Source: Vulcanimicrobiales bacterium (lineage in GTDB: Bacteria > Vulcanimicrobiota > Vulcanimicrobiia > Vulcanimicrobiales > Vulcanimicrobiaceae). Taken from it: a stretch of DNA of 64,000 nt. Positions within the stretch are counted from its first letter, which is position 1; each line of letters starts with the position of its first letter. Both the position numbers and the translations under genes were made by a program. A model generated the notes under the pieces. It saw nothing but the letters and a program-made list of their open reading frames with translations. It was not told the origin of the DNA and did no database searches. The DNA lies in NCBI GenBank assembly GCA_038231455.1, contig JBBRLI010000013.1, positions 1-64,000 of the forward strand, given 5' to 3'. Below, one piece after another: positions 1 to 64,000 of this stretch.

Positions 1-24
1 ATAAATGTTCGCCGGTTTTAGGAC

Positions 25-1499
25 GTGATTCCCTTGGCATCCGCTGATACTCCGTTACTCGTACCGCAGCGGTTTCGTGCTTCCGAAGAATCGACTGCCC
101 ACCGACTCTTCGAGAAGATCCGCAGCGGGCACGCGATGGTCGGAGTGCTCGGCTTGGGCTATGTGGGATTGCCACTGGCGATCGAGTTCGCCAAACATTT
201 TCCGACCGTCGGGTTCGATATCAATGCGGAGCGCATTCGCGCTCTGAGCGCAGGCCAGTCGTACATCGGTGACGTGCCGAGTAGCGACATCGTCCGGGCG
301 ACGGCGGACGGTTCGCTTCGCGCAACGTGCGACTTCGCATTGCTGGCTTCATGCGATTGCCTCATCATTTGCGTTCCGACGCCGCTTGAAGCCGGCAAAC
401 TTCCGGATATCTCGTACATCGTCTCCGCTGCAGACGCCATCGCAGCGCATCTTCGCCCAGGTCAACTGATCGTATTAGAATCCACGACGTACCCCGGAAC
501 GACCGACGAGACGCTGCTCCCGATGTTTATCAGAACCTGGACGATGATTTTCTTTTGGCGTTTTCTCCGGAGCGGGTCGACCCCGGGAATCCCCACTATA
601 AGATCGCCGATATCCCGAAGATCGTCGGAGGTTGTTCGGAACAGTCGAGTCTGGCCGCCTCACTCCTGTACGGGAAGATCGTGCCATTCGTGCACGTGGT
701 CAGCTCACCGCGCGTCGCGGAAACGGCGAAGCTCTGGGAAAACACGTTTCGCGCCGTCAACATCGCACTGGCAAACGAGATGTCGTTGCTTTGCCGTCAT
801 CTCGGAATTACGACAGCCGAGGTCATCGAAGCCGCGGCTACCAAACCGTTCGGCTTCATGCCGTTCTACCCGGGACCGGGCGTTGGCGGCCACTGCATTC
901 CGCTCGATCCGCGCTACCTTTCTTGGGCGGCGTCCAAGTATGGTTACTATCCGCGATTCATTACGCTCGCCGAAGATATCAACGGTGAGATGACGGATCA
1001 CGTCGTCGATCTCGTCTGCGATGCCCTCAATGAGGACGGGCTTGCGATGTCGCGCTCGCGGATTCTGGTCATCGGCGTTGCCTACAAGGCCGATGTCGAG
1101 GATGTCCGCATGAGCCCGGCTATTCCGATTATCGAGCGTCTGCGCGCGAAGGGGTGTGACGTTCGCTATCACGATCCGTTCGTTCCGCGCATTCAAGTTG
1201 ACGAGGTCGACCAGCCTCCAGCGCCGCGCCGCGATCTGCGGCGGCATCCGCTCGAACGTCGCCAAACGACCTCCGAGGATCTCGCGAGCTCTGTTTCCGA
1301 GGGACGGCGGCGCGCAGATCCCTTAGAATCGTGCGCCTTGACCGAACGGGAACTTCTCGATGCGGCGTGCGTGCTGGTGATTACCGGTCATTCCGCGATC
1401 GACTACGGGCGGATTGCGCGCGAGGCCAAGCTCGTCGTTGACACACGCAATGTCGTACCGCGCATCGAGGGGGCGCGAGCACGTTTGGTAGCGTTGTGA
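25..1499 (+). pseudogene. Nucleotide-sugar (UDP-GlcNAc/UDP-ManNAc-type) 6-dehydrogenase, split by a frameshift near 528-536 (pseudogene or assembly error)
   Basis: ORF 25.. has Rossmann GLGYVG, ICVPTP and ESTTYPGTT. The family continuation LDDDFLLAFSPERVDPGN, GGHCIPLDP and GVAYKADV lies in the frame of ORF 555..1499. Confidence 0.85.
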
Positions 1500-2482
1500 G
1501 CACCGTTCTCATAACCGGCGGTGCGGGGTTCATTGGCTCGCATTTGAGCGATGCGTATCTTGCCGCAGGCTGGAAGGTCATCGCCCTCGACGATCTCTCA
1601 ACCGGCTCGCTACTCAATCTTCGAAGCGCGTTGCAATCGCCGAACTTCGAATTGTTGGAGGGCGACGTCTGCAATGAATCCCTCGTTTCTTCAGCCGTGT
1701 CGCGCTGCGACCTTGTCGTTCACCTCGCGGCCCGAATCGGGGTCAAGCTCGTGATCGAAAGCCCACTCCAGACGCTTGAATCGAATGCCAAGGGTTCTGA
1801 GGTCGTTCTGCGCTTCGCGACCGCCGCGAGAGTGCGCCTCATCTTCGCCTCGACATCGGAGGTCTACGGACTTGCAACGAAGTTCCCGTCGCATGAGGAC
1901 GATGCGATCACGTTCGGTTCGCCCGCGATCGGACGCTGGAGTTATGCGTGCTCGAAGGCGTATGATGAATTTCTCGCGCTCGCTCTTGCACGCGAGCGCG
2001 GCCTGCCCGCAACCGTCGTGCGTCTCTTCAATACGGTTGGGCCGCGACAATCAGCCCGCTACGGGATGGTTCTTCCTCGATTTGTGCGCCAGGCTCTTGC
2101 GGGCGAAGCATTGACCGTTTACGGCGACGGGAGCCAAACGCGCTGCTTTGGATTCGTGTCGGATATCGTTTGGGCACTCCGCAAGCTCGCGGCTGAGCCG
2201 TGCTCCTTAGGCAAGATTTTCAACCTCGGATGTCCCGATGAAATTACGATCCTCGAACTCGCGCGTCACGTTCTAGCCGCAACGCAATCCAGCTCCGCTA
2301 TCGAATTCGTCCCGTTTTCGGAAGCCTACGGTGTCGGATTCGAAGAAGTCGTAAAACGCATCCCGGATATCCGCAAAATCAGCGCCCTCGTGGGATTCAA
2401 GCCCAGTGCCTCGATCGACGATATCATTCGTGCCGTCGTCCAATCGCAGCGCGATGAGCGCGGCGTTGCCGCTCGCACGTGA
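1496..2482 (+). CDS. NAD-dependent nucleotide-sugar epimerase/dehydratase (extended SDR)
   Basis: TGGAGFIGSHL, HLAA, STSEVYG, YACSK (YxxxK), RLFNTVGP, GDGSQTR. GTG overlaps the upstream TGA. Confidence 0.9.
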   Translation: MSTVLITGGAGFIGSHLSDAYLAAGWKVIALDDLSTGSLLNLRSALQSPNFELLEGDVCNESLVSSAVSRCDLVVHLAARIGVKLVIESPLQTLESNAKGSEVVLRFATAARVRLIFASTSEVYGLATKFPSHEDDAITFGSPAIGRWSYACSKAYDEFLALALARERGLPATVVRLFNTVGPRQSARYGMVLPRFVRQALAGEALTVYGDGSQTRCFGFVSDIVWALRKLAAEPCSLGKIFNLGCPDEITILELARHVLAATQSSSAIEFVPFSEAYGVGFEEVVKRIPDIRKISALVGFKPSASIDDIIRAVVQSQRDERGVAART

Positions 2483-3258
2483 AAGTCGCTGCGCTTGCGG
2501 CTCTCGCGTTTTTTGCATTGTCGGGTCGAGCCGGTGCTGCAGATCCCGAACCTTCGCCAACACCGAGTATCACGATCGAAACGGGTGGTTCGAGCGAACA
2601 CCTGACGAGTGGCAACGGTGATTGGAATAGCTCGTACATCACCGTCGTGCAGCAAGCTGCCCCGCGACGTGCGATCTACGCCGAGCTTTCCAACCATGCG
2701 CGATTCCGGCAGATTGATCCGTTGTACACCGCTGGGGCGTACGTGCAACCTTCAGCAAACACCATTCTCAACATCGAAGCGAATCTAAGTCCCACGCACA
2801 TCGTTCTTCCGGGCGTCGAATTGAGTGCCTCGCTCGAGCATCGTCTTGCGGACGGCTGGGGTTATGCGCTCGGCCTTGACGATCGTGCCTACACATCCCT
2901 GAACGTTCACGGAGAATCGCTGCTCGTCGACCGCTATTGGCACGCAAATCGCGTCGCATACAAATTCTCCGGCGTCCAGCTTTCGAATGTCAGCGGTTCG
3001 GCCGTGTCACACGCGCTGCTGTTCACTCGCTATTATGGGGTTGGACAGCTCAGCCAACTGACACTTTCGGTCACTGCCGGACGGGAAGCTGAAAATACGG
3101 GCAGCGCGGTTCTCGTCTCGGCGGTGAGGGGGGCGAGTCTGGGCGGCGCGCACTGGCTCGGCCAGCATTGGGCGCTCTCGTGGTCGCTCGCAACAACGCG
3201 TCAAGGCACACTCTACTCCCGATCTGGTTTTCAACTTGGTATCCGTCGCCGACTTTAA
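2479..3258 (+). CDS. YaiO-family outer-membrane beta-barrel protein
   Basis: Signal peptide ending AGA, alternating amphipathic beta-strand pattern, and position before HEAT and GT2 genes typical of yaiO loci. Confidence 0.7.
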   Translation: MKVAALAALAFFALSGRAGAADPEPSPTPSITIETGGSSEHLTSGNGDWNSSYITVVQQAAPRRAIYAELSNHARFRQIDPLYTAGAYVQPSANTILNIEANLSPTHIVLPGVELSASLEHRLADGWGYALGLDDRAYTSLNVHGESLLVDRYWHANRVAYKFSGVQLSNVSGSAVSHALLFTRYYGVGQLSQLTLSVTAGREAENTGSAVLVSAVRGASLGGAHWLGQHWALSWSLATTRQGTLYSRSGFQLGIRRRL

Positions 3259-4387
3259 CATCTTCATCGTGCTGATGTTCTGGAGCACGATCGCTACGTT
3301 CATCATGTCGTTCTGCCTGATGATGCTCGCGCTTGGGCTGCGAATTCGGTCGGTCTTCGTTTCGAGGCGTATCAAGCGGGTGCTAACGCAGTGGCGCGCC
3401 GTCTTCACTGGCGCCGTCGTCGAAAGCCAGACGCCAATTCGCCGCAATGACGCGTTTACGATTCTGAGCCTGTGGAATGACTTTCACCGGGTTCGCACGG
3501 CGAGCGCGGGCATGAGCGCAGCGTCGCTTCAGGAAGTCGCGCAAACCTATCACTTCATGGGTCTCGCGCGCTGGCTCTTGGGTCGCGACGCGGGCGACAA
3601 GCTCGTCGCGCTTGCGACAATCGGTTACATCCGCGAGGAAGAAGCGCTTCCTCAGATTTGCGATCTTCTCGATGACCGGCTGGGCGAAATTTCCCTCGCG
3701 GCGTACCGTGCACTCGTGCTGATCCACCCACTGGAGACGGACCGGCTCGCGCGCGCGATTGCCGTGCGCGATGACTGGCGCTCGACCACCGTCGAGCAGC
3801 TCTTGCAGGAGCTCGGGCCGGATCTCATTTCGCCCGCACTCGTCAACGCCGCGCGCGATGCCGACGAAGCGCAACTCATCGCACTACTGCGCTACTTCCC
3901 CTTGGGCGACTCCACGATTTGCTGCGAAACGCTCAGCGCTCTTCTCGAACGCCACGACGAACCAAACGTGCTCGCAGCCGCACTACGAGCTGCAGCCGCC
4001 CACGCCGACCCGCGATACGGGCTGGCCATTCGGGAACTCTTGGCCCACGACGCACCTTTTGTGCGCGTTGCCGCACTCGGTGCGTTACGACCGATCTGTG
4101 GCGACGACGACCTGCAAACGGTCCTGAGGATGCTGGGCGATCGAGATTCTTGGGTGCGTTACCGTGCGGCGCAGACGATTGTCGAGTGCTTCACGCACGA
4201 GGACTACGCCGGCCACGTGCAACGCGAAATCGCGGATCGGTTCGCGCGCGATGCGCTCAATCAAGTCTTGGCAGAACGCTCCGTTCTGGCAAGTCAAGCA
4301 GCGAGTCGCGCCACCGAAGAAACGACGACAGAACGCCGGGGCATCGAGCGCCGTCCGGTCGATGCCATGCGTTCTGGGGTGCTTTGA
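3236..4387 (+). CDS. Membrane-anchored HEAT-repeat protein
   Basis: N-terminal TM helix; HEAT-like repeats LLAHDAPFVRVAALGAL and LGDRDSWVRYRAAQTI. Start uncertain. Confidence 0.75.
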   Translation: MVSVADFNIFIVLMFWSTIATFIMSFCLMMLALGLRIRSVFVSRRIKRVLTQWRAVFTGAVVESQTPIRRNDAFTILSLWNDFHRVRTASAGMSAASLQEVAQTYHFMGLARWLLGRDAGDKLVALATIGYIREEEALPQICDLLDDRLGEISLAAYRALVLIHPLETDRLARAIAVRDDWRSTTVEQLLQELGPDLISPALVNAARDADEAQLIALLRYFPLGDSTICCETLSALLERHDEPNVLAAALRAAAAHADPRYGLAIRELLAHDAPFVRVAALGALRPICGDDDLQTVLRMLGDRDSWVRYRAAQTIVECFTHEDYAGHVQREIADRFARDALNQVLAERSVLASQAASRATEETTTERRGIERRPVDAMRSGVL

Positions 4388-5823
4388 TGCCCTTTAGCTC
4401 GCACGTAATTCACAGCCGCACCGAGTCCGACGTCGTCATCCTGATCGAGCTTGCTTTCTTTCTCTACTTCCTTTTTACCAACGCATTTTACATACTCACG
4501 GTCCTCATCGCGCTCTTCACGCTCCCGCGCTTCGTGAAGTTGCACCGTGCCGATCCGATTCACTACGTGTATTCCGTCCTCGAACTGCCGGTTTCGGTCA
4601 TCATCCCCGCCTACAACGAATCCGAAAGCATAATCGAGACCGTAAGCTCACTGTTGGAACAAAAGTATAGCCAACACGAAGTGATCGTCGTCAATGACGG
4701 ATCGACCGATCATATGTTGGACATCCTGCGCGAGCATTGGTCGCTCGAACCGTTTCCGGAGGCGTATCGGGTGCTACTCGAAACGAAGGACATCCGCGGA
4801 ATCTACCAATCCCGAACGCACGCACATTTGCGGGTGATCGACAAGGCGAACGGCGGCAAAGCCGATGCACTTAACGCTGGGATCAACGCCGCCCGTTATC
4901 CGATCGTCTTTGTGTGCGATGGCGACTCGTATTACACCCCGGACGCCCTTGCGTGCCTCGTCGAACCGATGGTGAAAGATCCGCGAACGGTCGCAAGCGG
5001 CGGTGCGATCGGCGTCTCCAACGACTGCATTTTCAAAGATGGGCAAATCATACAACGCCGCTTGAGTAAACGCTGGATTGTCCGCTTTCAAGTCTTGGAA
5101 TACATGCGAGCGTTCCTTGCCTCGCGCCTGGGGTGGGCACCGCTCAACGCGCTGGGTATTGTCTCGGGCGCTTGCGGTCTCTTTCGCAAGAGCGTCTTGG
5201 TTGACGCGGGAGGCTTTCGCGCTGACACGGTCGTTGAGGATATGGAGATCACTCTGCGCGTGCATCATCTCATGCGCAGCCGCGGAACGCCGTACCGTAT
5301 CGCATTCACTCCGTTCATCGTGTGCTGGACTCGCGTGCCCGATACGCTGCGCACGCTATGGCAACAGCGCATCACCTGGCATCGGCACGTCGGTGAGTCC
5401 ATGGTGATCCACCGCGGGATGCTCCTTGGCCGTTTCGGTACGGTTGGCTGGCTCGCATATCCATACTTCGTTTTAGCAGAATGGATTTATCCAATTATGG
5501 TGCTGTCCGGATTTCTCTTCGGGCTCATCGCCGCGTACTTCGGCTTTCTCTCGTACTATTCGCAATTTGTGTTACTCGGCTTGGTCTTTGTGCTCGCACT
5601 TGCGCTATGCATGGCGGCGATCATGCTCGATGAGCTTTCATTCAACACCTATAGTGCCGCCGATCTGCTCATTCTGCTCTTCGCTTCGGTTCTCGAGCTT
5701 TTCGGATTCCGGCAGTTTTGCATGATCGCAAACTTTGTCGGCGGTTGGGCATGGTTTGCCGGCTGGCCGATTCGTGGCCGCGCGTCCATTCCGGGGTGGC
5801 GTTTCCCACCGTACAAGCCGTGA
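4387..5823 (+). CDS. Processive GT2 glycosyltransferase (PgaC/IcaA-like polysaccharide synthase)
   Basis: IPAYNE, VNDGSTD, NGGKADALNAG, DGDS, VEDME and QRITW (QxxRW variant), with N- and C-terminal TM helices. ATG 4387 overlaps the HEAT gene TGA. Confidence 0.88.
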   Translation: MPFSSHVIHSRTESDVVILIELAFFLYFLFTNAFYILTVLIALFTLPRFVKLHRADPIHYVYSVLELPVSVIIPAYNESESIIETVSSLLEQKYSQHEVIVVNDGSTDHMLDILREHWSLEPFPEAYRVLLETKDIRGIYQSRTHAHLRVIDKANGGKADALNAGINAARYPIVFVCDGDSYYTPDALACLVEPMVKDPRTVASGGAIGVSNDCIFKDGQIIQRRLSKRWIVRFQVLEYMRAFLASRLGWAPLNALGIVSGACGLFRKSVLVDAGGFRADTVVEDMEITLRVHHLMRSRGTPYRIAFTPFIVCWTRVPDTLRTLWQQRITWHRHVGESMVIHRGMLLGRFGTVGWLAYPYFVLAEWIYPIMVLSGFLFGLIAAYFGFLSYYSQFVLLGLVFVLALALCMAAIMLDELSFNTYSAADLLILLFASVLELFGFRQFCMIANFVGGWAWFAGWPIRGRASIPGWRFPPYKP

Positions 5824-5954
5824 ACGGGCCCCGAATCGACCGGGCGACGATCGGTTTACGTTTACATCACGAAGGGGCGGTCGCAATCGATACGCGAATG
5901 CGACTGGCTTGACATGGCCGCGTTATGGCTTTCTTTGTTCGATCGGAGCGGGTG

Positions 5955-6450
5955 ATGAAACGTATCGTGATCGCGGCTGGCTTGTGTGCCGCCCTATCTT
6001 CGTCGGCGGTGGCTGCAGACGTCCTCCCGGCGAAGGCGTCGCGTTCGATCAGGTCGATATCGTGGCGATGGGCACGTATGGGTCAACGCCGCAAGATTTC
6101 TCGCGCGATGCAGCGGCGCTGACCGCTGCGGCAGCCAACCCTACGGCGCCAGGGTTTACCTTTCAGGGGCAATAACGCAGTTTCTACCAACGGATTTGAG
6201 CAAGCTCCCGTTTTTCAGTCCAAAAGGCTGCATGATCGACAGTTTTAGTGGGCAGTTCACTCATTTCGCAAGTAGCTTCGCCCTGACGGGATTCTACTTG
6301 TACCGTCGCATTCGGGTCAGTCTTAATCCCGGCGCCGGGATACCAAGCTTCACGCCGACAGTCATTTCAGAACGCGGCAACCTGCGCGATCTGACGGATG
6401 CCGATTCAGCGCTGTTCACGATTCCCGCCGACTATACACCGCTCCCATAG
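5955..6450 (+). pseudogene. Secreted hypothetical protein interrupted by two single-base frameshifts
   Basis: SD GGAG, then signal peptide MKRIVIAAGLCAALSSSAVA. Coding continues after -1 shifts at the C-run 6026-6028 and the G-run 6166-6169, ending ...ERGNLRDLTDADSALFTIPADYTPLP. Confidence 0.55.
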
Positions 6451-6526
6451 TCATTGCTCCCTTCGCGGAACGGAAGTCGCCGGATGCGAATCTATCCAAC
6501 TTGAGCCCGATTGCGACCCTGGTGGG

Positions 6527-6555
6527 TTGTCAGGCGGGCTCGATTTGGGTAAACT
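6527..6555 (+). promoter_or_regulatory. sigma70-type promoter of tRNA-Lys(TTT)
   Basis: TTGTCA-17 nt-TAAACT, 13 nt upstream of the tRNA. Confidence 0.65.
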
Positions 6556-6568
6556 CAGACGGTTGCGT

Positions 6569-6641
6569 GCGCTTTTAGCTCAGTTGGTAGAGCATCGGAC
6601 TTTTAATCCGTTGGTCCCGGGTTCGAGTCCCGGAGGGCGCA
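6569..6641 (+). tRNA. tRNA-Lys (anticodon TTT), CCA not encoded
   Basis: Cloverleaf GCGCTTT/AGGGCGC, D-arm GCTC..GAGC, anticodon loop CTTTTAA, T-loop TTCGAGT. Confidence 0.95.
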
Positions 6642-6646
6642 GAACA

Positions 6647-6683
6647 ATTCAAAACGCCTCGCGGCAGCGCGAGGCGTTTGAAT
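6647..6683 (+). terminator. Intrinsic terminator-like hairpin after tRNA-Lys(TTT)
   Basis: AAACGCCTCGCG-GCAG-CGCGAGGCGTTT inverted repeat. Confidence 0.7.
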
Positions 6684-6689
6684 TTGTCC

Positions 6690-6718
6690 TTGCAGGCTGG
6701 CTCGATTCAGGGTAGAAT
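6690..6718 (+). promoter_or_regulatory. sigma70-type promoter of tRNA-Lys(CTT)
   Basis: TTGCAG-17 nt-TAGAAT. Confidence 0.65.
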
Positions 6719-6750
6719 CGTCGGCGAGGCCGATGAGGCCGCACCATCAC

Positions 6751-6825
<75 letters not shown>

Positions 6826-6831
6826 CCAGTC

Positions 6832-6860
6832 GAATGGCCGCCCTCCGGGGCGGTCGTTTT
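6832..6860 (+). terminator. Intrinsic terminator after tRNA-Lys(CTT)
   Basis: ATGGCCGCCC-TCCG-GGGCGGTCGT followed by TTT. Confidence 0.6.
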
Positions 6861-6871
6861 CGTTCGAAGCG

Positions 6872-8398
6872 ATGACGGCCGAGGCGCTTGCCGCGTACGA
6901 CGCCGGTCGCTGGTTCGAGGCGCTCGCGAGCGCTCGCATCGCGGTCGCAAGCGATCCGAACGATGTGGATGCGCTCGCTTTGCTGGGACGAATCGCGCTC
7001 GACGGTGACGATGTTCCTGGCGCCGTCGGGTTGCTCCGTGCGGCGCTCGTGCGCTCGCCGGATCATCCACGAGCGGCGCGGGATCTCAAACAAGCGCTCT
7101 TGGCGCGCCCCGATCCTGAGCGCGCGGCCAAGCTCTTCGCGCAGGCGTGTGCCATCGATCCTTCGATTGCCGTCCACTGCGAAATCGGTACGCTTCTGCT
7201 CGCGACACCGATGCTCGGAACGCTCGATGCGCTGGTGTGCGGGACGCTGCTCTGCGATCCCACGCTCGCCGAAGCACACGCCGCTTTGGGCGCGATACGT
7301 ATGCGTCAAAAACGCCTCATCGAAGCGCTCGCGTCTTACACGCGCGCGACGGCGCTACGACCCGATTTTGCCGAAGCGTACCTCGGGTACTCGCTGCGTG
7401 CGCGAGCGCTCGATGATGAGGGACCGGCGGCAACAGCACTGAGCGCGGCGCTTGCGATCGACCGCGTGTACGTTCGTCCTGCGCGGCGCACCGGGGCTTT
7501 GCGGGTGCTCGTTCTTCATGCGCCGGTTTCATGGGAAGATGAAGTGAGCGTCGATCTGCTGCTCGACGGCGCTTTCGAACTGATCCATCTCTATCTAGAC
7601 GAGCATCCGCTACCGGATCCGATTCCCGCACACGACGTCATCGTCAATGCGATGAGCGATTTCGAACGCTCGCGCCCGGCTCTCGAGCGCGCGCGCACGG
7701 TGATCGAGCGTTCCGCGCGTGCGGTCATCAACGAGCCCGAATGCGTGCCGCGCACGACGCGCGCCCAGCTGCACGAGCGGCTGGCGGGCATTCCCGGATT
7801 GCGCGTACCGCGAACGCGGCGGCTTCGATTTGACGAGCCGCTCGACGGAGCGACGTTGCCGGTCGTGATCCGGCCCGTCGATTCGCACGGCGGCCGCGGC
7901 GTCGCGCGGCTCGACACGCAGCATGCGCTCGATACGTACCGACTGATCACAAGCGTCCCGATGTACGACGTGAGTGATTACCTCGACTACGTAAGTCCCG
8001 ATGGATTCTATCGCAAGTATCGCGTCATGTTCGTCGGCGGAATTCCGTATGCGTATCACCTCGCGATCTCGCCGCACTGGGTCGTTCACTATTTGAGCGC
8101 GCCGATGGATCAGCACGCGTGGATGCGCGAGGAAGAAGCGCGATTTCTCGCCGACTGGACGACGGTTTTTGGCGCCCATCGCGATGCATTGTCCGCGATC
8201 GCGGAACGCTTGGGACTGGATTATTTCGGGATCGATGCGTCGATCGGGCCGTCGGGTGAGCTCATTGTGTTCGAAGCCGACGCGGCCATGTTCGTCCACT
8301 GCGAGGATTCGCCCGAGCGCTATGCCTACAAACATGAAGCGGTTCCGCGCATCTTTCGTGCATTTGGCGATCTCGTGCAAGGCCGCGCGGGCAGGTAA
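6872..8398 (+). CDS. TPR-repeat plus ATP-grasp (RimK/glutathione synthetase-like) protein
   Basis: TPR motifs (DPNDVDALALLG, RPDFAEAYLG). C-terminal ATP-grasp features: PVVIRPVDSHGGRG, YRKYRVMFVGG, LGLDYFGID, VFEAD. Confidence 0.75.
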   Translation: MTAEALAAYDAGRWFEALASARIAVASDPNDVDALALLGRIALDGDDVPGAVGLLRAALVRSPDHPRAARDLKQALLARPDPERAAKLFAQACAIDPSIAVHCEIGTLLLATPMLGTLDALVCGTLLCDPTLAEAHAALGAIRMRQKRLIEALASYTRATALRPDFAEAYLGYSLRARALDDEGPAATALSAALAIDRVYVRPARRTGALRVLVLHAPVSWEDEVSVDLLLDGAFELIHLYLDEHPLPDPIPAHDVIVNAMSDFERSRPALERARTVIERSARAVINEPECVPRTTRAQLHERLAGIPGLRVPRTRRLRFDEPLDGATLPVVIRPVDSHGGRGVARLDTQHALDTYRLITSVPMYDVSDYLDYVSPDGFYRKYRVMFVGGIPYAYHLAISPHWVVHYLSAPMDQHAWMREEEARFLADWTTVFGAHRDALSAIAERLGLDYFGIDASIGPSGELIVFEADAAMFVHCEDSPERYAYKHEAVPRIFRAFGDLVQGRAGR

Positions 8399-8450
8399 GC
8401 GCTATGCCCGGAGCGCATCGCCGGAGCTAACTCGTTTTGGAGGCCGCCTC

Positions 8451-10448
8451 GTGAAGCGTTCGTCTCGCGTCCTTTTCGCCATTGCCGCAAGCGCGATGCT
8501 CGGCTCGCTGGTCGCTCCGGCTGGCGCGCAGTCAAAACCGCTGACCTTTGAGGACCTGCGGCGCGTCGTCGGTGTCGGATCGCCGCAGATATCGCCCGAC
8601 GGGAAGCGCGTCGTTTACGTGCGCTCGACGATCGATTGGAAAAACGACCGCAGCGATACGGAACTCGTTCTGGTGGACATCGCCTCGGGTGCTGCGCGTA
8701 CGATCACGCACGAGCGACCCACGGTGTTTGCGCCGCACTGGTCGCCCAGTGGCGATCGGCTCGCCTTCGAGAGTTCGTCCGAACGCGGCAAACCGGTCCA
8801 GGTCTATGTGATGCCGATGAGCGGCGGCGATGCGATCAAGGTGACGGATGCCAAGGCCGGTGTGCAAAGTTTCGCCTGGCGTCCCGACGGCGGCGCGATT
8901 GCGTATGTGACGAGCGACGAGGCGGTCAACAAGAAGCAAATCGACGAGCACAACGACGCGTTCGTTGTGACCGATGAAGATTTTCTCGTACGCGAGAAAG
9001 TGACGCCCTCGCACATCTGGCTCGCACCCGCAGCCGGCGGTCCGGCTAAACGCATCACGAGCGGAAGCTGGAGCATTCCGAGCGGCTTGTTCGCCGCCGG
9101 GATCGCGTGGACACCCGACGGCAGCGGTCTCCTCTACGCGCAACAGCCGGACGCCGTTGCCGCGCACTTTATTCGCGCGCAGCTCATGCTACACGACCTG
9201 GCGACGAACACCGATCGCGCGGTCGCAAGCGGACGCGTCGGCGGCGAACCCGTCATCTCGCACGACGGCAAATCGATCGCGCTCTCGATGCCGCGTCACG
9301 CATCCCCGTATCTTCAAAACGATCTGCACGTGCTCGCGCTTGGTGATGCAAAAGAAGCGGGCAATTCGCTTGCGCTCGATCGCAACGTTCACTGGTCGGC
9401 ATTCATGCCAGGTGACAAGACACTTGCCGTTGCGACCGCCGACGGTGTGCGCAACGTGCTGTGGATGCAGCCCGTTACCGGTGCCCCGAAAAAGGTCGAT
9501 CTTGGCGACATCGATTTTGCGCCCGGTGCGAGCGTCGCTGATGACGGCGGGATCGCGTTCATCGGTCAATCGACGAAGGCTCCGCCCGAACTCTATTATC
9601 TTGCGCCGGGCGCCAGCGCCCCGCGCAAATTGACGAGCGAAAACGTCTGGATCGCCGACTATTCCGTCGGAAAGACCGAGTCGATCGCGTGGGATGTCGC
9701 CGGTGGATTCCAAGCCGACGGCGTGCTGACGTATCCGCCCGGATTTACAGCGGGCAAGAAGTATCCGCTCGCCCTCGTCATTCACGGCGGACCCGTCTCG
9801 ACCTCGACGCAGAATTTTAGCGGTCAAGCGCAAGTGATGGCGGCGCGCGGAATGGTTGTTTTTCAGCCGAACTATCGCGGCTCCGATAATCTGGGTGATG
9901 CGTACCTCAATGCGATCGTCGGCCATGTGACGAGCGGCCCGGCTGCGGATAATCTTGCCGGCCTTGCCGCGGTCGAAAAACTCGGCTTCGTCGATGAGAA
10001 GAATATCGGTGTTTCGGGTTGGTCGGGTGGCGGTCTGCAGACCTCGTGGCTGATCGGTCACGCACACATGTGGAAGGCGGCCGTTTCGGGGGCTGCCGTG
10101 AATGACTGGATCGCCCAGTCGACGCTTGCCGATATCAACATGGATTTCGGCGCGGCATTCATTCCCGGTCCCGGCCCCTACACCGCTGAAGGCCGCAAAG
10201 CGTATCTTGCCGAGTCGCCCATCACGTACGCGCGCGACATTACGACCCCAACACTCATCCTCAGCGATACCGGCGATCAGCGCGTACCGATCGTGCAATC
10301 CTACGCGCTCTATCACGCGCTCAAAGACAATCACGTGCCCGTCCGCTTTACCGCGTTCCCACGCGCCGGTCACTTTCCCGGAGATCCCGTCGGTCGTGAG
10401 ATGGCGTATCGCGCGTGGGCCGACTGGTTCTCGGAGTACCTGAAGTGA
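8451..10448 (+). CDS. Secreted S9 family peptidase (acylaminoacyl/dipeptidyl peptidase)
   Basis: SD GGAGG before GTG, signal peptide, WSP/PDG propeller repeats, IHGGP, nucleophile GWSGGG, Asp in GDQRVP, His in AGHFP. Confidence 0.9.
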   Translation: MKRSSRVLFAIAASAMLGSLVAPAGAQSKPLTFEDLRRVVGVGSPQISPDGKRVVYVRSTIDWKNDRSDTELVLVDIASGAARTITHERPTVFAPHWSPSGDRLAFESSSERGKPVQVYVMPMSGGDAIKVTDAKAGVQSFAWRPDGGAIAYVTSDEAVNKKQIDEHNDAFVVTDEDFLVREKVTPSHIWLAPAAGGPAKRITSGSWSIPSGLFAAGIAWTPDGSGLLYAQQPDAVAAHFIRAQLMLHDLATNTDRAVASGRVGGEPVISHDGKSIALSMPRHASPYLQNDLHVLALGDAKEAGNSLALDRNVHWSAFMPGDKTLAVATADGVRNVLWMQPVTGAPKKVDLGDIDFAPGASVADDGGIAFIGQSTKAPPELYYLAPGASAPRKLTSENVWIADYSVGKTESIAWDVAGGFQADGVLTYPPGFTAGKKYPLALVIHGGPVSTSTQNFSGQAQVMAARGMVVFQPNYRGSDNLGDAYLNAIVGHVTSGPAADNLAGLAAVEKLGFVDEKNIGVSGWSGGGLQTSWLIGHAHMWKAAVSGAAVNDWIAQSTLADINMDFGAAFIPGPGPYTAEGRKAYLAESPITYARDITTPTLILSDTGDQRVPIVQSYALYHALKDNHVPVRFTAFPRAGHFPGDPVGREMAYRAWADWFSEYLK

Positions 10449-12412
10449 AGCGCCCCGCATTCGCACTTCTCGCTGCGCTCGTTGCGCTTCCCCTCGCGGC
10501 CCCGGCGGCCGCCCCAAAGCCGTTCGAACTGGAAGACTTCCGGAGCGCCGTCTCACTTTCGGCACCGCAGATCGCTCCCGATGGGAAACATGTCGTGCTC
10601 GTCGTGCGACGCGCGGATTTCAAGAAAGACACCTACGCAAACGAGCTCGTGCTCGTCGATACGCGCACCCGCGCCGAGCGCGTGCTCACGCGGGGCCGCG
10701 ATGACGTCGGCGAACCGCGGTGGTCTCCGAGCGGCGACCGGCTTGCATTTACCGCCTCCGATGGGGACCACAAAATCGCGCAGCTCTTCGTGATGCCGAT
10801 GGATGGAGGCGATGCTCTGCGCGTGACCGAGACCAAAGAAGGCGTCGGCACGTATAGGTGGCGACCCGACGGTCGTGCGTTTGCCTTCACGATGCGCGAC
10901 CCCGCGCCCGATAAAAAAGAAATTGACGCGCACCAAGACGCTTTCGACGTCGGCGACGACCACTGGGCGACGAAAGCGGCACCGCTGCCCGCGCATGTGT
11001 GGACGGTCGATGCGGACGGTAAGCACGCCAAACGCATTACGAGCGGCACGTTCAGCGTTGGAGAACTCGGCGATTTCACGCGGGATGGGAAACGGTTAGT
11101 CTACACGCAGCGCGCCGATTCGCATTTCGGGCACTATCGCGACACGCGGATTGGTGTGCTCGATCTTGCGAGCGGACGCACGACGCTGATAGCGCCCGTA
11201 GCGGTGCATGCGGCATCGCCCAACATCTCTCCCGACGGTACGAAACTTGCCTACGGCATCGAAGATCCCAAATCGTTCTCGCAGACCGATCTTGCCATTG
11301 CGAATCTCGACGGCTCGGGGTCGCGCATTGCAAGTGCAAAACTCGATCGGAATCTGCAGTCCGCGGTCTGGCGGGCCGATGGTCGCGCCGTCTACATTGG
11401 CGCCAACGACCGCACGCGCGCAGCACTCTTTGTCCAACCAATCGACGGCGCAGCGCAGCGCGTTCATCTCGGCGTGGTGAATCTCTCCGGTGAGGTGTCG
11501 ATCGCTCGCGACGGCGCGATGGCCTTTATTGGAACGACGCCGGCACGCGCAAGCGAACTCTATCTCAAACGAGCGCTCGCGGCCGCGCCCGAGCGGCTCA
11601 CCGGGTACAACGACGCACTCGCAATCCACGCGATTGGGATATCGAAGACGATCGAATGGACGAGCGCCGACCACTATCACCTCGACGGTGTCCTGACGTA
11701 TCCCATCGGCTTCACGCCCGGGAAAACGTATCCGCTCGTGCTCGATATTCACGGCGGTCCGACCGCAACATCGACCGATTCGTTCAGCGCGTTACCGCAG
11801 CTCTTTGCATCGCACGGCTATCTCGTTTTTCAACCGAACTACCGCGGCAGCGACAATCTCGGCGGCGCGTTCGCACAGGCAACGGTTCCGCATATTACGA
11901 GCGCCCCGGCACAAGATTGCATGGATGGTCTCGCGGCGGTCGAGAAACTCGGTATCGTCGACACCAAGCGCATCGGTGTCTCCGGCTGGAGCGAAGGCGG
12001 TCTGATGACATCGTGGCTGATCGGCCACTGGCACGTGTGGAAAGCCGCCGTGTCCGGCGCCGCGGTGAACGACTGGGTCGCGTACTCCGCGCTTACCGAT
12101 GCAAGCGAATTCACGCCCAACTTTATCGGCGGCTCGCCGTGGACGAGCGATGCGCAAATGAAGCTCTTCGAGGCCGAATCGCCGCTCACGTACGCGGGCG
12201 CGGTGACCACACCGACGCTCATTCTCAGCGACACCGGCGATCAGCGCGTACCAACCCCGCTCTCGTACGCGTTCTATCACGCGCTGCTCACCAAAGGCAC
12301 GGAAGTGCAGTTCGTGGCCTTCCCGACGGCCGGTCACTTTCCGAGCGATCCCGTCAAACGTGAAGACGTCAATCGCCGCTGGTTTGCTTGGCTCGATTCA
12401 CATTTGCGTTAG
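10445..12412 (+). CDS. Second secreted S9 family peptidase (tandem paralogue)
   Basis: GTG overlaps the upstream TGA; signal peptide, IHGGP, GWSEGG, GDQRVP, AGHFP. Confidence 0.9.
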   Translation: MKRPAFALLAALVALPLAAPAAAPKPFELEDFRSAVSLSAPQIAPDGKHVVLVVRRADFKKDTYANELVLVDTRTRAERVLTRGRDDVGEPRWSPSGDRLAFTASDGDHKIAQLFVMPMDGGDALRVTETKEGVGTYRWRPDGRAFAFTMRDPAPDKKEIDAHQDAFDVGDDHWATKAAPLPAHVWTVDADGKHAKRITSGTFSVGELGDFTRDGKRLVYTQRADSHFGHYRDTRIGVLDLASGRTTLIAPVAVHAASPNISPDGTKLAYGIEDPKSFSQTDLAIANLDGSGSRIASAKLDRNLQSAVWRADGRAVYIGANDRTRAALFVQPIDGAAQRVHLGVVNLSGEVSIARDGAMAFIGTTPARASELYLKRALAAAPERLTGYNDALAIHAIGISKTIEWTSADHYHLDGVLTYPIGFTPGKTYPLVLDIHGGPTATSTDSFSALPQLFASHGYLVFQPNYRGSDNLGGAFAQATVPHITSAPAQDCMDGLAAVEKLGIVDTKRIGVSGWSEGGLMTSWLIGHWHVWKAAVSGAAVNDWVAYSALTDASEFTPNFIGGSPWTSDAQMKLFEAESPLTYAGAVTTPTLILSDTGDQRVPTPLSYAFYHALLTKGTEVQFVAFPTAGHFPSDPVKREDVNRRWFAWLDSHLR

Positions 12413-14088
12413 CGGCGACGTGCGCGCTCGTTTTCGCTCTTAGCGTCACGAGCGCGCGATCGCAAAGTCCCGAGTCCGTCTCATCGAGCGGCATGGTTGT
12501 GACCGAGGAACACTACGCAACGGAGATTGGCGCGCGAGTGCTCGCGCGCGGCGGGAACGCCGTCGACGCCGCCGTTGCGGTCGGTTACGCACTAGCGGTC
12601 GTCGATCCGTGCTGTGGAAATATCGGCGGCGGCGGCTTCATGCTGCTCCGTCTTGCCGACGGGCGCGAACGCTTCATCGATTTTCGCGAACGCGCACCGC
12701 TGGCGGCAACGCGGGATATGTTTCTCGATCCCCGCGGCAACGTGCGTCCGGGTGCGAGCACGCGCGGGTATCTTGCCGTTGGCGTTCCGGGGACCGTCAA
12801 AGGCCTCGAGTATGCCCGCTCGGCATACGGAACGCGCGCCCGCCGCGAACTGATGCAGCCCTCGATCGATCTTGCACGTGACGGGTTCACCTTGCGCGCC
12901 GGCGATGTCGAGATCTTCGCAAGCGGCACGGACGATCTAGCGCCCGATCCCATCGCATCGAAACTGTTCTTGGTCGGCGGGCACGCGCACAAGGTCGGCG
13001 ACGTCCTTCGTCAACCGGAGCTCGCAAACACACTCGACCGTATTGCGCGTGACGGCGAGGACGGATTTTACCGCGGTCCGATCGCCCGCGCAATCGTGAA
13101 CGCAAGCGCCGCGAACGGCGGAATCTTGACCATCGCGGACTTCGCCGCGTATACGGCCGAAGAACGCATACCACAGCACTGCCGCTATCGCGGCTACGAT
13201 CTGCTCGTCGCTCCGCCGCCGAGTTCGGGCGGAACGACGCTCTGCGAAATCGCGGGGATTCTCGACGGCTTTCCGGCGCAAGCCGGTGCCTACCGAAGTG
13301 CGCGCGGCATCGCGCGCATCGTCGAGGCGGAACGTCGCGCCTATGCTGACCGCAATACGTATCTTGGCGATCCAGGATTCGTGCGCAACCCGATCGCGCA
13401 GTTGCTCGCACCGCGCTATCTTGCGCGGCTTCGCGCGCAAATCGGTTCGCACGCGACGCCCTCGAGCAGCGTTCATCCGGGTCTTAGCGCGATTCGCGAA
13501 CACGATCACACGACGCACTATTCGATCGTCGACCGCGCGGGCAATGCGGTCGCCGTAACGTACACGATCAACGACGAGTTCGGTGCGGGCGTCGCGGCGC
13601 CAGAGACCGGGTTTCTGCTCAACAACGAGATGGACGATTTTACGGCCAAGCCAGGCGTTCCCAATCTCTACGGACTGGTACAAGGGTCGGCAAACGAGAT
13701 TGCGCCGGGCAAACGTCCTTTGAGTTCGATGGCGCCGACCATCGTGACAAAAGACGGCAAACTCCGCATCGTCGCCGGAAGCCCCGGCGGTTCGCGGATC
13801 ATCACGATCACGCTCGGCGTGCTGCAGCACATCATCGACGATGGCTTCTCGGCGCAAGCGGCTGTCGATGCCCCGCGTATTCACCATCAGTGGCTGCCGG
13901 ATACAATCTACGCCGAACGCGGCGCGCTGACGAAGACAACGCGCCTCGAACTTCTACGACGCGGCTACCGCGTGAGGGATAATGCGGCGCCTTGGGGTGC
14001 TGCCGAGGCAATCTTCATCGACCCAAGCGGTATTCTCCATGGCGGAAGCGACCGTCGCCGTCCGGCGGGCTCGGCGGTCGGCCCGTAG
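12388..14088 (+). CDS. ggt: Gamma-glutamyltransferase
   Basis: GGNAVDAAVA, IDFRERAP, catalytic TTHYSIVD, LNNEMDDF, PLSSMAPT, GSPGGSRI; signal peptide. Confidence 0.95.
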   Translation: MARFTFALAATCALVFALSVTSARSQSPESVSSSGMVVTEEHYATEIGARVLARGGNAVDAAVAVGYALAVVDPCCGNIGGGGFMLLRLADGRERFIDFRERAPLAATRDMFLDPRGNVRPGASTRGYLAVGVPGTVKGLEYARSAYGTRARRELMQPSIDLARDGFTLRAGDVEIFASGTDDLAPDPIASKLFLVGGHAHKVGDVLRQPELANTLDRIARDGEDGFYRGPIARAIVNASAANGGILTIADFAAYTAEERIPQHCRYRGYDLLVAPPPSSGGTTLCEIAGILDGFPAQAGAYRSARGIARIVEAERRAYADRNTYLGDPGFVRNPIAQLLAPRYLARLRAQIGSHATPSSSVHPGLSAIREHDHTTHYSIVDRAGNAVAVTYTINDEFGAGVAAPETGFLLNNEMDDFTAKPGVPNLYGLVQGSANEIAPGKRPLSSMAPTIVTKDGKLRIVAGSPGGSRIITITLGVLQHIIDDGFSAQAAVDAPRIHHQWLPDTIYAERGALTKTTRLELLRRGYRVRDNAAPWGAAEAIFIDPSGILHGGSDRRRPAGSAVGP

Positions 14089-14186
14089 CCCAAGTGGTGA
14101 AACAATCAAGGCGTAGCTTTCGTACTAGGAGTGTACTCCTTGGTCCGAGTGCACGGGGCGGCGGCGCGTTTTAAGAACGCGGCGCC

Positions 14187-15773
14187 TCACCGTTTGGTAC
14201 CGTAGCCTCCGCCGCCCGGCGTTTGCACGATGACTTCGTCCCCCGGCTCGAGCGCGATCGTTGTCTTTCCGGGCAACTTGATCGCCGTACCGTTTCGAAT
14301 CAAGGTGTGCGATCCGGTTGTGCCGTTCGCACCGCCGCGAAGTCCCTGCGGTGCGATCGTTTGTCGATCGGCAAGTAGTGAGATCGTGCCGGGTCCGGAG
14401 AGAAACTGGAACGAGCGGATAAGGCCGTTGCCGCCGCGGAATTCGCCTTCGCCGCCGGTATCCTCAGCAAATTCGTAGCGTGTGATGCGGATCGGATAGA
14501 GCCGTTCGAGCGCTTCGATCGGCGTGTTGAGCGTGTTGGTCATGTGACACTGAATGCCGTCGAGACCATCGGCACTCGGTCGTGCGCCCATCCCGCATCC
14601 GTTGGTTTCGTACGACGACCACGCGCTGCCGTCGGGGAGCACGCCACCGATAATGACGTTGGACATCGTCCCGCCGCTCGCTGCAGGGACGCGCTCCGGT
14701 GCGGCATTCGCAAGCGCACGAAGCACGAGATCCGCGTTGCGCGTCGATGTTTCGACGTTGCCGCCGGCGACGGGAGCTGGCCGGCGCGGATTGAGCAGCG
14801 TGCCCTCGGGCACGTGAACGTCGATCGCGCGGAAGCAGCCGTCGTTCATCGGAATCGTTGGGTCGGTCAGCGCGCGAATCACGTAATACACGCCCGAGAG
14901 CGTGACGCCGTAGACCGCGTTGATCGGGAAGGCCACCTGTTCGCACGTGCCCGTATAGTCGAGCACGATGCGGCCGTCCGCGATCTTGATCCGCACCTCG
15001 AGAACGATCGAGGGGACGCCGCCGCGATCTTCCATGAAATCGATCGCGTGATAGTCGCCCGGGATGAGTCTTGCGACTTCGATCGCAAGGCGCCGTTCGC
15101 TCTCATCGAGAATCCGCTCGATCGCAGCGTTGAAGGTCGCAAGACCGTACGTCGTAACGAGTGTTTGCACGCGCCGCTCGCCCGTGATGTTTCCGGCGAT
15201 CTGTGCTTTGAGGTCGCCCGAGCGCGCGTGTGGCGTGCGCGAATTGGCGCGGATGAGTTCGACGATTTCGATGCAGACGTCGTTATCGCGCATCAACCGG
15301 ACCGGAGCGATGATAAAGCCCTCGACGCAGAGTTCGACGGCATCGGCGGACATCGACCCCGGCACGCTGCCGCCAACATCGGTGTGGTGTGCTTTATTCG
15401 CCGCGTAGCCGATCAGAATCGGCTCGAACGATGCATCGTAGATTGGCCGGATCACCGTCACGTCGTTCAAGTGCGTTCCGCTGATGTACGGATCGTTGAC
15501 GACCCACATGTCGCCCGGGGTCATCGTGAGATCGCGCTTAGCGAGCCACGCAAGCGTCGTGCGCAATCCCCACGGCAGCGACCCCAAATGCACCGGGATA
15601 TGCTCGGCCTGCGCGATGAGTCGCCCGCGCGCATCGAAAAGCGCACACGAATGATCGAGCCGCTCTTTGATGTTCGGCGAATACGCCGCGTTGCGCACGG
15701 CGATACCCATCTCTTCGCTTGCGTAGATCAGCGAGTTTTTGATGACTTCGGAGGTGATTGGATCGACGTTCAT
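14187..15773 (-). CDS. Hydantoinase B / 5-oxoprolinase subunit B family
   Basis: SPNIKERLDHSCALFD, HIPVHLGS, NDPYISGTHLND, HHTDVGG, TPGGGGYG. Confidence 0.9.
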   Translation of the reverse strand: MNVDPITSEVIKNSLIYASEEMGIAVRNAAYSPNIKERLDHSCALFDARGRLIAQAEHIPVHLGSLPWGLRTTLAWLAKRDLTMTPGDMWVVNDPYISGTHLNDVTVIRPIYDASFEPILIGYAANKAHHTDVGGSVPGSMSADAVELCVEGFIIAPVRLMRDNDVCIEIVELIRANSRTPHARSGDLKAQIAGNITGERRVQTLVTTYGLATFNAAIERILDESERRLAIEVARLIPGDYHAIDFMEDRGGVPSIVLEVRIKIADGRIVLDYTGTCEQVAFPINAVYGVTLSGVYYVIRALTDPTIPMNDGCFRAIDVHVPEGTLLNPRRPAPVAGGNVETSTRNADLVLRALANAAPERVPAASGGTMSNVIIGGVLPDGSAWSSYETNGCGMGARPSADGLDGIQCHMTNTLNTPIEALERLYPIRITRYEFAEDTGGEGEFRGGNGLIRSFQFLSGPGTISLLADRQTIAPQGLRGGANGTTGSHTLIRNGTAIKLPGKTTIALEPGDEVIVQTPGGGGYGTKR

Positions 15774-17905
15774 GTGTTTGCTGTTTCCTCGCGAACGGAC
15801 TCGGGGATGCGATCGATGCGCAGATTGCCGCCGCCGTCGGTCTGCGCGCTCCACCCCGTCGGCACGAGCGTCGCTGAGTCATACTGCTCGATCACAGCCG
15901 GCCCGATTATGCGATCGCCGAGCTGCAACCGAGCGCGGTCGAAGACCGGCGTCGATTGGCGGCCGACGGAGAAGAAGACGTCACGCACTTCGAGGAGCGC
16001 TGCGGAGACGGGTTCTCGATCGGCCGGGCGTTCGGCAGTTGCAATGGCGGGTTTGGGGACGCGGCCGATCGCGCGTAAACGCACGTTGACGATTTCAACG
16101 GCGTCCTCGCGCGATGCATATCCGTACGTTCGCTCGTGCCGCACGTGAAACGCCTCGACCGCCGCTGCGAGGGCGTCAGCATCGAGCGCGGCGGCTGCGG
16201 GAACGGCGAGTTCGTAGCCTTGTCCGATGTAGCGCAATTCGAATTCGCGGGCGAATGCCATGTCGCTCGGCGCGACGTTTTGCGCGGCCAGATCGTGGGT
16301 TCCACGTGTTTGCAGTGTGTCGAAGGCCGCCTCGAGTGCGGCCGGATCGATGCGCGCCGCATCGACCACGAGCGACTGCACGAACGTCGCCTGCACGTCG
16401 GCAGCGAGCAGGCCGAACGCGGAGAAGAGTCCCGGATCCGGCGGGACGATGACATGCGTAACCTCGAGCGCATCGGCAAGCGCGCAGGCGTGCAGCGGTC
16501 CACCGCCGCCGAACGCCATCATCGTAAAGGTTCGTGGATCGTGACCGCGTTCGATCGAGACGATGCGCAGAATTTTCGCCATCGCATCATCGACGAGCTG
16601 AACGATCCCGGCCGCCGCGCCGTCGCGATCGAGCCCCGGCAATGCCGGCAAGAGCGTGTCGATCGCGCGGCGCGAACGCTCCGCATCGATCGGCATCGCG
16701 CCACCGAGCAGGGCGCGCGGATTCAATCGACCGAGCACGATATTCGCATCGGTCACGGTCGGCGCAGCGCCTTTACCGTACGCGGCGGGTCCGGGATCGG
16801 CACCTGCGGAGAGCGGCCCGACGCGTAGCGCACCGCCCGCGTCGATCCACGCGATCGTCCCGCCGCCCGCGCTCACTTCCGCAAGATCGACGAATGGAAA
16901 ACGCACGGGATATCCGGAACCCTTGACGGCGCGTCCGCTGTGCGTGCGTCCGGCGGCTTCGAACTCACCGACAACGGCCGGTTCGCCCGCGAACACGGTA
17001 CCGGCTTTTGCCGTCGTACCGCCCATATCGAAACTCAAGACATCGCGTACGCCGAGCGCCTTGCCGAGAAACGCCGCACCGATCACGCCGGCTGCGGGTC
17101 CGCTCTCGACGATCGTTGCCGGACGCTGCGCGGCGAGTTCGACCGTTGCCATTCCGCCGCTGGACTGCATCACGTAGAGCGGCGCGCGCACGCCAAGATC
17201 CGCAATCGCGGTTGCGAGTCGCTGGAGGTAGGTTTTCACGAGCGGTATGAGCGCGGCGTTGACGACCGTCGTACTGGTGCGTTCGTATTCACGGTACTCG
17301 GGATCGAGTTCGCTAGAAAGTGTCACATCGAGACCCGGAAAACGCTCCGTGAGCGCCGCACCGACGCGGCGTTCGTGATCGCCGTTGGCATACGCGTGAA
17401 GAAACGAAACCGCAACCGAGGTTGTCGCGCTCGCCGCAACGGCATCGAGCGCGCGTGCGACCGATGCATCATCGAGCGGCGTGACGACGGAACCGTCAGC
17501 GGCAAGGCGTTCCACGATCCCAATCCGGTCGTTGCGATGAACCAGCGGTGTTGGCCGCTGCACGAAGAGGTTGTACACTTCGCTCCGGTTCTGCCGGCCG
17601 ATTTCGAGGACGTCCCGAAAGCCCGCTGTCGTGAGGAGCAGCACGCGCGGTAATTCCAAATTGAGTTGACCCAACAGGGCGTTCGTCGCAATCGTACTCG
17701 AATGCGAAAGAAGCGAGATCGTCGTTTGCGGGTGTTCGCGAAGAAACCGGCCGAGCGCCGCGATCACTCCGCCTTCGGGGCCAAGCGGCGTCGTCGGAAC
17801 TTTGATTTTGCTAAGAGCGCCCGTCGCCTCATCCAGTGCGAGCAAATCCGTAAACGTGCCGCCGACATCGATGCCGATGCGGACGCGAGCGCCAGTGCTA
17901 TTCAT
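15770..17905 (-). CDS. Hydantoinase A / 5-oxoprolinase subunit A family
   Basis: GIDVGGTFTD, ESGPAAG, DMGGTT, SAGADPGP, FGGGGPLHA. Confidence 0.9.
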   Translation of the reverse strand: MNSTGARVRIGIDVGGTFTDLLALDEATGALSKIKVPTTPLGPEGGVIAALGRFLREHPQTTISLLSHSSTIATNALLGQLNLELPRVLLLTTAGFRDVLEIGRQNRSEVYNLFVQRPTPLVHRNDRIGIVERLAADGSVVTPLDDASVARALDAVAASATTSVAVSFLHAYANGDHERRVGAALTERFPGLDVTLSSELDPEYREYERTSTTVVNAALIPLVKTYLQRLATAIADLGVRAPLYVMQSSGGMATVELAAQRPATIVESGPAAGVIGAAFLGKALGVRDVLSFDMGGTTAKAGTVFAGEPAVVGEFEAAGRTHSGRAVKGSGYPVRFPFVDLAEVSAGGGTIAWIDAGGALRVGPLSAGADPGPAAYGKGAAPTVTDANIVLGRLNPRALLGGAMPIDAERSRRAIDTLLPALPGLDRDGAAAGIVQLVDDAMAKILRIVSIERGHDPRTFTMMAFGGGGPLHACALADALEVTHVIVPPDPGLFSAFGLLAADVQATFVQSLVVDAARIDPAALEAAFDTLQTRGTHDLAAQNVAPSDMAFAREFELRYIGQGYELAVPAAAALDADALAAAVEAFHVRHERTYGYASREDAVEIVNVRLRAIGRVPKPAIATAERPADREPVSAALLEVRDVFFSVGRQSTPVFDRARLQLGDRIIGPAVIEQYDSATLVPTGWSAQTDGGGNLRIDRIPESVREETANT

Positions 17906-17980
17906 GCGGCGCCCTTCCGCATGCGGATGAGATCGCTTTCAAGGGCTCGTTACGAGAAATTGCGTAGCTAGACGAAGCGT

Positions 17981-18062
<82 letters not shown>

Positions 18063-18065
18063 TGC

Positions 18066-18094
18066 TTGACGACGGTTGTCGGGACCCGTATACT
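18066..18094 (+). promoter_or_regulatory. sigma70 promoter for tRNA-Gly/tig
   Basis: TTGACG-17 nt-TATACT. Confidence 0.75.
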
Positions 18095-18145
18095 TCCAGG
18101 GTTGCCGAGGCGGTCGTCCAATGCTGGTCGATTCCCGGCGTTTTT

Positions 18146-18220
18146 GCGGAAGTAGCTCAGTGGTAGAGCATCGCCTTGCCAAGGCGAGGGTCGCGAGTTC
18201 GAATCTCGTCTTCCGCTCCA
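18146..18220 (+). tRNA. tRNA-Gly (anticodon GCC), CCA encoded
   Basis: GCGGAAG/CTTCCGC stem, anticodon loop TTGCCAA, TTCGAAT, 3' TCCA. Confidence 0.95.
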
Positions 18221-18277
18221 GCGTATTTTAAGACGGCGGGCCCTGTGCCCGCCGCTTTCACATCTAGGAGTCCATCC

Positions 18278-19588
18278 GTGTCCGCGACGACGCTCAAACA
18301 GCTCGATCCGACCCAAGTCGAACTCGAGATCGCAATCTCACCGGACGAGCTGCAAAAAGCGCAAAATGCCGCCTTCAGCAAGCTCGCTCGCAACGTGAAG
18401 ATGCCCGGCTTCCGCCCCGGAAAAGTGCCGCGAAAGATTTTCGAGGCTCAGTATGGCATTGGCGTGATCACCGAACGCGCGATGGAGGACCTGGTCCCCG
18501 AGAAGTACGCCGAGGCCGTCGAGGAGCATAAGCTCGAGCCGATCGCGCGCCCGCAGATGGAGCTGTTGCCTGAAGAAGAAGGCGCGCCGCTGCGTTTCAA
18601 GGCCGTCGTGACCGTCCGCCCGCAGTTCGACCTCAAAGACTATGCCGGCATCGAAGTGACCGAGCAGCCGACCGAAGCCGGTGATGCCGAACTCGAGACG
18701 GCGCTCGAGACGTTGCGCCGCGATGCGGCGACCCTCGTTCCGACCGACCGTGCGGTCCAACTCGGCGATACCGCGACCCTCGACTACATGGGCAAGATCG
18801 ACGAGGTCGCTTTCGATGGCGGCACCGCGACGGGCGAGCCGACCGAGATTCTCGAGTCGCGCTTTATTCCGGGCTTCGCTTCGGGCATCGTTGGCATGAA
18901 AGCGGGCGAGACCAAAGACATCACCGCGCACTTTCCCGATGACTATTCCAATACGGAGTTGGCCGGAAAAGACGCGATTTTCACGATCACCGTCCATGAA
19001 GTCAAAGAACCCGAGATGCCGGTCCTCGATGATGAATTCGCCAAGCGCGTCGCGCGCCTGGACTCGGTCGACGAGCTGAAGACCGATCTGCGCCGCCGCC
19101 TCACGGAGCGCGTTAAAGAAAACGCGCGCCGCGCGCAATCGCAGCAGATTCTCGATCGCTTGCTCGAAACGCACGAAGTCCCGTTGCCGGCCGTTTTGGT
19201 CGAACGCGAGACCGAAGGCCTCATCGATGAGAGCAAACAGTACGTCAGCCGTTTCGGGACGACGTGGGAACAATATCTCGAACAGACCGGCAAAACCGAA
19301 GCGGACGTGCGTGCCGAGTATGCGACCGAAGCCGAGAAGCGCGTGAAGACGACGCTAATCGTCGAGGCGATTGCCAAAGCCGAGGGCGTGCAGGCAACGC
19401 AAGGCGATGTGGAAGCCGAGCTTGCCTCGCTCTCGGCACAATACCAGCAGCCGCCGCAGCGGATTCTCGAAATGATGGGCCAAAATGTCGGCGCACTCGT
19501 CGACGGCGTCGTGCGCACCAAGACCATCGATTTACTGATCGATCGGGCCAAGGTCGTCCCTGCGGCAACCAAACCGTCTGAGAAGTAG
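18278..19588 (+). CDS. tig: Trigger factor
   Basis: SD AGGAG before GTG; ribosome-binding motif [13 protein letters not shown]-like FIPGF domain; upstream of clpP. Confidence 0.95.
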
Positions 19589-19662
19589 TCTCTCACCTAT
19601 ACGGGTCGCGGTCGAACGCGAACGAAAATCAAATCGGCGGCTCCGGCCGCAGAGGGAGTAGC

Positions 19663-20289
19663 ATGGGTCACCTGGTTCCGATGGTTGTCGAACAGAGCGC
19701 GCGCGGCGAACGCTCGTACGACATCTATTCACGTTTGCTCAAAGAACGCATCATTTTCGTGCACGGTCCGATCGACGATTCGATCGCTAGCCTCGTGATC
19801 GCCCAGCTGCTCTTCCTCGAACGCGAAGATGCGGATAAAGATATCGATATGTACGTGAACAGCCCGGGCGGCAGCGTGACCGCGGGCCTGGCGATTTACG
19901 ACACGATGCAGCTCATTAAGCCGGATGTGGCGACGATCTGCGCGGGCATGGCCGCCTCGATGGGCTCGATTTTGCTCACCGGCGGTGCTCAAGGCAAGCG
20001 CTACGCGCTACCTTACGCCAAGATCCTCATCCACCAGCCGTGGGTCCAGCAAGTGGGTGGTCAGGCCACCGACATTGAAATCCACGCACGCGACCTGATC
20101 GCGACCCGTCGGAGCCTTGCCGGCATCTACGAAGAAACCACCAAGAAGCCGGTGGATACCATTCTCAAGGACATCGAGCGCGACTATTACATGACGGCGC
20201 AAGAAGCTCTCGATTACGGCCTGGTGGATCACATCATTCGTAAAGAGAACCGGACCGTCACACCAAACAGTCCCACGACGTCACTCTAA
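19663..20289 (+). CDS. clpP: ATP-dependent Clp protease proteolytic subunit
   Basis: [30 protein letters not shown]. Confidence 0.97.
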
Positions 20290-20322
20290 TCCAAAGATAC
20301 ACGAAGTCACTGCGGGGCGCGG

Positions 20323-21582
20323 ATGTTTCGATTCGGCGATGAAAAAGGTCAACTGAAGTGCAGCTTCTGCGGGAAGTCGCAGGAGCAGGTCCGCAAGTTG
20401 ATTGCCGGCCCCGGCGTGTACATTTGCGATGAGTGCATCGAGCTCTGCAACGAAATTATCGAAGAAGAGCTCTACAAGAACGTTGATGAGAACCTTCGGC
20501 TGCGGAATATTCCGAAGCCGAAAGAAATCAACCATATCCTCAACCAGTACGTGATCGGCCAAGAACGCGCGAAGAAATCGCTTGCGGTCGCGGTATACAA
20601 CCACTACAAACGCGTCAACGCCGGCAGCTCGTCCGACGACGTCGAACTACAGAAGTCGAACATCTTGCTCGTCGGCCCGACGGGTTCGGGCAAGACGTAT
20701 CTCGCGCAAACGCTTGCGAAGATTCTCGACGTTCCGCTCGCGATGGCCGATGCCACTTCGCTGACCGAAGCGGGCTATGTTGGTGAGGATGTCGAGAACA
20801 TTCTGCTCAAGCTCATTCAGGCCGCCGACTACGACGTCAAGCGCGCCGAAAAGGGCATCGTCTACATCGATGAGATCGATAAGATCGCTCGCAAGAGTGA
20901 GAATCCGTCGATTACTCGCGATGTTTCGGGCGAAGGCGTACAGCAGGCACTGCTCAAGATTCTCGAAGGTACGACCGCGAACGTTCCGCCGCAGGGCGGA
21001 CGCAAGCATCCGCATCAAGAGTTCATCCAGATCGACACGACCAATGTGCTCTTCATATGCGGCGGCGCTTTCGATGGCCTCGAACGTATTATCGAAGGCC
21101 GCGTCGCATCGAATTCGCTCGGTTTCCGCTCGAATCCCGAGTCGAAGAAGGCCGATCGCACCGGCAAGTTGCTCGTGCAGCTAATGCCCGAAGATCTGCT
21201 CAAGTTCGGGCTGATCCCGGAATTCATCGGCCGTCTGCCGATCGTCGTCACGCTCGATGCGCTCGACGAACTTGCGCTGCGCCGCATCCTCGTCGAACCG
21301 CGAAACGCCCTGGTTCGCCAGTTCCAAAAGATCATGGCGATGGACGGCGTGGAACTCACGTTCACCAAAGAGGCCCTCGTCGCGATTGCAACGCGTGCCC
21401 AAGGTCGCAAGACCGGTGCGCGCGGCCTGCGCTCGATTCTCGAAGAAGTCATGCTCGATGTCATGTACGATCTGCCGAGTCTCACCGGCGTGAAGAAGTG
21501 CGTGATCAATAAAGAAGTGATCGAGAAGAAAGAGCAGCCGACGCTGATCTACGCCGACCGCCCCAAAGACCAAAGCGCATAA
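20323..21582 (+). CDS. clpX: Clp protease ATP-binding subunit
   Basis: Zinc finger CSFCGK...CDEC, Walker [12 protein letters not shown] loop, LGF loop. Confidence 0.97.
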
Positions 21583-21617
21583 GAAAAATGGCGGCCATAC
21601 GGCCGTCATTTTCTTAT
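21579..21617 (+). terminator. Intrinsic (possibly bidirectional) terminator after clpX
   Basis: ATAAGAAAAATGGCGGCC-ATAC-GGCCGTCATTTTCTTAT. Confidence 0.75.
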
Positions 21618-21639
21618 CACATCCAGGTGGAAAAATCCG

Positions 21640-22236
21640 ATGAGTGATATGGCAAACGCACCGGCATTCACTACCCACCTCATCACGGTCGACGAATACC
21701 ACCGCATGGCTGAGGGCGGCGTGTTCGATCCCGATACGCGCATCGAGCTCATCGATGGCGAGTTGATCGAGCGCATGAGCCCCGCAAATCCACCGCATGC
21801 GAGTACCATCGACCGCATTACTCGGCGATTTTACTCCGCATTTTCCGACCTTGCCACGATACGCATTCAAAGCCCGATTACACTCGGACCGCTCTCGGAA
21901 CCGGAGCCTGACCTGGCGCTTGTCGCAAAAGATGCACATGAATACGAGCGTCATCACCCCGGCATTGAGGACGTCTTCCTAGTCGTTGAAGTCTCTGACA
22001 GCACGCTTGCGAGTGACCGTCGCAAGAAAATGCCATTCTACGCGCGTCAACACGTTACGGAAGTCTGGCTGATCGATCTTGTTCACATGTGCCTGCACGT
22101 ATATCGGGATCCGAAAGCAGGGACGTACTCAAACGTCCGGCGCTTCGAACGTGGAGAGCGCGTCGCTACGCTTGCGTTTCCGACCGTCGTCCTCGAAGTG
22201 GCTGAACTCTTGCCGAAATTTATCGATGTTTCGTAA
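21640..22236 (+). CDS. Uma2-family putative restriction-fold endonuclease
   Basis: ITVDEYHRM, RIELIDGEL, SEPEPDL, VVEVSDST, YARQHVTEVWLIDL. Confidence 0.88.
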   Translation: MSDMANAPAFTTHLITVDEYHRMAEGGVFDPDTRIELIDGELIERMSPANPPHASTIDRITRRFYSAFSDLATIRIQSPITLGPLSEPEPDLALVAKDAHEYERHHPGIEDVFLVVEVSDSTLASDRRKKMPFYARQHVTEVWLIDLVHMCLHVYRDPKAGTYSNVRRFERGERVATLAFPTVVLEVAELLPKFIDVS

Positions 22237-22278
22237 GCGCGAGTGACGACGGACGAGATCTTCGGGTAGAGGGACGGT

Positions 22279-22554
22279 ATGCGAATCGCTTATGAGTACC
22301 GATTTCATTCAGTAAACGTTCACGACGGGGATGTAGCCCCGGATGCCACGCTCGATCTCTTAGGGTCGCAGGGCTGGCAAATGGTTGGGATTACGACGAC
22401 GGCCGGTGGACTCGTTTGCGCCTTACAGCGCGTCTTGGCGGAAGATCAAGGATTGCCGGATCGTGGGACACTCGCTGCGGCGCTTGTCGAACCGCTCGCC
22501 GTGCCGGACGCATTAGAAGAACCATCGCGGACGACGGCGCCAAACGAGGGATAG
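22279..22554 (+). CDS. Small hypothetical protein (DUF4177-like)
   Basis: SD GAGGG; pattern YEYRF...LDLLGSQGWQMVG...LQR. Confidence 0.55.
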   Translation: MRIAYEYRFHSVNVHDGDVAPDATLDLLGSQGWQMVGITTTAGGLVCALQRVLAEDQGLPDRGTLAAALVEPLAVPDALEEPSRTTAPNEG

Positions 22555-22625
22555 CCTCATCGAGCGGTAGCGCTCGACGCTGCATCCGCACGGATGTTCG
22601 ATCTTCGAGCGAGAAAGCGCGCGCG

Positions 22626-23825
22626 ATGACAAGCGCGATGATCGATCTCTATTGCCCGAAGTGCGGAGCGCGCTATAGCGCCGATGAACGCCGACAGCTT
22701 TGCACGTTTGAAGGAGCCCCGCTGCTGGTTGATTACGATCTCGCCAAAGCGGCAAAGACGATGACGAAAGCGTCGCTTGCGGGCCGGGAGCCGAGCATGT
22801 GGCGCTATAGCGAACTCTCGCCGCTGCGCGATCCGGCAGCGCGTGTGTCGCTCGGTGAAATGATGACGCCGATAATTGATCTGCCGCGACTCTCGCAAAA
22901 ATACGGTATCGCGCTCTCGCTCAAGGACGAAGCGTTGCTGCCGACCGGGTCTTTCAAAGCGCGTGGTGCTGCCGTCGGTGTCTCACGCGCGAAGGAACTG
23001 GGTGTAACGGAGCTTGCGATGCCGACGAACGGCAATGCCGGCGGCGCATGGGGTGCCTATGCCGCGCGCGCGGGTATTCGCGCTCACGTGATCATTCCGC
23101 AAGGTGCACCCGCCGTGAATCGACTCGAAGCCGTAATGACGGGCGCCGATGTTCGCTTGATAGACGGACTGATCAGCGATGCGGGACGCGTCGTTGCAAA
23201 AGAAGTCGCCGAACACGGTTGGTACGATGCCTCGACGCTCAAAGAACCGTATCGGATCGAGGGGAAGAAGACGATCGGCCTCGAGCTTGCCGAGCAATTC
23301 GGGTGGGACGTTCCCGATGCGATCGTCTATCCTACCGGCGGCGGGGTCGGCTTAATCGGCATCGACAAAGCTTTGCGCGAATTGTACGCGATGGGCCTGA
23401 TCGGACCGCGTATGCCGAAGATGATCGCCGTGCAGGCCAGCGGCTGCGCACCGATCGTCAAAGCGTTCGACGAAGGCGCCAAAGAATCGGTGATGTGGCA
23501 GAATGCCCATAGCGTGGCCTTTGGCGTCAACGTTCCAAAGGCGCTCGGTGATTTTCTCGTGCTCGAATCCATCGCGCGGACGGGCGGGGCGGCCGTGGCG
23601 GTCGAGGATGACGAACTGCTCGAACGACAGCGTGAGATCTCAGCCGCTGAAGGCGTCTTCGTATGTCCGGAGGGCGGTGCGGTTCTTGCCGGTGCGCTTG
23701 CGCTCTTGCGCCGTGGAGTAATCCAACCGGGGGATCGGGTGCTGCTCATCAACACGGCGACCGGTCTCAAGTATCCCGACATCCCATATGCGACGCCACC
23801 GTTCGTTGAGCGTCAAGGCGCCTAG
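22626..23825 (+). CDS. thrC: Threonine synthase-like PLP enzyme
   Basis: N-terminal CPKC, PLP lysine PTGSFKARG, TNGNAG, PTGGGVG, TGLKY. Confidence 0.8.
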   Translation: MTSAMIDLYCPKCGARYSADERRQLCTFEGAPLLVDYDLAKAAKTMTKASLAGREPSMWRYSELSPLRDPAARVSLGEMMTPIIDLPRLSQKYGIALSLKDEALLPTGSFKARGAAVGVSRAKELGVTELAMPTNGNAGGAWGAYAARAGIRAHVIIPQGAPAVNRLEAVMTGADVRLIDGLISDAGRVVAKEVAEHGWYDASTLKEPYRIEGKKTIGLELAEQFGWDVPDAIVYPTGGGVGLIGIDKALRELYAMGLIGPRMPKMIAVQASGCAPIVKAFDEGAKESVMWQNAHSVAFGVNVPKALGDFLVLESIARTGGAAVAVEDDELLERQREISAAEGVFVCPEGGAVLAGALALLRRGVIQPGDRVLLINTATGLKYPDIPYATPPFVERQGA

Positions 23826-23830
23826 CCGGG

Positions 23831-23846
23831 TGTGATCCGCATCATA
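23831..23846. promoter_or_regulatory. CRP-type binding site upstream of the pilus operon
   Basis: TGTGA-TCCGCA-TCATA, a 9/10 match to TGTGA-N6-TCACA. Confidence 0.5.
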
Positions 23847-24005
23847 CCATCGCCGCGTGGTTGCTTAAAAGAAACGTAATTGCGTAGTAAAGATACGGGT
23901 AAAACGTCCCCTTGCTCTATTGCTTCGCAATCTGAGCGCCGATTTATTCGTTGATACACTAGAGCGCGTCTCCTTAGAAGCCGCGCCCCTTCTGATGGAG
24001 TCATC

Positions 24006-24527
24006 GTGAAAAAGTCATTCATCAACGCCACCGCCGCCCGCGCCGCCGCCCTCGTGCTCGTGCTTACTTCAGCTGCGATCCTTCCGGCTAACGCCGCGAC
24101 CGCCCCGGGCACCGTTGCCGTCAGCGCCAACGTCGCGACCAACTGTACCCTCGGTGCTAGCACCATGCCTTTCGGTACGTACGATCCCTTGGTCGCCAAC
24201 TTTGCAGCGAATCTCGACGTCTCGGGCTCACTGCTGATCGCTTGTACCAAAGGTACGCCTGCGACCCTCACGCTCGATGTAGGCGCGAACTCGACGCACG
24301 CCGTGGGTACGACCCGTGCCATGGTCGCCGGCGGTTCCAACTACCTCAGCTACGAGCTGTACACGCTTACGGGTCGGACGACCGTCTGGAACACCGTCAA
24401 TAGCGTTGCGTACAACTCGGTTGGCAAGGCACAACAGACCGTCTCGATCTTCGGACGCGTCCCCGGTGGCCAAGATGCCAGCAGCGGTGCGTACGCCGAT
24501 ACCGTGAATGCTACCGCGACGTTCTAA
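24006..24527 (+). CDS. Spore coat U / CsuA/B-like major pilin
   Basis: Signal peptide, NCTL..FGTYDP, ACTKGT, LSYELY, GRVPGGQ, GAYADTV. Confidence 0.88.
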   Translation: MKKSFINATAARAAALVLVLTSAAILPANAATAPGTVAVSANVATNCTLGASTMPFGTYDPLVANFAANLDVSGSLLIACTKGTPATLTLDVGANSTHAVGTTRAMVAGGSNYLSYELYTLTGRTTVWNTVNSVAYNSVGKAQQTVSIFGRVPGGQDASSGAYADTVNATATF

Positions 24528-24561
24528 GTCCACGCGAACGCTCAATGGGACGCGCCTGCAA

Positions 24562-25293
24562 ATGGCGCGTCTCTTTGTCTTTGCCCTGGGGCTCATCGCG
24601 CTGTTGCCGCTCGCCGCGCGCGCGGGCACCTTTCAAGTCTCGCCGATTCTGCTCTCCATCTCCAAATTTGGAGACGTCGCGATTACGAATACGACGTCCG
24701 TACCGATGCGTTTCTCGATTAAAGGATCTGAATGGACGCAGACCGCGACCGAACGGATGAAAAAAACCGATACCGACAAGGTCGTCTACTTCCCGCAGGT
24801 CTTTACGCTTGGAGCCGGCGAGACGCAGCGCATTCGGGTCGGAATGAGTGACCCCGCGACGGCGCTCGAGCGGGCGTACCGTCTGCTCATTGCTGAATTG
24901 CCGCCGTTCAATCCGCTGCAAGTCCACGGCCCGACCTTGACGTTTCTCTCGCGCGCCGACATTCCGGTCTTCGCGCAGCCGACGGGGACGGCCGCTGCGA
25001 ATCCCGCAATCGACCGGCTCACGAACACGACCGAAAACGTAAATATTCTGGTGACAAACGAGGGCAACGCGCACACGATGCCCTCGCAGATCGCGCTCAC
25101 CGGCCGCGACGCGGCGGGAAAATCGATTTGGACCGGAAGCGGCGATGTCTGGTACGTGCTTGCCAAGAGTGCGCAGACAGCATCGATCGCGGTTCCCGCC
25201 GCAACCTGCAGCCGCATCAAATCGTTCGATGCCGTATGGCACGTCGATGGGCGCACCATTTCGCGAACGCTCGCGAACGGAACGTGTCGTTAA
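24562..25293 (+). CDS. Periplasmic pilus chaperone (CsuC/PapD-like)
   Basis: Signal peptide, VSPI, FPQVFTL, TQRIRVG, ERAYRLLIAELP, IPVF, NEGNAH. Confidence 0.85.
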   Translation: MARLFVFALGLIALLPLAARAGTFQVSPILLSISKFGDVAITNTTSVPMRFSIKGSEWTQTATERMKKTDTDKVVYFPQVFTLGAGETQRIRVGMSDPATALERAYRLLIAELPPFNPLQVHGPTLTFLSRADIPVFAQPTGTAAANPAIDRLTNTTENVNILVTNEGNAHTMPSQIALTGRDAAGKSIWTGSGDVWYVLAKSAQTASIAVPAATCSRIKSFDAVWHVDGRTISRTLANGTCR

Positions 25294-25299
25294 GCGGCG

Positions 25300-27600
25300 A
25301 TGACACCCCTCGCTTGGATCCGCCGCGCCTTCGCGCTTGCGATCGTTCTCTCGCTCGTCGCTCCGCTCGCCGCACTCGCGGCCGACCGGGTCTACGTCGA
25401 ATGGTCGGTCAACGGCCTCACACGCGAGCCGGTGCTGGTTGTCTTCCGTAATGACGACGTCTTGGTCGAACGCGGCGATTTAACCGCCGCCGAAATTCCG
25501 CTCGACCGACACACCGGCGAGCGGATCTTCGACCACGAGTATCTATCGCTAACGTCGCTCAGCGAAATCCTCACCTACGTCCTCGACCGCAAGACGCTCG
25601 AATTACGCGTGTCGCTCAAGGCGCGCGCATTGCAGCGTCGCTCGGCGGATCTCGGTTCCGTTGAGCCGACCGATGTGAGCGTCGCGGCCACACGCAGCCT
25701 CGTGCTGAATTACGGCGTCCACGACGACAGCGTCGCCGGATTTAGCGGATCGCTCGAAGCGCGCGTCAATCTCGCGCGGGGAGTGCTCTTCGATGCAAGC
25801 GCCGTGAAGGATGAGGGGGCGACGCTGCGACGCGGCATCGCGAACCTCACCTTCGATGTGCCCGCACATCTTCGTCGCACCATCATCGGCGATACGATCG
25901 CCGGCGGCGCGGATCTCGGAGGCGGCGCGCTGCTCGGCGGGGTGACGGTGCGTCGGCAGTTCGATGAGAACCCGTACGTCATCACCTATCCGTTGCCGTC
26001 ATTACAGGCGACCGTCCTACAACCGACGCGCGCTGATTTTTTCGTGAACGGCGTGCTCGTAAAATCAATCGAGCTCGCCCCCGGAACGTACGATCTCAAT
26101 AATCTTCCGTTGCGTTCCGGTATTTCGCACGCACAGGTGGAGCTCCATTCCGCCGGCGGTACGCAGTTGCTGCTCGACTCCGTTCTCTACGGATCGGCGG
26201 GGCTGTTGCGCAAAGGTCTGACCGACTACAGCTACTCGGCGGGCGCGGTACGCAACGACGTCGAGAGCGCCGGAGATTCGTATGGCGAGCGTGCCGTCTC
26301 TGGCCGGTATCGACTCGGACTAACGAATCAATCGACGCTCGGAGCGCATGTGGAATCGACGCCGCATCTCGCCGATGCCGGGATCGAGTATGACGGAGCG
26401 CTTGCGCGCGGCGACGTGCATACCGCCGTTGCGTCGAGTAACAACGGTGGCATCGCGGGGATGGCCGCGACGGCGGGGTACTTCAGCGCCGGAATCAGCG
26501 GCGGCTTCAGCATCCTTGCGCGAATACAAACCGCGCACTTCAGCACGCTGAGTTTGCGCGCTGCCGACGACCGCGCGCTCTCGCAATTCGCCGTCTCCGC
26601 GGCGCGCGGGCTGCCCGGTCGTATCAGCGCCTCGTTTAGCCTGCAGGCAACGCAATACCGCGATAGCGGCAACGTGCAGACCGCGGTCATCGCCCTGCAG
26701 CGCTACGTGCACGATTTCAATGGAATACTCAGTTACACGGCCAACCGGCGTTCAGCCACTGGCGGCGCGCTCGCGAGCAGCGTCCAATTCTCGCTTGGAC
26801 GCGCGATCGGGCGCTCCGGGTACGCATCCGTAACCTCACAAGCCGATGACACCTCGAGAACGACGCTGCAAATCCAACGCTCCGCGACCTCGCCGCTCGA
26901 TACGCAATATTCGCTCGCACTGAGCAACAATCCATATGCGCCCGTGGGTGGAAACCTCCAAACGGGGTTTGCATTTGCAACCATCGGAGCCGCCGTGAAC
27001 GGAACCGGAAACGGTCGATATACGGAAGCGTTGAACCTGAGCGGATCGATCGTGCGGGTCGGCGCCGTGACGCTTTTCAGCCAGCCGATCCCCGATGCGT
27101 ACGCAATCGTCGAAGCACCCGGAATGGGCGGTGCAAACGTCACGTTGAACAACCAGATCGTCGCGCGGACGAATCGGGCGGGATACGCGGTCGTCCCGGG
27201 GCTTGGGTCGTACCTTCCCAGTATCGTCGGCATTTCCGATGTGAATCTGCCTTTTGATGAGTTGGTCGGCGGCGATCAACGTATCGCGCCCGGTTTCAAG
27301 GGCGCGGGCATCGTTCGCTACGCCTCGCATCGCGAACACGGAATCGTTGGATCGGCGCAGGTCCGTCGAACGGGCCGCGGCGAGCCGGCCGCGTACGGAC
27401 AGATCGAATTGCGTTTGGGTAAGGTCATCCAGACCTCACCGACCGATGCCGACGGACGATTTTATTTCGAACATCTGGCAACCGGTGTGTACGAAGCAAC
27501 GATCTCGGACACATACGGCGTGCGCTGCACCGCACAGGTGCGCATCCCAGAGTTTTCGGGCGCGCAATTCTCACTGGGGACAGTCACATGCGTCGAGTAG
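25300..27600 (+). CDS. Outer-membrane usher (CsuD/PapC-like)
   Basis: GGALLGGV, FVNG, LLRKGLTDYSYSAG, YRLGLTN, TNRAGY, C-terminal Cys pair; 766 aa. Confidence 0.88.
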   Translation: MTPLAWIRRAFALAIVLSLVAPLAALAADRVYVEWSVNGLTREPVLVVFRNDDVLVERGDLTAAEIPLDRHTGERIFDHEYLSLTSLSEILTYVLDRKTLELRVSLKARALQRRSADLGSVEPTDVSVAATRSLVLNYGVHDDSVAGFSGSLEARVNLARGVLFDASAVKDEGATLRRGIANLTFDVPAHLRRTIIGDTIAGGADLGGGALLGGVTVRRQFDENPYVITYPLPSLQATVLQPTRADFFVNGVLVKSIELAPGTYDLNNLPLRSGISHAQVELHSAGGTQLLLDSVLYGSAGLLRKGLTDYSYSAGAVRNDVESAGDSYGERAVSGRYRLGLTNQSTLGAHVESTPHLADAGIEYDGALARGDVHTAVASSNNGGIAGMAATAGYFSAGISGGFSILARIQTAHFSTLSLRAADDRALSQFAVSAARGLPGRISASFSLQATQYRDSGNVQTAVIALQRYVHDFNGILSYTANRRSATGGALASSVQFSLGRAIGRSGYASVTSQADDTSRTTLQIQRSATSPLDTQYSLALSNNPYAPVGGNLQTGFAFATIGAAVNGTGNGRYTEALNLSGSIVRVGAVTLFSQPIPDAYAIVEAPGMGGANVTLNNQIVARTNRAGYAVVPGLGSYLPSIVGISDVNLPFDELVGGDQRIAPGFKGAGIVRYASHREHGIVGSAQVRRTGRGEPAAYGQIELRLGKVIQTSPTDADGRFYFEHLATGVYEATISDTYGVRCTAQVRIPEFSGAQFSLGTVTCVE

Positions 27601-28055
27601 CGCTCGCTCTCGCACTCATCTGCGTCTTGTGCCGGCCCGCGATCGCCGGGCCGCTTAGCTGTTCTGAGACCGCTACAAGCGGCCTGATCTTTACGAACGC
27701 ATATAACGTGTACGCTCTCACCACGTACAGTGTCACGGCGACGGTCGGCGTGACTTGCAACAAAAATAACGTCCCTTATACGATATCGGCCAACGCCGGG
27801 ATGCATAGTGTGGCGCTTCCGAATCGAGACTTGAAGTACGTCAGCGGGGCGGACGTACTTCCCTACTTCCTCTACACCACTGCCGCGCACACGACGGTTT
27901 TTGGTGACGGAACCAACGGCACGGCAATCATCAACGCAAATAACCCAAGTTCTGGTACGCAGTATACAACCAGCATCTACGGAACGCTGGCGGCGGGTGC
28001 CGACGTGACGGCCGGTAGTTATACGGATACGGTCACGCTGACCGTCACGTATTAA
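27588..28055 (+). CDS. Second spore coat U domain pilin (single domain)
   Basis: Signal peptide, Cys pair, LPYFLY, IYGTL, AGSYTDTVTLTVTY. Confidence 0.82.
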   Translation: MRRVALALALICVLCRPAIAGPLSCSETATSGLIFTNAYNVYALTTYSVTATVGVTCNKNNVPYTISANAGMHSVALPNRDLKYVSGADVLPYFLYTTAAHTTVFGDGTNGTAIINANNPSSGTQYTTSIYGTLAAGADVTAGSYTDTVTLTVTY

Positions 28056-28061
28056 TATCGA

Positions 28062-28328
28062 CTAACGCTTTTTCGTGACTTCGACGGTTGCGTGGAGTTC
28101 GCTCTCGTGACCGTCGGCATCGATCACGACGTTCCAATGACCGTCGCCGGGTGCTGCAAGAACGACCGGACTCGTGCGCGCATGACCGCCGATGAACTGA
28201 TATTGGGCTTTTGATTTGAACAGCTTGAAGTTTGCGTCATCCATCAAACGCACGTTGGCTTGATGATCGAGCGTCACCCGGATTGCATCGCCTTCGCGCA
28301 ATTTAAAGTGATAGTGAAGAATCTGCAT
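28062..28328 (-). CDS. DUF1883-family small protein
   Basis: VTLDHQANVRLMDDANF, GGHARTSPV, GHWNVVID. Confidence 0.7.
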   Translation of the reverse strand: MQILHYHFKLREGDAIRVTLDHQANVRLMDDANFKLFKSKAQYQFIGGHARTSPVVLAAPGDGHWNVVIDADGHESELHATVEVTKKR

Positions 28329-28433
28329 TCGAACCTCAAGCCGATATTAAATTTAGATTACCCCGAAACACGCTCGCTCACGCATCGGTATCTTGGGCGA
28401 CAACCTCTCACCGGTTCAAGAAAGTAGCGCAAG

Positions 28434-28748
28434 ATGATCAATCTCACGCGTGCGACGCTCGTCGCCTGCGGTGTCTTTACCATTGCCGTCTCGTCGGCGC
28501 TCCCGGCGGTCGCCTCGGATTCGGGAATCGTTTCGTTTCGCTGCGCCTCCGCTGATGCCGGGTGCAACGTCGAAATACGATTGGGCACCCTGGATAGCCC
28601 CGATCAGGCGGCCCCGTACGGCTCAAAACACATCGACAAAGACTCCACCTGGGACGTCGATTCCGGCGGCCTCTACGTGTTTTACAAAGGCAAAGACGGC
28701 TCGTGGCAGCGCGTTGCCGGAAATCGCGATTCGAAAATCGACCTCTGA
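28434..28748 (+). CDS. Small secreted hypothetical protein
   Basis: Signal peptide ending AVA, Cys pair, host-like codon usage. Confidence 0.55.
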   Translation: MINLTRATLVACGVFTIAVSSALPAVASDSGIVSFRCASADAGCNVEIRLGTLDSPDQAAPYGSKHIDKDSTWDVDSGGLYVFYKGKDGSWQRVAGNRDSKIDL

Positions 28749-28774
28749 TTTGTCGTGAAATGTGCGGGTCGCTC

Positions 28775-28804
28775 TTGACAGCGGCCTGCACATCCCGGTA
28801 GGCT
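28775..28804 (+). promoter_or_regulatory. sigma70 promoter of the aromatic leader / DAHP synthase
   Basis: TTGACA-18 nt-TAGGCT; leader ATG 7 nt downstream. Confidence 0.7.
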
Positions 28805-28811
28805 CAGCGTA

Positions 28812-28874
28812 ATGAACGCGAAGTGGTTTAGCTACTGGTATTTTACGTCGCTCCAACGGATCGGCGCCGGTTAG
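28812..28874 (+). CDS. Aromatic-amino-acid attenuator leader peptide MNAKWFSYWYFTSLQRIGAG
   Basis: Six of seven consecutive codons are Trp/Phe/Tyr; lies upstream of a terminator and DAHP synthase. Confidence 0.85.
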   Translation: MNAKWFSYWYFTSLQRIGAG

Positions 28875-28910
28875 CGTTTTCTCACTTCTTCGATAGCGAT
28901 TTTGAGAACA

Positions 28911-28941
28911 AAGCTGCCCGCCGATGCGGGCGGCTTTTTTT
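28911..28941 (+). terminator. Attenuator terminator before DAHP synthase
   Basis: AAGCTGCCCGC-CGAT-GCGGGCGGCTT followed by a T tract. Confidence 0.85.
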
Positions 28942-28966
28942 ATTCCCCACAGAGGAGCCTCGACCG

Positions 28967-29806
28967 ATGATCGCCCCGTGCACGCCCTGGACCCCATCGC
29001 TCTTGCCGGCAAGCGCCGAGCAGTGGCCGCTCGTCGCGCGGCGCGGTAACGAATCGACGCTCGTGCACGTCGGTGATGCCGTCTTTGGGGCGGAGGATTT
29101 CGTCGTGATCGGCGGGCCGTGTTCGGTCGAATCGCCTGCGCAGATCGACGCTGCCGCGGCGGCCGTCGCGCGCTCCGGCGGCAAGCTGCTCCGTGGCGGC
29201 GCGTTCAAGCCGCGCACCAATCCGTACGCGTTCCAGGGGCTGGGTTGGGATGGGGTCGATCTGCTCGCGGCCGCCGGACGCCGTTACGGGCTACCGGTGG
29301 TGAGTGAAGTGATGTCGATCGACCAAGTCGATCGCATGGCAGAATCCATCGACGTGCTGCAAGTTGGGGCGCGCAATATGCAAAACTTCGATCTCTTACG
29401 TGCCGTCGGCCGTTCGCATCGACCGGTCTTACTCAAACGCGGCATGAGTGCGACGCTCGACGAACTGCTCTGCGCTGCAGAATACATCGTCAACGAAGGC
29501 AACAAGAATGTGATCTTGTGCGAGCGTGGGATTCGCACGTTCGAAACCTCGACGCGCAATACGCTCGATCTCGGCGCAATCGTCGTGCTCCGCGAACGCA
29601 CGCACTTGCCGATCATCGTCGATCCCTCGCACGCGGTAGGTGTACGGCGTTGGATTCCACCGCTCTGTCGCGCGGCGCAAGCCGTCGGCGCGCATGGCTT
29701 GATGATTGAAGTGCATCCCGAACCGTGCGAGGCGCTCTGCGACCGCGACCAAGCCCTCGACCTTGAGGACTTCGCCGCGGTCATGGCATCGCTTAAGCGG
29801 GGCTGA
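28967..29806 (+). CDS. aroF: DAHP synthase, type I-beta, catalytic domain only
   Basis: [45 protein letters not shown]; 279 aa. Confidence 0.92.
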
Positions 29807-31109
29807 GCTCGCGGCGAAAGGATTCCGTCGCTGCGAAGGCTTGCGCGAGATCGGCGATGAGATCGTCCGCATCTTCGATGCCAACCGAGAGTCGTACGAG
29901 ATCGGGCGTGACGCCGGCCTCGATTTGTTCGACGACCGTAAGCTGTTGGTGCGTCGTCGTCGATGGGTGGATCGCAAGCGACTTTGCATCGCCGACGTTC
30001 GCGAGCAGAGAGAACAGCTTGAGTGCATCGATGAACGCCTTGGCCGCGGCAGCGCCGCCTTTCACGCCGAACGTAAGGATCGCGCCCTGCCCTTTGGGCA
30101 AGTACTTCTTGGCAAGCGGATGAGCGCGATCACCTTCGAGTCCCGGATACTGCACCCACACGACCTCGCCGCGGCCTTGTAAGAACGTTGCGACGCGCAG
30201 CGCGTTTGTCGAGTGGCGCTCGACGCGTAAGCCGAGCGTCTCGAGGCCCTGAAGAAGAAGCCAGCCGTTGAACGGTGAGAGCGAGGATCCCAAGTCTCGC
30301 AGCAACTGGACCCGTGCTTTGACGATGAATGCCATGTTCCCGAACGAGGCTACGTAGCGAACGCCATGATACGACGGATCGGGGTCGGTGAGTTCGGGGA
30401 ATTTTCCCGATGCGGCCCAATCGAAGTTGCCGCCGTCGACGATGACGCCGCCGATTGTCGTTCCGTGTCCGCCGATAAATTTCGTCGCCGAGTGGGTGAC
30501 GACGTTTGCGCCGTGTTTGATCGGATTGCTCAGATACGGCGTCGCAAGCGTGTTATCGACGATGAGCGGGATCTTCGCTTCGTGGGCGATAGCGGCCACC
30601 GCTTCGATGTCGAGTACGTCGACTTTCGGATTGCCGATGGTCTCTGCAAAAATCGCCTTCGTATTGGGTTTGATCGCGTTTTTGAAATTCGCGAGCTTAC
30701 CCGGGTCGACGAGCGTCACCTCGATGCCGAATTTTGGCAGCGTGTGGACGAAGGCGGAGTGCGTCCCGCCGTACAGCGATGCGGAGCTTACGATGTGATC
30801 GCCTGCGCGGGCGATGTTGAGAATCGCGAAGATGTTCGCCGCTTGTCCTGAGGCGACGGCAAGTGCACCAACGCCGCCTTCGAGGACGGCGAGCCGCTGT
30901 TCGAGCACGTCGTTTGTGGGGTTCATGATACGCGTGTAGATGTTGCCGAACTCTTGGAGTCCGAAGAGACGCTCCGCGTGCGCGGTATCATCGAAGGTGT
31001 AGGACGTCGTTTGATAGATTGGAACGGCCCGGGCCTTCGTCGTTGGGTCGCCGCTATGACCCGCGTGAATTGCTGCGGTATCGAACTTGTACGCGTGCTC
31101 GTCGGACAT
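29793..31109 (-). CDS. metY: O-acetylhomoserine/O-acetylserine sulfhydrylase
   Basis: [20 protein letters not shown] lysine [28 protein letters not shown]. Confidence 0.9.
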
Positions 31110-31147
31110 CGGTGTTCCTCGCTTGTGAGTGGCGAAAGATGGAGTGG

Positions 31148-31187
31148 AAAGAAGAAGCCCCGCAGCCGGTGTCCGGTGCGGGGCTTC
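31148..31187 (-). terminator. Attenuator terminator before metY
   Basis: Minus strand GAAGCCCCGCA...TGCGGGGCTTC followed by TTCTTT. Confidence 0.75.
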
Positions 31188-31212
31188 GTTTATTCGGTTG
31201 CTGCGGTTGCTG

Positions 31213-31290
31213 CTAGCCGACGAAAACCCGACACCGGTCCATAATGGTGGTGCTCGTGCAGGTCATCGTCGTCATCCAGGCGGCGTTCAT
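31213..31290 (-). CDS. Met/Thr/Cys-rich attenuator leader peptide [25 protein letters not shown]
   Basis: Three internal Met, six Thr, two Cys; 3' half complementary to the terminator. Confidence 0.75.
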
Positions 31291-31296
31291 GTGAGC

Positions 31297-32373
31297 CTAG
31301 GAGTAACACGGGACGAGTCGCCCTGTCAAGGCATCGGTGAACGCGCGTGAGGAAAGCGAGGGTTCACCGGGGCCGACTAAATCCGCCGTACGGGCGCCGG
31401 CCGCGTAGGTGGCTCGAACGGCTTCCTCGATCGCGCGCGCGTTTGCCTCATCGCCGAGGCTGAAGCGCAAGAGCAGGGCGGCGGAGAGGATCGCTGCGGT
31501 GGGATTGGCGATCCCGAGGCCCGCGATATCGGGTGCCGTGCCGGCGATCGGCTCGTAGAGGCCGAATTTGCCACCGGACGCGGCACGCGTGCCGACGCTC
31601 GCGCTCGGCGCCGTTCCGATCGATCCGCCAAGTGCTGCGGCCTCATCGGAGAGAATGTCGCCGAACATATTTTCCATCACGAGCACATCGAAGCGGCCGG
31701 GGTCGCGCACCAACTGCATCGCGGCGTTATCGACGAGCAGATGATCGAAGGCCACATCCGGATAGTCGGCCGCAACGCGAATGGCCGTCTTACGCCACAG
31801 TTGCGAGTTGACCAAGACGTTCACTTTGTCGACGGAGGTCAACCGTTTGGAACGCGTTCGTGCAAGCTCGAATGCGAAGCGCACAACACGCTCGATATCG
31901 GGCGCACGGTAACTCATCGTCTCGCACGCACACTCGACTCCATCGATCGTCTCGATCGTTTTCTCACCGAAGTACAGTCCGCCGGTCAGTTCGCGGACGA
32001 TGATGAGGTCGAGCTGACTTGCCAGATCCGCGCGCAGCGGCGAGCGCGATTCGAGCCCGGCGAACATCGTCGCCGGGCGCACGTTTGCGTAGAGGTCGAA
32101 GTGTTTGCGTAAAGTGAGCAGCGCGTACTCGGGTCGCTGCTGCGGCGATGCGCCGTCGAACTGTGTGCCACCGACAGCACCGAAGAGAATTGCATCTGCC
32201 CGCTCGCAGCCCGCAAGCGTCGCATCCGGCAGTGAGGTTCCGTGCGCGGCAACCGCCGCGGCACCGACAGCAAATTCTTCAAAGGCGAGATCCGGCCGCA
32301 CCAGCGCGAGCACGCGCTGCGCGCAGGCCGTGACTTCGGGACCGATCCCATCTCCTGGGAGAACGGCGATCAT
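31297..32373 (-). CDS. leuB: 3-isopropylmalate dehydrogenase
   Basis: [50 protein letters not shown] overlaps the leuD TGA. Confidence 0.95.
31300..31329 (-). promoter_or_regulatory. Putative sigma70 promoter inside the 3' end of leuB
   Basis: TTGACA-18 nt-(TGn)TACTCC; leader ATG 9 nt downstream. Confidence 0.5.
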
Positions 32374-32894
32374 CGCGCGTGCTGCCACGCGCGCACGGTA
32401 TCGATTTTACTGGCAAGATACGGTAAGAATCCGCCGCCCAAGATGAACTGCTTGCGCAGTTCGTCGAGTTCAAATGCGACCGGTGCTTCGTCATCCGCTT
32501 GTACGGTTTGCTTCGCGACGTCGATCGTGATCGAGCGCGCGCGGGCGAAACCCTCGATCATCGCATCCGGTACGACCACCGGCACGATTGCGTTCGTATA
32601 CGCATTCTCAAGAAAAATGCGCGCAAAGCTCGACGCGATGACCGCGCGGAAGCCGCGAGCCGTGAGCGCCCACGCCGCATGCTCGCGCGAACTGCCGCAG
32701 CCGAAGTTTTCGCCGGCCACAACGATGTTCGCCCCGGGCGACTCCGCCAGGAGCTCGGCGCCGCCGGCCATGCCGGTGAAGAGATGTTCGCCCAAGCCCT
32801 CGGTATCGATGCCGGTGAGGTATCGTGCGGGGATGATTTGGTCGGTATCGACGTTTGCCCGACGGAGCGGAAGCGGTTTGCCGGTCACGATCAT
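32370..32894 (-). CDS. leuD: 3-isopropylmalate dehydratase small subunit
   Basis: NVDTDQIIPA, NFGCGSSREHA, SFARIF. Confidence 0.95.
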   Translation of the reverse strand: MIVTGKPLPLRRANVDTDQIIPARYLTGIDTEGLGEHLFTGMAGGAELLAESPGANIVVAGENFGCGSSREHAAWALTARGFRAVIASSFARIFLENAYTNAIVPVVVPDAMIEGFARARSITIDVAKQTVQADDEAPVAFELDELRKQFILGGGFLPYLASKIDTVRAWQHAR

Positions 32895-34228
32895 ACGAGT
32901 GCCTCTTCGCGAATGGGCGCGCCGATGTCGGCTGGCGATGCGATACGACCGAGTAGCGCGCTTGCTGCTACGATCGCGGGTGATGCGAGATGGACGCGTC
33001 CGCCATCGCCCATCCGGCCTTGGAAATTGCGGTTCGATGAAGAGATGCAACGCATCCCCGGAGCGAGTACGCCCATCGACATCCCCAAACACGGACCGCA
33101 CGACGAGTGCGTCCAAAGCGCCCCCGCATCTTGAAAAATTTCGTGCAGACCTTCGCGTTCCGCAGCACGTTTGACGGCCTGCGATCCCGGCGTGATGATC
33201 GTCGGAATAACGACGTTCTTTCCACGCAGAACGCGCGCCGCTTCGCGCAAATCGCCGATGCGCGAATTGGTACAAGAGCCGATGAACGCTTGGTCGAGCA
33301 CGATCTCGCTCATCTTATCGCCAACCCGCAAGTCCATATAGTCGAGTGAAGCTGCGGCGGCACCGACCGGGACGACGCCATCGATCGGTGCGTTCTCGCC
33401 GGGATTCGTCCCCCAGGTTACCAGCGGACGAACCGCGTTTCCATCGATCGTGACGCTCGCCGCGTAGCGTGCGTCGCGATCGGCGCGTAAGAAAAGCCAG
33501 TCACTAGGAGCTTCTTGCGTTTTCTCAAGATAGGCCGCGGTCACGCCGTCGGCCGCAATAATTCCAGTCGTCGCCCCCGCCTCGATTGCCATATTGCAAA
33601 GCGTCATACGCTGCTCCATGTCGAGCGAGTCGATCGCCGAGCCCGTGTACTCCAAAACGTACCCCGTGCCGCCACGAAAACCGATCTCGGCGATCACGGC
33701 GAGCGCCAAGTCTTTCGCGCTAGCGGACGGGTGCAGTTCTCCCTTTACCTCGACGCGCATAACTTTGGGTCGCTGTAAGATCAGACATCCCGCAAGCATC
33801 GCGCCCGCTTGCGCGGTGGTCCCGATGCCCAGCGCAAAGGCACCAAAAGCGCCGAGCGTACACGTGTGGCTATCTCCACAGCAAACCGTCGATCCGGGCG
33901 TGACGTAGCCGCGCTCGGGGACGATAACATGGCAGATTCCGCCCTCGCCGATATCGTAGAGCCGGATGCCCTGACGTTTTGCCCACGTGCGCAAGACCTG
34001 CGCTTGAATCGCCGTGGCCGTGTCTTTCGCGGGCGACACGTGATCGTTAACCGCAACGATACGGTCGCGGTCGTAGAGGCAGTCGCCATACTCTTTCTCG
34101 ATCGCGATCGCGCCCTGGGGTGTGGTAATCTCGTGCGCGACGACGCGGTCCATGAAGACCAGCGCGTTGCCGCCGGGAAGTTCTTCGACGACATGCGCGT
34201 CCCAAATTTTATCGAAGAGCGAACGCAT
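32891..34228 (-). CDS. leuC: 3-isopropylmalate dehydratase large subunit
   Basis: GDSHTCTLGA, TLCNMAIEAGA, IGSCTN, CGPCLG, SNRNFQGRMG. Confidence 0.95.
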   Translation of the reverse strand: MRSLFDKIWDAHVVEELPGGNALVFMDRVVAHEITTPQGAIAIEKEYGDCLYDRDRIVAVNDHVSPAKDTATAIQAQVLRTWAKRQGIRLYDIGEGGICHVIVPERGYVTPGSTVCCGDSHTCTLGAFGAFALGIGTTAQAGAMLAGCLILQRPKVMRVEVKGELHPSASAKDLALAVIAEIGFRGGTGYVLEYTGSAIDSLDMEQRMTLCNMAIEAGATTGIIAADGVTAAYLEKTQEAPSDWLFLRADRDARYAASVTIDGNAVRPLVTWGTNPGENAPIDGVVPVGAAAASLDYMDLRVGDKMSEIVLDQAFIGSCTNSRIGDLREAARVLRGKNVVIPTIITPGSQAVKRAAEREGLHEIFQDAGALWTHSSCGPCLGMSMGVLAPGMRCISSSNRNFQGRMGDGGRVHLASPAIVAASALLGRIASPADIGAPIREEALV

Positions 34229-35384
34229 CGGAGGCCTCCGTGGTAATCGCATGCGCGATCGCAAGCAAATCGTCGTCGGTGGCATTGCGCCGCGTCTCGA
34301 CGAATTTACGGAATGCTTCTTCGAAGCGCGCCGACCCTTCGGCGCCGAAGATGATACCCAAATCCGAGATGCGCGTGAGCAAGGCGTTGCGGCCCGAGTT
34401 GCGTGAGAGCGGCAAACGCGTCGCCGCACCGACGCTACTTGGGTCGACGATTTCGTAGGTTCGGCGATCTTTGATCATCCCGTCCTGATGGATGCCGGAT
34501 TCGTGCGCGAAGGCATTCGCTCCGACGATCGCCTTGTTTTTCTGCACTGGCATGTCGGTTGCACGTGAGACCTCAGCCGAGAGTTCGGCGATGCGGTCGC
34601 TGCGAAATCCGGTCGTACATTTGAAACGGTCGTGCCGGATCGTCATTGCGACGGCAACTTCTTCGAGCGCGCAGTTGCCCGCCCGCTCGCCGATCCCGTT
34701 AATCGTGCACTCGACTTGGCGCGCACCCGCGCCGACCGCCGAAAGGGCGTTTGCCGTTGCAAGACCCAGATCGTCGTGCGTGTGGACGCTCACGATCACG
34801 TTCTCGATCCCCGGGACTTCGCGGACGATGCGTTCCACCAAGTCCGCCATCTCTGCGGGTGTCGTGTAACCGACGGTATCCGGGACGTTGATCGTGGTGG
34901 CACCGGCGCGAATCGCTGTTGCGTACACCGCAAACAATAACGCCGAATCGCTGCGGGTAGCGTCTTCGGCAGAGAACTCGATGTTATCGCATTTGGACTT
35001 CGCATACGCAACGTTGGTCGCGACTCGCGCAATGACGTCTTCGCGCGTCGTGCGCAGTTTGCGCTCGATGTGAATATCGCTCGTCGCAATGAAGACGTGC
35101 AGGCGCGGTGATTGCGCTTCTTTGATCGACTCCCACGCGATGTCGATATCGCCCGTGGTACAGCGCGCGAGGGCCGCGATCTGACTGCCGCGCACGTTTC
35201 GGGCAATCTCGGCCACGCTCTTCGCGACGATCGGCGAGGCTGCGGGAAAGCCGGCCTCGATGATGTCGACGCCGGCGTCGGCGAGCATATGCGCGATGCG
35301 CAGCCGGTCATCCGGGGACATCGTCGCGCCGGGCGACTGTTCGCCATCACGCAGGGTCGTATCAAAGAGATAAACGCGGTCCAT
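34209..35384 (-). CDS. leuA: 2-isopropylmalate synthase, short form (391 aa)
   Basis: DTTLRDGEQSPG, HTHDDLG, GIGERAGN, AHESGIHQDG; ends shortly after subdomain II. Confidence 0.92.
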   Translation of the reverse strand: MDRVYLFDTTLRDGEQSPGATMSPDDRLRIAHMLADAGVDIIEAGFPAASPIVAKSVAEIARNVRGSQIAALARCTTGDIDIAWESIKEAQSPRLHVFIATSDIHIERKLRTTREDVIARVATNVAYAKSKCDNIEFSAEDATRSDSALLFAVYATAIRAGATTINVPDTVGYTTPAEMADLVERIVREVPGIENVIVSVHTHDDLGLATANALSAVGAGARQVECTINGIGERAGNCALEEVAVAMTIRHDRFKCTTGFRSDRIAELSAEVSRATDMPVQKNKAIVGANAFAHESGIHQDGMIKDRRTYEIVDPSSVGAATRLPLSRNSGRNALLTRISDLGIIFGAEGSARFEEAFRKFVETRRNATDDDLLAIAHAITTEASDAFALR

Positions 35385-35398
35385 GCTAGTTCTCCAAG

Positions 35399-35437
35399 AA
35401 AAAAAGAAGCGAGGTCTCCGACTCGGGAGCCTCGCTT
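35399..35437 (-). terminator. Internal attenuator terminator before leuA
   Basis: Minus strand AAGCGAGG...CCTCGCTT followed by C and seven T. Confidence 0.85.
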
Positions 35438-35464
35438 GGTGTAATGCGGGCGTAACGAATCGGG

Positions 35465-35518
35465 CTATCGAGGCCGGTAGCGAAGTCGGAGTAGAAGCGG
35501 AAGTCGGCGCAGGATCAT
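35465..35518 (-). CDS. Leu attenuator leader peptide MILRRLPLLLRLRYRPR
   Basis: Six Leu codons including a CTT-CTA-CTC run; ATG overlaps the TGA of the upstream ACT gene. Confidence 0.82.
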   Translation of the reverse strand: MILRRLPLLLRLRYRPR

Positions 35519-35733
35519 GTTGGGGCGAAGGCCGCGTCTTGCGCCGCGATCTGCGAGATTTTTGCATCGAGGCGGCGCAGTGCATCGGCGTCGCCTTCGA
35601 GCTTGAACGTTGCAAGCGTCAAATCGTCGTTGGTGCGCGCGTCGATACGCGCAAGCGAACAGCCAAAGCGCGGAGCGAGGTTGATGATCCGTGCGAGCAG
35701 ACGCTGGTCGCGGAGGACGACAGAGATGGTCAC
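35515..35733 (-). CDS. Acetolactate synthase small subunit, single ACT domain (IlvM/IlvN-like)
   Basis: 72 aa with ACT-like pattern (LLARII...RFG); GTG overlaps the ilvB TGA. Confidence 0.75.
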   Translation of the reverse strand: MTISVVLRDQRLLARIINLAPRFGCSLARIDARTNDDLTLATFKLEGDADALRRLDAKISQIAAQDAAFAPT

Positions 35734-37409
35734 GGTTTCGACTCGATCCCCTCATCGATCGCGCCGCCGGCCGGGATCATCGGCCACACGTTTTCGCTCG
35801 GATAGCAGATGCAGTGCAAAAGCATCGGGCCATCGTGGGCGAGCAACGCTTTGAGCGCTGCATCGACGTCCTCTTCGCGATCGACGCTATCGGCATGGAT
35901 GTCGTAGGCCTTGGCGATTGCGACGAAGTCCGGATTGTCGGAGAGATTGGTTGCCGAGTAGCGCTCGTTGTAGAAGAGTTCTTGCCACTGGCGCACCATG
36001 CCGAGATTGCGGTTGTCGATCAAGAGGATCTTGACCCGAACCTTGTACCGGCGCAGCGTCGCAAGTTCCGTGAGCGACATTTGAAAACCGCCGTCGCCGA
36101 CAACCGTCACGACCTCTTTGTCGGGCTGGCCAAACGCAGCGCCGATTGCGGCGGGCAAGCCGAACCCCATCGCGCCGAGTCCGGCCGAGGTTGCAAAGTT
36201 CCGCGGATGATCGGGGCGCACGCGCTGCGCGGCCCACATCTGGTGCTGGCCGACGTCGGTCGTCACCACCGTGCTGCCCGGCGCAATTGCGAAAAGCCGA
36301 TCCATGATCGTCGTCGCCGAGAGTCCATCAACTTTGTCGCTCGGCGGCGGCGCCCACATGTTGGCGACTTCATCGCCCCAGTCATCGAAGCGCGGAATGC
36401 GCGATCGTTCGAGTTCGTCGCAGAGCGCACGCAGCGTCGTTGCAAGGTCTCCCGCAAGGGACACGCTCGCCGGGATGATTTTCGAGAATTCGCTCGGGTC
36501 GATGTCGGCGTGAATGATCGCCGCTTCTTTCGCGAAGCGATCGGTGCGGCCGGTGACGCGATCGTCGAAGCGCATGCCGAGCGCCAGAATCACATCGGCG
36601 CGGTGCACCGAAAGATTGGCGGCTTTCGAGCCGTGCATGCCGAGCATGCCGAGGTAATGCCGGTCGCCGGGTTCGCCTGCGCCGAGGCCGTTAATCGTCG
36701 CGGTGTGCGGCAAGCCGAGCATCGAGACGAGGCGGCGATACTGTTCGAGCGCGTCTTCGCCGCGCCGGACGCCGCCGCCGATGATCGCAAGCGGACGTTT
36801 CGCTCGCCGCAGCAAGTCGGCTGCGCGAGCGATGGCGTTTCGATCGAGGGTTGGAAGCGCGGGCATCGCAATCGTGAACGTCGGCGCGGACGCCTCGTCG
36901 ATTGCGGCTTTGAGCACGTCACTTGGAATATCGACGAGCACCGGCCCGGGGCGTCCGCCGGATGCAATTGCGAATGCGCGGCGCATTTCTCGCGCGATCA
37001 ACTGCGGATCGCGGATGAGAATGTTGGCTTTGGTGACCGGCTGGGTGATGGCACAGACGTCGGCTTCTTGGAAGCCATCGGTGCCCATCAGATTGCTGCG
37101 AACTTGCCCCGTGATCGCGACGAGCGGAATCGAGTCCATCGATGCATCCAGGAGGCCGGTCACGAGGTTCGTTGCGCCCGGACCCGACGTCGCACAGCAC
37201 ACGCCGACGCGCCCCGTGGTGCGCGCGAAGCCGCTTGCGGCAAAGACCGCAGCCTGCTCGTGACGCACGAGGATGTGTCGGATGCTGTGCCCGTAGAGCG
37301 CATCGTAGAGCGGCATGATCGCTCCGCCCGGATAGCCGAAGATCGTCTGCACGCCTTCGGCTTCAAGCGCTTCGAGCACCGCGTGCGCCCCGCCGCGAAT
37401 CGCGATCAT
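35730..37409 (-). CDS. ilvB: Acetolactate synthase large subunit
   Basis: FGYPGGA, RHEQ, TSGPGATN, DVGQHQMW, GDGGFQM, LGMVRQWQ. Confidence 0.95.
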   Translation of the reverse strand: MIAIRGGAHAVLEALEAEGVQTIFGYPGGAIMPLYDALYGHSIRHILVRHEQAAVFAASGFARTTGRVGVCCATSGPGATNLVTGLLDASMDSIPLVAITGQVRSNLMGTDGFQEADVCAITQPVTKANILIRDPQLIAREMRRAFAIASGGRPGPVLVDIPSDVLKAAIDEASAPTFTIAMPALPTLDRNAIARAADLLRRAKRPLAIIGGGVRRGEDALEQYRRLVSMLGLPHTATINGLGAGEPGDRHYLGMLGMHGSKAANLSVHRADVILALGMRFDDRVTGRTDRFAKEAAIIHADIDPSEFSKIIPASVSLAGDLATTLRALCDELERSRIPRFDDWGDEVANMWAPPPSDKVDGLSATTIMDRLFAIAPGSTVVTTDVGQHQMWAAQRVRPDHPRNFATSAGLGAMGFGLPAAIGAAFGQPDKEVVTVVGDGGFQMSLTELATLRRYKVRVKILLIDNRNLGMVRQWQELFYNERYSATNLSDNPDFVAIAKAYDIHADSVDREEDVDAALKALLAHDGPMLLHCICYPSENVWPMIPAGGAIDEGIESKP

Positions 37410-38465
37410 CTACATCACCCGGAACGGGATGGTGTCGCTCGAACCGCCGCCGCCGGCCGAGGCCATAGACTTTTTGTCGGCATCGAACCACGGCATCAGT
37501 TTGCGTAACTGCGCGCCGATCGCTTCAATCGGATGCGCCGCGGCCTTTTTCCGGTATTCGTTAAACGATGGTTTGCCCGCCGCGTGTTCGGCGACCCAGG
37601 TGCGCGCGAACGTGCCATCTTGAATGTCACTCAGAATTTTCTTCATCGCGGCGCGCGTTTCGTCCGTGACGATTTTCGGACCGGCGGTATAGTCGCCGAA
37701 CTTCGCCGTGTTGCTGATCGAGCCGCGCATACCCTCGATGCCTTTTTCATACATCAAGTCGATGATGAGTTTCATCTCGTGCAGGCACTCGAAGTACGCC
37801 ATTTCCGGCGCATAGCCGGCCTCGGTGAGCGTTTCGAATCCGGCGGTGATGAGCGCGGAGACGCCGCCGCAGAGAACCGCCTGTTCGCCAAAGAGATCCG
37901 TTTCGGTCTCTTCTTTAAACGTTGTCTCGAGGATACCGGCGCGACCGCCGCCGATCGCCGAGGCATACGCCATCGCCGTTTTGCGCGCGGTGCCGCTCGG
38001 GTCTTGATGGATCGCGATCAAACACGGCACGCCGCGCCCGGCTTCATATTCGGAGCGTACGAGACGCCCCGGACCTTTGGGTGCGATCATGAAGACATCG
38101 TTTGATTTCGGCGGCACGATGGTGCCAAAGTGAATCCCGAAACCGTGCGCGAACACCAGCGCCGCGCCGGGTTTGAGATGATCGAGGATGCTGCGCAGGT
38201 ACGTTGCGGGCTGTTCCTCATCGGGGATCAGCATCATCACGATGTCGGCGCTTGCGGCGGCTTCCTCGACGGTCTTGACGGCGAGGTAGTCGCGGCGCGC
38301 TTCATCGCGTGATGCCGAACCTTCGCGCAGTCCGACAACCACGCTATAACCGGAGTCGGTCAGGTTGAGCGCATGCGCTCGGCCTTGGCTGCCGTATCCG
38401 ATGATCGCAATGGTCTTGCCGTCGAGTGCTCGCCGATCGATATCGGCGTCGTAATAGGCCTTCAT
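37410..38465 (-). CDS. ilvC: Ketol-acid reductoisomerase
   Basis: [43 protein letters not shown]. Confidence 0.96.
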
Positions 38466-38494
38466 GCCATCCCCTACTGCTGTCATTGAGTGAT

Positions 38495-38530
38495 AAAAAA
38501 AGCCCCCGCCGATAACCGGCGGGGGCTTTT
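38495..38530 (-). terminator. Attenuator terminator before ilvC
   Basis: Minus strand AAAAGCCCCCGCCG-GTTAT-CGGCGGGGGCTTTTTTT. Confidence 0.88.
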
Positions 38531-38553
38531 ACATTCGTGCTAGCTTCTAGCGC

Positions 38554-38634
38554 CTATGTGAAAGCAAACCGCCGGTCCGTAATAAGGACCGCAAGAAGGA
38601 GGCTAACGACAAGGAGGAGCGAGCGGCTGAACAT
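38554..38634 (-). CDS. Branched-chain attenuator leader peptide MFSRSLLLVVSLLLAVLITDRRFAFT
   Basis: Seven Leu, three Val, one Ile; 3' part complementary to the terminator 5' arm. Confidence 0.85.
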   Translation of the reverse strand: MFSRSLLLVVSLLLAVLITDRRFAFT

Positions 38635-38642
38635 CTTTGCGG

Positions 38643-38672
38643 TTTGTAGCACGCAACGCTGCAGAGTGTCAA
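38643..38672 (-). promoter_or_regulatory. sigma70 promoter of the ilv-leu operon
   Basis: TTGACA-18 nt-(TGn)TACAAA; leader ATG 8 nt downstream. Confidence 0.65.
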
Positions 38673-38687
38673 CGGTTTCTGCGCGTC

Positions 38688-39608
38688 GTGTCGGAAAAAA
38701 AATCGGCGGGACGCGGCATTGCGGCGCTCCTGGCGCTGAGTTTGCTCTGGGGTTCGAATTGGGCCGTGATGAAAATTGCGCTGCGTGACGTCGGTCCGAT
38801 CGCATTTGCCGCGATGCGTAACGGACTTGGTGCCGTGGCCTTATTCGCCGTTCTACTGGCGTTGCATCGAGCCACCCGTCCAGTCGGTTGGCGCGGATTG
38901 ATCGTGCTCGGTCTGCTGCAGACGACCGGACAAGTGGGACTTGCGACGTGGGCGCTTACGGCGGGCGGTGCGGGCAAAGTTGCGGTGCTTGTCTACACGA
39001 TGCCGTTTTGGGTGGTACTGCTGGCGTGGCCGCTACTCGGCGAGCGCATCGTGCGGCTGCAGTGGGTTGCACTTACGTTCGGCCTCGTGGGCATCGTCGC
39101 AATTGTCGATCCGCGTACGCTCGGCGGCGCGTCGCTCGGATCCGATCTGCTCGCGATCGGCAGCGGCGTGTGCTGGGCGCTCGGCTCGATCGTTGCCAAA
39201 CGCCTGCGACTCCAAGGCGACGTCCTCAACATCACCGCCTGGCAAATGCTCTTCGGGTCGATTCCGCTCGTCGTGCTCGCCGTGTTGATCCCGGAGCGTG
39301 CGATCTTCTGGTCGGCAAACTTCACTTGGGCGCTGGCGTACAACGTCGTCCCGGCGACCGCCCTTGCCTGGGTTCTCTGGATGTTCGCGCTGCGCAATCT
39401 CAAAGCGAGCGTCGCCGCGATGGGTTCGCTCTTGAACCCCATCGTCGGTGTCGGGGTCGCCTGGCTCGTCCTCGGCGACCGCCCCGGGGGGCTTGAATTT
39501 GCCGGGATCGCGACGATCGCTATCGCCCTGCTCGTCGTTTCGTTCGGTCCGGGCCGCGGTGCCACGGATGCGCGCGCGAAACCCGACGTGCAATCTGCTC
39601 GTGTATGA
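38688..39608 (+). CDS. EamA/DMT family transporter
   Basis: LLWGSNW, about ten TM helices, ITAWQMLFG, LNPIVGV. Start uncertain. Confidence 0.88.
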   Translation: MSEKKSAGRGIAALLALSLLWGSNWAVMKIALRDVGPIAFAAMRNGLGAVALFAVLLALHRATRPVGWRGLIVLGLLQTTGQVGLATWALTAGGAGKVAVLVYTMPFWVVLLAWPLLGERIVRLQWVALTFGLVGIVAIVDPRTLGGASLGSDLLAIGSGVCWALGSIVAKRLRLQGDVLNITAWQMLFGSIPLVVLAVLIPERAIFWSANFTWALAYNVVPATALAWVLWMFALRNLKASVAAMGSLLNPIVGVGVAWLVLGDRPGGLEFAGIATIAIALLVVSFGPGRGATDARAKPDVQSARV

Positions 39609-39925
39609 TAGACGGACCTCGTTTTAAGGAGAATCTTCTGTTTGCGCTCGCACTCGTAACGCTGGCCCTTGCCACATCGACTCAAACGGCCGCGACGACG
39701 TCCGGCCAGGTGATCATCTCGACGAAAATGAGTTCCGTCTCCGGCATCGTTCGTGTCGTCGGTGAGAAGATCTATCTTGTCGGGACGAAGCGCGTGTTAC
39801 TCACCGTCATCGATCAAGCGATGCGCGACTCGCTGGTCGCATCGAACGGGAAAAAACGGACGGTGCTCGGGACGCCCGATCGAGTCAGCGGCACCGGCGC
39901 GTTTCTCGTAACGGGATTGCCTTAG
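39605..39925 (+). CDS. Small exported hypothetical protein (possible OB-fold)
   Basis: Hydrophobic N-terminus; ATG overlaps the upstream TGA. Confidence 0.5.
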   Translation: MIDGPRFKENLLFALALVTLALATSTQTAATTSGQVIISTKMSSVSGIVRVVGEKIYLVGTKRVLLTVIDQAMRDSLVASNGKKRTVLGTPDRVSGTGAFLVTGLP

Positions 39926-40998
39926 CGCTCGCTCCGCGCGAGAAGGTCGGCAAGATAGCGGCCCCAGACCGCGGGCAACGTATGCGTGCCATGGCCGCGT
40001 GTTTCGTTTGAAATCGGCAACACGACCGCTCTTCCGTTTTTTACCTTCGCGATGTCACGCTCGAGGATGTGAAGTTCCGGCGGATTGATTTGATCGTCGG
40101 CGCTGTTGACCGCCTGAAGCGGAGCTACGATCGTGCCGAGCGCCGTTTCGGGATCGTAGTCTCGCGAGGATTCGAACTGGTAGATCGTATCGTTTGCATC
40201 GGACTGCCCGAAGCGCGGTTTGATCGTCGACCCGTAATACGTATCCGCGGCATCGCGCGTCGGGTACTGGCTTTGATTGAAGAGCGGCGCGGAACCGAAC
40301 ACGTAGAGCAGGTCGACGGCGGTGCGCATGCCGTAGGGCTGCGATGTATATTCCCCGCCGTGATATCCCGGATCGTTTTTGATGTCATCGACGATCATGT
40401 CGCGCCACACGCGATTGCGTCCGCCGATTTGCACCGGCAAACTCGCAAGCGGCATCAGCGCGTCCATCATCATCGGATACATCTCGCCCCACAACCACGT
40501 TTGCATCCCGCCCATCGACGTTCCCATCACCAGGCGCAGGTGATCGACGTGCAGTCCCTCGACGAGCAGCGTATGCACGGCATCGACCATATCGCGATAG
40601 CCATACTTGGGAAAGCGCGCGTGCATCCCGTCGCTGGGTTTGCTCGAACCGCCGTGACCGATGCCATCGGGGATGATGATGAAATACTTGCTTGCATCGA
40701 GCAGTTGATCCGAATTGAAAAGCACCCCCGCGAACCGCTCGCTCAAAAACTGATGCGTGTCGCCGCCGGTGCCGTGCAAGATGATGACCGCGTTACGCAC
40801 ATGCCCGCCGGCATCGCGCCGCGGGGTGCCGAGCGTTGCGTAGTGCATGCGTAAGTTTGCAAGCGTCTCACCGTCGTGAAAGTGGAACGTATCGATCGTA
40901 AACGTTCCTTCTGTGACCGTCGGTATCGCGGCGCTCGCGGCGTGCGGCAGTGCGATAAGAGCGGCGACCAGAAGCGGCACCATGCGTTTGAACATCAT
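39922..40998 (-). CDS. Alpha/beta hydrolase of the homoserine acetyltransferase (MetX) family, with signal peptide
   Basis: LHGTGG, GTSMGGM, SADD, RGHGTH; N-terminal signal peptide ending ASA. Confidence 0.8.
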   Translation of the reverse strand: MMFKRMVPLLVAALIALPHAASAAIPTVTEGTFTIDTFHFHDGETLANLRMHYATLGTPRRDAGGHVRNAVIILHGTGGDTHQFLSERFAGVLFNSDQLLDASKYFIIIPDGIGHGGSSKPSDGMHARFPKYGYRDMVDAVHTLLVEGLHVDHLRLVMGTSMGGMQTWLWGEMYPMMMDALMPLASLPVQIGGRNRVWRDMIVDDIKNDPGYHGGEYTSQPYGMRTAVDLLYVFGSAPLFNQSQYPTRDAADTYYGSTIKPRFGQSDANDTIYQFESSRDYDPETALGTIVAPLQAVNSADDQINPPELHILERDIAKVKNGRAVVLPISNETRGHGTHTLPAVWGRYLADLLARSER

Positions 40999-41008
40999 GC
41001 CGCCTTCG

Positions 41009-41512
41009 CTACGCGGTTTTTGGGCTCCGGTTTGGTTCGAAGCGGAGCGCGACGCCATTCATGCAGTAGCGCAGCCCCGTCGGCGGCGGACCGTCGTCGA
41101 AGACGTGTCCGAGGTGACCAAGACAGCGCGCGCAATGGACTTCCGTGCGCGGCACGCCCAAAGCAAGGTCGGATTTCGTTTTGATGCGGCCCGGCAGCGG
41201 CGCGTAAAAACTCGGCCAACCGGTCCCCGAATCGTACTTCGTTTTCGAGGCGTAGACGGCAAGATCGCAGCCCGCGCAGGCATAGGTGCCGGTTTTGGTC
41301 AGGTGATCGAGCGGACTGGAAAACGGCGGCTCGGTGCCCTCGTGGCGGAGGACGTCGTAAGCCTCGGACGAGAGCTTTTTGCGCCACTGTTCGTCGGTCA
41401 GGGTGTAGCCGGGCGCATCGGCGGCCCGACTTGCTCCCCGGCGAAGCGAAAAGAAGAGGGCGCCCGCTCCGGCGATGAGGGCAAGCGAACCACGCCGTGT
41501 CAACGTTTTCAT
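41009..41512 (-). CDS. msrB: Peptide-methionine (R)-S-oxide reductase with Tat signal
   Basis: TRRGSL signal, GTEPPF, SGTGWPSF, HLGHVFDDGP, RYCMNG. A TATAGT -10 lies 6 nt before the ATG (leaderless-like). Confidence 0.92.
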   Translation of the reverse strand: MKTLTRRGSLALIAGAGALFFSLRRGASRAADAPGYTLTDEQWRKKLSSEAYDVLRHEGTEPPFSSPLDHLTKTGTYACAGCDLAVYASKTKYDSGTGWPSFYAPLPGRIKTKSDLALGVPRTEVHCARCLGHLGHVFDDGPPPTGLRYCMNGVALRFEPNRSPKTA

Positions 41513-41561
41513 GTCGTTACTATAACGGAGTCGGGCGAGAAAAAGACGTAAGGCCGCCGAC

Positions 41562-42440
41562 ATGCGTTTCGAGCTACCACTGGTCGGCGGCGGCGGAGAA
41601 CCGGTCTCTTTCGCGCGGACGATTCACTCCCACGGCTTGGTGCTCTTGCCCCCCAACCGGCTCGAGGGCAACGTGCTGACGATGCCGCTGCGCTTGGCGG
41701 ATGGCACGTTGACCCTTGCGATCCTGCGCGCGGGTCCGCCCGGCGTAGCCGCTATCGACGTTGTCGATCGGCGGCGATCGACGTCGTTCCGGAATGCGGT
41801 CGAGGCAAAGCTGCGTTCGATGTTGCGGCTCGATGAAGATCTCTCGGCGTTTTACGCGCGCGCCGCGCGCTCGACCGATCTTGCATGGGTGAGGATTGGA
41901 GCGGGACGGTTTCTCCGTGGTGGCTCCGTGTTCGAAGATCTGGTGAAGACGATCGCGACGACGAATTGCACGTGGTCGGCGACCGTGCGGATGGTGGGCG
42001 CGCTCGTCGGCGAACTCGGCGAGCCGGTCGGCGGGATGCGCGCGTTTCCGACCCCCCAGGCGATGGCTGCGGCGCCCGAGTCCCTCTACCGCGAGAAGAT
42101 GAAGGCCGGCTATCGCGGCCCGTATCTGCGTACGATCGCTGCGGATGTGGTTGCGGGGAGGCTGCAGCTCGAAGCGTTTCCCGGCCTTGCCGATCGGGAA
42201 CTCGAGGCCGCTCTGCTTGCCCTTCCGGGCGTCGGACCGTACGCCGCTGCGCACATGCGGTTGCTGCTCGGACATACCGAGCAACTCATTTTAGACTCGT
42301 CGACGCGTCCAAAGTATGCTCGCTTGGTGGGCCGAAAATCGGCGACTGACGCGACGATCGCGCGGCGATTTAAGCCGTATGGACGCTTTGCCGGACTCGC
42401 GTTTTGGCTCTTCATCACGCGTGACTGGATCGTCGACTAG
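41562..42440 (+). CDS. HhH-GPD DNA glycosylase (AlkA/Ogg-like)
   Basis: FEDLVKTI, FPTP, GYRG, HhH motif LLALPGVGPY. Confidence 0.8.
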   Translation: MRFELPLVGGGGEPVSFARTIHSHGLVLLPPNRLEGNVLTMPLRLADGTLTLAILRAGPPGVAAIDVVDRRRSTSFRNAVEAKLRSMLRLDEDLSAFYARAARSTDLAWVRIGAGRFLRGGSVFEDLVKTIATTNCTWSATVRMVGALVGELGEPVGGMRAFPTPQAMAAAPESLYREKMKAGYRGPYLRTIAADVVAGRLQLEAFPGLADRELEAALLALPGVGPYAAAHMRLLLGHTEQLILDSSTRPKYARLVGRKSATDATIARRFKPYGRFAGLAFWLFITRDWIVD

Positions 42441-42487
42441 CGTGCGTCGGCGAAGGTCGAACGTATTGACCGGATAAACGGCGCGGC

Positions 42488-42898
42488 ATGACCATGAAAC
42501 TTCCCGCGTTCTGGACGTCGATGCCCTACGTTCTCGGTGTCGTATTTTGTGCGACCGGCATCTTACACTTCGTGCAGACGAGCGCGTTCACGCAAATCGT
42601 CCCGCCAGCCCTGCCGAATCCGGTTTTGCTCGTGCAGATCAGCGGCGTCGCTGAATTTTGCGGTGGCGTCGGTATGCTCGTCCCAGCCCTGCGGCGGGCG
42701 GCGGGAATCGGCCTAATCGCGCTCTTATTGGCGGTGTTTCCGGCGAATATCTACATGGCCGTCGACGCCGCACACTTTGCGAGCGTCGGGCCGGCGTGGG
42801 TGTTCTGGTTGCGTCTGCCGATTCAGTTCTTGCTGATTTGGTTCGTCGTGCGTGCCGCGCTCATGCCGCATCGGCTCGAGGCGCGTCTCCCGAACTGA
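42488..42898 (+). CDS. DoxX-like membrane protein
   Basis: GILHF, IVPP, SGVAE, AVFPANIYMA, RLPIQ. Confidence 0.8.
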   Translation: MTMKLPAFWTSMPYVLGVVFCATGILHFVQTSAFTQIVPPALPNPVLLVQISGVAEFCGGVGMLVPALRRAAGIGLIALLLAVFPANIYMAVDAAHFASVGPAWVFWLRLPIQFLLIWFVVRAALMPHRLEARLPN

Positions 42899-43247
42899 TT
42901 GCCGCGATGCCCGCCCGCGCGATGGCGGCGAGTCGATCGTCGCGCTCCTCATCGCTTGCAACACGCAAGATCGGTGCGCACCAAGGTTCGCCGATTGCGA
43001 CGAGCGCTTCCAACAGCGCGCGCCGCCCGTCCGCATCGAGATCGGCGGCGTTGCTGTCGACAAGCTGCGGCCAAGCTAGTTGTAATGGACTGGGTGATGG
43101 ATGCGTCGCGGCGCTGTTTTCGGCGATCGCCGCGACCGCAATGGCCGGTACGATCGGTAAGCTGCGCGTACGAGGTGTAAAGAGGGCAAGGGCGAGCAGC
43201 GCTGCGCCCAGCATCACGAGCAGTTGCGGAATCGTCAAGCTCATCAC
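42861..43247 (-). CDS. Small membrane-anchored protein with HEAT-like C-terminus
   Basis: N-terminal TM helix; coupled to the stop of the upstream large gene. Confidence 0.55.
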   Translation of the reverse strand: MMSLTIPQLLVMLGAALLALALFTPRTRSLPIVPAIAVAAIAENSAATHPSPSPLQLAWPQLVDSNAADLDADGRRALLEALVAIGEPWCAPILRVASDEERDDRLAAIARAGIAAISSGDAPRADAA

Positions 43248-46189
43248 GCGGCCTCCTCGCGCGTCGATTCGAGTGAAAAGACAATTGCGTCGAGCGCGCG
43301 ATCGAGTTCCGGGTCAGCCGGTAAAGTCGTGACGTCTGCATCGACGCTGAGCGCGGCGATGAGTGCGTCGCGATAGGTCCGAAGTGCGCGCGTAAGTGGC
43401 GCGTCGCCTTGGACGTCGGTTCCGATGAGGTGAGCGAGCACCGTGAACGACGCAGTCGATCCGAGCGGCGCTCCGACGAATGCGTCAAGTAGCGCGCGCA
43501 AGGCGTTCCGATCGACCGACGTATCCGCCACGATACCATCGGCATCGGTCGACGCCCCAGTCGCCTCGATGGTTTGGAGGACAAGCGCCCGCAGCGCTGT
43601 ACGCGACGCGCGATCTTCGAGATCCGTCGACTCGACCGCGAATCCAGGGAGTCGCAGTTTGATCAACAGCCGATCGAGGACGGCCCGGCGCGCGGCGCGT
43701 TCGTGTGCAAGCGCATCCAAAAGTGCAAGCGACGCGCCGGGGATGGCGCCTGCGGTCAGGACGCGCAGTGCAAGGATGTGCCGGATAAAGCCGGGGACGG
43801 CGGCGGCGCGCAAATAGCGGACGATCGTTGCGCGTTCCGTTTGCTCGTACGATGTTGCGACACGAACCATATCAACCAGCGGAGGCTCGATCTCTGCGAA
43901 GATCGACTTCTCGGCAAGCGGGACGCCGGTCGCCTCCGCGAGACGGGAGAACACGACGATCGGATCCGCATAAGAGGTGAATGATTGGTCCGGCTGTGGG
44001 ATTTCGCGCGTGCGGCCAACCGCGATTCCGTCCAGGGCGAAGCCGAGATCGTCCGGTGCGACCGGTATCGCGGCTTGTGCATGAACGGTCGTTGGTTGCG
44101 CCTGAAGCGCCGATACGACATCACCGAGCACGAGTTCGAGAATCGGGCTAAATTGGATTCCGTCGGCGAGCGTCGAGTCGAGTTGAATCAGAAATGCGAT
44201 GTCGATTCGTGCAACGGCGATGTTGCGCAAAACGATCGCGCGATCGAGCGCTCCGGTTTCGCCGGGGCCATCGATCACGCGAAGGCCGTTGATCCTCGTC
44301 GAACCCGGCATATAGCGCGCACCGGTGAGTGCGTCGAGACGGAACGCAATGCGTTCGGCGGGCAACGCGCCCGCAAGGACGATCGAGGCCGTATACGCGA
44401 TCGTTTCTCCGGCGATGGCATCGGTCGATTCGGCCGTGAGGCTCGCACGCTCGATGCAAACGTTCGCCGAGCGGTCGAGTGCGTAGGGATCGAGTCGACG
44501 CACGATGCCGCCCTGCATGCGTACGATGCCGCTAATCGAAGCGCCGTCGCGCGTTCCCGGCGCGCGTCGATCGTCGATTGTGACGCTCGCCGTATAGTCT
44601 GCACCGGCGGCGAGATCGCCGATGTGCATGATGGACGGGCTTGCGACGAGATGTTCACCGGCGACGATCGTGAGTTCGACGTCGCGAGCGGTGTCGGTGC
44701 CGATGTTGGAGAGTGTAACTAGATAGTGTCCATCGCCGCGTGGAGCGATCCACGCGACGGCATCAATTGCGGCGAACCCGTGCGCTGCAAAGGTAATTGG
44801 TTCGAGTGCGAGCGGCGCGACGTTATCGGCGTGGATCGTCGCGCCGAGCGGAATGCAGGCGCCATCGCCGAGCAGTGGTTCGTTGATCGCGATTGCAAGT
44901 GCGCGCGCCTCGCCCGCCCCGATATCGCCAAGGACGCGTTCGCACGGCCCGTTTGTGCCGTCGAACGCCGCGTGCCCCGCGAACACTAACCGGACGTTTC
45001 GCGCGCTCGTCGTCCCGTCGTTGAGAAGGTTTGCAACGACCGTGAGTTCGCCGCGCGCGGGGTCGCGTTCGAGCGTCAGGCGCGAACGCTCGCGTGTGAA
45101 GCGTGGATGGGACGCGATCGTCGACAAGTAGTCCGCACCAGTTGCGATGCAGTCAGATGCGAGCAATTCGACGGAGATGCTGGCCGGCGTTCGATCCTCG
45201 CAACCGGCAAGACAATCGATCGGCACTCGCACGTCCAGCACGGCACCCGGTGCAAGGGTCCCGATCGGAATACCGAGTTCGCGTTCGTCGCGACGTGGAG
45301 CTGCGGCGCGCGCGCGGCGCGTCGGGGAGGGGAGCGGTGCGCCGAAAACCAGGACGCCGCGCCGGTCGAGCGCGAGTGTTGGGGTGACGCGGACGCGCAG
45401 CGTGACGTCGCGCGCTTCGCGCGGTCCGGCGTTTGCCGCGTTGATCGTCGCGTGCGAGCGACGGCCCGAAATGAGCGGCTCGCACGTAATGCGGCAATCG
45501 GCAAGGACGATCGGCGTGTCGTTCGGACAGGACGCGGGTGCTAGCTCGAGCGGATCGAGCGCGCTACAAGCAACGCGCACACCGGATAAGACGATCGACT
45601 CGCCGTCGATGCGTTCGTCCGGCGCGATCTCGCATGTTCGTTCCGCGCATTCGCCGACTTCGAGCGTTTCGATGAAGATTCGATCGGGATTCGCCGTCGT
45701 CCCAAGCGGTGCCGGAATGGCAAGGGTGAGGTCGCGCGCGCACGCATTACCATCGTTGATCAGGGAGATCGTCGCGCGGTAGCCGCCGTCGGCCGGTGCG
45801 ATCGCGACGCGCGAGGCCGTCAACCGCGGGAGACTCACCACGCGAACAACAACGACGTTCGAGCCGACGATCCGTCCAAGGGGTGTCGTTATCTCGGCGC
45901 AGATTGGCACGACCGTCCCCGATTCGATCGACGCAAGAAGCCGAGTCCGGATCCGGACGACCCGCTCTTCGCCGGGCGCGAGCGCATCGAGTTCGACGGA
46001 CTCGCCGCCATCCTCGGCGCGTAGCTGCTCGGGCAAGAGAAAGCGAACGGACATTCCCACGGCGGTGCTTCCTCCCAGATTCGGAACGGTCAGGGAGAGG
46101 TCGATGCGATCGCCCGGCGCGCGGTCGCCAGCGGGCTCGGCGATGAGGGAGAACAACTCTTCACGTCTCATGGGTGAGCCAGTGGACAT
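43244..46189 (-). CDS. Large multi Ig-like (DUF11/CARDB-like) repeat protein, no signal peptide
   Basis: Repeated NxG..A..V motifs (NLGGSTA, NDGNACARD, NAGPREARDV, NDGTTSARNV, NIGTDTARDV) with GxLxxG turns, and YMPGST. Start uncertain (46189 or 46171). Confidence 0.65.
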   Translation of the reverse strand: MSTGSPMRREELFSLIAEPAGDRAPGDRIDLSLTVPNLGGSTAVGMSVRFLLPEQLRAEDGGESVELDALAPGEERVVRIRTRLLASIESGTVVPICAEITTPLGRIVGSNVVVVRVVSLPRLTASRVAIAPADGGYRATISLINDGNACARDLTLAIPAPLGTTANPDRIFIETLEVGECAERTCEIAPDERIDGESIVLSGVRVACSALDPLELAPASCPNDTPIVLADCRITCEPLISGRRSHATINAANAGPREARDVTLRVRVTPTLALDRRGVLVFGAPLPSPTRRARAAAPRRDERELGIPIGTLAPGAVLDVRVPIDCLAGCEDRTPASISVELLASDCIATGADYLSTIASHPRFTRERSRLTLERDPARGELTVVANLLNDGTTSARNVRLVFAGHAAFDGTNGPCERVLGDIGAGEARALAIAINEPLLGDGACIPLGATIHADNVAPLALEPITFAAHGFAAIDAVAWIAPRGDGHYLVTLSNIGTDTARDVELTIVAGEHLVASPSIMHIGDLAAGADYTASVTIDDRRAPGTRDGASISGIVRMQGGIVRRLDPYALDRSANVCIERASLTAESTDAIAGETIAYTASIVLAGALPAERIAFRLDALTGARYMPGSTRINGLRVIDGPGETGALDRAIVLRNIAVARIDIAFLIQLDSTLADGIQFSPILELVLGDVVSALQAQPTTVHAQAAIPVAPDDLGFALDGIAVGRTREIPQPDQSFTSYADPIVVFSRLAEATGVPLAEKSIFAEIEPPLVDMVRVATSYEQTERATIVRYLRAAAVPGFIRHILALRVLTAGAIPGASLALLDALAHERAARRAVLDRLLIKLRLPGFAVESTDLEDRASRTALRALVLQTIEATGASTDADGIVADTSVDRNALRALLDAFVGAPLGSTASFTVLAHLIGTDVQGDAPLTRALRTYRDALIAALSVDADVTTLPADPELDRALDAIVFSLESTREEAA

Positions 46190-46253
46190 CTTTTGGCAAT
46201 AGTAGTTACCGGAAAGGGCGCCCGCGCTTGTCTCTCCAATCGCTCGCCTGAAG

Positions 46254-46934
46254 ATGGTCGATGCAACCACACTCCGGCGAGTCCCGCTCTTCCGCGATTT
46301 CGAGGACACCGAACTCGATCAAATCGCGGGAACCGTTGCGAACCGTCGCTTCGGCAAGCACCAGTTTATCGTCCGCGAAGCAGAGCCCGGCGATACGTTT
46401 TACATTATCGTGTCGGGTTCGGTCTCGGTGAGCCGCATCGCGCCGGACGGGCGCGAGACGATTCTCTCGATCCTCAAAGAAGGCGATTTCTTCGGCGAGA
46501 TGTCGATGTTCGACTCATCGCTGCGCTCGGCGTCGATTAAAACGCTTACCGATGTCGAAGTCGGTCAAATCAATCAGGCCGACTTTCTGGGACTGCTCGA
46601 CCGCAATCCCAAGATCGGCCGGTTGCTCGTGATCGAGCTCTCGGAACGCTTGCGCGCGGCGAACGCCCTCATTGCAGCGACGACCTCGCAAGACATCCGC
46701 GCGCGTCTCGCATCGCTCTTGCTGAACCTTGCCGAGAATTTCGGTGAGACGGCGACCAACGGTGTGCGGATTAGTCTGCGCCTAACCAATCAAGAGATGG
46801 CCAACATGATCGGCACGACGCGCGAGACGGTCAACCGCACGCTCAACCGGTTCTGGGACGATCAGCTCGTCGACATGCGAACCTCGCACGTCGTCGTTGT
46901 CAATCAAGAGAAACTCCGGGCCCTTATCCCCTAG
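46254..46934 (+). CDS. Crp/Fnr family regulator, CRP-like
   Basis: cNMP pocket FFGEMS...RSAS; HTH EMANMIGTTRETVNR. Confidence 0.92.
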   Translation: MVDATTLRRVPLFRDFEDTELDQIAGTVANRRFGKHQFIVREAEPGDTFYIIVSGSVSVSRIAPDGRETILSILKEGDFFGEMSMFDSSLRSASIKTLTDVEVGQINQADFLGLLDRNPKIGRLLVIELSERLRAANALIAATTSQDIRARLASLLLNLAENFGETATNGVRISLRLTNQEMANMIGTTRETVNRTLNRFWDDQLVDMRTSHVVVVNQEKLRALIP

Positions 46935-46959
46935 CGATGTACGTGGCACGAGCGTGCGG

Positions 46960-48135
46960 GTGAACGCGGCAGCCATCCTCGAACTCACGATCGTCCTCGG
47001 CGCGCTAGCCGCCGGTGTCGCCGGTGTTGTGTTTGGATTACGCGCTCGCGCACAAGCACTCGGCGACCGGCTTGCGCTGCGACTCGCACTCGGTCGCGAA
47101 GGCACGCTGCTCGAGTCGGCGCGTCGTCTTGCGGATGCCTCGCGACTCTCGGTCGATGCGGTGCGCGGGGCGCTCGACGCCGCGATCGGCGAGAGTGCAC
47201 CGGCGGTCGATTTCTTCTTGATCTTCGAAGAAGAAGACGGCGAAATGCGGTGCGCGTATGCAAGTGGCGCACGCGCCGTTTATTTTCCGCGCGCGGCGCT
47301 TGCGCTCGATGATCCGCGACTGGCCTCCATCATCGCGCGCGACCATCATTCCATCGTGAACGATCCGGCGCCCGGCGCGGCTCTGCATCCGGCCGATCGT
47401 TCTTTCGGTCTTTTCCCGCTCGCGATCGGTGCGGGGCGTCACGTCGTGGTTTACGCCGGCTCGGCTGCCGGACCGATCGACGGTTCCGCCGAGACGATCG
47501 CCGCGATCGTCGAACAGGCGCGGCCCGCGTACCGGCTTGCGCTCGAACGCGAAGACGACAAGCGCCGCGCGGAATTCGACGGCTTGACGGGGCTCTTAAC
47601 GCCGCGCGCGTTTCGCGTGCGGCTTGCCGCGCTCCTCGACCGTTCGCGTAGCGATCCGCGCGCTCGGATCGCACTCCTTTTCGTCGATACCGACCACTTC
47701 AAGTCGTGGAACGATACGTTCGGGCACGAGTCCGGCGATTTGATCCTGCGCCAAATTGCGGAATTGCTTGCGCGCAGCGTCCGCACCGGCGAAGATCTTG
47801 TCGCCCGGAATGGGGGCGACGAGTTTTGCGTCGTCCTCACCGACACCGACAAAGCCGAAGCCGTCGAGCGCGCGCTCACCCTTGCTTTGGCAATCGCTCG
47901 CGCCGATCGCTCCGTGCTGCACGCGGGAGGCGTTTCGGGACAGGTGGCAATTACCGCATCGATCGGCGTTGCCGCGCTTCCGACGGATGCGACGACGGCG
48001 GCCCAATTGCTCGAGCGCGCGGACGCGGCGATGTACCACGCAAAAAAGAACGGCCGCGATGGTGTCTCGTACTACGACGCCCAAAACGAACTGCGGCGAG
48101 CTACAACGGCAAACATTTTCCAAAAGGAGGGTTAA
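46960..48135 (+). CDS. Membrane-anchored GAF-like plus GGDEF diguanylate cyclase
   Basis: TM helix, DGLTGL, DTDHFKSWNDTFGHESGD, RNGGDEF, SIG, ADAAMYHAK. Confidence 0.9.
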   Translation: MNAAAILELTIVLGALAAGVAGVVFGLRARAQALGDRLALRLALGREGTLLESARRLADASRLSVDAVRGALDAAIGESAPAVDFFLIFEEEDGEMRCAYASGARAVYFPRAALALDDPRLASIIARDHHSIVNDPAPGAALHPADRSFGLFPLAIGAGRHVVVYAGSAAGPIDGSAETIAAIVEQARPAYRLALEREDDKRRAEFDGLTGLLTPRAFRVRLAALLDRSRSDPRARIALLFVDTDHFKSWNDTFGHESGDLILRQIAELLARSVRTGEDLVARNGGDEFCVVLTDTDKAEAVERALTLALAIARADRSVLHAGGVSGQVAITASIGVAALPTDATTAAQLLERADAAMYHAKKNGRDGVSYYDAQNELRRATTANIFQKEG

Positions 48136-48185
48136 AGGCAGAATTTCCGGGTACGGCACGCTGGTCTATCGTCGGAGGGTCTGCC

Positions 48186-50471
48186 ACGGAGAGTTCCCAC
48201 TGGTTCGTTGACGAGCTTCCGCATGTCGTCTGGACGCAAGACGATCGCGGAGTGATCGATTCAGCGAACCGCCACTGGTTTGCTTACACGGGACGCTCGA
48301 GCGGCGATTCACTGACGATTTCGGACTTCGCACCGTTGATGCCGGCTGCCGAATTCGAGCGCTTTTTTGCGGAATTCACCGAGGCAATCGCAAGCGGTAC
48401 TCCTTACGAAGTCGAGTTACGTCTCAAGAAGATTGGCGGCGAGGACTCGACGTATCGTTGGCATACGATCCGTACGGCGCCGCACCGAGGTGAGGGCGAA
48501 CGCATCATCCGCTGGGTCGGGAGTGCAACCGATATTCACGACCGCAAGCGTGCCGAGGCAGAACTGCGTGCAAAGAAAGAACTCATCGGCCGGGTCTTTG
48601 AGAGCACGGATGATTGCATTAAAATCCTCGATCGCGACGGGCGATTGATTTCGATGAATCTTTCCGGCCAGCGGCATTTGGAAATTGATGATATCGAGCC
48701 GTTGATCGGTTCGCTCTGGATTGAATTTTGGCACGGCGCTGACCGTGTTGCCGCTCAGCAAGCACTCGCCTCCGCGCTTGCCGGCGAGACCGGACGTTTT
48801 CAGGGGTATTTCGTCAGTGGTAAGGGCCGACCGATGTGGTGGAGCGTCGTCGTCACGCCAATTCTCGGCCCCGAGGGGACGGTCGAAAAAGTCCTCGCAT
48901 TTTCGCACGACGTGAGCGACCTGCGCGCGATGAGTAATGCGCTCTCGCAAAGCGAACGATCCCAGCAGATTCTTGCGGACTCACTGCCCGCAATCGTCTG
49001 GTCCGCACAGTCCGATGGCGGCTTCGATTACTTTAACGAACGGTGGGCCGAATATACCGGCGCGCGGGTGGAAGAAAGTCTCGGGGCCGGCTGGACGCGC
49101 TTCGTGCATCCGGACGATGTCGATGCGAGCGTGATCGCGTGGTCGGTTGCGCGGGCGACCGGTGAGACGTACGAACAAGAACTGCGCCTGCGGCGTGGAC
49201 GCGATGCATCCTATCGCTGGCACATCATTCGCGCGGTTCCCGTTCGGAACGATGCGGGTGAGATCATCCGCTGGTTCGGAACGACGACCGACATCGAAGA
49301 GCGTAAATTCGCTTACGAGCGCGAACGCGAATGGTCGAATTCCTTCCAGCGGGCGTCGCTGCCGCCGTCGCTACCGATGCTCCCCGGACTCACGTTTGAT
49401 GCGGTGTACGAGCCCGGGCTCAGCGACGCCCAAGTCGGCGGCGATTGGTACGACGCACTGCGACTTGCCGACGGTCGCGTCCTCGTCTCCATCGGCGACG
49501 TTGCGGGCAGCGGCGTGCATGCAGCCGTCGTCATGGGCGTCGTGCGCCAGATTTTGCGCGGCATCGCGCAGGTCCACGCCGATCCTTCGCTCATGCTCGA
49601 TGCAGCGGACCGTGCGCTGCGGGCCGAACATCCCGACGTGTTCGTCACCGCGTGGGTTGGGGTGCTCGACCTCGTCACGCGCACGCTCACGTACGCGTCG
49701 GCCGGACATCCGTATCCGATTCTGATCGCGCCGAATATGGGCGTGCGCGAACTCGAACATTCGGCGCTGCCGCTTGGGTTACGCAAAGGACACGACGGCG
49801 TTGCGAACATGGTCGAGATCCCCGATCATGCGACGCTCGTGCTCTACACGGACGGCTTGACCGAGTCAACGCACGACATTGCCGCGGGGAACGAGCGCCT
49901 ACTCGAAGCGGCTCGCTCACGCACCGATGCGAGCGCGTCGTTTCCCGCGCACGCGATCGCTCGAGCCGTCATTCCCCACGGCTCGCATGACGATGTCGCG
50001 ATTCTCGTCGCGCAAACCGATTACGCGCTGATCGAATCGCAGATCGAGCGCTGGACATTCGATGCCGGTGACATGTCGACGGCGACGCGGGCACGGCGCG
50101 CGTTTTGCGCCTCGCTCCAGTCGCGCGGCATTCCGTCGGATATGCTGCCGAATGCCGAGTTGATTTTCGGCGAACTCATCGGCAATGCGATCCGGCATGC
50201 GCCCGGCATGGTCGACGTGGTTGTAGATTACAGCACCGATCAGCCTGTGCTCCACGTCCTCGACCGCGGCGCGGGCTTTCGGCACATCAGCCGACTGCCG
50301 GCCGACCCGCTCAGCGAATCCGGGCGCGGTCTCTTTATCATCTCGTCGGTCGCCGAGGACTTCACCGTGACGCTACGGCCCGACGGCGGCAGCCACGCTC
50401 GCGTCATCATTGCGACCGCGTATGTGGGCGACGTCCGCGACCGCGCCGAGGCACAATCGTCCTTCGCGTAA
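48186..50471 (+). CDS. PAS x3 - SpoIIE/PP2C phosphatase - HATPase (RsbW-like) fusion; start possibly ACG
   Basis: Three PAS domains; PP2C motifs VGGDWYD, GDVAGSG, YTDGLTE, HDDVA; HATPase motifs ELIGNAIRH, DRGAG, GRGL. Confidence 0.85.
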   Translation, partial: TESSHWFVDELPHVVWTQDDRGVIDSANRHWFAYTGRSSGDSLTISDFAPLMPAAEFERFFAEFTEAIASGTPYEVELRLKKIGGEDSTYRWHTIRTAPHRGEGERIIRWVGSATDIHDRKRAEAELRAKKELIGRVFESTDDCIKILDRDGRLISMNLSGQRHLEIDDIEPLIGSLWIEFWHGADRVAAQQALASALAGETGRFQGYFVSGKGRPMWWSVVVTPILGPEGTVEKVLAFSHDVSDLRAMSNALSQSERSQQILADSLPAIVWSAQSDGGFDYFNERWAEYTGARVEESLGAGWTRFVHPDDVDASVIAWSVARATGETYEQELRLRRGRDASYRWHIIRAVPVRNDAGEIIRWFGTTTDIEERKFAYEREREWSNSFQRASLPPSLPMLPGLTFDAVYEPGLSDAQVGGDWYDALRLADGRVLVSIGDVAGSGVHAAVVMGVVRQILRGIAQVHADPSLMLDAADRALRAEHPDVFVTAWVGVLDLVTRTLTYASAGHPYPILIAPNMGVRELEHSALPLGLRKGHDGVANMVEIPDHATLVLYTDGLTESTHDIAAGNERLLEAARSRTDASASFPAHAIARAVIPHGSHDDVAILVAQTDYALIESQIERWTFDAGDMSTATRARRAFCASLQSRGIPSDMLPNAELIFGELIGNAIRHAPGMVDVVVDYSTDQPVLHVLDRGAGFRHISRLPADPLSESGRGLFIISSVAEDFTVTLRPDGGSHARVIIATAYVGDVRDRAEAQSSFA

Positions 50472-50516
50472 CCGCCCTTGGGGAATCTCGTGCCGGGTGC
50501 ACGAATCAAAGGGGTG

Positions 50517-51674
50517 ATGTTTCGCTATTTGACGGCCGGTGAATCCCACGGGCCTGCCCTCGTTGGTATCCTCGATGGAATTCCGGCCCACCTGAAGCTC
50601 GACGTCGAGCGGATCGATGCGGCCCTGCGCGCGCGCCAAGGCGGCTACGGCCGCGGCAATCGCATGAAGATCGAGACCGACCAGGTCGAATTTCTCGCGG
50701 GCTTGCGCGGTTCGGTGACGCTGGGTTCGCCGCTGGCGATCGTGGTGCGGAATAAGGATCACGCGAACGTGCGCGACTTGATGGACCCGCTCACGGGCAC
50801 CGGCAAACCGCTGACGAACCCGCGACCGGGGCACGCCGACTACGCCGGCGCGATGAAATACCGCGAACGCGATCTGCGCAACATTCTCGAGCGCGCGAGT
50901 GCGCGCGAAACGGCGATGCGCGTAGCGATTGGGGCGATCTGCGCGCAGTTTCTCGAGCAACTCGGCATTCACACAACCTCGCATACCTCGCGCATCGGCT
51001 CGGTCGCGGCGCCGCCGCTCGATCGTATCGACCCGGCTATCGTCAACGAGAGCGACGTGCGGTGTCCGGACCCGGCGACGGCGCAAGCGATGATCGATGC
51101 GATCGACGTCGCAAAGAAAGCGGGCGACACGCTTGGCGGCCAGTTCACGATCACGATTACCGGCGTTCCGGCAGGCATCGGCAGCAACCGGCAACCCGAT
51201 ACGCGCCTCGATGGCGTCATCGCCGGTGCGCTCATGGCGATGCAAACCGTGAAAGCCGTAGAAGTAGGCATCGGCTCGGAGGTCGGCGCGCTGCCGGGTT
51301 CCGAGGCGCACGACACGTTTGCCTACGCCGGAAGCGAACTCGTACGCGGCTCCAATCGCGCCGGCGGCATCGAAGGCGGAATGTCCAACGGTCAAACGAT
51401 CAGCGTACGCGTGAGCGTCAAAGCGATTCCTACGTTGATGAAAGCGCTGCCGTCCGTCAATCTGCATGAAGGCGTGGACGCACCGGCATCGATTGTGCGC
51501 AGCGACGTCTGCGTGGTGCCGGCGGCGGGGCTCGTCGGCGAGGCCATGGTGCTCATCGCGCTCATGGGTCCGATTCTGGAAAAGTTTGGCGGCGATTCGA
51601 TGGAGGAGACGCGCGACAATTTCGAACGCTCCGTGTCGGCTGCAAACGACCTCTTCAACGCGGCGCACCGGTGA
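50517..51674 (+). CDS. aroC: Chorismate synthase
   Basis: TAGESHG, RPGHAD, RASARETA, GGIEGGMSNG, RSDVC. Confidence 0.96.
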   Translation: MFRYLTAGESHGPALVGILDGIPAHLKLDVERIDAALRARQGGYGRGNRMKIETDQVEFLAGLRGSVTLGSPLAIVVRNKDHANVRDLMDPLTGTGKPLTNPRPGHADYAGAMKYRERDLRNILERASARETAMRVAIGAICAQFLEQLGIHTTSHTSRIGSVAAPPLDRIDPAIVNESDVRCPDPATAQAMIDAIDVAKKAGDTLGGQFTITITGVPAGIGSNRQPDTRLDGVIAGALMAMQTVKAVEVGIGSEVGALPGSEAHDTFAYAGSELVRGSNRAGGIEGGMSNGQTISVRVSVKAIPTLMKALPSVNLHEGVDAPASIVRSDVCVVPAAGLVGEAMVLIALMGPILEKFGGDSMEETRDNFERSVSAANDLFNAAHR

Positions 51675-52171
51675 GTCGGCCGATCGCACTCATCGGCTTC
51701 ATGGCGGCAGGCAAAACGACGATCGGTCGACGCCTTGCAAAACTGCTCGCGCGCGAATTCGTCGATACGGATGCCGTCATCAGCGCCAAATACGGTCCGA
51801 TCCCGGAGATTTTTGCAACGCAAGGCGAGGCGGCGTTCCGGCGCTATGAATGTGACGTCGTGGCCGACGTCTTAGTCGGCGAGCGCGTGGTCGCACTTGG
51901 CGGAGGCGCGGTCACCTACGCGCCGACGCGGGCGCTCATCGCCGAGCGCGCGTACCGGATCTTCATCGAAACGACGCCGGCATTCACGCTCGAACGATTG
52001 AAGAACGCACGCGTTACGCGACCCCTCGCCGGCGCGGCGCCAACGGTGGAATCGCTCGCGGCGATCTTCGCCGAACGGTTGCCGTTCTACCGTGATGCGG
52101 ACCTGACGATCAGTGGCGATGGCCGCACCAGTACCGACGTCGCTCGCGAGCTTGCGGAACGTTTAGCATGA
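51671..52171 (+). CDS. aroK: Shikimate kinase
   Basis: GFMAAGKTT, GEAAFR, ALGGG, RPL. Confidence 0.93.
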   Translation: MSRPIALIGFMAAGKTTIGRRLAKLLAREFVDTDAVISAKYGPIPEIFATQGEAAFRRYECDVVADVLVGERVVALGGGAVTYAPTRALIAERAYRIFIETTPAFTLERLKNARVTRPLAGAAPTVESLAAIFAERLPFYRDADLTISGDGRTSTDVARELAERLA

Positions 52172-53241
52172 CGCGCCTCGAAGAACTCGGATATCCCGTC
52201 ATCGTCGGCGGCAACGTCGCAAAAGAAGTCGCGGCGATCGTCGCCGAGCGCGGATTCACGCGCGTTGCGATCGTGTGCGATAAGAACGTCGAGGCAATTG
52301 CGCGGCGCATCGGTCGCGCCATCAAAGGCCACTTAGGCGTCGTGCCGTTCGCCCTGGGCGAGCGCCGTAAGACGCTCGCGACCGTTAGCAAAGTGCTCGA
52401 CGCACTCGCGGAGCTTGGCGCCGACCGACGTACGCTCGTCATCGGTGTCGGCGGCGGCGTCGGCGGCGATCTCTTTGGGTTTGCCGCCTCGATCTACATG
52501 CGCGGCGTGCCGTATCTCAACGTCGCAACGTCGCTCGTCGCGATGGTCGATGCGTCGGTCGGCGGAAAAACGGGCGTCGATTTGGCAGCCGGAAAGAATC
52601 TTGCCGGGACGTTCAAAGATCCGGTCGCCGTCGTTGCGGATATCGATGCGCTTGCAACGCTCCCGGAGCGATTCTTGCGCGAAGGTCTTGCCGAACTCGT
52701 CAAGCACGGGATCATCGAAGGCAACGATGCCTTCGACTCGCTCGAGACCCTCGCGCCGCATCCGCTGCGCAAGTGGCCGTGGGAGACCGTCGTATCGGAA
52801 TCGATTCGCATCAAGGCGATGTACGTCAACGACGACCGCTTCGAGGCGGGCGCCCGCGAAGTGCTCAACCTCGGTCACACGGTCGGCCACGCGATCGAAC
52901 GCGCGAGCGACTTCCGCATCACGCACGGCAACGCCGTCTCGATCGGACTGCGGGCGGCGGGCCTGCTCGCGATGCGCACCAAGCGCTTCTCAACGCGCGA
53001 TCACTTGCGCGTGCTCTCGCTACTCGCCCTCTTGCGATTGCCGCTCCACGTCGAGAACGTCAATGTTGGCGAGATCGTCGATGCGATGGGTGCCGATAAA
53101 AAGAAGCGCGACGGCATGTTGCGATTCGTGTTGCCGCGCAGTATCGGCGATGTCGAATTCGGCGTCAGCGTCCCCGCCGCGACGATCCGCTCGGTCATCA
53201 CCCGCTGCACGCATCTTCCCGGAGATCGCGAATTCCGCTAG
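52168..53241 (+). CDS. aroB: 3-dehydroquinate synthase
   Basis: GGGVGGD, DASVGGKTG, KN, LNLGHT, HGNAV, DKK. Confidence 0.95.
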   Translation: MTRLEELGYPVIVGGNVAKEVAAIVAERGFTRVAIVCDKNVEAIARRIGRAIKGHLGVVPFALGERRKTLATVSKVLDALAELGADRRTLVIGVGGGVGGDLFGFAASIYMRGVPYLNVATSLVAMVDASVGGKTGVDLAAGKNLAGTFKDPVAVVADIDALATLPERFLREGLAELVKHGIIEGNDAFDSLETLAPHPLRKWPWETVVSESIRIKAMYVNDDRFEAGAREVLNLGHTVGHAIERASDFRITHGNAVSIGLRAAGLLAMRTKRFSTRDHLRVLSLLALLRLPLHVENVNVGEIVDAMGADKKKRDGMLRFVLPRSIGDVEFGVSVPAATIRSVITRCTHLPGDREFR

Positions 53242-55616
53242 TCGTCGACGTCCTCGTTCAACTCAAAACCGCGCGCTTCGATCGTCCGCTCACCTATCTT
53301 GTCCCACCGGAGATGGTGCTTGAGGTCGGCGATGTCGTGCGCGTTCCGTTCGGCCCGCGCGAAGCGTATGCATACGCGGTCACGGGCGTTCGCGAGCATG
53401 CCGATCCGCCCGCAAATCTGCGCCCGATTGCATCGAAGGCCACGACTCCGCGCGCCTTCGATGCAATGGGGCTCTCCCTCGCGCAGTGGGTCGCGGGATA
53501 CTATCTTTGTTCGCTTGGCGAGGCACTCTCGGCGGTCGTTCTCGGCGGAGCCATCCCGCGTGCCGTGGATCGATTCGTGCCGGTACGCGAGACACCACCG
53601 ATCGCCTCGAGCGTTCCGGAGCGACTTCTGCGCCTCATCTGGAACGATCTGCGCGAAGGGTTTAGCCTCGAGGGATTCTTGCGCCATGCGGAGGCACGGC
53701 GCGCGGGCGATCGGCGCACGCTACTCGGCTATCTCCAGACCCTGACGCGTAGCGGCGATTTGGTGCGACGACGTGTTTTCGGCGGGGCGCGGACGAAAAC
53801 GACGCTCGTCCGCACGCTCGTTCCCGGTAGGGGCGAAATCGGCGGGAAGAAAGCGGCCGCACTCGTCGCATTCGTGTGCGAGGCCGGGAGCGTTCGCCGA
53901 CCCGATGCGCTGCTCGCCGGATTTTCGAATGCCGTCATCGCGCGCGCGATCAAGACCGGTGCCGTGCGCGAAGAGCAGCGGCCGGTGGGCATCGAGCGCG
54001 ATGCGCTGATCCGGTTGCCAACGTTCGTCGCAACGGACGAACAACGAGAATCGATCGATGCGATTGCCGCGGCACTCGATGCCGGTGCCTACGCGCAGTT
54101 CTTGCTGCACGGCATTACGGGCAGCGGCAAGACCTTCGTGTACATCAGCGCGATTGCGAAGGTCCTGGCCGCCGGTGGGCGAGCGATCGTCCTTGTGCCG
54201 GAGATTTCGCTCACGCCGCAGACCGCACGGCGCTTCGAGGATGCCTTCGGTAATCGCGTCGCGGTGTTGCACTCCGCGCTCTCGGATCGCGAGCGCTTCG
54301 ATGCGTGGCAAGCAGCGGCACGCGGCGAGATCGCCGTCGTCGTCGGGGCGCGCAGTGCCATCTTCGCGCCGCTTGCCGACGTCCGCCTCGTTGTGGTTGA
54401 CGAAGCGCACGAGACGTCATACAAACAGGACACCTCACCGCGCTATCATGCGGTGAGCGTTGCCCGCGAACGGATGCGCGTTGTTGGCGGTGTCGTCGTC
54501 CTTGGGAGCGCGACGCCGTCGGTCGACGACTACGCGCGCGCGCGCGCCGGACGATTCCCGCTCTTGCGGCTGCGTAAGCGTGCGACGGCAATGCCGCTGC
54601 CGCAGACCCAAATCGTCGATATGGCAGCAGAACTCGAAGCGGGGAATCGCCGGATTTTTTCAAGTGCCCTCGTCGAGGCGATGACCGCGCGCATCGAACG
54701 CGGCGAGAAGACGGTGCTCTTCGTGAATCGGCGCGGGAGCGGTGGTTTCATCTTGTGTCGTTCGTGCGGATACGTGCCGAATTGCCTGCGTTGTTCGACT
54801 TCGCTTGCCGCGCACCGCAGTGAGGGGCTGCTGCGCTGTCACTACTGCGATGCGCAATCGATGATTCCCGAGCTCTGTCCGCAATGCGGCGGCGGTCCGA
54901 TTCGCGAATTCGGCGTCGGCACCGAACGCGTCGTGACCGATGTCCAACGCCTTTTTCCAAACGCGCGCGTCCTGCGCATGGATAGCGATACGACGACGCG
55001 CGTCGGGGATCACGCGCGCATCCTCGATGCCTTTGAGGCTGAAGGCGATGTCCTCGTCGGGACGCAGATGGTCGCGAAGGGATTGGATTTTGCGGGCGTC
55101 ACGCTCGTGGGTGTTATCGCGGCCGACATCGGACTCCACATGGCCGATTATCGCGCGTCGGAGCGGACGTTCGGGCTCATCACGCAAGTGAGCGGTCGCA
55201 GCGGTCGCGCGGTCCTCGGTGAGGCGATCGTGCAGACGTACTCACCGACGCATCCGGCGATCGTTTTCGCAGCGAATCACGACTACGACGGTTTCGCGGA
55301 AGTGGAACTACGCGATCGCAAGATCACGGGCTATCCGCCGTATTCGCACCTCGTCTACCTCGGCGTCATCGGTCGCGACCAAGCGCAAACGGAAACGGCA
55401 GTTGAGGCGTACGCATCGCGCTTGCGGACGGAATCCGGGTGGGCGACGCTTGGTCCCGCGCCCTATCCGATTGCAAAGCTCAATAACGAGTGGCGGTATC
55501 GAATCGCGCTGCGTGGCAAAGACCTTGCGGCGGTGCGTGCCTTCATCCGCGAAGTCATCGTACCATTGTCCCGGGCGGACTCGACGACCCGGCTCCTCAT
55601 CAATGTAGACCCGTAA
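53232..55616 (+). CDS. priA: Primosomal protein N'; start probably ATT 53232 (first ATG at 53313)
   Basis: LTY..P and VRVPFG, GITGSGKT, DEAH, four CxxC, GTQMVAKG, QVSGRSGR, C-terminal VDP. Confidence 0.93.
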   Translation: MPLVVDVLVQLKTARFDRPLTYLVPPEMVLEVGDVVRVPFGPREAYAYAVTGVREHADPPANLRPIASKATTPRAFDAMGLSLAQWVAGYYLCSLGEALSAVVLGGAIPRAVDRFVPVRETPPIASSVPERLLRLIWNDLREGFSLEGFLRHAEARRAGDRRTLLGYLQTLTRSGDLVRRRVFGGARTKTTLVRTLVPGRGEIGGKKAAALVAFVCEAGSVRRPDALLAGFSNAVIARAIKTGAVREEQRPVGIERDALIRLPTFVATDEQRESIDAIAAALDAGAYAQFLLHGITGSGKTFVYISAIAKVLAAGGRAIVLVPEISLTPQTARRFEDAFGNRVAVLHSALSDRERFDAWQAAARGEIAVVVGARSAIFAPLADVRLVVVDEAHETSYKQDTSPRYHAVSVARERMRVVGGVVVLGSATPSVDDYARARAGRFPLLRLRKRATAMPLPQTQIVDMAAELEAGNRRIFSSALVEAMTARIERGEKTVLFVNRRGSGGFILCRSCGYVPNCLRCSTSLAAHRSEGLLRCHYCDAQSMIPELCPQCGGGPIREFGVGTERVVTDVQRLFPNARVLRMDSDTTTRVGDHARILDAFEAEGDVLVGTQMVAKGLDFAGVTLVGVIAADIGLHMADYRASERTFGLITQVSGRSGRAVLGEAIVQTYSPTHPAIVFAANHDYDGFAEVELRDRKITGYPPYSHLVYLGVIGRDQAQTETAVEAYASRLRTESGWATLGPAPYPIAKLNNEWRYRIALRGKDLAAVRAFIREVIVPLSRADSTTRLLINVDP

Positions 55617-55667
55617 GCGGCGGTGTCGCCGCCAAGGGGCACGTGCCTTCAAATCGAACCGCATGCC

Positions 55668-56120
55668 ATGGTAAAACTCTCCATCAACGGCAAATCCCAT
55701 CAACTGGACGTTCCCGCCGAGATGCCCCTGCTCTGGGCGATCCGCGATGTCGTCGGTTTGACCGGAACGAAGTTCGGCTGCGGCATTGCCGCGTGCGGAG
55801 CCTGTACCGTCCACGTGGATGGTGTCGCCGTGCGCTCGTGCACGTTGCCCGTCGCCGCTGCTGTTGGGAAACGCGTGACGACGATCGAGGGACTCGCGCC
55901 GATCGATAAACCGCATCCGGTGCAAGTCGCCTGGGTGGCCGAAAACGTGCCGCAATGCGGCTATTGTCAGTCGGGGCAAATCATGACGGCGGCCGCCCTG
56001 CTCGCGCAGAAGCCAAAGCCGACCGATGCCGACATCGATGTGACGATGACGAATATCTGTCGCTGCGGGTGTTATCCGCGCATCAAATCGGCGATCAAGA
56101 AAGCCGCGGGGATCGCATGA
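55668..56120 (+). CDS. (2Fe-2S) subunit of a xanthine/isoquinoline oxidoreductase-family enzyme (IorA-like)
   Basis: [24 protein letters not shown]. Confidence 0.92.
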
Positions 56121-58234
56121 TGACGATCGGACGTTCGAACTTTCTGCGCGTCGTCGGTGCCGCCGGTGCGGCGCTCGCGCTCGGTATCGAGAGCGCACCG
56201 CCCGAAGCGCTCGCCGGTCAAACGTTTTCGCCGGTCGCGTGGGTGCGCATGAGCCCCGATGGTCTGACGACGGTGATGATGAGCCAAAGCGAGATGGGGC
56301 AAGCGATCACGACCGGTCTTGCGATGCTCGTCGCCGAGGAACTCGACGTCCCGTTTTCGACCGTGCGGTTCGAGATGGCACCGGTCGATCCCAAGTTCTA
56401 CAACCCGGTTTCGCACGAGATGTCGACTGGCGGCAGCAAGAGCACGCCCACGTTGACTCCCGTGATGCGACTTGCAGGCGCGACAGCGCGGGCGATGATC
56501 GTTGCCGCTGGGGCGCAAACGTGGAACGTCGATCCCAAAACGTGCACGACCTCGGATGGTATCGTGACCGGTCCCGCCGGTCAAACAGCAAAATTTACCG
56601 CGCTTCTGGACCTCGCTGCAACGCTTCCCATCCCCGATGCAAAGACGATCGTCCTCAAAACGCCGGATCGTTTCAAGCTCATCGGCACGCGTCAGCGGCG
56701 ACTCGACCTCGTTCCGAAAACGAACGGGACCGCGGTGTACGGAATCGACGTCAAGGTCCCCGGTATGAAGTATGCCTCGATCGAAAAACCGCTGCAAATC
56801 GGCGGCACGATCGCGACGTTCGACGCCGCGGCCGCGCTGAAGATGCCAGGCGTCCGAAGCGTTTTTCGCGTTCCCTCCGGTATCGCTGTGGTAGCGGATA
56901 ACACGTGGGCCGCGTTTCAAGGACGCAAGGCGCTCAAAGTGACCTACACTGCGGGTCCAAACGCCGGCGTTTCCACCGCATCGATCTATGGCAAGGCACG
57001 CGAACTCGTCAAGACCGACGGCGCGGTGATCAAGTCGGTCGGCGATGCGAAAGCGGCGATCGCCGCTGGCAAACCCATCGTCGCAAATTACGAGACGCCG
57101 TATCTCGCGCACGCGCCGATGGAGCCGATGAATACGACTGCCGACGTACGCGCGGATCGCGTAACGCTCTGGTCGCCCACGCAAGCGCCGACGCGCGCGC
57201 AAGCGGCCGCTGCAAAAATCACCGGTCTTCCGCTCGAAGCGGTGTTCGTCAATACGACGTTTCTGGGCGGCGGTTTCGGCCGCCGCAGCGAGACGGATTT
57301 CGTCGCCGATGCGGTCCACGTTTCCAAAGCGGCGGGCGTTCCGATCAAACTGGTTTGGACGCGCGAGGACGATATTCGCAACGATCCGTATCGCGCCGGA
57401 ACCATTCACGCACTGAGCGCGACGCTCGCGGCCGACGGGCGCATCGATGCGTATCGACACACGGTTGCCAATTCATCGATTGCCGCGCGCACGCGGCCGG
57501 CATCGATCAAGAACGGCGTCGACATGGCCGTCAATCGCGGTACGGGCGATTTCGCCTATGCGATCGGGAAGCAGCTCGTCGACTATCACCTGCTCGACGT
57601 CGCGATTCCGGTCGGCTATTGGCGCGCACCGCTCACCAACGCAAACACGTTCGCGACCGAGTCGTTCATCGATGAAGTCGCGCATGCAGCGGGCAAAGAT
57701 CCGGTCGCCTATCGCCTCTCGATGATCGAACCCGGCTCGCGTGCGGCAGCCGTCCTGCAGCGCGCAGCAAAGCTCGCGGCGTGGGGCTCGCCCTTGCCCA
57801 AAGGCCACGCACACGGCGTCGCGATGGCACGCTGGGATGAAGGCTGGGTTGCAACGATCGCCGAGGTCTCGATGAAAGCCGGGAAGCTCAAAGTACACAA
57901 GCTCACCGCCTCGGTCGACGTCGGGATGCCGATCAACATCGAGGGCATCGAGCAGCAGGTTCCCAGCGCCATGATCTATGGGCTGTCCGCAGCGCTAACC
58001 GGCAAAATCACGTTTGCCGACGGCGTCCCGCAGCAGAAAAACTTTACCGACTACCCGGTCCTCCATATGGCGGACTCTCCGAAATTCGTCGTCGATATCG
58101 TGCGAAATCTCGAGAGCCCGATGGGCGCAGGTGAGATCGGGACGCCGTGCGTCGCACCGGCGCTCGCGAACGCGATCTTCGCGCTAAACGGGAAACGCAT
58201 CCGGACGCTGCCGCTGAACGACGCACTCGCCTAG
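56117..58234 (+). CDS. Molybdopterin-binding subunit (IorB-like)
   Basis: [39 protein letters not shown]; Tat-like N-terminus. Confidence 0.9.
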
Positions 58235-58235
58235 C

Positions 58236-58490
58236 ATGGCATGGATTAAAATGCTCGGTCAGATGGCGATCGGTCTTGCGGCAACGGAGCTGAAGAAGCC
58301 CGAGAATCAAGAGCGATTGCGGAAGGCCGCAAACGAGATCGCCGGCGCCATGAAAGACCCCGCAACGCAAAAACAACTGGCGGAGTCGGCAAAGTCCGTC
58401 TCAAGTGAGGTCGCGCGGACGCTCGGCAAACGCGTCGGCTCGATCAAAGAGGCCATCAACATTCTACGGGAGCCGAAGAAGCCGGAGTAA
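58236..58490 (+). CDS. Small amphipathic helical protein (candidate PHA granule-associated protein)
   Basis: 84 aa, Ala/Lys/Glu-rich; 1 nt after the iorB stop and 5 nt before phaC. Confidence 0.55.
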   Translation: MAWIKMLGQMAIGLAATELKKPENQERLRKAANEIAGAMKDPATQKQLAESAKSVSSEVARTLGKRVGSIKEAINILREPKKPE

Positions 58491-58495
58491 ACGCG

Positions 58496-60163
58496 ATGAA
58501 CATGTTCGACCCCTTCAACGTCACCAAAGTCTCGCTCGATATCTGGAAAGCAATGCTGGCGCAGCCCGCCTCGCTGTTCGATGGGCAAGCCGGATTCATG
58601 CGACGCTGGATGGAGCTTGTCGATCAATCGTTTTCGCGCGCGTCGGGTCAAGATGTACCGGATCTCGTCGCTCCGCCCAAAGGCGATAAGCGCTTTGCCG
58701 ATCCGGCCTGGACGGAGAATCCCGCGCTCGATACGATGAAACAAGCCTATTTGATCGCGACCGAGACCACGATGGGCATGCTCTCCGGCGTCTCCGGCGT
58801 TGATCCGGCGACCGTGCGCCGCGCACAATTTTTTGCAAAGCAGTTCACCGATGCGATCAGTCCCTCGAATTTTGCCTGGGTGAATCCGGTCGTCGTCCAA
58901 GAAACGATCCGCACCGGCGGCCAAAATTTGGTCAAAGGCATGCAGAATCTACTGCAAGACATCAACGAAAACGAAGGTCGCGTCGCGCTCGTCGATACGA
59001 GCGCTTTCGAAGTCGGCAAGAACATCGCGACGAGTGAGGGCACCGTCGTCTTCCGGAACGAGCTGATCGAACTCATTCAGTACGCGCCGCGCACCGAGAG
59101 CGTGCATGAGACGCCGCTCGTGATCGTCCCGCCGTGGATCAATAAGTTCTACATCCTGGACTTGCAGCCCGAGAACAGCCTGATCAAATACGCGACCGAA
59201 CAGGGAATCACCACGTTCGTCGTGTCATGGCGCAATCCCGATGCCTCGCTTGCGGATTTTGGGATGGACGACTATCTCGAACTGGGCGCGCATACGGCGT
59301 GTCGCGTAGCCAAAGCCATCGCCGGCTCGGAACGAGTCAACGTGATCGGTTATTGCATCGGCGGCACGCTCGTTTCGATGCTGCTCTCGTACCTTGCAAA
59401 AACGGACGAGCCGCTCGTGAATGCAGCGACGCTTTTTGCCTCGCTCACGGATTTCTCGGATCCCGGCGAGATCATTAATTTTCTCGGTGACGGCGCAATC
59501 GAGTTGATCGAGCAGAAGATGCAAGAGAAAGGTTATCTCACCGGCCGCGAGATGGGCGATACGTTCAACATGCTGCGCGCAAACGACCTAATATGGTCGG
59601 TTGCCGTCAATCGCTATCTGCTCGGGAAAGACGCGCCCGCCTTCGACCTGCTCTACTGGAATCAAGACGCGACGCGTATGCCGCTCAAGATGCACTCGTT
59701 CTATCTGCGCGAGATGTATATCGCAAACAAGCTCGTCGAACCGGGTGCAATCGTCATGAACGACGTGCCGATCGATCTTGGCGATATTCACAGCGACCTC
59801 TACATCGTTGCTGCCCAAGAAGATCATATCGCGCCGTGGCGTTCGGTCTACCGGCTCACGCAAAACGTGCGCGGACAGACGCGTTTTCGCTTGGGGCATT
59901 CCGGGCACATCGCCGGCATCGTGAACGCACCGTCAAAAAACAAAGGCTTCTGGTACGGTCGTGAGGGCGATGCGGCCACGAACAACCCGCCCGATCCGGA
60001 TGTGTGGATCGAGTCGGCACCAAAGCACGAGGGTTCGTGGTGGACGGACTGGTCGGCCTGGATCAAAGACCGATCGGGATCGCTCGTCTCCGCGCGCAGG
60101 ACGGGATCGCACGCGACGTATCCGGCTCTTGCGGCCGCCCCCGGTACGTACGTTCGCGAATAA
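58496..60163 (+). CDS. phaC: Class I polyhydroxyalkanoate synthase
   Basis: DKRF..PAW, PPWINKFYILDL, lipase box GYCIGG, LRANDLIW, EDHIAPW, SGHIAG, GSWW, PGTYV. Confidence 0.93.
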   Translation: MNMFDPFNVTKVSLDIWKAMLAQPASLFDGQAGFMRRWMELVDQSFSRASGQDVPDLVAPPKGDKRFADPAWTENPALDTMKQAYLIATETTMGMLSGVSGVDPATVRRAQFFAKQFTDAISPSNFAWVNPVVVQETIRTGGQNLVKGMQNLLQDINENEGRVALVDTSAFEVGKNIATSEGTVVFRNELIELIQYAPRTESVHETPLVIVPPWINKFYILDLQPENSLIKYATEQGITTFVVSWRNPDASLADFGMDDYLELGAHTACRVAKAIAGSERVNVIGYCIGGTLVSMLLSYLAKTDEPLVNAATLFASLTDFSDPGEIINFLGDGAIELIEQKMQEKGYLTGREMGDTFNMLRANDLIWSVAVNRYLLGKDAPAFDLLYWNQDATRMPLKMHSFYLREMYIANKLVEPGAIVMNDVPIDLGDIHSDLYIVAAQEDHIAPWRSVYRLTQNVRGQTRFRLGHSGHIAGIVNAPSKNKGFWYGREGDAATNNPPDPDVWIESAPKHEGSWWTDWSAWIKDRSGSLVSARRTGSHATYPALAAAPGTYVRE

Positions 60164-60209
60164 AATTCGCGACACGCGGTTGTATACGGTGGTCGCTCCG
60201 TAAATCGTC

Positions 60210-61229
60210 TTACGAGGGCAAACGCAAGAGTTCGCGTGCGTTGCGGTTGTACAGTTTTTCGCGCACATCGTCTGGGAGTTCGAGTGAGTCGAGCGCGCGG
60301 ATCGTCTCGCGGATGAAGAGCGGTCCGCCCTCCGGATCGAACGGGCAATCGGTACCGAAGAGCGAGTGATCGTGGCCGAAGAAATCTAGACCGCAGCGAA
60401 TCGCTGGAGCCGAACCGTTGACCGACGTATCGGCGTAAAATTTCCGGAAGTAATCGACGGGACGTTTCCCCTTCGCGTTCATCGCTTTTACGATGCCCGT
60501 GTAGTCGACGTCGGCCGTGCGCGTGCCCATCTGATCCATGCCAAGACCAACGCGCGCCTCGAGATACGGGACCATCGCGCCCATGTGGTGCGTGATGATC
60601 TTGAGGTTGGGCCAACGATCGAAGAAGCCGGAGAAGACCATGCGGGCCATCGCAGCGCTGGTTTCGTACGGCCATCCAAAGAGCCACCAGATTTCGTACT
60701 TCGACGATTTTTCGCTCGCGTAGTCGGTCATCGATGGACCGCGTGTCGGATGCAACCAAATCGGCAGATCGTAGTCATGCATTTTTTGGAAGATCGGCGC
60801 GAACTCGTCTTCATCGAGCGGACGTCCGTTCACGTTCGTAAAAATTTGAATGCCCTTCGCGCCGAGGTGTTCGATCGCGCGCGTCATTTCCTCAAGCGCG
60901 GCGGGTACGTTGTTCATCGGGAGGGACGCAACCCAAGCGGGAAAACGATCCGGATGCTTGCGAGCGATCTCGGACATCCCGTCGTTTGCAAGGCGCGCCA
61001 GTTCCGGCGAGCTGTCCGGCGGTGCGATCGCCTCGATCGTCGGCAGTGAGAGCGTGAGGACTTGCTGATACTCGCCGAACTCTTCCATCATCTTGAGTCG
61101 CGCGTCCAAATCCCAGAGCACGGGGATATGGAGCCAGCGTTTGATCGCGCCTTTGTCCGGCGCGACTTCGAGCATTCGATCGAAGAACGCCTTGGGGAAG
61201 ATGTGCGGAAAGATATCGATCTTCATCAT
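60210..61229 (-). CDS. Amidohydrolase_2 family protein (ACMSD-like / aromatic acid decarboxylase)
   Basis: IDIFPHI, WLHP, HHMG, FGTDCPF. Confidence 0.85.
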   Translation of the reverse strand: MMKIDIFPHIFPKAFFDRMLEVAPDKGAIKRWLHIPVLWDLDARLKMMEEFGEYQQVLTLSLPTIEAIAPPDSSPELARLANDGMSEIARKHPDRFPAWVASLPMNNVPAALEEMTRAIEHLGAKGIQIFTNVNGRPLDEDEFAPIFQKMHDYDLPIWLHPTRGPSMTDYASEKSSKYEIWWLFGWPYETSAAMARMVFSGFFDRWPNLKIITHHMGAMVPYLEARVGLGMDQMGTRTADVDYTGIVKAMNAKGKRPVDYFRKFYADTSVNGSAPAIRCGLDFFGHDHSLFGTDCPFDPEGGPLFIRETIRALDSLELPDDVREKLYNRNARELLRLPS

Positions 61230-61264
61230 GTGCTCCCGGCGATGTTTTTTGCGATGATGACGAT

Positions 61265-61346
61265 TCATCAGCGTACTGTCAATTCTCCCGCCGACGGAAC
61301 GGGAAGTATGGAGGCAATTGACAGTATGCTGACGATAGGCTACGGT
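61265..61346. promoter_or_regulatory. Divergent promoters carrying an inverted pair of operator boxes (likely MarR sites)
   Basis: TCAGCGTACTGTCAATT (61268-61284) and AATTGACAGTATGCTGA (61316-61332), each containing a TTGACA -35; the + strand -10 is TACGGT at 17 nt. Confidence 0.7.
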
Positions 61347-61371
61347 ACCGAAAATTTGAGGAGGCCGACCA

Positions 61372-61923
61372 GTGGGCACGAATCGCTCCCGGCAACACGG
61401 CATCGATCGTTGGGTACGCGACGAACGACTGGGCGCGATCTATCGCCGTCCCGGCTTTATGATCCGGCGCGCCCACCAAGTCGCGATCGGCATTTTTGCT
61501 GAGGAATGCGCCGACCTCGATCTCACGCCGCAGCAACACGGCGTTCTGAGCGCCCTCGCTCGGTTTCCCGGTATCGATCAGATCTCGCTCGGTCGTTTGC
61601 TTGGCCTCGATCGTTCGACCGTTGCCGGTGTCGTCGGACGCCTAAGCGATCGCGGCCTAGTGCGGCGCTCGGTGAGTCGCGTCGACCGGCGTCGTCTCTT
61701 ACTCGCACTTCGGGCTGCCGGGACGCGGGCACTCGAGGCTTCACACGGCGCTGCCGAGCGAGCGCAGGAGCGTTTGCTCGCGCCGCTCTCGGCGAGCGAA
61801 CGAACGCAGTTTCTCACCCTCCTCGAACGCGTTCTCGACGAACACAATCCGAGCACGCGCGTCCCGGTCTCGCACGGTTCGTACGCGGACCCGCGAATGA
61901 CCGCAAACGCGCTGCGTGAGTGA
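61372..61923 (+). CDS. MarR family transcriptional regulator
   Basis: RPGFMIRRAHQ, LTPQQ, DRSTV, RL..RGLV.R, DRR. Confidence 0.9.
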   Translation: MGTNRSRQHGIDRWVRDERLGAIYRRPGFMIRRAHQVAIGIFAEECADLDLTPQQHGVLSALARFPGIDQISLGRLLGLDRSTVAGVVGRLSDRGLVRRSVSRVDRRRLLLALRAAGTRALEASHGAAERAQERLLAPLSASERTQFLTLLERVLDEHNPSTRVPVSHGSYADPRMTANALRE

Positions 61924-61936
61924 AAGAGGCCAGTAC

Positions 61937-62866
61937 ATGAACCGTTCGCATGTCATCGTTTCCAGTGTCGCGTCCTTGCTCGCACTTTCCACGCGGGCAC
62001 GTGCCGAGACGCCGCCGATCAAGATTAGCGTTGCGACGACACCGATCGACATCGGCGCCCAGGTGCTCTTCGCGAAGGACGCGGGTTTCTTCAAGAAAGC
62101 CGGGCTCGATGTCGACGTCCGCTTGATCAACAATGGAGCGGCGATCGCCGCTGCCGTCGCGGGCGGCGCCGTCGATATCGGCCAAGCAAATCTTGTCTCA
62201 CTTGCCACGGCCCACGAACGCGGTTTGCCGTTCGTGTTGATCGCGCCGGGCGGCTACTATTCGAGCGCCGAGCCAACGACGGCGATGCTCGTCGAGAAAT
62301 CCTCGTCCATCAAATCGGCAAAAGATCTTAGCGGCAAAACGATCGCGGTGAGCGGGATCAAGAACATCACGCAAGTCGGTGCGTCGGCGTGGATCGATCA
62401 AAACGGCGGTGATGTGAACGCGATCAAGTGGATCGAACTGCCGTTTCCGCAAATGGCGCCGGCGCTCGCCGCGGGACGCGTCGACGCCGCCGTTATTGCC
62501 GAGCCCGAACTCTCGCAGGCGCTCAGCGCGTCGGCTCGCACGCTTGCAAACGTTTACACCTCGGTTGGAAACGGGTTCATGATCGGCGCGTGGTTTGCCA
62601 AAGGTGACTATGCAAAGGAGCATCCCGATGTGGTGAAGCGCTTTAACGAGGCGATTGTCGAGACATCGAAATGGGCGAATAGCCACCACGCCGAGTCGGC
62701 AAAAATTCTCGAAGCATATACCAAACAAACGATCGAACCGCAGATCAAGCGCGTGCGATTCGTCGAAAAGCTCACCGCCGCCGACGCGCAACCGCTGATC
62801 GACGCAGCAGCGAAATACAAAGTTCTCAAAGCGAGTTTTCCGGCAGCGGAGTTCATCGCCCAGTGA
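61937..62866 (+). CDS. ABC transporter substrate-binding protein (SsuA/NMT1-like)
   Basis: Signal peptide, GFFKKAGLDV, DLSGKTIAV, GRVDAA..EP. Confidence 0.85.
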   Translation: MNRSHVIVSSVASLLALSTRARAETPPIKISVATTPIDIGAQVLFAKDAGFFKKAGLDVDVRLINNGAAIAAAVAGGAVDIGQANLVSLATAHERGLPFVLIAPGGYYSSAEPTTAMLVEKSSSIKSAKDLSGKTIAVSGIKNITQVGASAWIDQNGGDVNAIKWIELPFPQMAPALAAGRVDAAVIAEPELSQALSASARTLANVYTSVGNGFMIGAWFAKGDYAKEHPDVVKRFNEAIVETSKWANSHHAESAKILEAYTKQTIEPQIKRVRFVEKLTAADAQPLIDAAAKYKVLKASFPAAEFIAQ

Positions 62867-63570
62867 TGCCGACACCGCTCGACCCGGCCGTGGTGCGCGG
62901 ACTGCGCGAGACGATTGCGCTCGGCAGCCGGATCCTTGCCAAATTGGAACTGGTTGACTACCTCGGCCATATCAGTGCGCGCGTCCCCGGAAGTGAGTAC
63001 GTCCTCATTCGCGCGCGCGGCGCCGAACAAGGCAGCCAGCTTCACCTTACTCCCGAACAAGTAACCCTCGTCGATCTGGAAGGCGAGCACGTCGAGGGCA
63101 CCTTCCGACAGCCGGATGAAACCAAACTGCACACCGAACTCTACAAAGCGCGACCCGACGTTACCGCAATCGTGCACACACACCAGCCAATCGCAACGAT
63201 CTTCGGCGATCTCGAAAAACCGATCTTGCCGATGCAAGGCGTCATGGCATCCGTCGTTCGTATGGAAATCCCGATCTATCACTCCGCTCGCAAAGTCACC
63301 ACAACCAAACAAGGCGAGGACGTCGCACGGGCCCTTGGCGACAAGATGATCGTCCATTTGCAAAACCACGGCATCACGATCGTCGGCCAGAGCGTCCAAG
63401 AAGTCGTGATTAATGCAATTTGGCTCGAACATCAGGCCAAGCTCACCATGCTCGCCTCGACGATCGGAAACCCGCGCGGAATGAGTCGTGAGGATTTGGA
63501 CATGCAAGCAAAGGACGCGTTTGGACTCGAAGGCCGCTGGCGCTACTACGTGGGTCTACTCGATGACTGA
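62863..63570 (+). CDS. Class II aldolase/adducin family protein
   Basis: GHISAR, E..LH..LY..RPDV.AIVHTH, LQNHG. Confidence 0.88.
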   Translation: MMPTPLDPAVVRGLRETIALGSRILAKLELVDYLGHISARVPGSEYVLIRARGAEQGSQLHLTPEQVTLVDLEGEHVEGTFRQPDETKLHTELYKARPDVTAIVHTHQPIATIFGDLEKPILPMQGVMASVVRMEIPIYHSARKVTTTKQGEDVARALGDKMIVHLQNHGITIVGQSVQEVVINAIWLEHQAKLTMLASTIGNPRGMSREDLDMQAKDAFGLEGRWRYYVGLLDD

Positions 63571-64000
63571 GACGCAAGTGCTGATCGTCGGCGCCGGGCC
63601 GGTCGGACTGACACTCGCACTCGATCTTGGGAAGCGCGGCGTTCGCTGCCTGATCGTCGACCGGAATACGAAGGCGAGCAAACTCCCGAAGATGGAGCGC
63701 TGTAACGCGCGCACGATGGAGATCTACCGTCGACTCGGCGTCGCCGACCGCGTGCGCGCGGCCGGATTGCCGAGCGACGTGCCGATGGACGTGTTCCTCG
63801 CACCGTCGATGGCGGATTCCGCGACCGTGCATCTGCCCTATCCCTCGGTCGACGATGCAAAAGCGCAAATCGCCGCGCGGAACGATGGTTTCCCGCTCGA
63901 ACCGTATCAATTGATATCGCAATACACGATCGAGCCATTGCTGCGTTCGCTCATCGCTGAAGAGCCGACCGTTACGATTCGTTTCGGCTACGATTTCGAA
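63563..64000 (+). CDS. FAD-dependent monooxygenase (aromatic hydroxylase family), truncated by the window end
   Basis: MTETQVLIVGAGPVGLTLALDL..., NARTMEIYRRLG, ISQYTIEPLL; frame open to the window end. Confidence 0.85.
   Translation, partial: MTETQVLIVGAGPVGLTLALDLGKRGVRCLIVDRNTKASKLPKMERCNARTMEIYRRLGVADRVRAAGLPSDVPMDVFLAPSMADSATVHLPYPSVDDAKAQIAARNDGFPLEPYQLISQYTIEPLLRSLIAEEPTVTIRFGYDFE

Follow-up and report, generated by a model that had tools for sequence, protein, structure and literature searches.

Four short open reading frames (ORFs), absent from the ORF track, lie within 10 kb of the window (the whole stretch of 64,000 nucleotides that was analysed), each ahead of genes for amino-acid biosynthesis. 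They raise the question of whether these genes are controlled by ribosomes that read the short frames during transcription. The original prediction answered in this sense, and the short ORFs, the terminators behind them and the regulated genes were all located at the positions first given. On the sequence evidence, we consider the four units very probably to be ribosome-mediated transcription attenuators of the trp/leu/ilv type. The predicted likeness to Escherichia coli attenuation is well backed by comparison with relatives, in which the leaders are conserved and the antiterminator covaries.

Organization of the locus

The structural genes and their family assignments are as follows.

28967-29806, plus strand: DAHP synthase of the aroF unit (DAHP_synth_1, Pfam), with GAGGAG 9 nt ahead of its ATG
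29793-31109, minus strand: metY-type O-acetylhomoserine sulfhydrylase (Cys_Met_Meta_PP, Pfam)
31297-32388, minus strand: leuB, downstream of leuA on the same strand
32891-34429, minus strand: leuC (aconitase family); the limits are those of the ORF and the true start is not fixed
34209-35384, minus strand: leuA (HMGL-like plus HCS_D2, Pfam)
35730-37409, minus strand: ilvB (TPP enzyme N, M and C domains, Pfam), under the ilv leader
37410-38465, minus strand: ilvC (KARI_N and KARI_C, Pfam), under the ilv leader

Read along the minus strand, the order is ilvC, ilvB, a 72-codon ORF (ORF72), the leucine leader (leuL), leuA, leuC, an ORF in the leuD position, leuB, the methionine leader (metL) and metY. 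This is one co-directional array with internal leaders, and control is therefore expected to be tiered along it. In every one of the four units the short ORF is followed by the terminator and then by a gene led by a Shine-Dalgarno sequence (GAGGAG, GAGGAA, GGAGAA or GGGGA) that lies 3' of the hairpin and outside it.

The genome had been thought to be Firmicutes-like, which was not borne out: the best named relative of its ilvB, at 63% identity, comes from a metagenome-assembled genome of the Vulcanimicrobiaceae, a family which we take to be placed in Eremiobacterota (WPS-2) in the GTDB taxonomy. Judged by its sequence, the genome is that of a Vulcanimicrobiaceae-like member of Eremiobacterota, an uncultured soil or sediment bacterium. 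To our knowledge this phylum is widespread in soil and sediment and has seen almost no experimental genetics.

Leaders, promoter-like sites and terminators of the four units

The control regions contain the following features.

28775-28804, plus strand: promoter-like site of the aromatic leader, TTGACA (28775-28780), 18-nt spacer, TAGGCT (28799-28804)
28812-28874, plus strand: aromatic leader ORF MNAKWFSYWYFTSLQRIGAG, with W/F/Y codons at 5-11
28910-28944, plus strand: aromatic terminator, 12-bp stem and T7 (28938-28944), -21.9 kcal/mol
31213-31329, minus strand: promoter-like site and leader of the metY unit, TTGACA (31329-31324), 18-nt spacer, TG-extended TACTCC
31213-31290, minus strand: metY leader ORF, rich in M/T/C
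31147-31187, minus strand: metY terminator, hairpin 31187-31154 and then T-run 31153-31147, -30.0 kcal/mol
35515-35733, minus strand: conserved 72-codon ORF after ilvB; its GTG overlaps the ilvB stop and its TGA overlaps the ATG of the leuA leader
35465-35518, minus strand: leucine leader ORF MILRRLPLLLRLRYRPR, with 6 Leu in 10
35399-35437, minus strand: leuA terminator, hairpin 35437-35407 and T7 (35405-35399), -19.2 kcal/mol
38643-38672, minus strand: promoter-like site of the ilv leader, TTGACA (38672-38667), 18-nt spacer, TACAAA (38648-38643)
38554-38634, minus strand: branched-chain leader ORF MFSRSLLLVVSLLLAVLITDRRFAFT, with 11 of 13 residues L/V/I
38494-38530, minus strand: ilv terminator, 14-bp stem and T7 (near 38497-38494), -28.2 kcal/mol

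As foreseen, the leaders are rich in codons for the end products of the pathway behind them, namely W/F/Y for 6 of 7 residues in the regulatory stretch before aroF, M/T/C for 10 of 12 before metY (binomial P 1.2e-9 against a genome background of 8.6%), L for 6 of 10 before leuA and L/V/I for 11 of 13 before ilvC. A terminator follows each of them, with a G+C-rich hairpin and a T-run (-19 to -30 kcal/mol); that of metY has an interrupted T-run, TTCTTCTTT.

The leaders had also been described as mostly leaderless, that is, as starting at the 5' end of their transcripts. This agrees with the promoter geometry of aroF and ilvC and less well with that of metY, and it fails for leuA. For the aromatic leader, 7 nt separate the promoter-like site from the ATG; the transcript is therefore predicted to start at or next to the ATG, and genome G001, of the same genus, shares this geometry. 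The -10 hexamer of the ilv leader ends 8 nt ahead of the ATG, and in all 15 of the relatives' ilv leaders the hexamer lies 7-13 nt ahead of it. In the metY unit the distance is 9 nt, the hexamer TACTCC is poor and the promoter-like site falls within the 3' end of leuB. We saw neither a promoter nor a Shine-Dalgarno sequence belonging to the leuA leader itself; since, in addition, its ATG overlaps the preceding TGA in the sequence ATGA, its translation is probably coupled to that of the 72-codon ORF ahead of it. By tblastn that ORF was matched at 13 of the 16 loci of relatives; Pfam and NCBIfam searches gave it no family, and its position suggests that it is possibly a minimal small subunit of acetolactate synthase.

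The 3' half of each leader had been expected to be complementary to its terminator. We compared the 3' part of each leader with the 5' arm of the terminator against 300 dinucleotide shuffles per unit. The expectation held clearly for ilvC (z -4.0) and metY (z -3.7), where none of the 300 shuffles was as low, and moderately for aroF (z -1.5; 24/300 as low); for leuA, whose antiterminator is weak, the pairing was not above chance (z -0.5; 83/300). The antiterminator strand of aroF spans the end of the leader ORF, with the core GATCGGCG at 28859-28866, and that of metY occupies about 31238-31208 on the minus strand. In the ilv leader, region 1 is 38592-38586 and the core of region 2 is 38578-38569, reaching to about 38547. 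At leuA the candidate strand is GGCCTCG (35476-35470, minus strand); when the 3' arm is left out of the leuA unit, the 5' arm of the terminator pairs elsewhere in the minimum-free-energy fold.

Conservation and covariation in relatives

Leaders of the predicted kinds recur in relatives, at 15 of 15 loci for ilv, 14 of 30 DAHP-synthase loci for the aromatic amino acids, 7 of 30 metY loci for Met/Cys and 5 of 10 leuA loci for clear Leu leaders, although the genomes compared are kin, so that such counts overstate independence. Four of the seven Met/Cys leaders precede the gene upstream of metY; Met/Cys-rich leaders recur ahead of metY or hom-metY in six other genomes. Within the same-genus pair G000/G001, the metY antiterminator (region 2 with the terminator 5' arm) carries a compensatory change from C-G to U-A. 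In the sister family, leuA is preceded in four genomes by Leu-rich leaders with a clear 1:2, 2:3 and 3:4 design.

The ilv leaders provide the fullest comparison. An L/V/I-rich leader with a terminator was found at every one of the 15 relatives' ilvB loci with upstream DNA, in two families, and the T-run was clear in 14 of them. In all 16 ilv leaders, the duplex of region 2 with the terminator 5' arm had a z between -1.5 and -4.5. When the predicted helix was checked for covariation in alignment A1, 96.1% of the cells of the 2:3 helix were paired and four of the eight pairs had compensatory changes; the covariation score was 0.386 against 0.173 in shuffles, of which 0/500 were as high, and all slid controls had 51.5% or fewer of the cells paired. 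RNAalifold proposed the same antiterminator helix unprompted. Over 73 model matches, in an alignment fitted to the model, 91.6% of the cells were paired and six of the eight pairs were compensatory. Cognate duplexes averaged -24.4 kcal/mol against -20.7 kcal/mol for non-cognate ones and were the best in 5 of 16 cases, a weakly discriminating comparison; the arms resemble one another across genomes. The ilv leaders prefer minor codons: CTT accounts for 33 of the 68 Leu codons, against 15% in 767 long ORFs of the genome, and ATT for 22 of the 26 Ile codons, against 21%. Such a preference fits sensing rather than efficient expression.

Extent in the genome and in the phylum

A genome-wide scan, in which 1908 small ORFs upstream of 1404 predicted terminators were ranked by residue enrichment, placed the leaders of aroF, ilvC and leuA at about the 3rd, 5th and 20th ranks. 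The list holds obvious false positives, so enrichment alone is not decisive. One candidate from this genome was rejected, a threonine leader with a TTTTTT run (G000:C12:2621-2701), which is an alternative frame in the 3' end of a 426-codon ORF and is followed by a terminator that lies between convergent genes. A scan for a strict promoter, an ATG and a terminator gave six matches in all; it missed the ilvC leader because the -10 hexamer there is TACAAA. A simple promoter scanner, which demands a TATAAT-like hexamer with T at the last position, for that reason recovered no leader promoter, and the terminator listing held that of aroF alone among the four. A fifth attenuator is present elsewhere in the same genome. 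Ahead of trpE, hisG, pheA and hom, and ahead of the second copies of DAHP synthase (on C3) and metY (on C29), we saw neither a leader nor a terminator, and the system therefore covers only part of amino-acid biosynthesis here.

We built a covariance model from the ilv leaders alone and ran it on 151 genomes of the phylum. The same scaffold was found in 49 of them, with about 70 elements, ahead of ilvA, tyrA, aroA, cysH, sulfite reductase and other genes, and the leader codons match the function of the gene. An I-rich leader precedes threonine dehydratase, Y-rich leaders precede prephenate dehydrogenase, and aromatic leaders precede PDT-ACT-DAHP synthase fusions and EPSP synthase. M/C leaders stand ahead of PAPS reductase, sulfite reductase and an NMT1-type binding protein, and also of NlpA/MetQ, TauE and homoserine dehydrogenase; poly-Tyr leaders stand ahead of a 259-residue uncharacterised heme-oxygenase-like protein. 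Residue content tracks the downstream pathway in at least ten gene classes, with one exception (match L235), where the leader residues do not fit the PAPS reductase behind them. The leader ORFs keep their frame, regulatory residues and stop-codon position while the sequence diverges, and the peptide outside the regulatory run is poorly conserved. The start is ATG in 65 of 69 full-length matches, and nearly all matches have a TTGACA-like -35 hexamer, a spacer of 17-18 nt and a -10-like hexamer 7-12 nt ahead of the ATG. In its strict form this promoter was present ahead of 22 of the 65 leaders; for random ATGs the count was 17 of 1547.

It is conceivable, at odds that we put a little below even, that one ancestral leaderless scaffold was copied and re-coded many times in the Vulcanimicrobiaceae and the sister family, and that a single ribosome-read regulon replaces T-boxes, riboswitches and repressors in them. 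Such a scaffold might have begun with an ATG at +1 and the regulatory codons, followed by a G-N-Y-CGG-Y-G strand close to the stop and then by a terminator with a 5' arm and loop complementary to this strand. The regulon might then take in branched-chain, leucine, isoleucine, aromatic, tyrosine, methionine/cysteine, sulfur-assimilation and aspartokinase genes.

Proposed mechanism and alternatives

At the level of sequence, the anatomy of the units, the conservation of leaders and regulatory codons, the covariation of the antiterminator and the match of codons to gene function are all directly visible. Where transcription starts, that the leaders are translated and how the units respond to starvation we infer from the classical model. 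Among public sequencing runs, a search brought up only a DNA metagenome, which may be the source of the window, and no RNA run with this DNA. RNA polymerase would start at the leader ATG or a few bases from it in the aroF, metY and ilvC units, whereas in the leuA unit a ribosome finishing the 72-codon ORF would restart on the overlapping ATG. A ribosome would then translate the short frame behind the advancing polymerase. With plentiful cognate charged tRNAs it would reach the stop codon and cover region 2, the 3' part of the leader, so that the terminator hairpin (3:4) could form and transcription would end 15-45 nt before the structural gene. When charged tRNAs for W/F/Y, M/T/C, L or L/V/I are scarce, the ribosome would stall on the regulatory codons and break the 1:2 hairpin, and the free region 2 would pair with the terminator 5' arm and loop (2:3), allowing the polymerase to read through.

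Some of the hairpins might instead be ordinary operon-end terminators that short ORFs adjoin by chance, chiefly at leuA (the end of ilvC-ilvB-ORF72) and at metY (after leuB). The leuA leader invites this doubt, with only six Leu, its rank of about 20th in a list with false positives and a 2:3 pairing not above chance. However, no promoter-like site was seen between the terminators and the genes (24 nt for leuA and about 40 nt for metY), and both genes therefore need read-through. The leader design ahead of leuA in the sister family, the Met/Cys-rich leaders of the six other genomes and the compensatory change at metY also speak against coincidence, and we regard it as very unlikely. We give even less weight to translational control, in which a stalled ribosome opens a structure that hides the downstream ribosome-binding site. 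Leaderless sensory ORFs are reported to act in this way in Mycobacterium smegmatis, and the interrupted T-run of metY would suit it; but in every unit the G+C-rich hairpin is followed directly by a T-run, the Shine-Dalgarno sequences are 3' of the hairpins rather than inside them, and it is with the terminator 5' arm and loop that the leader covaries.

The terminators could in principle be controlled without the ribosome, by T-box-like contact with a tRNA, by a riboswitch or through an RNA-binding protein, as is usual for amino-acid sensing in many Gram-positive lineages, and the short ORFs would then be irrelevant. This is highly improbable, as T-box and riboswitch models had no match at E up to 1 in 28500-39000, and the ORFs keep frame, regulatory residues and stop position despite sequence divergence. 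No Rfam family reached its gathering score in the window or at the metY loci of 18 relatives; the matches at E up to 1 in the region were all sub-threshold, and the best among the Leu, His, Phe, Trp and Thr leader families fell on the ilvC leader only (Phe_leader 26.6 bits, cut-off 55; His_leader 26.2, cut-off 49; Leu_leader 23.3, cut-off 50). Least probable of all is that the short ORFs encode functional small proteins, which at ilv could be hydrophobic membrane peptides. A strongly hydrophobic composition is indeed found in the ilv leader peptides, but residue content follows the pathway across the gene classes, conservation is poor outside the regulatory run and the minor codons fit sensing. 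Attenuation by a translating ribosome thus remains the reading that we prefer.

Relation to known systems

The units resemble enterobacterial trpL, leuL, ilvL/ivbL, thrL, pheL and hisL in their regulatory codons, alternative 1:2, 2:3 and 3:4 pairings and intrinsic terminator. They differ in that a 5' UTR containing a Shine-Dalgarno sequence precedes the enterobacterial leaders, and the enterobacterial Rfam models (RF00513, RF00512, RF00506, RF01859, RF00514) were unmatched here, at best 26.6 bits against a cut-off of 55. In E. coli, DAHP synthase and the methionine genes are under protein repressors.

The closer likeness is to Actinobacteria. According to two reports (PMC4046766, PMC8079986, the latter citing Neshat 2014, Seliverstov 2005 and Morbach 2000), leaderless leader peptides precede ilvB, leuA, trpE, aroF and a methionine transporter in Corynebacterium glutamicum and Streptomyces lividans, the examples being ilvBNC, leuA, trpE and aroF in the former and ilvL, leuL, trpL and metL in the latter. 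Both groups have a short ORF with end-product codons and without a ribosome-binding site at the 5' end of the transcript (a predicted end here), followed mostly by hairpins and a U-run, and in both the ilvB operon, leuA, DAHP synthase (with an F-Y-F leader) and a methionine-related operon are controlled. The present units belong to a different phylum and have one covarying antiterminator scaffold common to several pathways; their methionine leader, which combines Met, Thr and Cys codons, precedes metY or hom-metY, and in this genome the leuA leader is operon-internal and shares bases with the stop codon ahead of it. Polycysteine leaderless sensory ORFs ahead of mycobacterial sulfur and cysteine genes form a ribosome-read regulon, as Canestrari et al. 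(bioRxiv 10.1101/834739) describe, and the M/C leaders ahead of cysH, sulfite reductase and binding-protein genes resemble them. On the same account, the mycobacterial ORFs free a sequestered ribosome-binding site, and thus act translationally, whereas the units here carry intrinsic terminators.

Our literature search found no published description of such attenuators in Eremiobacterota and nothing in print on gene regulation in this phylum; nor did it find a mixed Met/Thr/Cys leader ahead of metY, pure poly-Tyr leaders ahead of a heme-oxygenase-like protein or an in-operon leader translated by stop-start coupling. A compact attenuator system running through the lineage had been proposed, and the use of a whole set there is well supported by the comparison with relatives, but its design was already known in Actinobacteria. 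What is new is therefore not the kind of design but a family-wide set in a little-studied phylum. The textbook mechanism of attenuation is unchanged, and the set adds evidence that leaderless attenuators are not confined to Actinobacteria. The leaders offer a sequence-level handle on amino-acid and sulfur sensing in Eremiobacterota, for which the covariance model from the ilv leaders is already productive. Unknown genes could be assigned by the amino acid that their leader senses, for example the 259-residue protein behind the poly-Tyr leaders.

Genes and leaders of the window

The window, with a G+C content of about 61%, was compared with 40 relatives, of which 24 were from the same family (f1), five from a sister family in the same order (f2) and 11 from the same class (f3). 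Gene identities in the window were assigned by Pfam, except where another basis is given:

28967-29806, +, DAHP synthase
38465-37410, -, ilvC
37409-35730, -, ilvB
35733-35515, -, 72-codon ORF between ilvB and leuA
35384-34209, -, leuA
32891-34429, -, ORF that contains leuC
32370-33275, -, ORF in the leuD position (by position)
32388-31297, -, leuB
31109-29793, -, metY-type sulfhydrylase

The genes ilvC, ilvB, the 72-codon ORF, leuA, leuC, leuB and metY form one co-directional array on the minus strand, and the DAHP synthase is a separate protein of 279 residues. Reading the four intergenic stretches confirmed the four short ORFs, each with a hairpin and T-run terminator, where they had been predicted before the DAHP synthase gene (aroF), metY, leuA and ilvC. 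Between each terminator and its structural gene lies a purine-rich Shine-Dalgarno sequence, and no such sequence was found at the leader ATGs in these stretches. Judged from the sequences, the ribosome-dependent attenuation that the original prediction proposed is very likely the mechanism of the ilv, met and aromatic units.

The premise of a Firmicutes-like genome is wrong. For the window ilvB, the best named relative, at 63% identity, came from a MAG of the Vulcanimicrobiaceae, and the matches also included a 'Candidatus Cybelea' MAG. By GTDB taxonomy, we take the Vulcanimicrobiaceae to belong to Eremiobacterota (WPS-2). Within the same family, ilvC was found in 12 of the 24 genomes, ilvB in 11 and this type of leuA in four, and none of the three was found in the same-genus genome G001, which is 92% complete. 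That they were not detected in about half of the same-family genomes could reflect divergent enzymes or an auxotrophy for branched-chain amino acids. A 766-residue ORF (25300-27600, +) that lies just upstream of the region carries outer-membrane usher and CarboxypepD_reg-like domains (Pfam).

The branched-chain leader

The gene order of the relatives is ilvB, a small ORF and ilvC, and the comparable place is therefore upstream of ilvB. Eighteen ilvB loci were considered; one was the window, where ilvC precedes ilvB, one was cut off upstream and one was a paralogue of 35% identity. All of the remaining 15 have an L/V/I-rich ORF of 19-27 codons. The strong hairpin that comes next is some 20-65 nt from ilvB and is followed by a clear T-run in 14 of them. 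With the window's leader included, all 16 show a TTGACA-like hexamer, separated by 17-18 nt from a TAnnnN hexamer that ends 7-13 nt before the ATG. The 3' end of the leader is complementary to the 5' arm and loop of the terminator in 16/16, with duplex z-scores of -1.5 to -4.5 (z-scores here and below are against 300 dinucleotide shuffles). The motif CCTTATT is nearly invariant in the alignment of these leaders (A1).

Covariation of the helix in relatives, a check attached to the original prediction, was run for the ilv leaders and came out in its favour. In A1, a MAFFT alignment, the eight-pair helix tested (columns 58-65 with 118-125) had a standard pair in 96.1% of cells, compared to 13.9-51.5% in slid controls, and compensatory changes were present at four of the eight pairs; pair 59-124, for instance, was UA in six leaders, AU in four, GC in four and GU in two. 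The covariation score was 0.386 versus 0.173 in shuffles, and 0 of 500 shuffles scored as high, a count that is not a probability because the kin are not independent. RNAalifold returned the same helix as its consensus, unprompted.

Numbering from the ATG of the window ilv leader places the regulatory codons at nt 16-54 and the stop codon at nt 79-81, within the extended duplex of regions 2 and 3. Region 2, which starts at nt 57, can pair with region 1 (nt 43-49). When the 3' arm was omitted, region 2 paired with the 5' arm and the whole pre-terminator transcript folded at -40.0 kcal/mol. According to the classical model, a ribosome stalled on the regulatory run would free region 2 for the antiterminator, and one that had reached the stop codon would mask it. 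Minor codons are strongly favoured in the regulatory run of the 16 leaders: CTT accounts for 33 of the 68 Leu codons and ATT for 22 of 26 Ile codons, against shares of 15% and 21% in 767 long ORFs of the genome. Constraints of RNA structure may contribute to this preference.

The aromatic and methionine leaders

Aromatic-rich leaders were present at 14 of the 30 DAHP-synthase loci examined in relatives. A script identified the ORF with its terminator at six, two of them the window and G001 of the same genus, and two more were recognized by eye (WWW in G021 and W/Y in the f3 genome G031). The other six precede genes for PDT-ACT-DAHP synthase fusions (Pfam), with the DAHP-synthase domain about 1 kb further downstream. 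In other genera, the strand CGGTGAGG overlaps the stop codon and complements CCCTCACCG of the terminator, and the Y-W-Y codons pair with the same strand to form the 1:2 hairpin. The antiterminator (2:3) duplex of the window aromatic leader is moderate (z -1.5, 24 of 300 shuffles as low). In many relatives (loci L217, L223, L247 and L106-L113), the DAHP synthase is fused behind prephenate dehydratase and ACT, giving a single open frame of about 590-630 residues.

Of the 30 metY loci examined, 7 have an M/C-rich leader. The leader is directly upstream of metY in three (the window, G001 and G014), and in four it precedes a gene that comes before metY. Judging by the N-terminus of its product and the Pfam match of a similar case (L265), this gene is probably homoserine dehydrogenase. 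The metY leaders of the window and G001 differ at 13 positions. Among these, a C to U change in region 2 of G001 is partnered in the antiterminator by a G to A change in the 5' arm, and a third change, C to U, is in the 3' arm. The window 2:3 duplex had a z-score of -3.7, with none of the 300 shuffles as low. A promoter-like site for this leader is inside the end of leuB; its TG-extended -10 hexamer is poor and lies 9 nt upstream of the ATG.

The leucine leader and the 72-codon ORF

The leucine leader is the weakest of the four. The window sequences GGCCTCG and CGAGGCT have a seven-base complementarity, but the pairing was no better than in shuffles, and the claim of attenuation is graded as probable for this unit. 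Support comes from leuA in four f2 genomes, which have Leu-rich leaders, a strong 1:2 hairpin, very strong terminators and 2:3 pairing of CGAAGCGG with CCGCTTCG. These leaders, and the fact that no other promoter was visible for the window leuA, count in favour of an attenuator. Ten leuA loci gave five clear Leu leaders, two ambiguous cases, one locus cut off and two without a leader.

By reading, no promoter-like site or Shine-Dalgarno sequence was seen near the leader ATG, which overlaps the TGA of the 72-codon ORF (ATGA). The GTG of this ORF in turn overlaps the ilvB stop. It had no Pfam or NCBIfam match; its conservation behind ilvB, in 13 of the 16 loci compared in relatives, marks it as a real gene, and therefore restart after termination is a reasonable way to load ribosomes on the leuA leader. 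Ribosomes ending the 72-codon ORF would restart on the overlapping ATG. From its position, the ORF may encode a minimal acetolactate-synthase regulatory subunit.

A fifth unit and the family-wide set

A genome-wide scan of 1404 predicted terminators revealed a fifth unit:

C1:450684-450818 (= L193:4685-4819), -, leader and terminator

It consists of TTGACG, an 18-nt spacer, TAGGCT, 7 nt to the ATG and the Cys/Met-rich, apparently leaderless leader ORF MSVTVCCTMCIMCRPTGDR, followed by the terminator. An NMT1-type binding-protein gene is downstream, with two ORFs next on the same strand.

The fifth unit was also matched by a covariance model (R1) that was derived from the 16 ilv leaders and had the antiterminator helix as its sole structure. 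Of 151 genomes drawn from across the phylum, 49 had a match: 47 of 71 from f1 apart from the window's own genome, the single f2 genome, and none of 78 from the 19 other families. The aromatic leader recognized by eye in an f3 genome shows that R1 misses some attenuators. In the 69 loci fetched there were 73 matches; 69 matches were full length, and 65 of these start with ATG. In the 73 matches the helix was paired in 91.6% of cells with compensatory changes at six of eight pairs, in a model-fitted alignment that leans towards the model.

Leader classes and downstream ORFs of the R1 matches. ORFs were grouped and representatives scanned with Pfam (one representative in some groups); leader class was judged locus by locus and varies within some groups.
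L/V/I; ilvB-type ORFs; 17 loci
L/V/I; ilvC-type ORFs; 8 loci
Aromatic; PDT-ACT-DAHP synthase fusions; 6 loci
Y-rich; prephenate dehydrogenase; 4 loci
Aromatic; EPSP synthase; 1 locus
YYY to YYYYYY; 259-residue protein, no Pfam/NCBIfam match; 10 loci
M/C; NMT1-type binding proteins; 6 loci
M/C; PAPS reductase; 4 loci
M/C; sulfite reductase; 2 loci
M/C; TauE, NlpA/MetQ, homoserine dehydrogenase; 1 locus each
I-rich; PALP+ACT threonine dehydratase; 1 locus
T/M-containing; aspartokinase-like protein; 1 locus

The leader residues do not fit in one PAPS-reductase case (L235), and three singleton downstream ORFs had no family match.

Relation to known systems

Attenuators of this kind are already known, including the leaderless form, and so are three of the four target genes. 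Streptomyces lividans is reported to have eight leaderless leader peptides, among them ilvL (ilvBHC), leuL (leuA), trpL (trpE) and a metL before metNIQ that contains Met/Thr (PMC8079986). In Corynebacterium glutamicum, leader peptides are described for ilvBNC, trpE, leuA and aroF, and the one before aroF contains Phe-Tyr-Phe; for leader translation without a ribosome-binding site, that account cites Morbach 2000 (PMC4046766). In mycobacteria, leaderless polycysteine ORFs control sulfur genes, but they act by unmasking a ribosome-binding site (bioRxiv 10.1101/834739). A search of full-text literature found no account of attenuators or leader peptides in Eremiobacterota. New here are the lineage, a set of this size built on one uniform scaffold, the predicted specificities of the Met/Thr/Cys and poly-Tyr leaders, and the in-operon leader putatively coupled to a preceding stop codon.

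The poly-Tyr leaders, with 3-6 Tyr codons, are at L241:101-1038, L229, L240, L242, L249, L253-L255, L257 and L258. By its leader, the gene of the 259-residue protein behind them is predicted to be tyrosine-linked. A protein atlas places it near heme-oxygenase-like, TenA and PqqC clusters with scores of 0.94-0.95, which is a lead only.

Follow-up and report, generated by a model that had tools for sequence, protein, structure and literature searches.

The window, as we call the whole stretch of 64,000 nucleotides that was analyzed, carries on its forward strand a gene (28967-29806) for a DAHP synthase of type I-beta, 279 amino acids long and consisting of the catalytic core only (PF00793, 1e-75). 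The protein scored 360.8 bits with TIGR01361, above the curated threshold of 267.75 bits, and 102.3 bits with the KDO8P_synth model TIGR01362, far short of the cut-off of 314 set for that model. It matched NF006421 at positions 72-327 of 338 only, which indicates that the N-terminal regulatory domain is absent. A putative Shine-Dalgarno sequence, GAGGAG (28952-28957), lies 9 nt ahead of the ATG at 28967. The next gene (29793-31109), which codes for a Cys/Met PLP enzyme, runs in the opposite direction, so that an attenuator upstream of the DAHP synthase gene would govern this gene alone.

Both the list of open reading frames and the letters themselves place a small ORF (28812-28874, forward strand) upstream of the DAHP synthase gene. 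It has 20 codons followed by a TAG stop codon (28872-28874), and its product would be MNAKWFSYWYFTSLQRIGAG. Six of the seven codons at 28824-28844 (TGG TTT AGC TAC TGG TAT TTT, or W5 F6 S7 Y8 W9 Y10 F11) specify aromatic amino acids. An earlier note on this DNA had reported two each of W, F and Y within these seven codons, and the letters at these positions confirm it. Both Phe codons are TTT, the rarer of the two Phe codons. The locus thus has, as an attenuator should, a short ORF with a cluster of end-product codons upstream of the structural gene.

In the 3.71-Mb genome (61% G+C), a search of the six frames for ORFs of 6-50 codons returned 43 with at least 5 aromatic residues in 8, and 4 genome-wide (six frames, 6-50 amino acids) with at least 6 in 8. 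Among those four, the window leader was the only one accompanied by a promoter, a terminator and a gene of the aromatic pathway. Six other small aromatic ORFs of the genome were considered as leaders and rejected: they are without promoter or terminator, and they lie in alternative frames of longer ORFs. When the genome was searched for the full pattern (TTGAC-N18-20-TnnnnT-N5-10-ATG opening an ORF of 6-40 codons, with a hairpin and T5 behind it), two places were found, the window leader and one Cys/Met-rich leader. The latter is a small ORF elsewhere in the genome with the same layout of promoter, ORF and hairpin.

The leader ATG is preceded by a candidate -35 box, TTGACA (28775-28780), read from the letters and located at the same distance from the ATG as in relatives, and by a candidate -10 box, TAGGCT (28799-28804), 18 nt past the -35 box and 7 nt ahead of the ATG. 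In 16 loci of the window's own family the -35 box is TTGACA (15/16) or TTGACG (1/16), the spacer measures 17-18 nt, and the -10 box, of the form T[A/T]nnnT, is followed by 6-9 nt to the ATG; a TG one base ahead of the -10 box is usual. An automated promoter scan, which used a stricter -10 rule and consensus, returned no promoter-like site at the window leader, and the promoter was therefore called on the spacing conserved across loci and not on that scan. No Shine-Dalgarno word was found at -20 to -4 of the leader ATG, in the window or in the 16 family loci. With this promoter spacing, transcription is predicted to start at about 28811-28812, on the A of the ATG or the base beside it; hence the leader ORF appears to be leaderless. 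In the window's genus, an inverted repeat surrounds the -35 box.

Predicted folds of the leader RNA

Between the leader and the structural gene there is, as in an attenuator, an intrinsic terminator (28910-28937) with 12 base pairs, 8 of them G-C, a 4-nt loop and a T-rich tail (-21.3 kcal/mol). Its two halves define the last two of four regions on the forward strand: region 3 (28910-28925) comprises the 5′ arm (28910-28921) and the loop (28922-28925), and region 4 (28926-28941) the 3′ arm (28926-28937) and the U tract (T7 at 28935-28941). Region 2 (28860-28875) is the 5′ strand of a predicted antiterminator; it overlaps the stop codon and the four leader codons ahead of it, runs from -12 to +3 when counted from the first base of that stop codon, and pairs with 28913-28925, so that region 3 is its alternative partner. 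Region 1 (28831-28850) is the anti-antiterminator strand. In the minimum-energy fold of 28805-28945, its positions 28831-28838 pair with 28867-28875 and its positions 28846-28850 with 28862-28866.

Two helices of the antiterminator had been proposed in the earlier note, a pairing of ATCGGCG (28860-28866) with CGCCGAT (28919-28925) and, nested in it, a helix of TTCTCA (28879-28884) with TGAGAA (28903-28908). Both are present in the minimum-energy fold of an RNA ended before the 3′ arm of the terminator, where the second helix closes a hairpin (28879-28908; UUCUCA with UGAGAA) inside the antiterminator. The antiterminator extends further than that note had it, since GGU (28869-28871) pairs with GCC (28916-28918), and AGC (28873-28875) with GCU (28913-28915). 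Of the 16 nt that make up the 5′ arm and loop of the terminator, 13 are thereby paired, and the energy of the antiterminator is -24.3 kcal/mol versus -21.3 kcal/mol for the terminator hairpin.

To these folds, shuffled sequences gave a reference. Addition of the 5′ arm of the terminator brought a gain of 13.5 kcal/mol, versus 5.3±3.0 kcal/mol in 200 dinucleotide shuffles of the upstream segment, and 2% of the shuffles reached the gain of the window; the test of the window antiterminator is thus significant, but not overwhelming. The segment 28805-28945 folded at -51.2 kcal/mol, versus -39.3±3.7 kcal/mol in the shuffles (z of -3.2; equalled by 3 of 200). The antiterminator test was weaker in some relatives (11.5% at locus L012, 27% at L018 and 20.5% at L122).

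The effect of a ribosome was analyzed in silico by constrained folding. In the naked RNA all 12 pairs of the terminator formed, together with the pairing of region 1 with region 2. With a ribosome at the stop codon (28857-28886 blocked), the terminator again formed with 12 of its 12 pairs. When the A site was placed at W5, F6, Y8, W9, Y10 or F11 and the RNA was ended at the terminator loop, the minimum-energy fold was the antiterminator; these folds of the stalled state used an RNA ended before the 3′ arm, in which the terminator cannot form by construction. With full-length RNA at equilibrium, the antiterminator was the best fold for stalls at W5 and F6 only, and the terminator remained so for the stalls from Y8 to F11. 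Read-through would therefore be a matter of folding kinetics, of which helix forms first, as it is in classical attenuators. In these calculations the antiterminator and the terminator exclude one another, and a ribosome at the stop codon hides the 5′ strand of the former, as in an attenuator.

No Rfam family reached its gathering score between 28000 and 30000, where 13 matches were obtained at E values up to 10. The best of them were Hrs13 (21.3 of 52 bits) and Leu_leader (RF00512; 20 of 50 bits). Phe_leader (RF01859) scored 17.8 bits versus a gathering score of 55, and Trp_leader (RF00513) was unmatched at E values up to 10. The weak matches to Phe_leader and Leu_leader lie mainly over the terminator.

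Leaders ahead of related DAHP synthases

DAHP synthase was found in 41 of 41 related genomes searched, four of which are unpublished and enter this count alone. Of the 70 matching loci we examined 61; the others belonged to unpublished genomes (5) or were fragments at contig ends (4). At 24 of these 61 an aromatic leader of the same design stands ahead of the DAHP synthase gene (22 of 37 related genomes), and 37 loci have none; the genomes are kin, and these counts are not independent. The 24 leaders comprise 14 found among 30 loci, 7 among 31 more, and 3 Trp-only clusters that fall below the first threshold. A search for homologous leaders upstream of type I-beta DAHP synthases had been proposed as a check in the earlier note, and the aromatic codons proved to be conserved at these 24 of 61 loci. 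Of the 61 upstream intervals (27.5 kb), 16 contain the end of an ORF with at least 5 aromatic residues in 8. The rest of the same loci, taken as a control on both strands (334 kb), yielded 2 such ORFs, both of them true leaders outside the definition of the upstream interval.

The leader of the same-genus relative is MNAKWFSSWYLTSLQRVGAG. In the cluster of this closest relative, WFSSWYL, two of the six aromatic codons are lost (Y8S and F11L). Leaders of other genera read MTHRAFSYWYWFAPHESMPVR, MLVRATFAYWYFSRPVGSV, MQHAPVYAYAYYFSRPVG... and MKISSSRAWWWLTARQMPVS, among others, and that of another family in the order reads MSTSPRSYFAYWYFTDAHRRSG. Downstream of each of the 24 leaders stands a G+C-rich hairpin that has a U-rich tail, 20-37 nt past the stop codon in 21 loci, and for each of the 24 an antiterminator is predicted with its 5′ strand somewhere from -33 to +25 relative to the stop codon. 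In the 24 leaders, 21-57 nt separate the final aromatic codon of the cluster from the stop codon, and the three-state folding (naked, ribosome at the stop codon, ribosome stalled) was obtained with 21 of the 21 leaders tested. The letters of the helix vary by group while the pairing is kept: AUCGGCG/CGCCGAU in the window, and GGUGAGG/CCUCACC or GGAGCGG/CCGCUCC elsewhere. In a MAFFT alignment of 10 clade members the terminator arms were out of register (mean column identity of 54%), and the structural support is accordingly that of per-sequence folding and shuffles, and not of column-wise covariation.

The choice of codons in the leaders differs from that in the genes beside them. For Phe, 21 leaders have 32 TTT and 5 TTC codons; in the DAHP synthase coding regions beside them the counts are 28 TTT and 131 TTC, and in the long open frames of the window genome 9171 TTT and 18896 TTC. 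Tyr codons are 24 TAT and 33 TAC in the leaders, versus 10 TAT and 49 TAC in the adjacent genes. A preference for the rarer codon is expected of a device tuned to stall and is hard to explain for an untranslated RNA. Judged from codon counts, this bias fits selection that acts on how the leader is translated; alternatively, TTT and TAT might be favored by a requirement for RNA that is unstructured and rich in A+U.

The presence of a leader depends on the isozyme. The genome of the window has a second DAHP synthase (1270-2316 of contig L111), which possesses the N-terminal regulatory domain and follows a CM_1 chorismate mutase gene; no leader was found upstream of it. Of the loci examined, those of isozymes with the N-terminal regulatory domain have a leader in 0 of 20 cases, those of PDT-ACT-DAHPS fusions in 7 of 8 (the eighth locus is cut by a contig end), and those of core or other isozymes in 17 of 33 (14 of 33 by the first threshold). 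In a quick tree of the DAHP synthases (SH-aLRT support, midpoint root), the window enzyme and that of the same-genus relative were sister to the fusion group (support 97), and 19 of the 20 rows of the clade that holds the window have a leader, the twentieth being the locus cut by a contig end. The closest named relative of the window enzyme, at 66% identity, is from a MAG of the Vulcanimicrobiota (which we take to be the Eremiobacterota or WPS-2). It is also a PDT-ACT fusion, and no leader ORF was found within 260 nt upstream of it. By this match and the shared fusion, the lineage of the window is tentatively placed in that phylum.

The composition of the leader changes with the isozyme as well. 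In the 7 fusion leaders there are 7 Trp, 11 Phe and 27 Tyr residues (Tyr 27 of 45 aromatic residues), versus 23 Trp, 26 Phe and 30 Tyr in 14 core leaders (Tyr 30 of 79). In two genomes (G008 and G019), a Tyr-rich leader stands before the PDT-ACT-DAHPS fusion and a WWW leader before a core isozyme. This change with the isozyme fits codon identity as the determinant of the signal. The window's genus has one attenuated isozyme only, and its leader is mixed. Such a single mixed leader fits an integration of signals, in a sample that is small and made up of kindred genomes.

In other phyla, 32 of 80 loci have an upstream small ORF with at least 5 aromatic residues in 8, by the ORF criterion alone. 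Grouped by G+C content, such an ORF is present at 13 of 26 loci of low, 8 of 14 of medium and 11 of 40 of high G+C; the background expectation per upstream interval, calculated for the same loci, is 0.15, 0.08 and 0.02, respectively. By this count, aromatic leaders before DAHP synthase look widespread.

Proposed switch and rival explanations

We consider it highly probable that the window contains a ribosome-mediated (leader-peptide) transcription attenuator of a single gene, that of a core-only type I-beta DAHP synthase. In the model that we propose, transcription would start at or next to the leader ATG and give a leaderless mRNA, and a ribosome would read the 20-codon leader as RNA polymerase advances. 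With ample charged tRNA-Trp, tRNA-Phe and tRNA-Tyr, the ribosome would reach the stop codon at 28872 and mask region 2 (28860-28875), so that the terminator (28910-28941, with its U tract) would form and transcription would end ahead of the gene. Slow reading of any of the six aromatic codons (28824-28844) would leave a stalled ribosome that covers region 1 but not region 2; the freed region 2 could then pair with the 5′ arm and loop of the terminator, and the polymerase would read through into the DAHP synthase gene. If the RNA were not translated, region 1 would pair with region 2, and termination would be the outcome too. The core of this mechanism had been put forward in the earlier note, according to which a stall on the aromatic codons frees 28860 and favors antitermination and a ribosome at the stop codon covers it; the ribosome-constrained folding and the comparative data support it. 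We infer here where transcription starts, that the leader is translated, and that it responds to Trp, Phe and Tyr each.

Which amino acids the leader responds to bears directly on the model. The attenuator may be real and yet effectively sense one or two amino acids, Trp and Phe for example, the other aromatic codons being passengers kept by constraints on RNA structure or composition. The leader peptide aroR of Corynebacterium glutamicum (Phe-Tyr-Phe) offers a precedent: the aroF operon is derepressed when ribosomes stall under Phe limitation, while the availability of Tyr makes no difference (Neshat et al. 2014, as given in the review PMC11802643), so that the presence of a codon is no proof of sensing. 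The closest relative, moreover, keeps both Trp codons of the cluster with one Phe and one Tyr (WFSSWYL), and the Trp-only (WWW) leaders of relatives indicate that single-signal versions are viable. We nevertheless think it unlikely that the window leader is so limited. In the folding analysis a stall at each of the six aromatic codons exposes region 2. The dependence of leader composition on the isozyme, with Tyr 27 of 45 on fusions versus 30 of 79 on core enzymes, would be odd for passengers, and the rare codons TTT and TAT are enriched, that is, for both Phe and Tyr. Sensing of all three aromatic amino acids by the window leader is plausible.

Other readings would dispense with the leader peptide or with the terminator, and both seem to us very improbable. 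The small ORF might be untranslated, and the switch be worked by a protein or a small molecule in the manner of a riboswitch, or the hairpin might be the terminator of the upstream gene. The leader ATG has no Shine-Dalgarno sequence ahead of it, the inverted repeat around the -35 box could be a protein-binding site, and an upstream ORF on the same strand ends at 28748. However, the ORF and its aromatic cluster are kept in 24 loci that have otherwise diverged in nucleotides and in peptide, and the preference for TTT (32 to 5) speaks for translation. No Rfam family was matched at its gathering score in 28000-30000, and a conserved promoter stands between the upstream gene and the leader. The upstream open frames are also unrelated between loci: one homologous pair was found among 19 loci in a crude test (largest open frames, in GC-rich DNA), which lends weak support. 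As for a leader that acts mainly on the translation of the DAHP synthase or on the stability of its mRNA, it is hard to reconcile with the strong GC hairpin with U7 between leader and gene, and the GAGGAG at 28952-28957 lies outside every predicted helix.

The attenuator that we prefer may be part of a wider arrangement, although we hold this broader proposal tentatively and rate it at somewhat under an even chance. This lineage might rely on leaderless leader peptides, where others use allosteric domains or repressors, to match each DAHP synthase isozyme with an end product. Specificity would then be a matter of codon composition alone, Tyr-rich on the fusions and WWW on core isozymes, and in the window's genus one leader on a single core isozyme devoid of any regulatory domain would integrate the charging of the tRNAs for Trp, Phe and Tyr. 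If true, the first committed step of the aromatic pathway would be under a three-input OR gate. The partitioning of isozymes seems to be written in the codons of the leaders, and to have been merged into one mixed leader in the window genome. The WFSYWYF, Tyr-rich and WWW leaders on related enzymes form a natural series in which codon identity, rarity (TTT over TTC) and position could be related to the specificity and gain of an attenuator.

Comparison with known attenuators

DAHP synthase is the entry to aromatic amino-acid synthesis, and in Escherichia coli the AroF, AroG and AroH isozymes are subject to isozyme-specific feedback by allostery and repressors. The E. coli leaders trpL and pheL each sense one amino acid, have a Shine-Dalgarno site and control genes of the terminal branches rather than the common first step. 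The window leader shares their four-region logic: the codons lie in region 1, the pairings 2:3 and 3:4 are exclusive, and the stop codon adjoins region 2. It is not, however, an Rfam sequence/structure member of the E. coli-type Trp_leader (RF00513) or Phe_leader (RF01859). Leaders that respond to several amino acids of a shared pathway are known from enterobacteria, namely thrL (Thr and Ile) and ilvL (Ile, Leu and Val). Like them, the window leader would integrate several amino acids, but they belong to other pathways and their codon sets are non-aromatic.

The earlier note had contrasted the window leader with classic leaders that sense only one amino acid, and this remark on its novelty was overstated, because a Phe/Tyr leader before a DAHP synthase gene is already in print (PMC4046766, PMC11802643). 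In C. glutamicum the aroF gene is preceded by the leader peptide aroR with Phe-Tyr-Phe (Mentz et al. 2013, PMC4046766). Going by the published descriptions, this system resembles the window in that a short mixed-aromatic leader lies ahead of a DAHP synthase gene and stalling raises read-through, as it would in the window; the window leader adds Trp codons (two Trp, two Phe and two Tyr) and belongs to a phylum other than the Actinomycetota, probably the Vulcanimicrobiota/Eremiobacterota. In Acholeplasma, the motif uORFC-13-1 upstream of aroF has a predicted ORF with Phe codons and an intrinsic terminator (Brewer et al. 2021, PMC8632094). It is like the window in that the Phe-codon ORF directly precedes the terminator and the DAHP synthase gene. 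As described there, it differs in that it has a ribosome-binding site, its U run codes for Phe only, and it is restricted to Acholeplasma and environmental sequences.

C. glutamicum and Acholeplasma are the only cases of aromatic leaders before DAHP synthase that our literature search returned, in a scope that left subscription journals largely outside. Table 7 of PMC1173090 includes attenuators predicted upstream of I-beta DAHP synthase genes in Thermus, Thermoanaerobacter and Bacteroides; the relevant passages do not mention leader peptides. In Actinobacteria, Seliverstov et al. 2005 (PMC1262725) detected no RNA elements for Phe or Tyr genes.

The predicted leaderless start also has counterparts. 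In mycobacteria, leaderless polycysteine short ORFs have been described as attenuators (bioRxiv 10.1101/834739); as presented there, they resemble the window leader as predicted here in having the ORF at the 5′ end of the transcript, no Shine-Dalgarno sequence and an attenuator that responds to an amino acid. A further likeness is the ilvBNC leader of C. glutamicum, reported to be made without a ribosome-binding site (Morbach 2000). These cases belong to another phylum and respond to Cys and to Val, respectively, whereas the start in the window is predicted from promoter spacing only. The window leader would place leader-peptide attenuation with predicted leaderless initiation in a phylum known almost only from metagenomes.

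Taken together, what the window holds is very probably a switch of the textbook kind in a little-studied bacterial lineage. Set beside the systems above, its leader is a new case of an established attenuator type, to which the predicted leaderless start, the bias toward rare codons and a composition that tracks the isozyme add interest.

Isozymes of DAHP synthase and their leaders

Two related genomes, G008 (loci L006 and L132) and G019 (loci L004 and L126), each carry two attenuated DAHP synthase isozymes with unlike leaders, which are Tyr-rich before the fusion enzyme and contain WWW before the core enzyme. These data suggest that isozyme specificity is determined by the leader codons. The fusion enzyme, of ∼590 aa, joins prephenate dehydratase (PDT), ACT and DAHP synthase in one three-domain protein (e.g., L004:568-2340), and was found in eight relatives (L003-L010) and in a named Vulcanimicrobiota MAG (L031). 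To our knowledge, a prephenate dehydratase-ACT-DAHP synthase fusion has not been described earlier. In the tree, the DAHP synthase of the window is sister to the fusion group and lacks the fused part; a stand-alone PDT gene is present in the same genome (contig C1, 228065-228598).

This genome encodes a second DAHP synthase, of 348 aa and with an N-terminal regulatory domain, immediately preceded by a gene for a CM_1 (AroH-type) chorismate mutase (contig C3, locus L111:896-2316). This second DAHP synthase lacks a leader. Relatives (L113-L116, L121, L134, L136 and others) also have core DAHP synthases of a third group, which lack leaders. The gene immediately 5′ of them codes for a putatively pseudouridine-synthase-like product with the C-terminus ...HEGKNRQVRRMFEA....

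The region upstream of the aromatic leader

An imperfect inverted repeat, ATGTGCGGGTCGCT / AGCGGCCTGCACAT (28760-28794), flanks the -35 box of the leader promoter on both sides. In the same-genus relative both arms are changed and form a perfect repeat of 14 nt; the other genera lack the inverted repeat around the -35 box. This repeat may serve as an operator, or as a hairpin that terminates the upstream gene. The ORF adjoining the leader (28434-28748, 104 aa) had no match in Pfam. Further 5′, at 25300-28055, a gene for an outer-membrane usher (PF00577) and another for a protein with a spore-coat-protein-U domain (PF05229) constitute a pilus cluster of the chaperone-usher type.

A leader of the same build elsewhere in the genome

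Outside the window, on the minus strand of contig C1 (450759-450818, locus L143), lies a leader ORF, MSVTVCCTMCIMCRPTGDR, with four Cys and three Met codons. It has the promoter pattern TTGACG-N17-TAGGCT-N7-ATG on its 5′ side and a GC hairpin with T6 on its 3′ side. The downstream genes encode a binding protein of the NMT1 family that carries a Tat signal, a permease (BPD_transp_1) and an ABC ATPase. Locus L143 is probably a Cys/Met-sensing attenuator for an importer of the sulfonate/taurine type, and its build matches that of the aromatic leader of the window.
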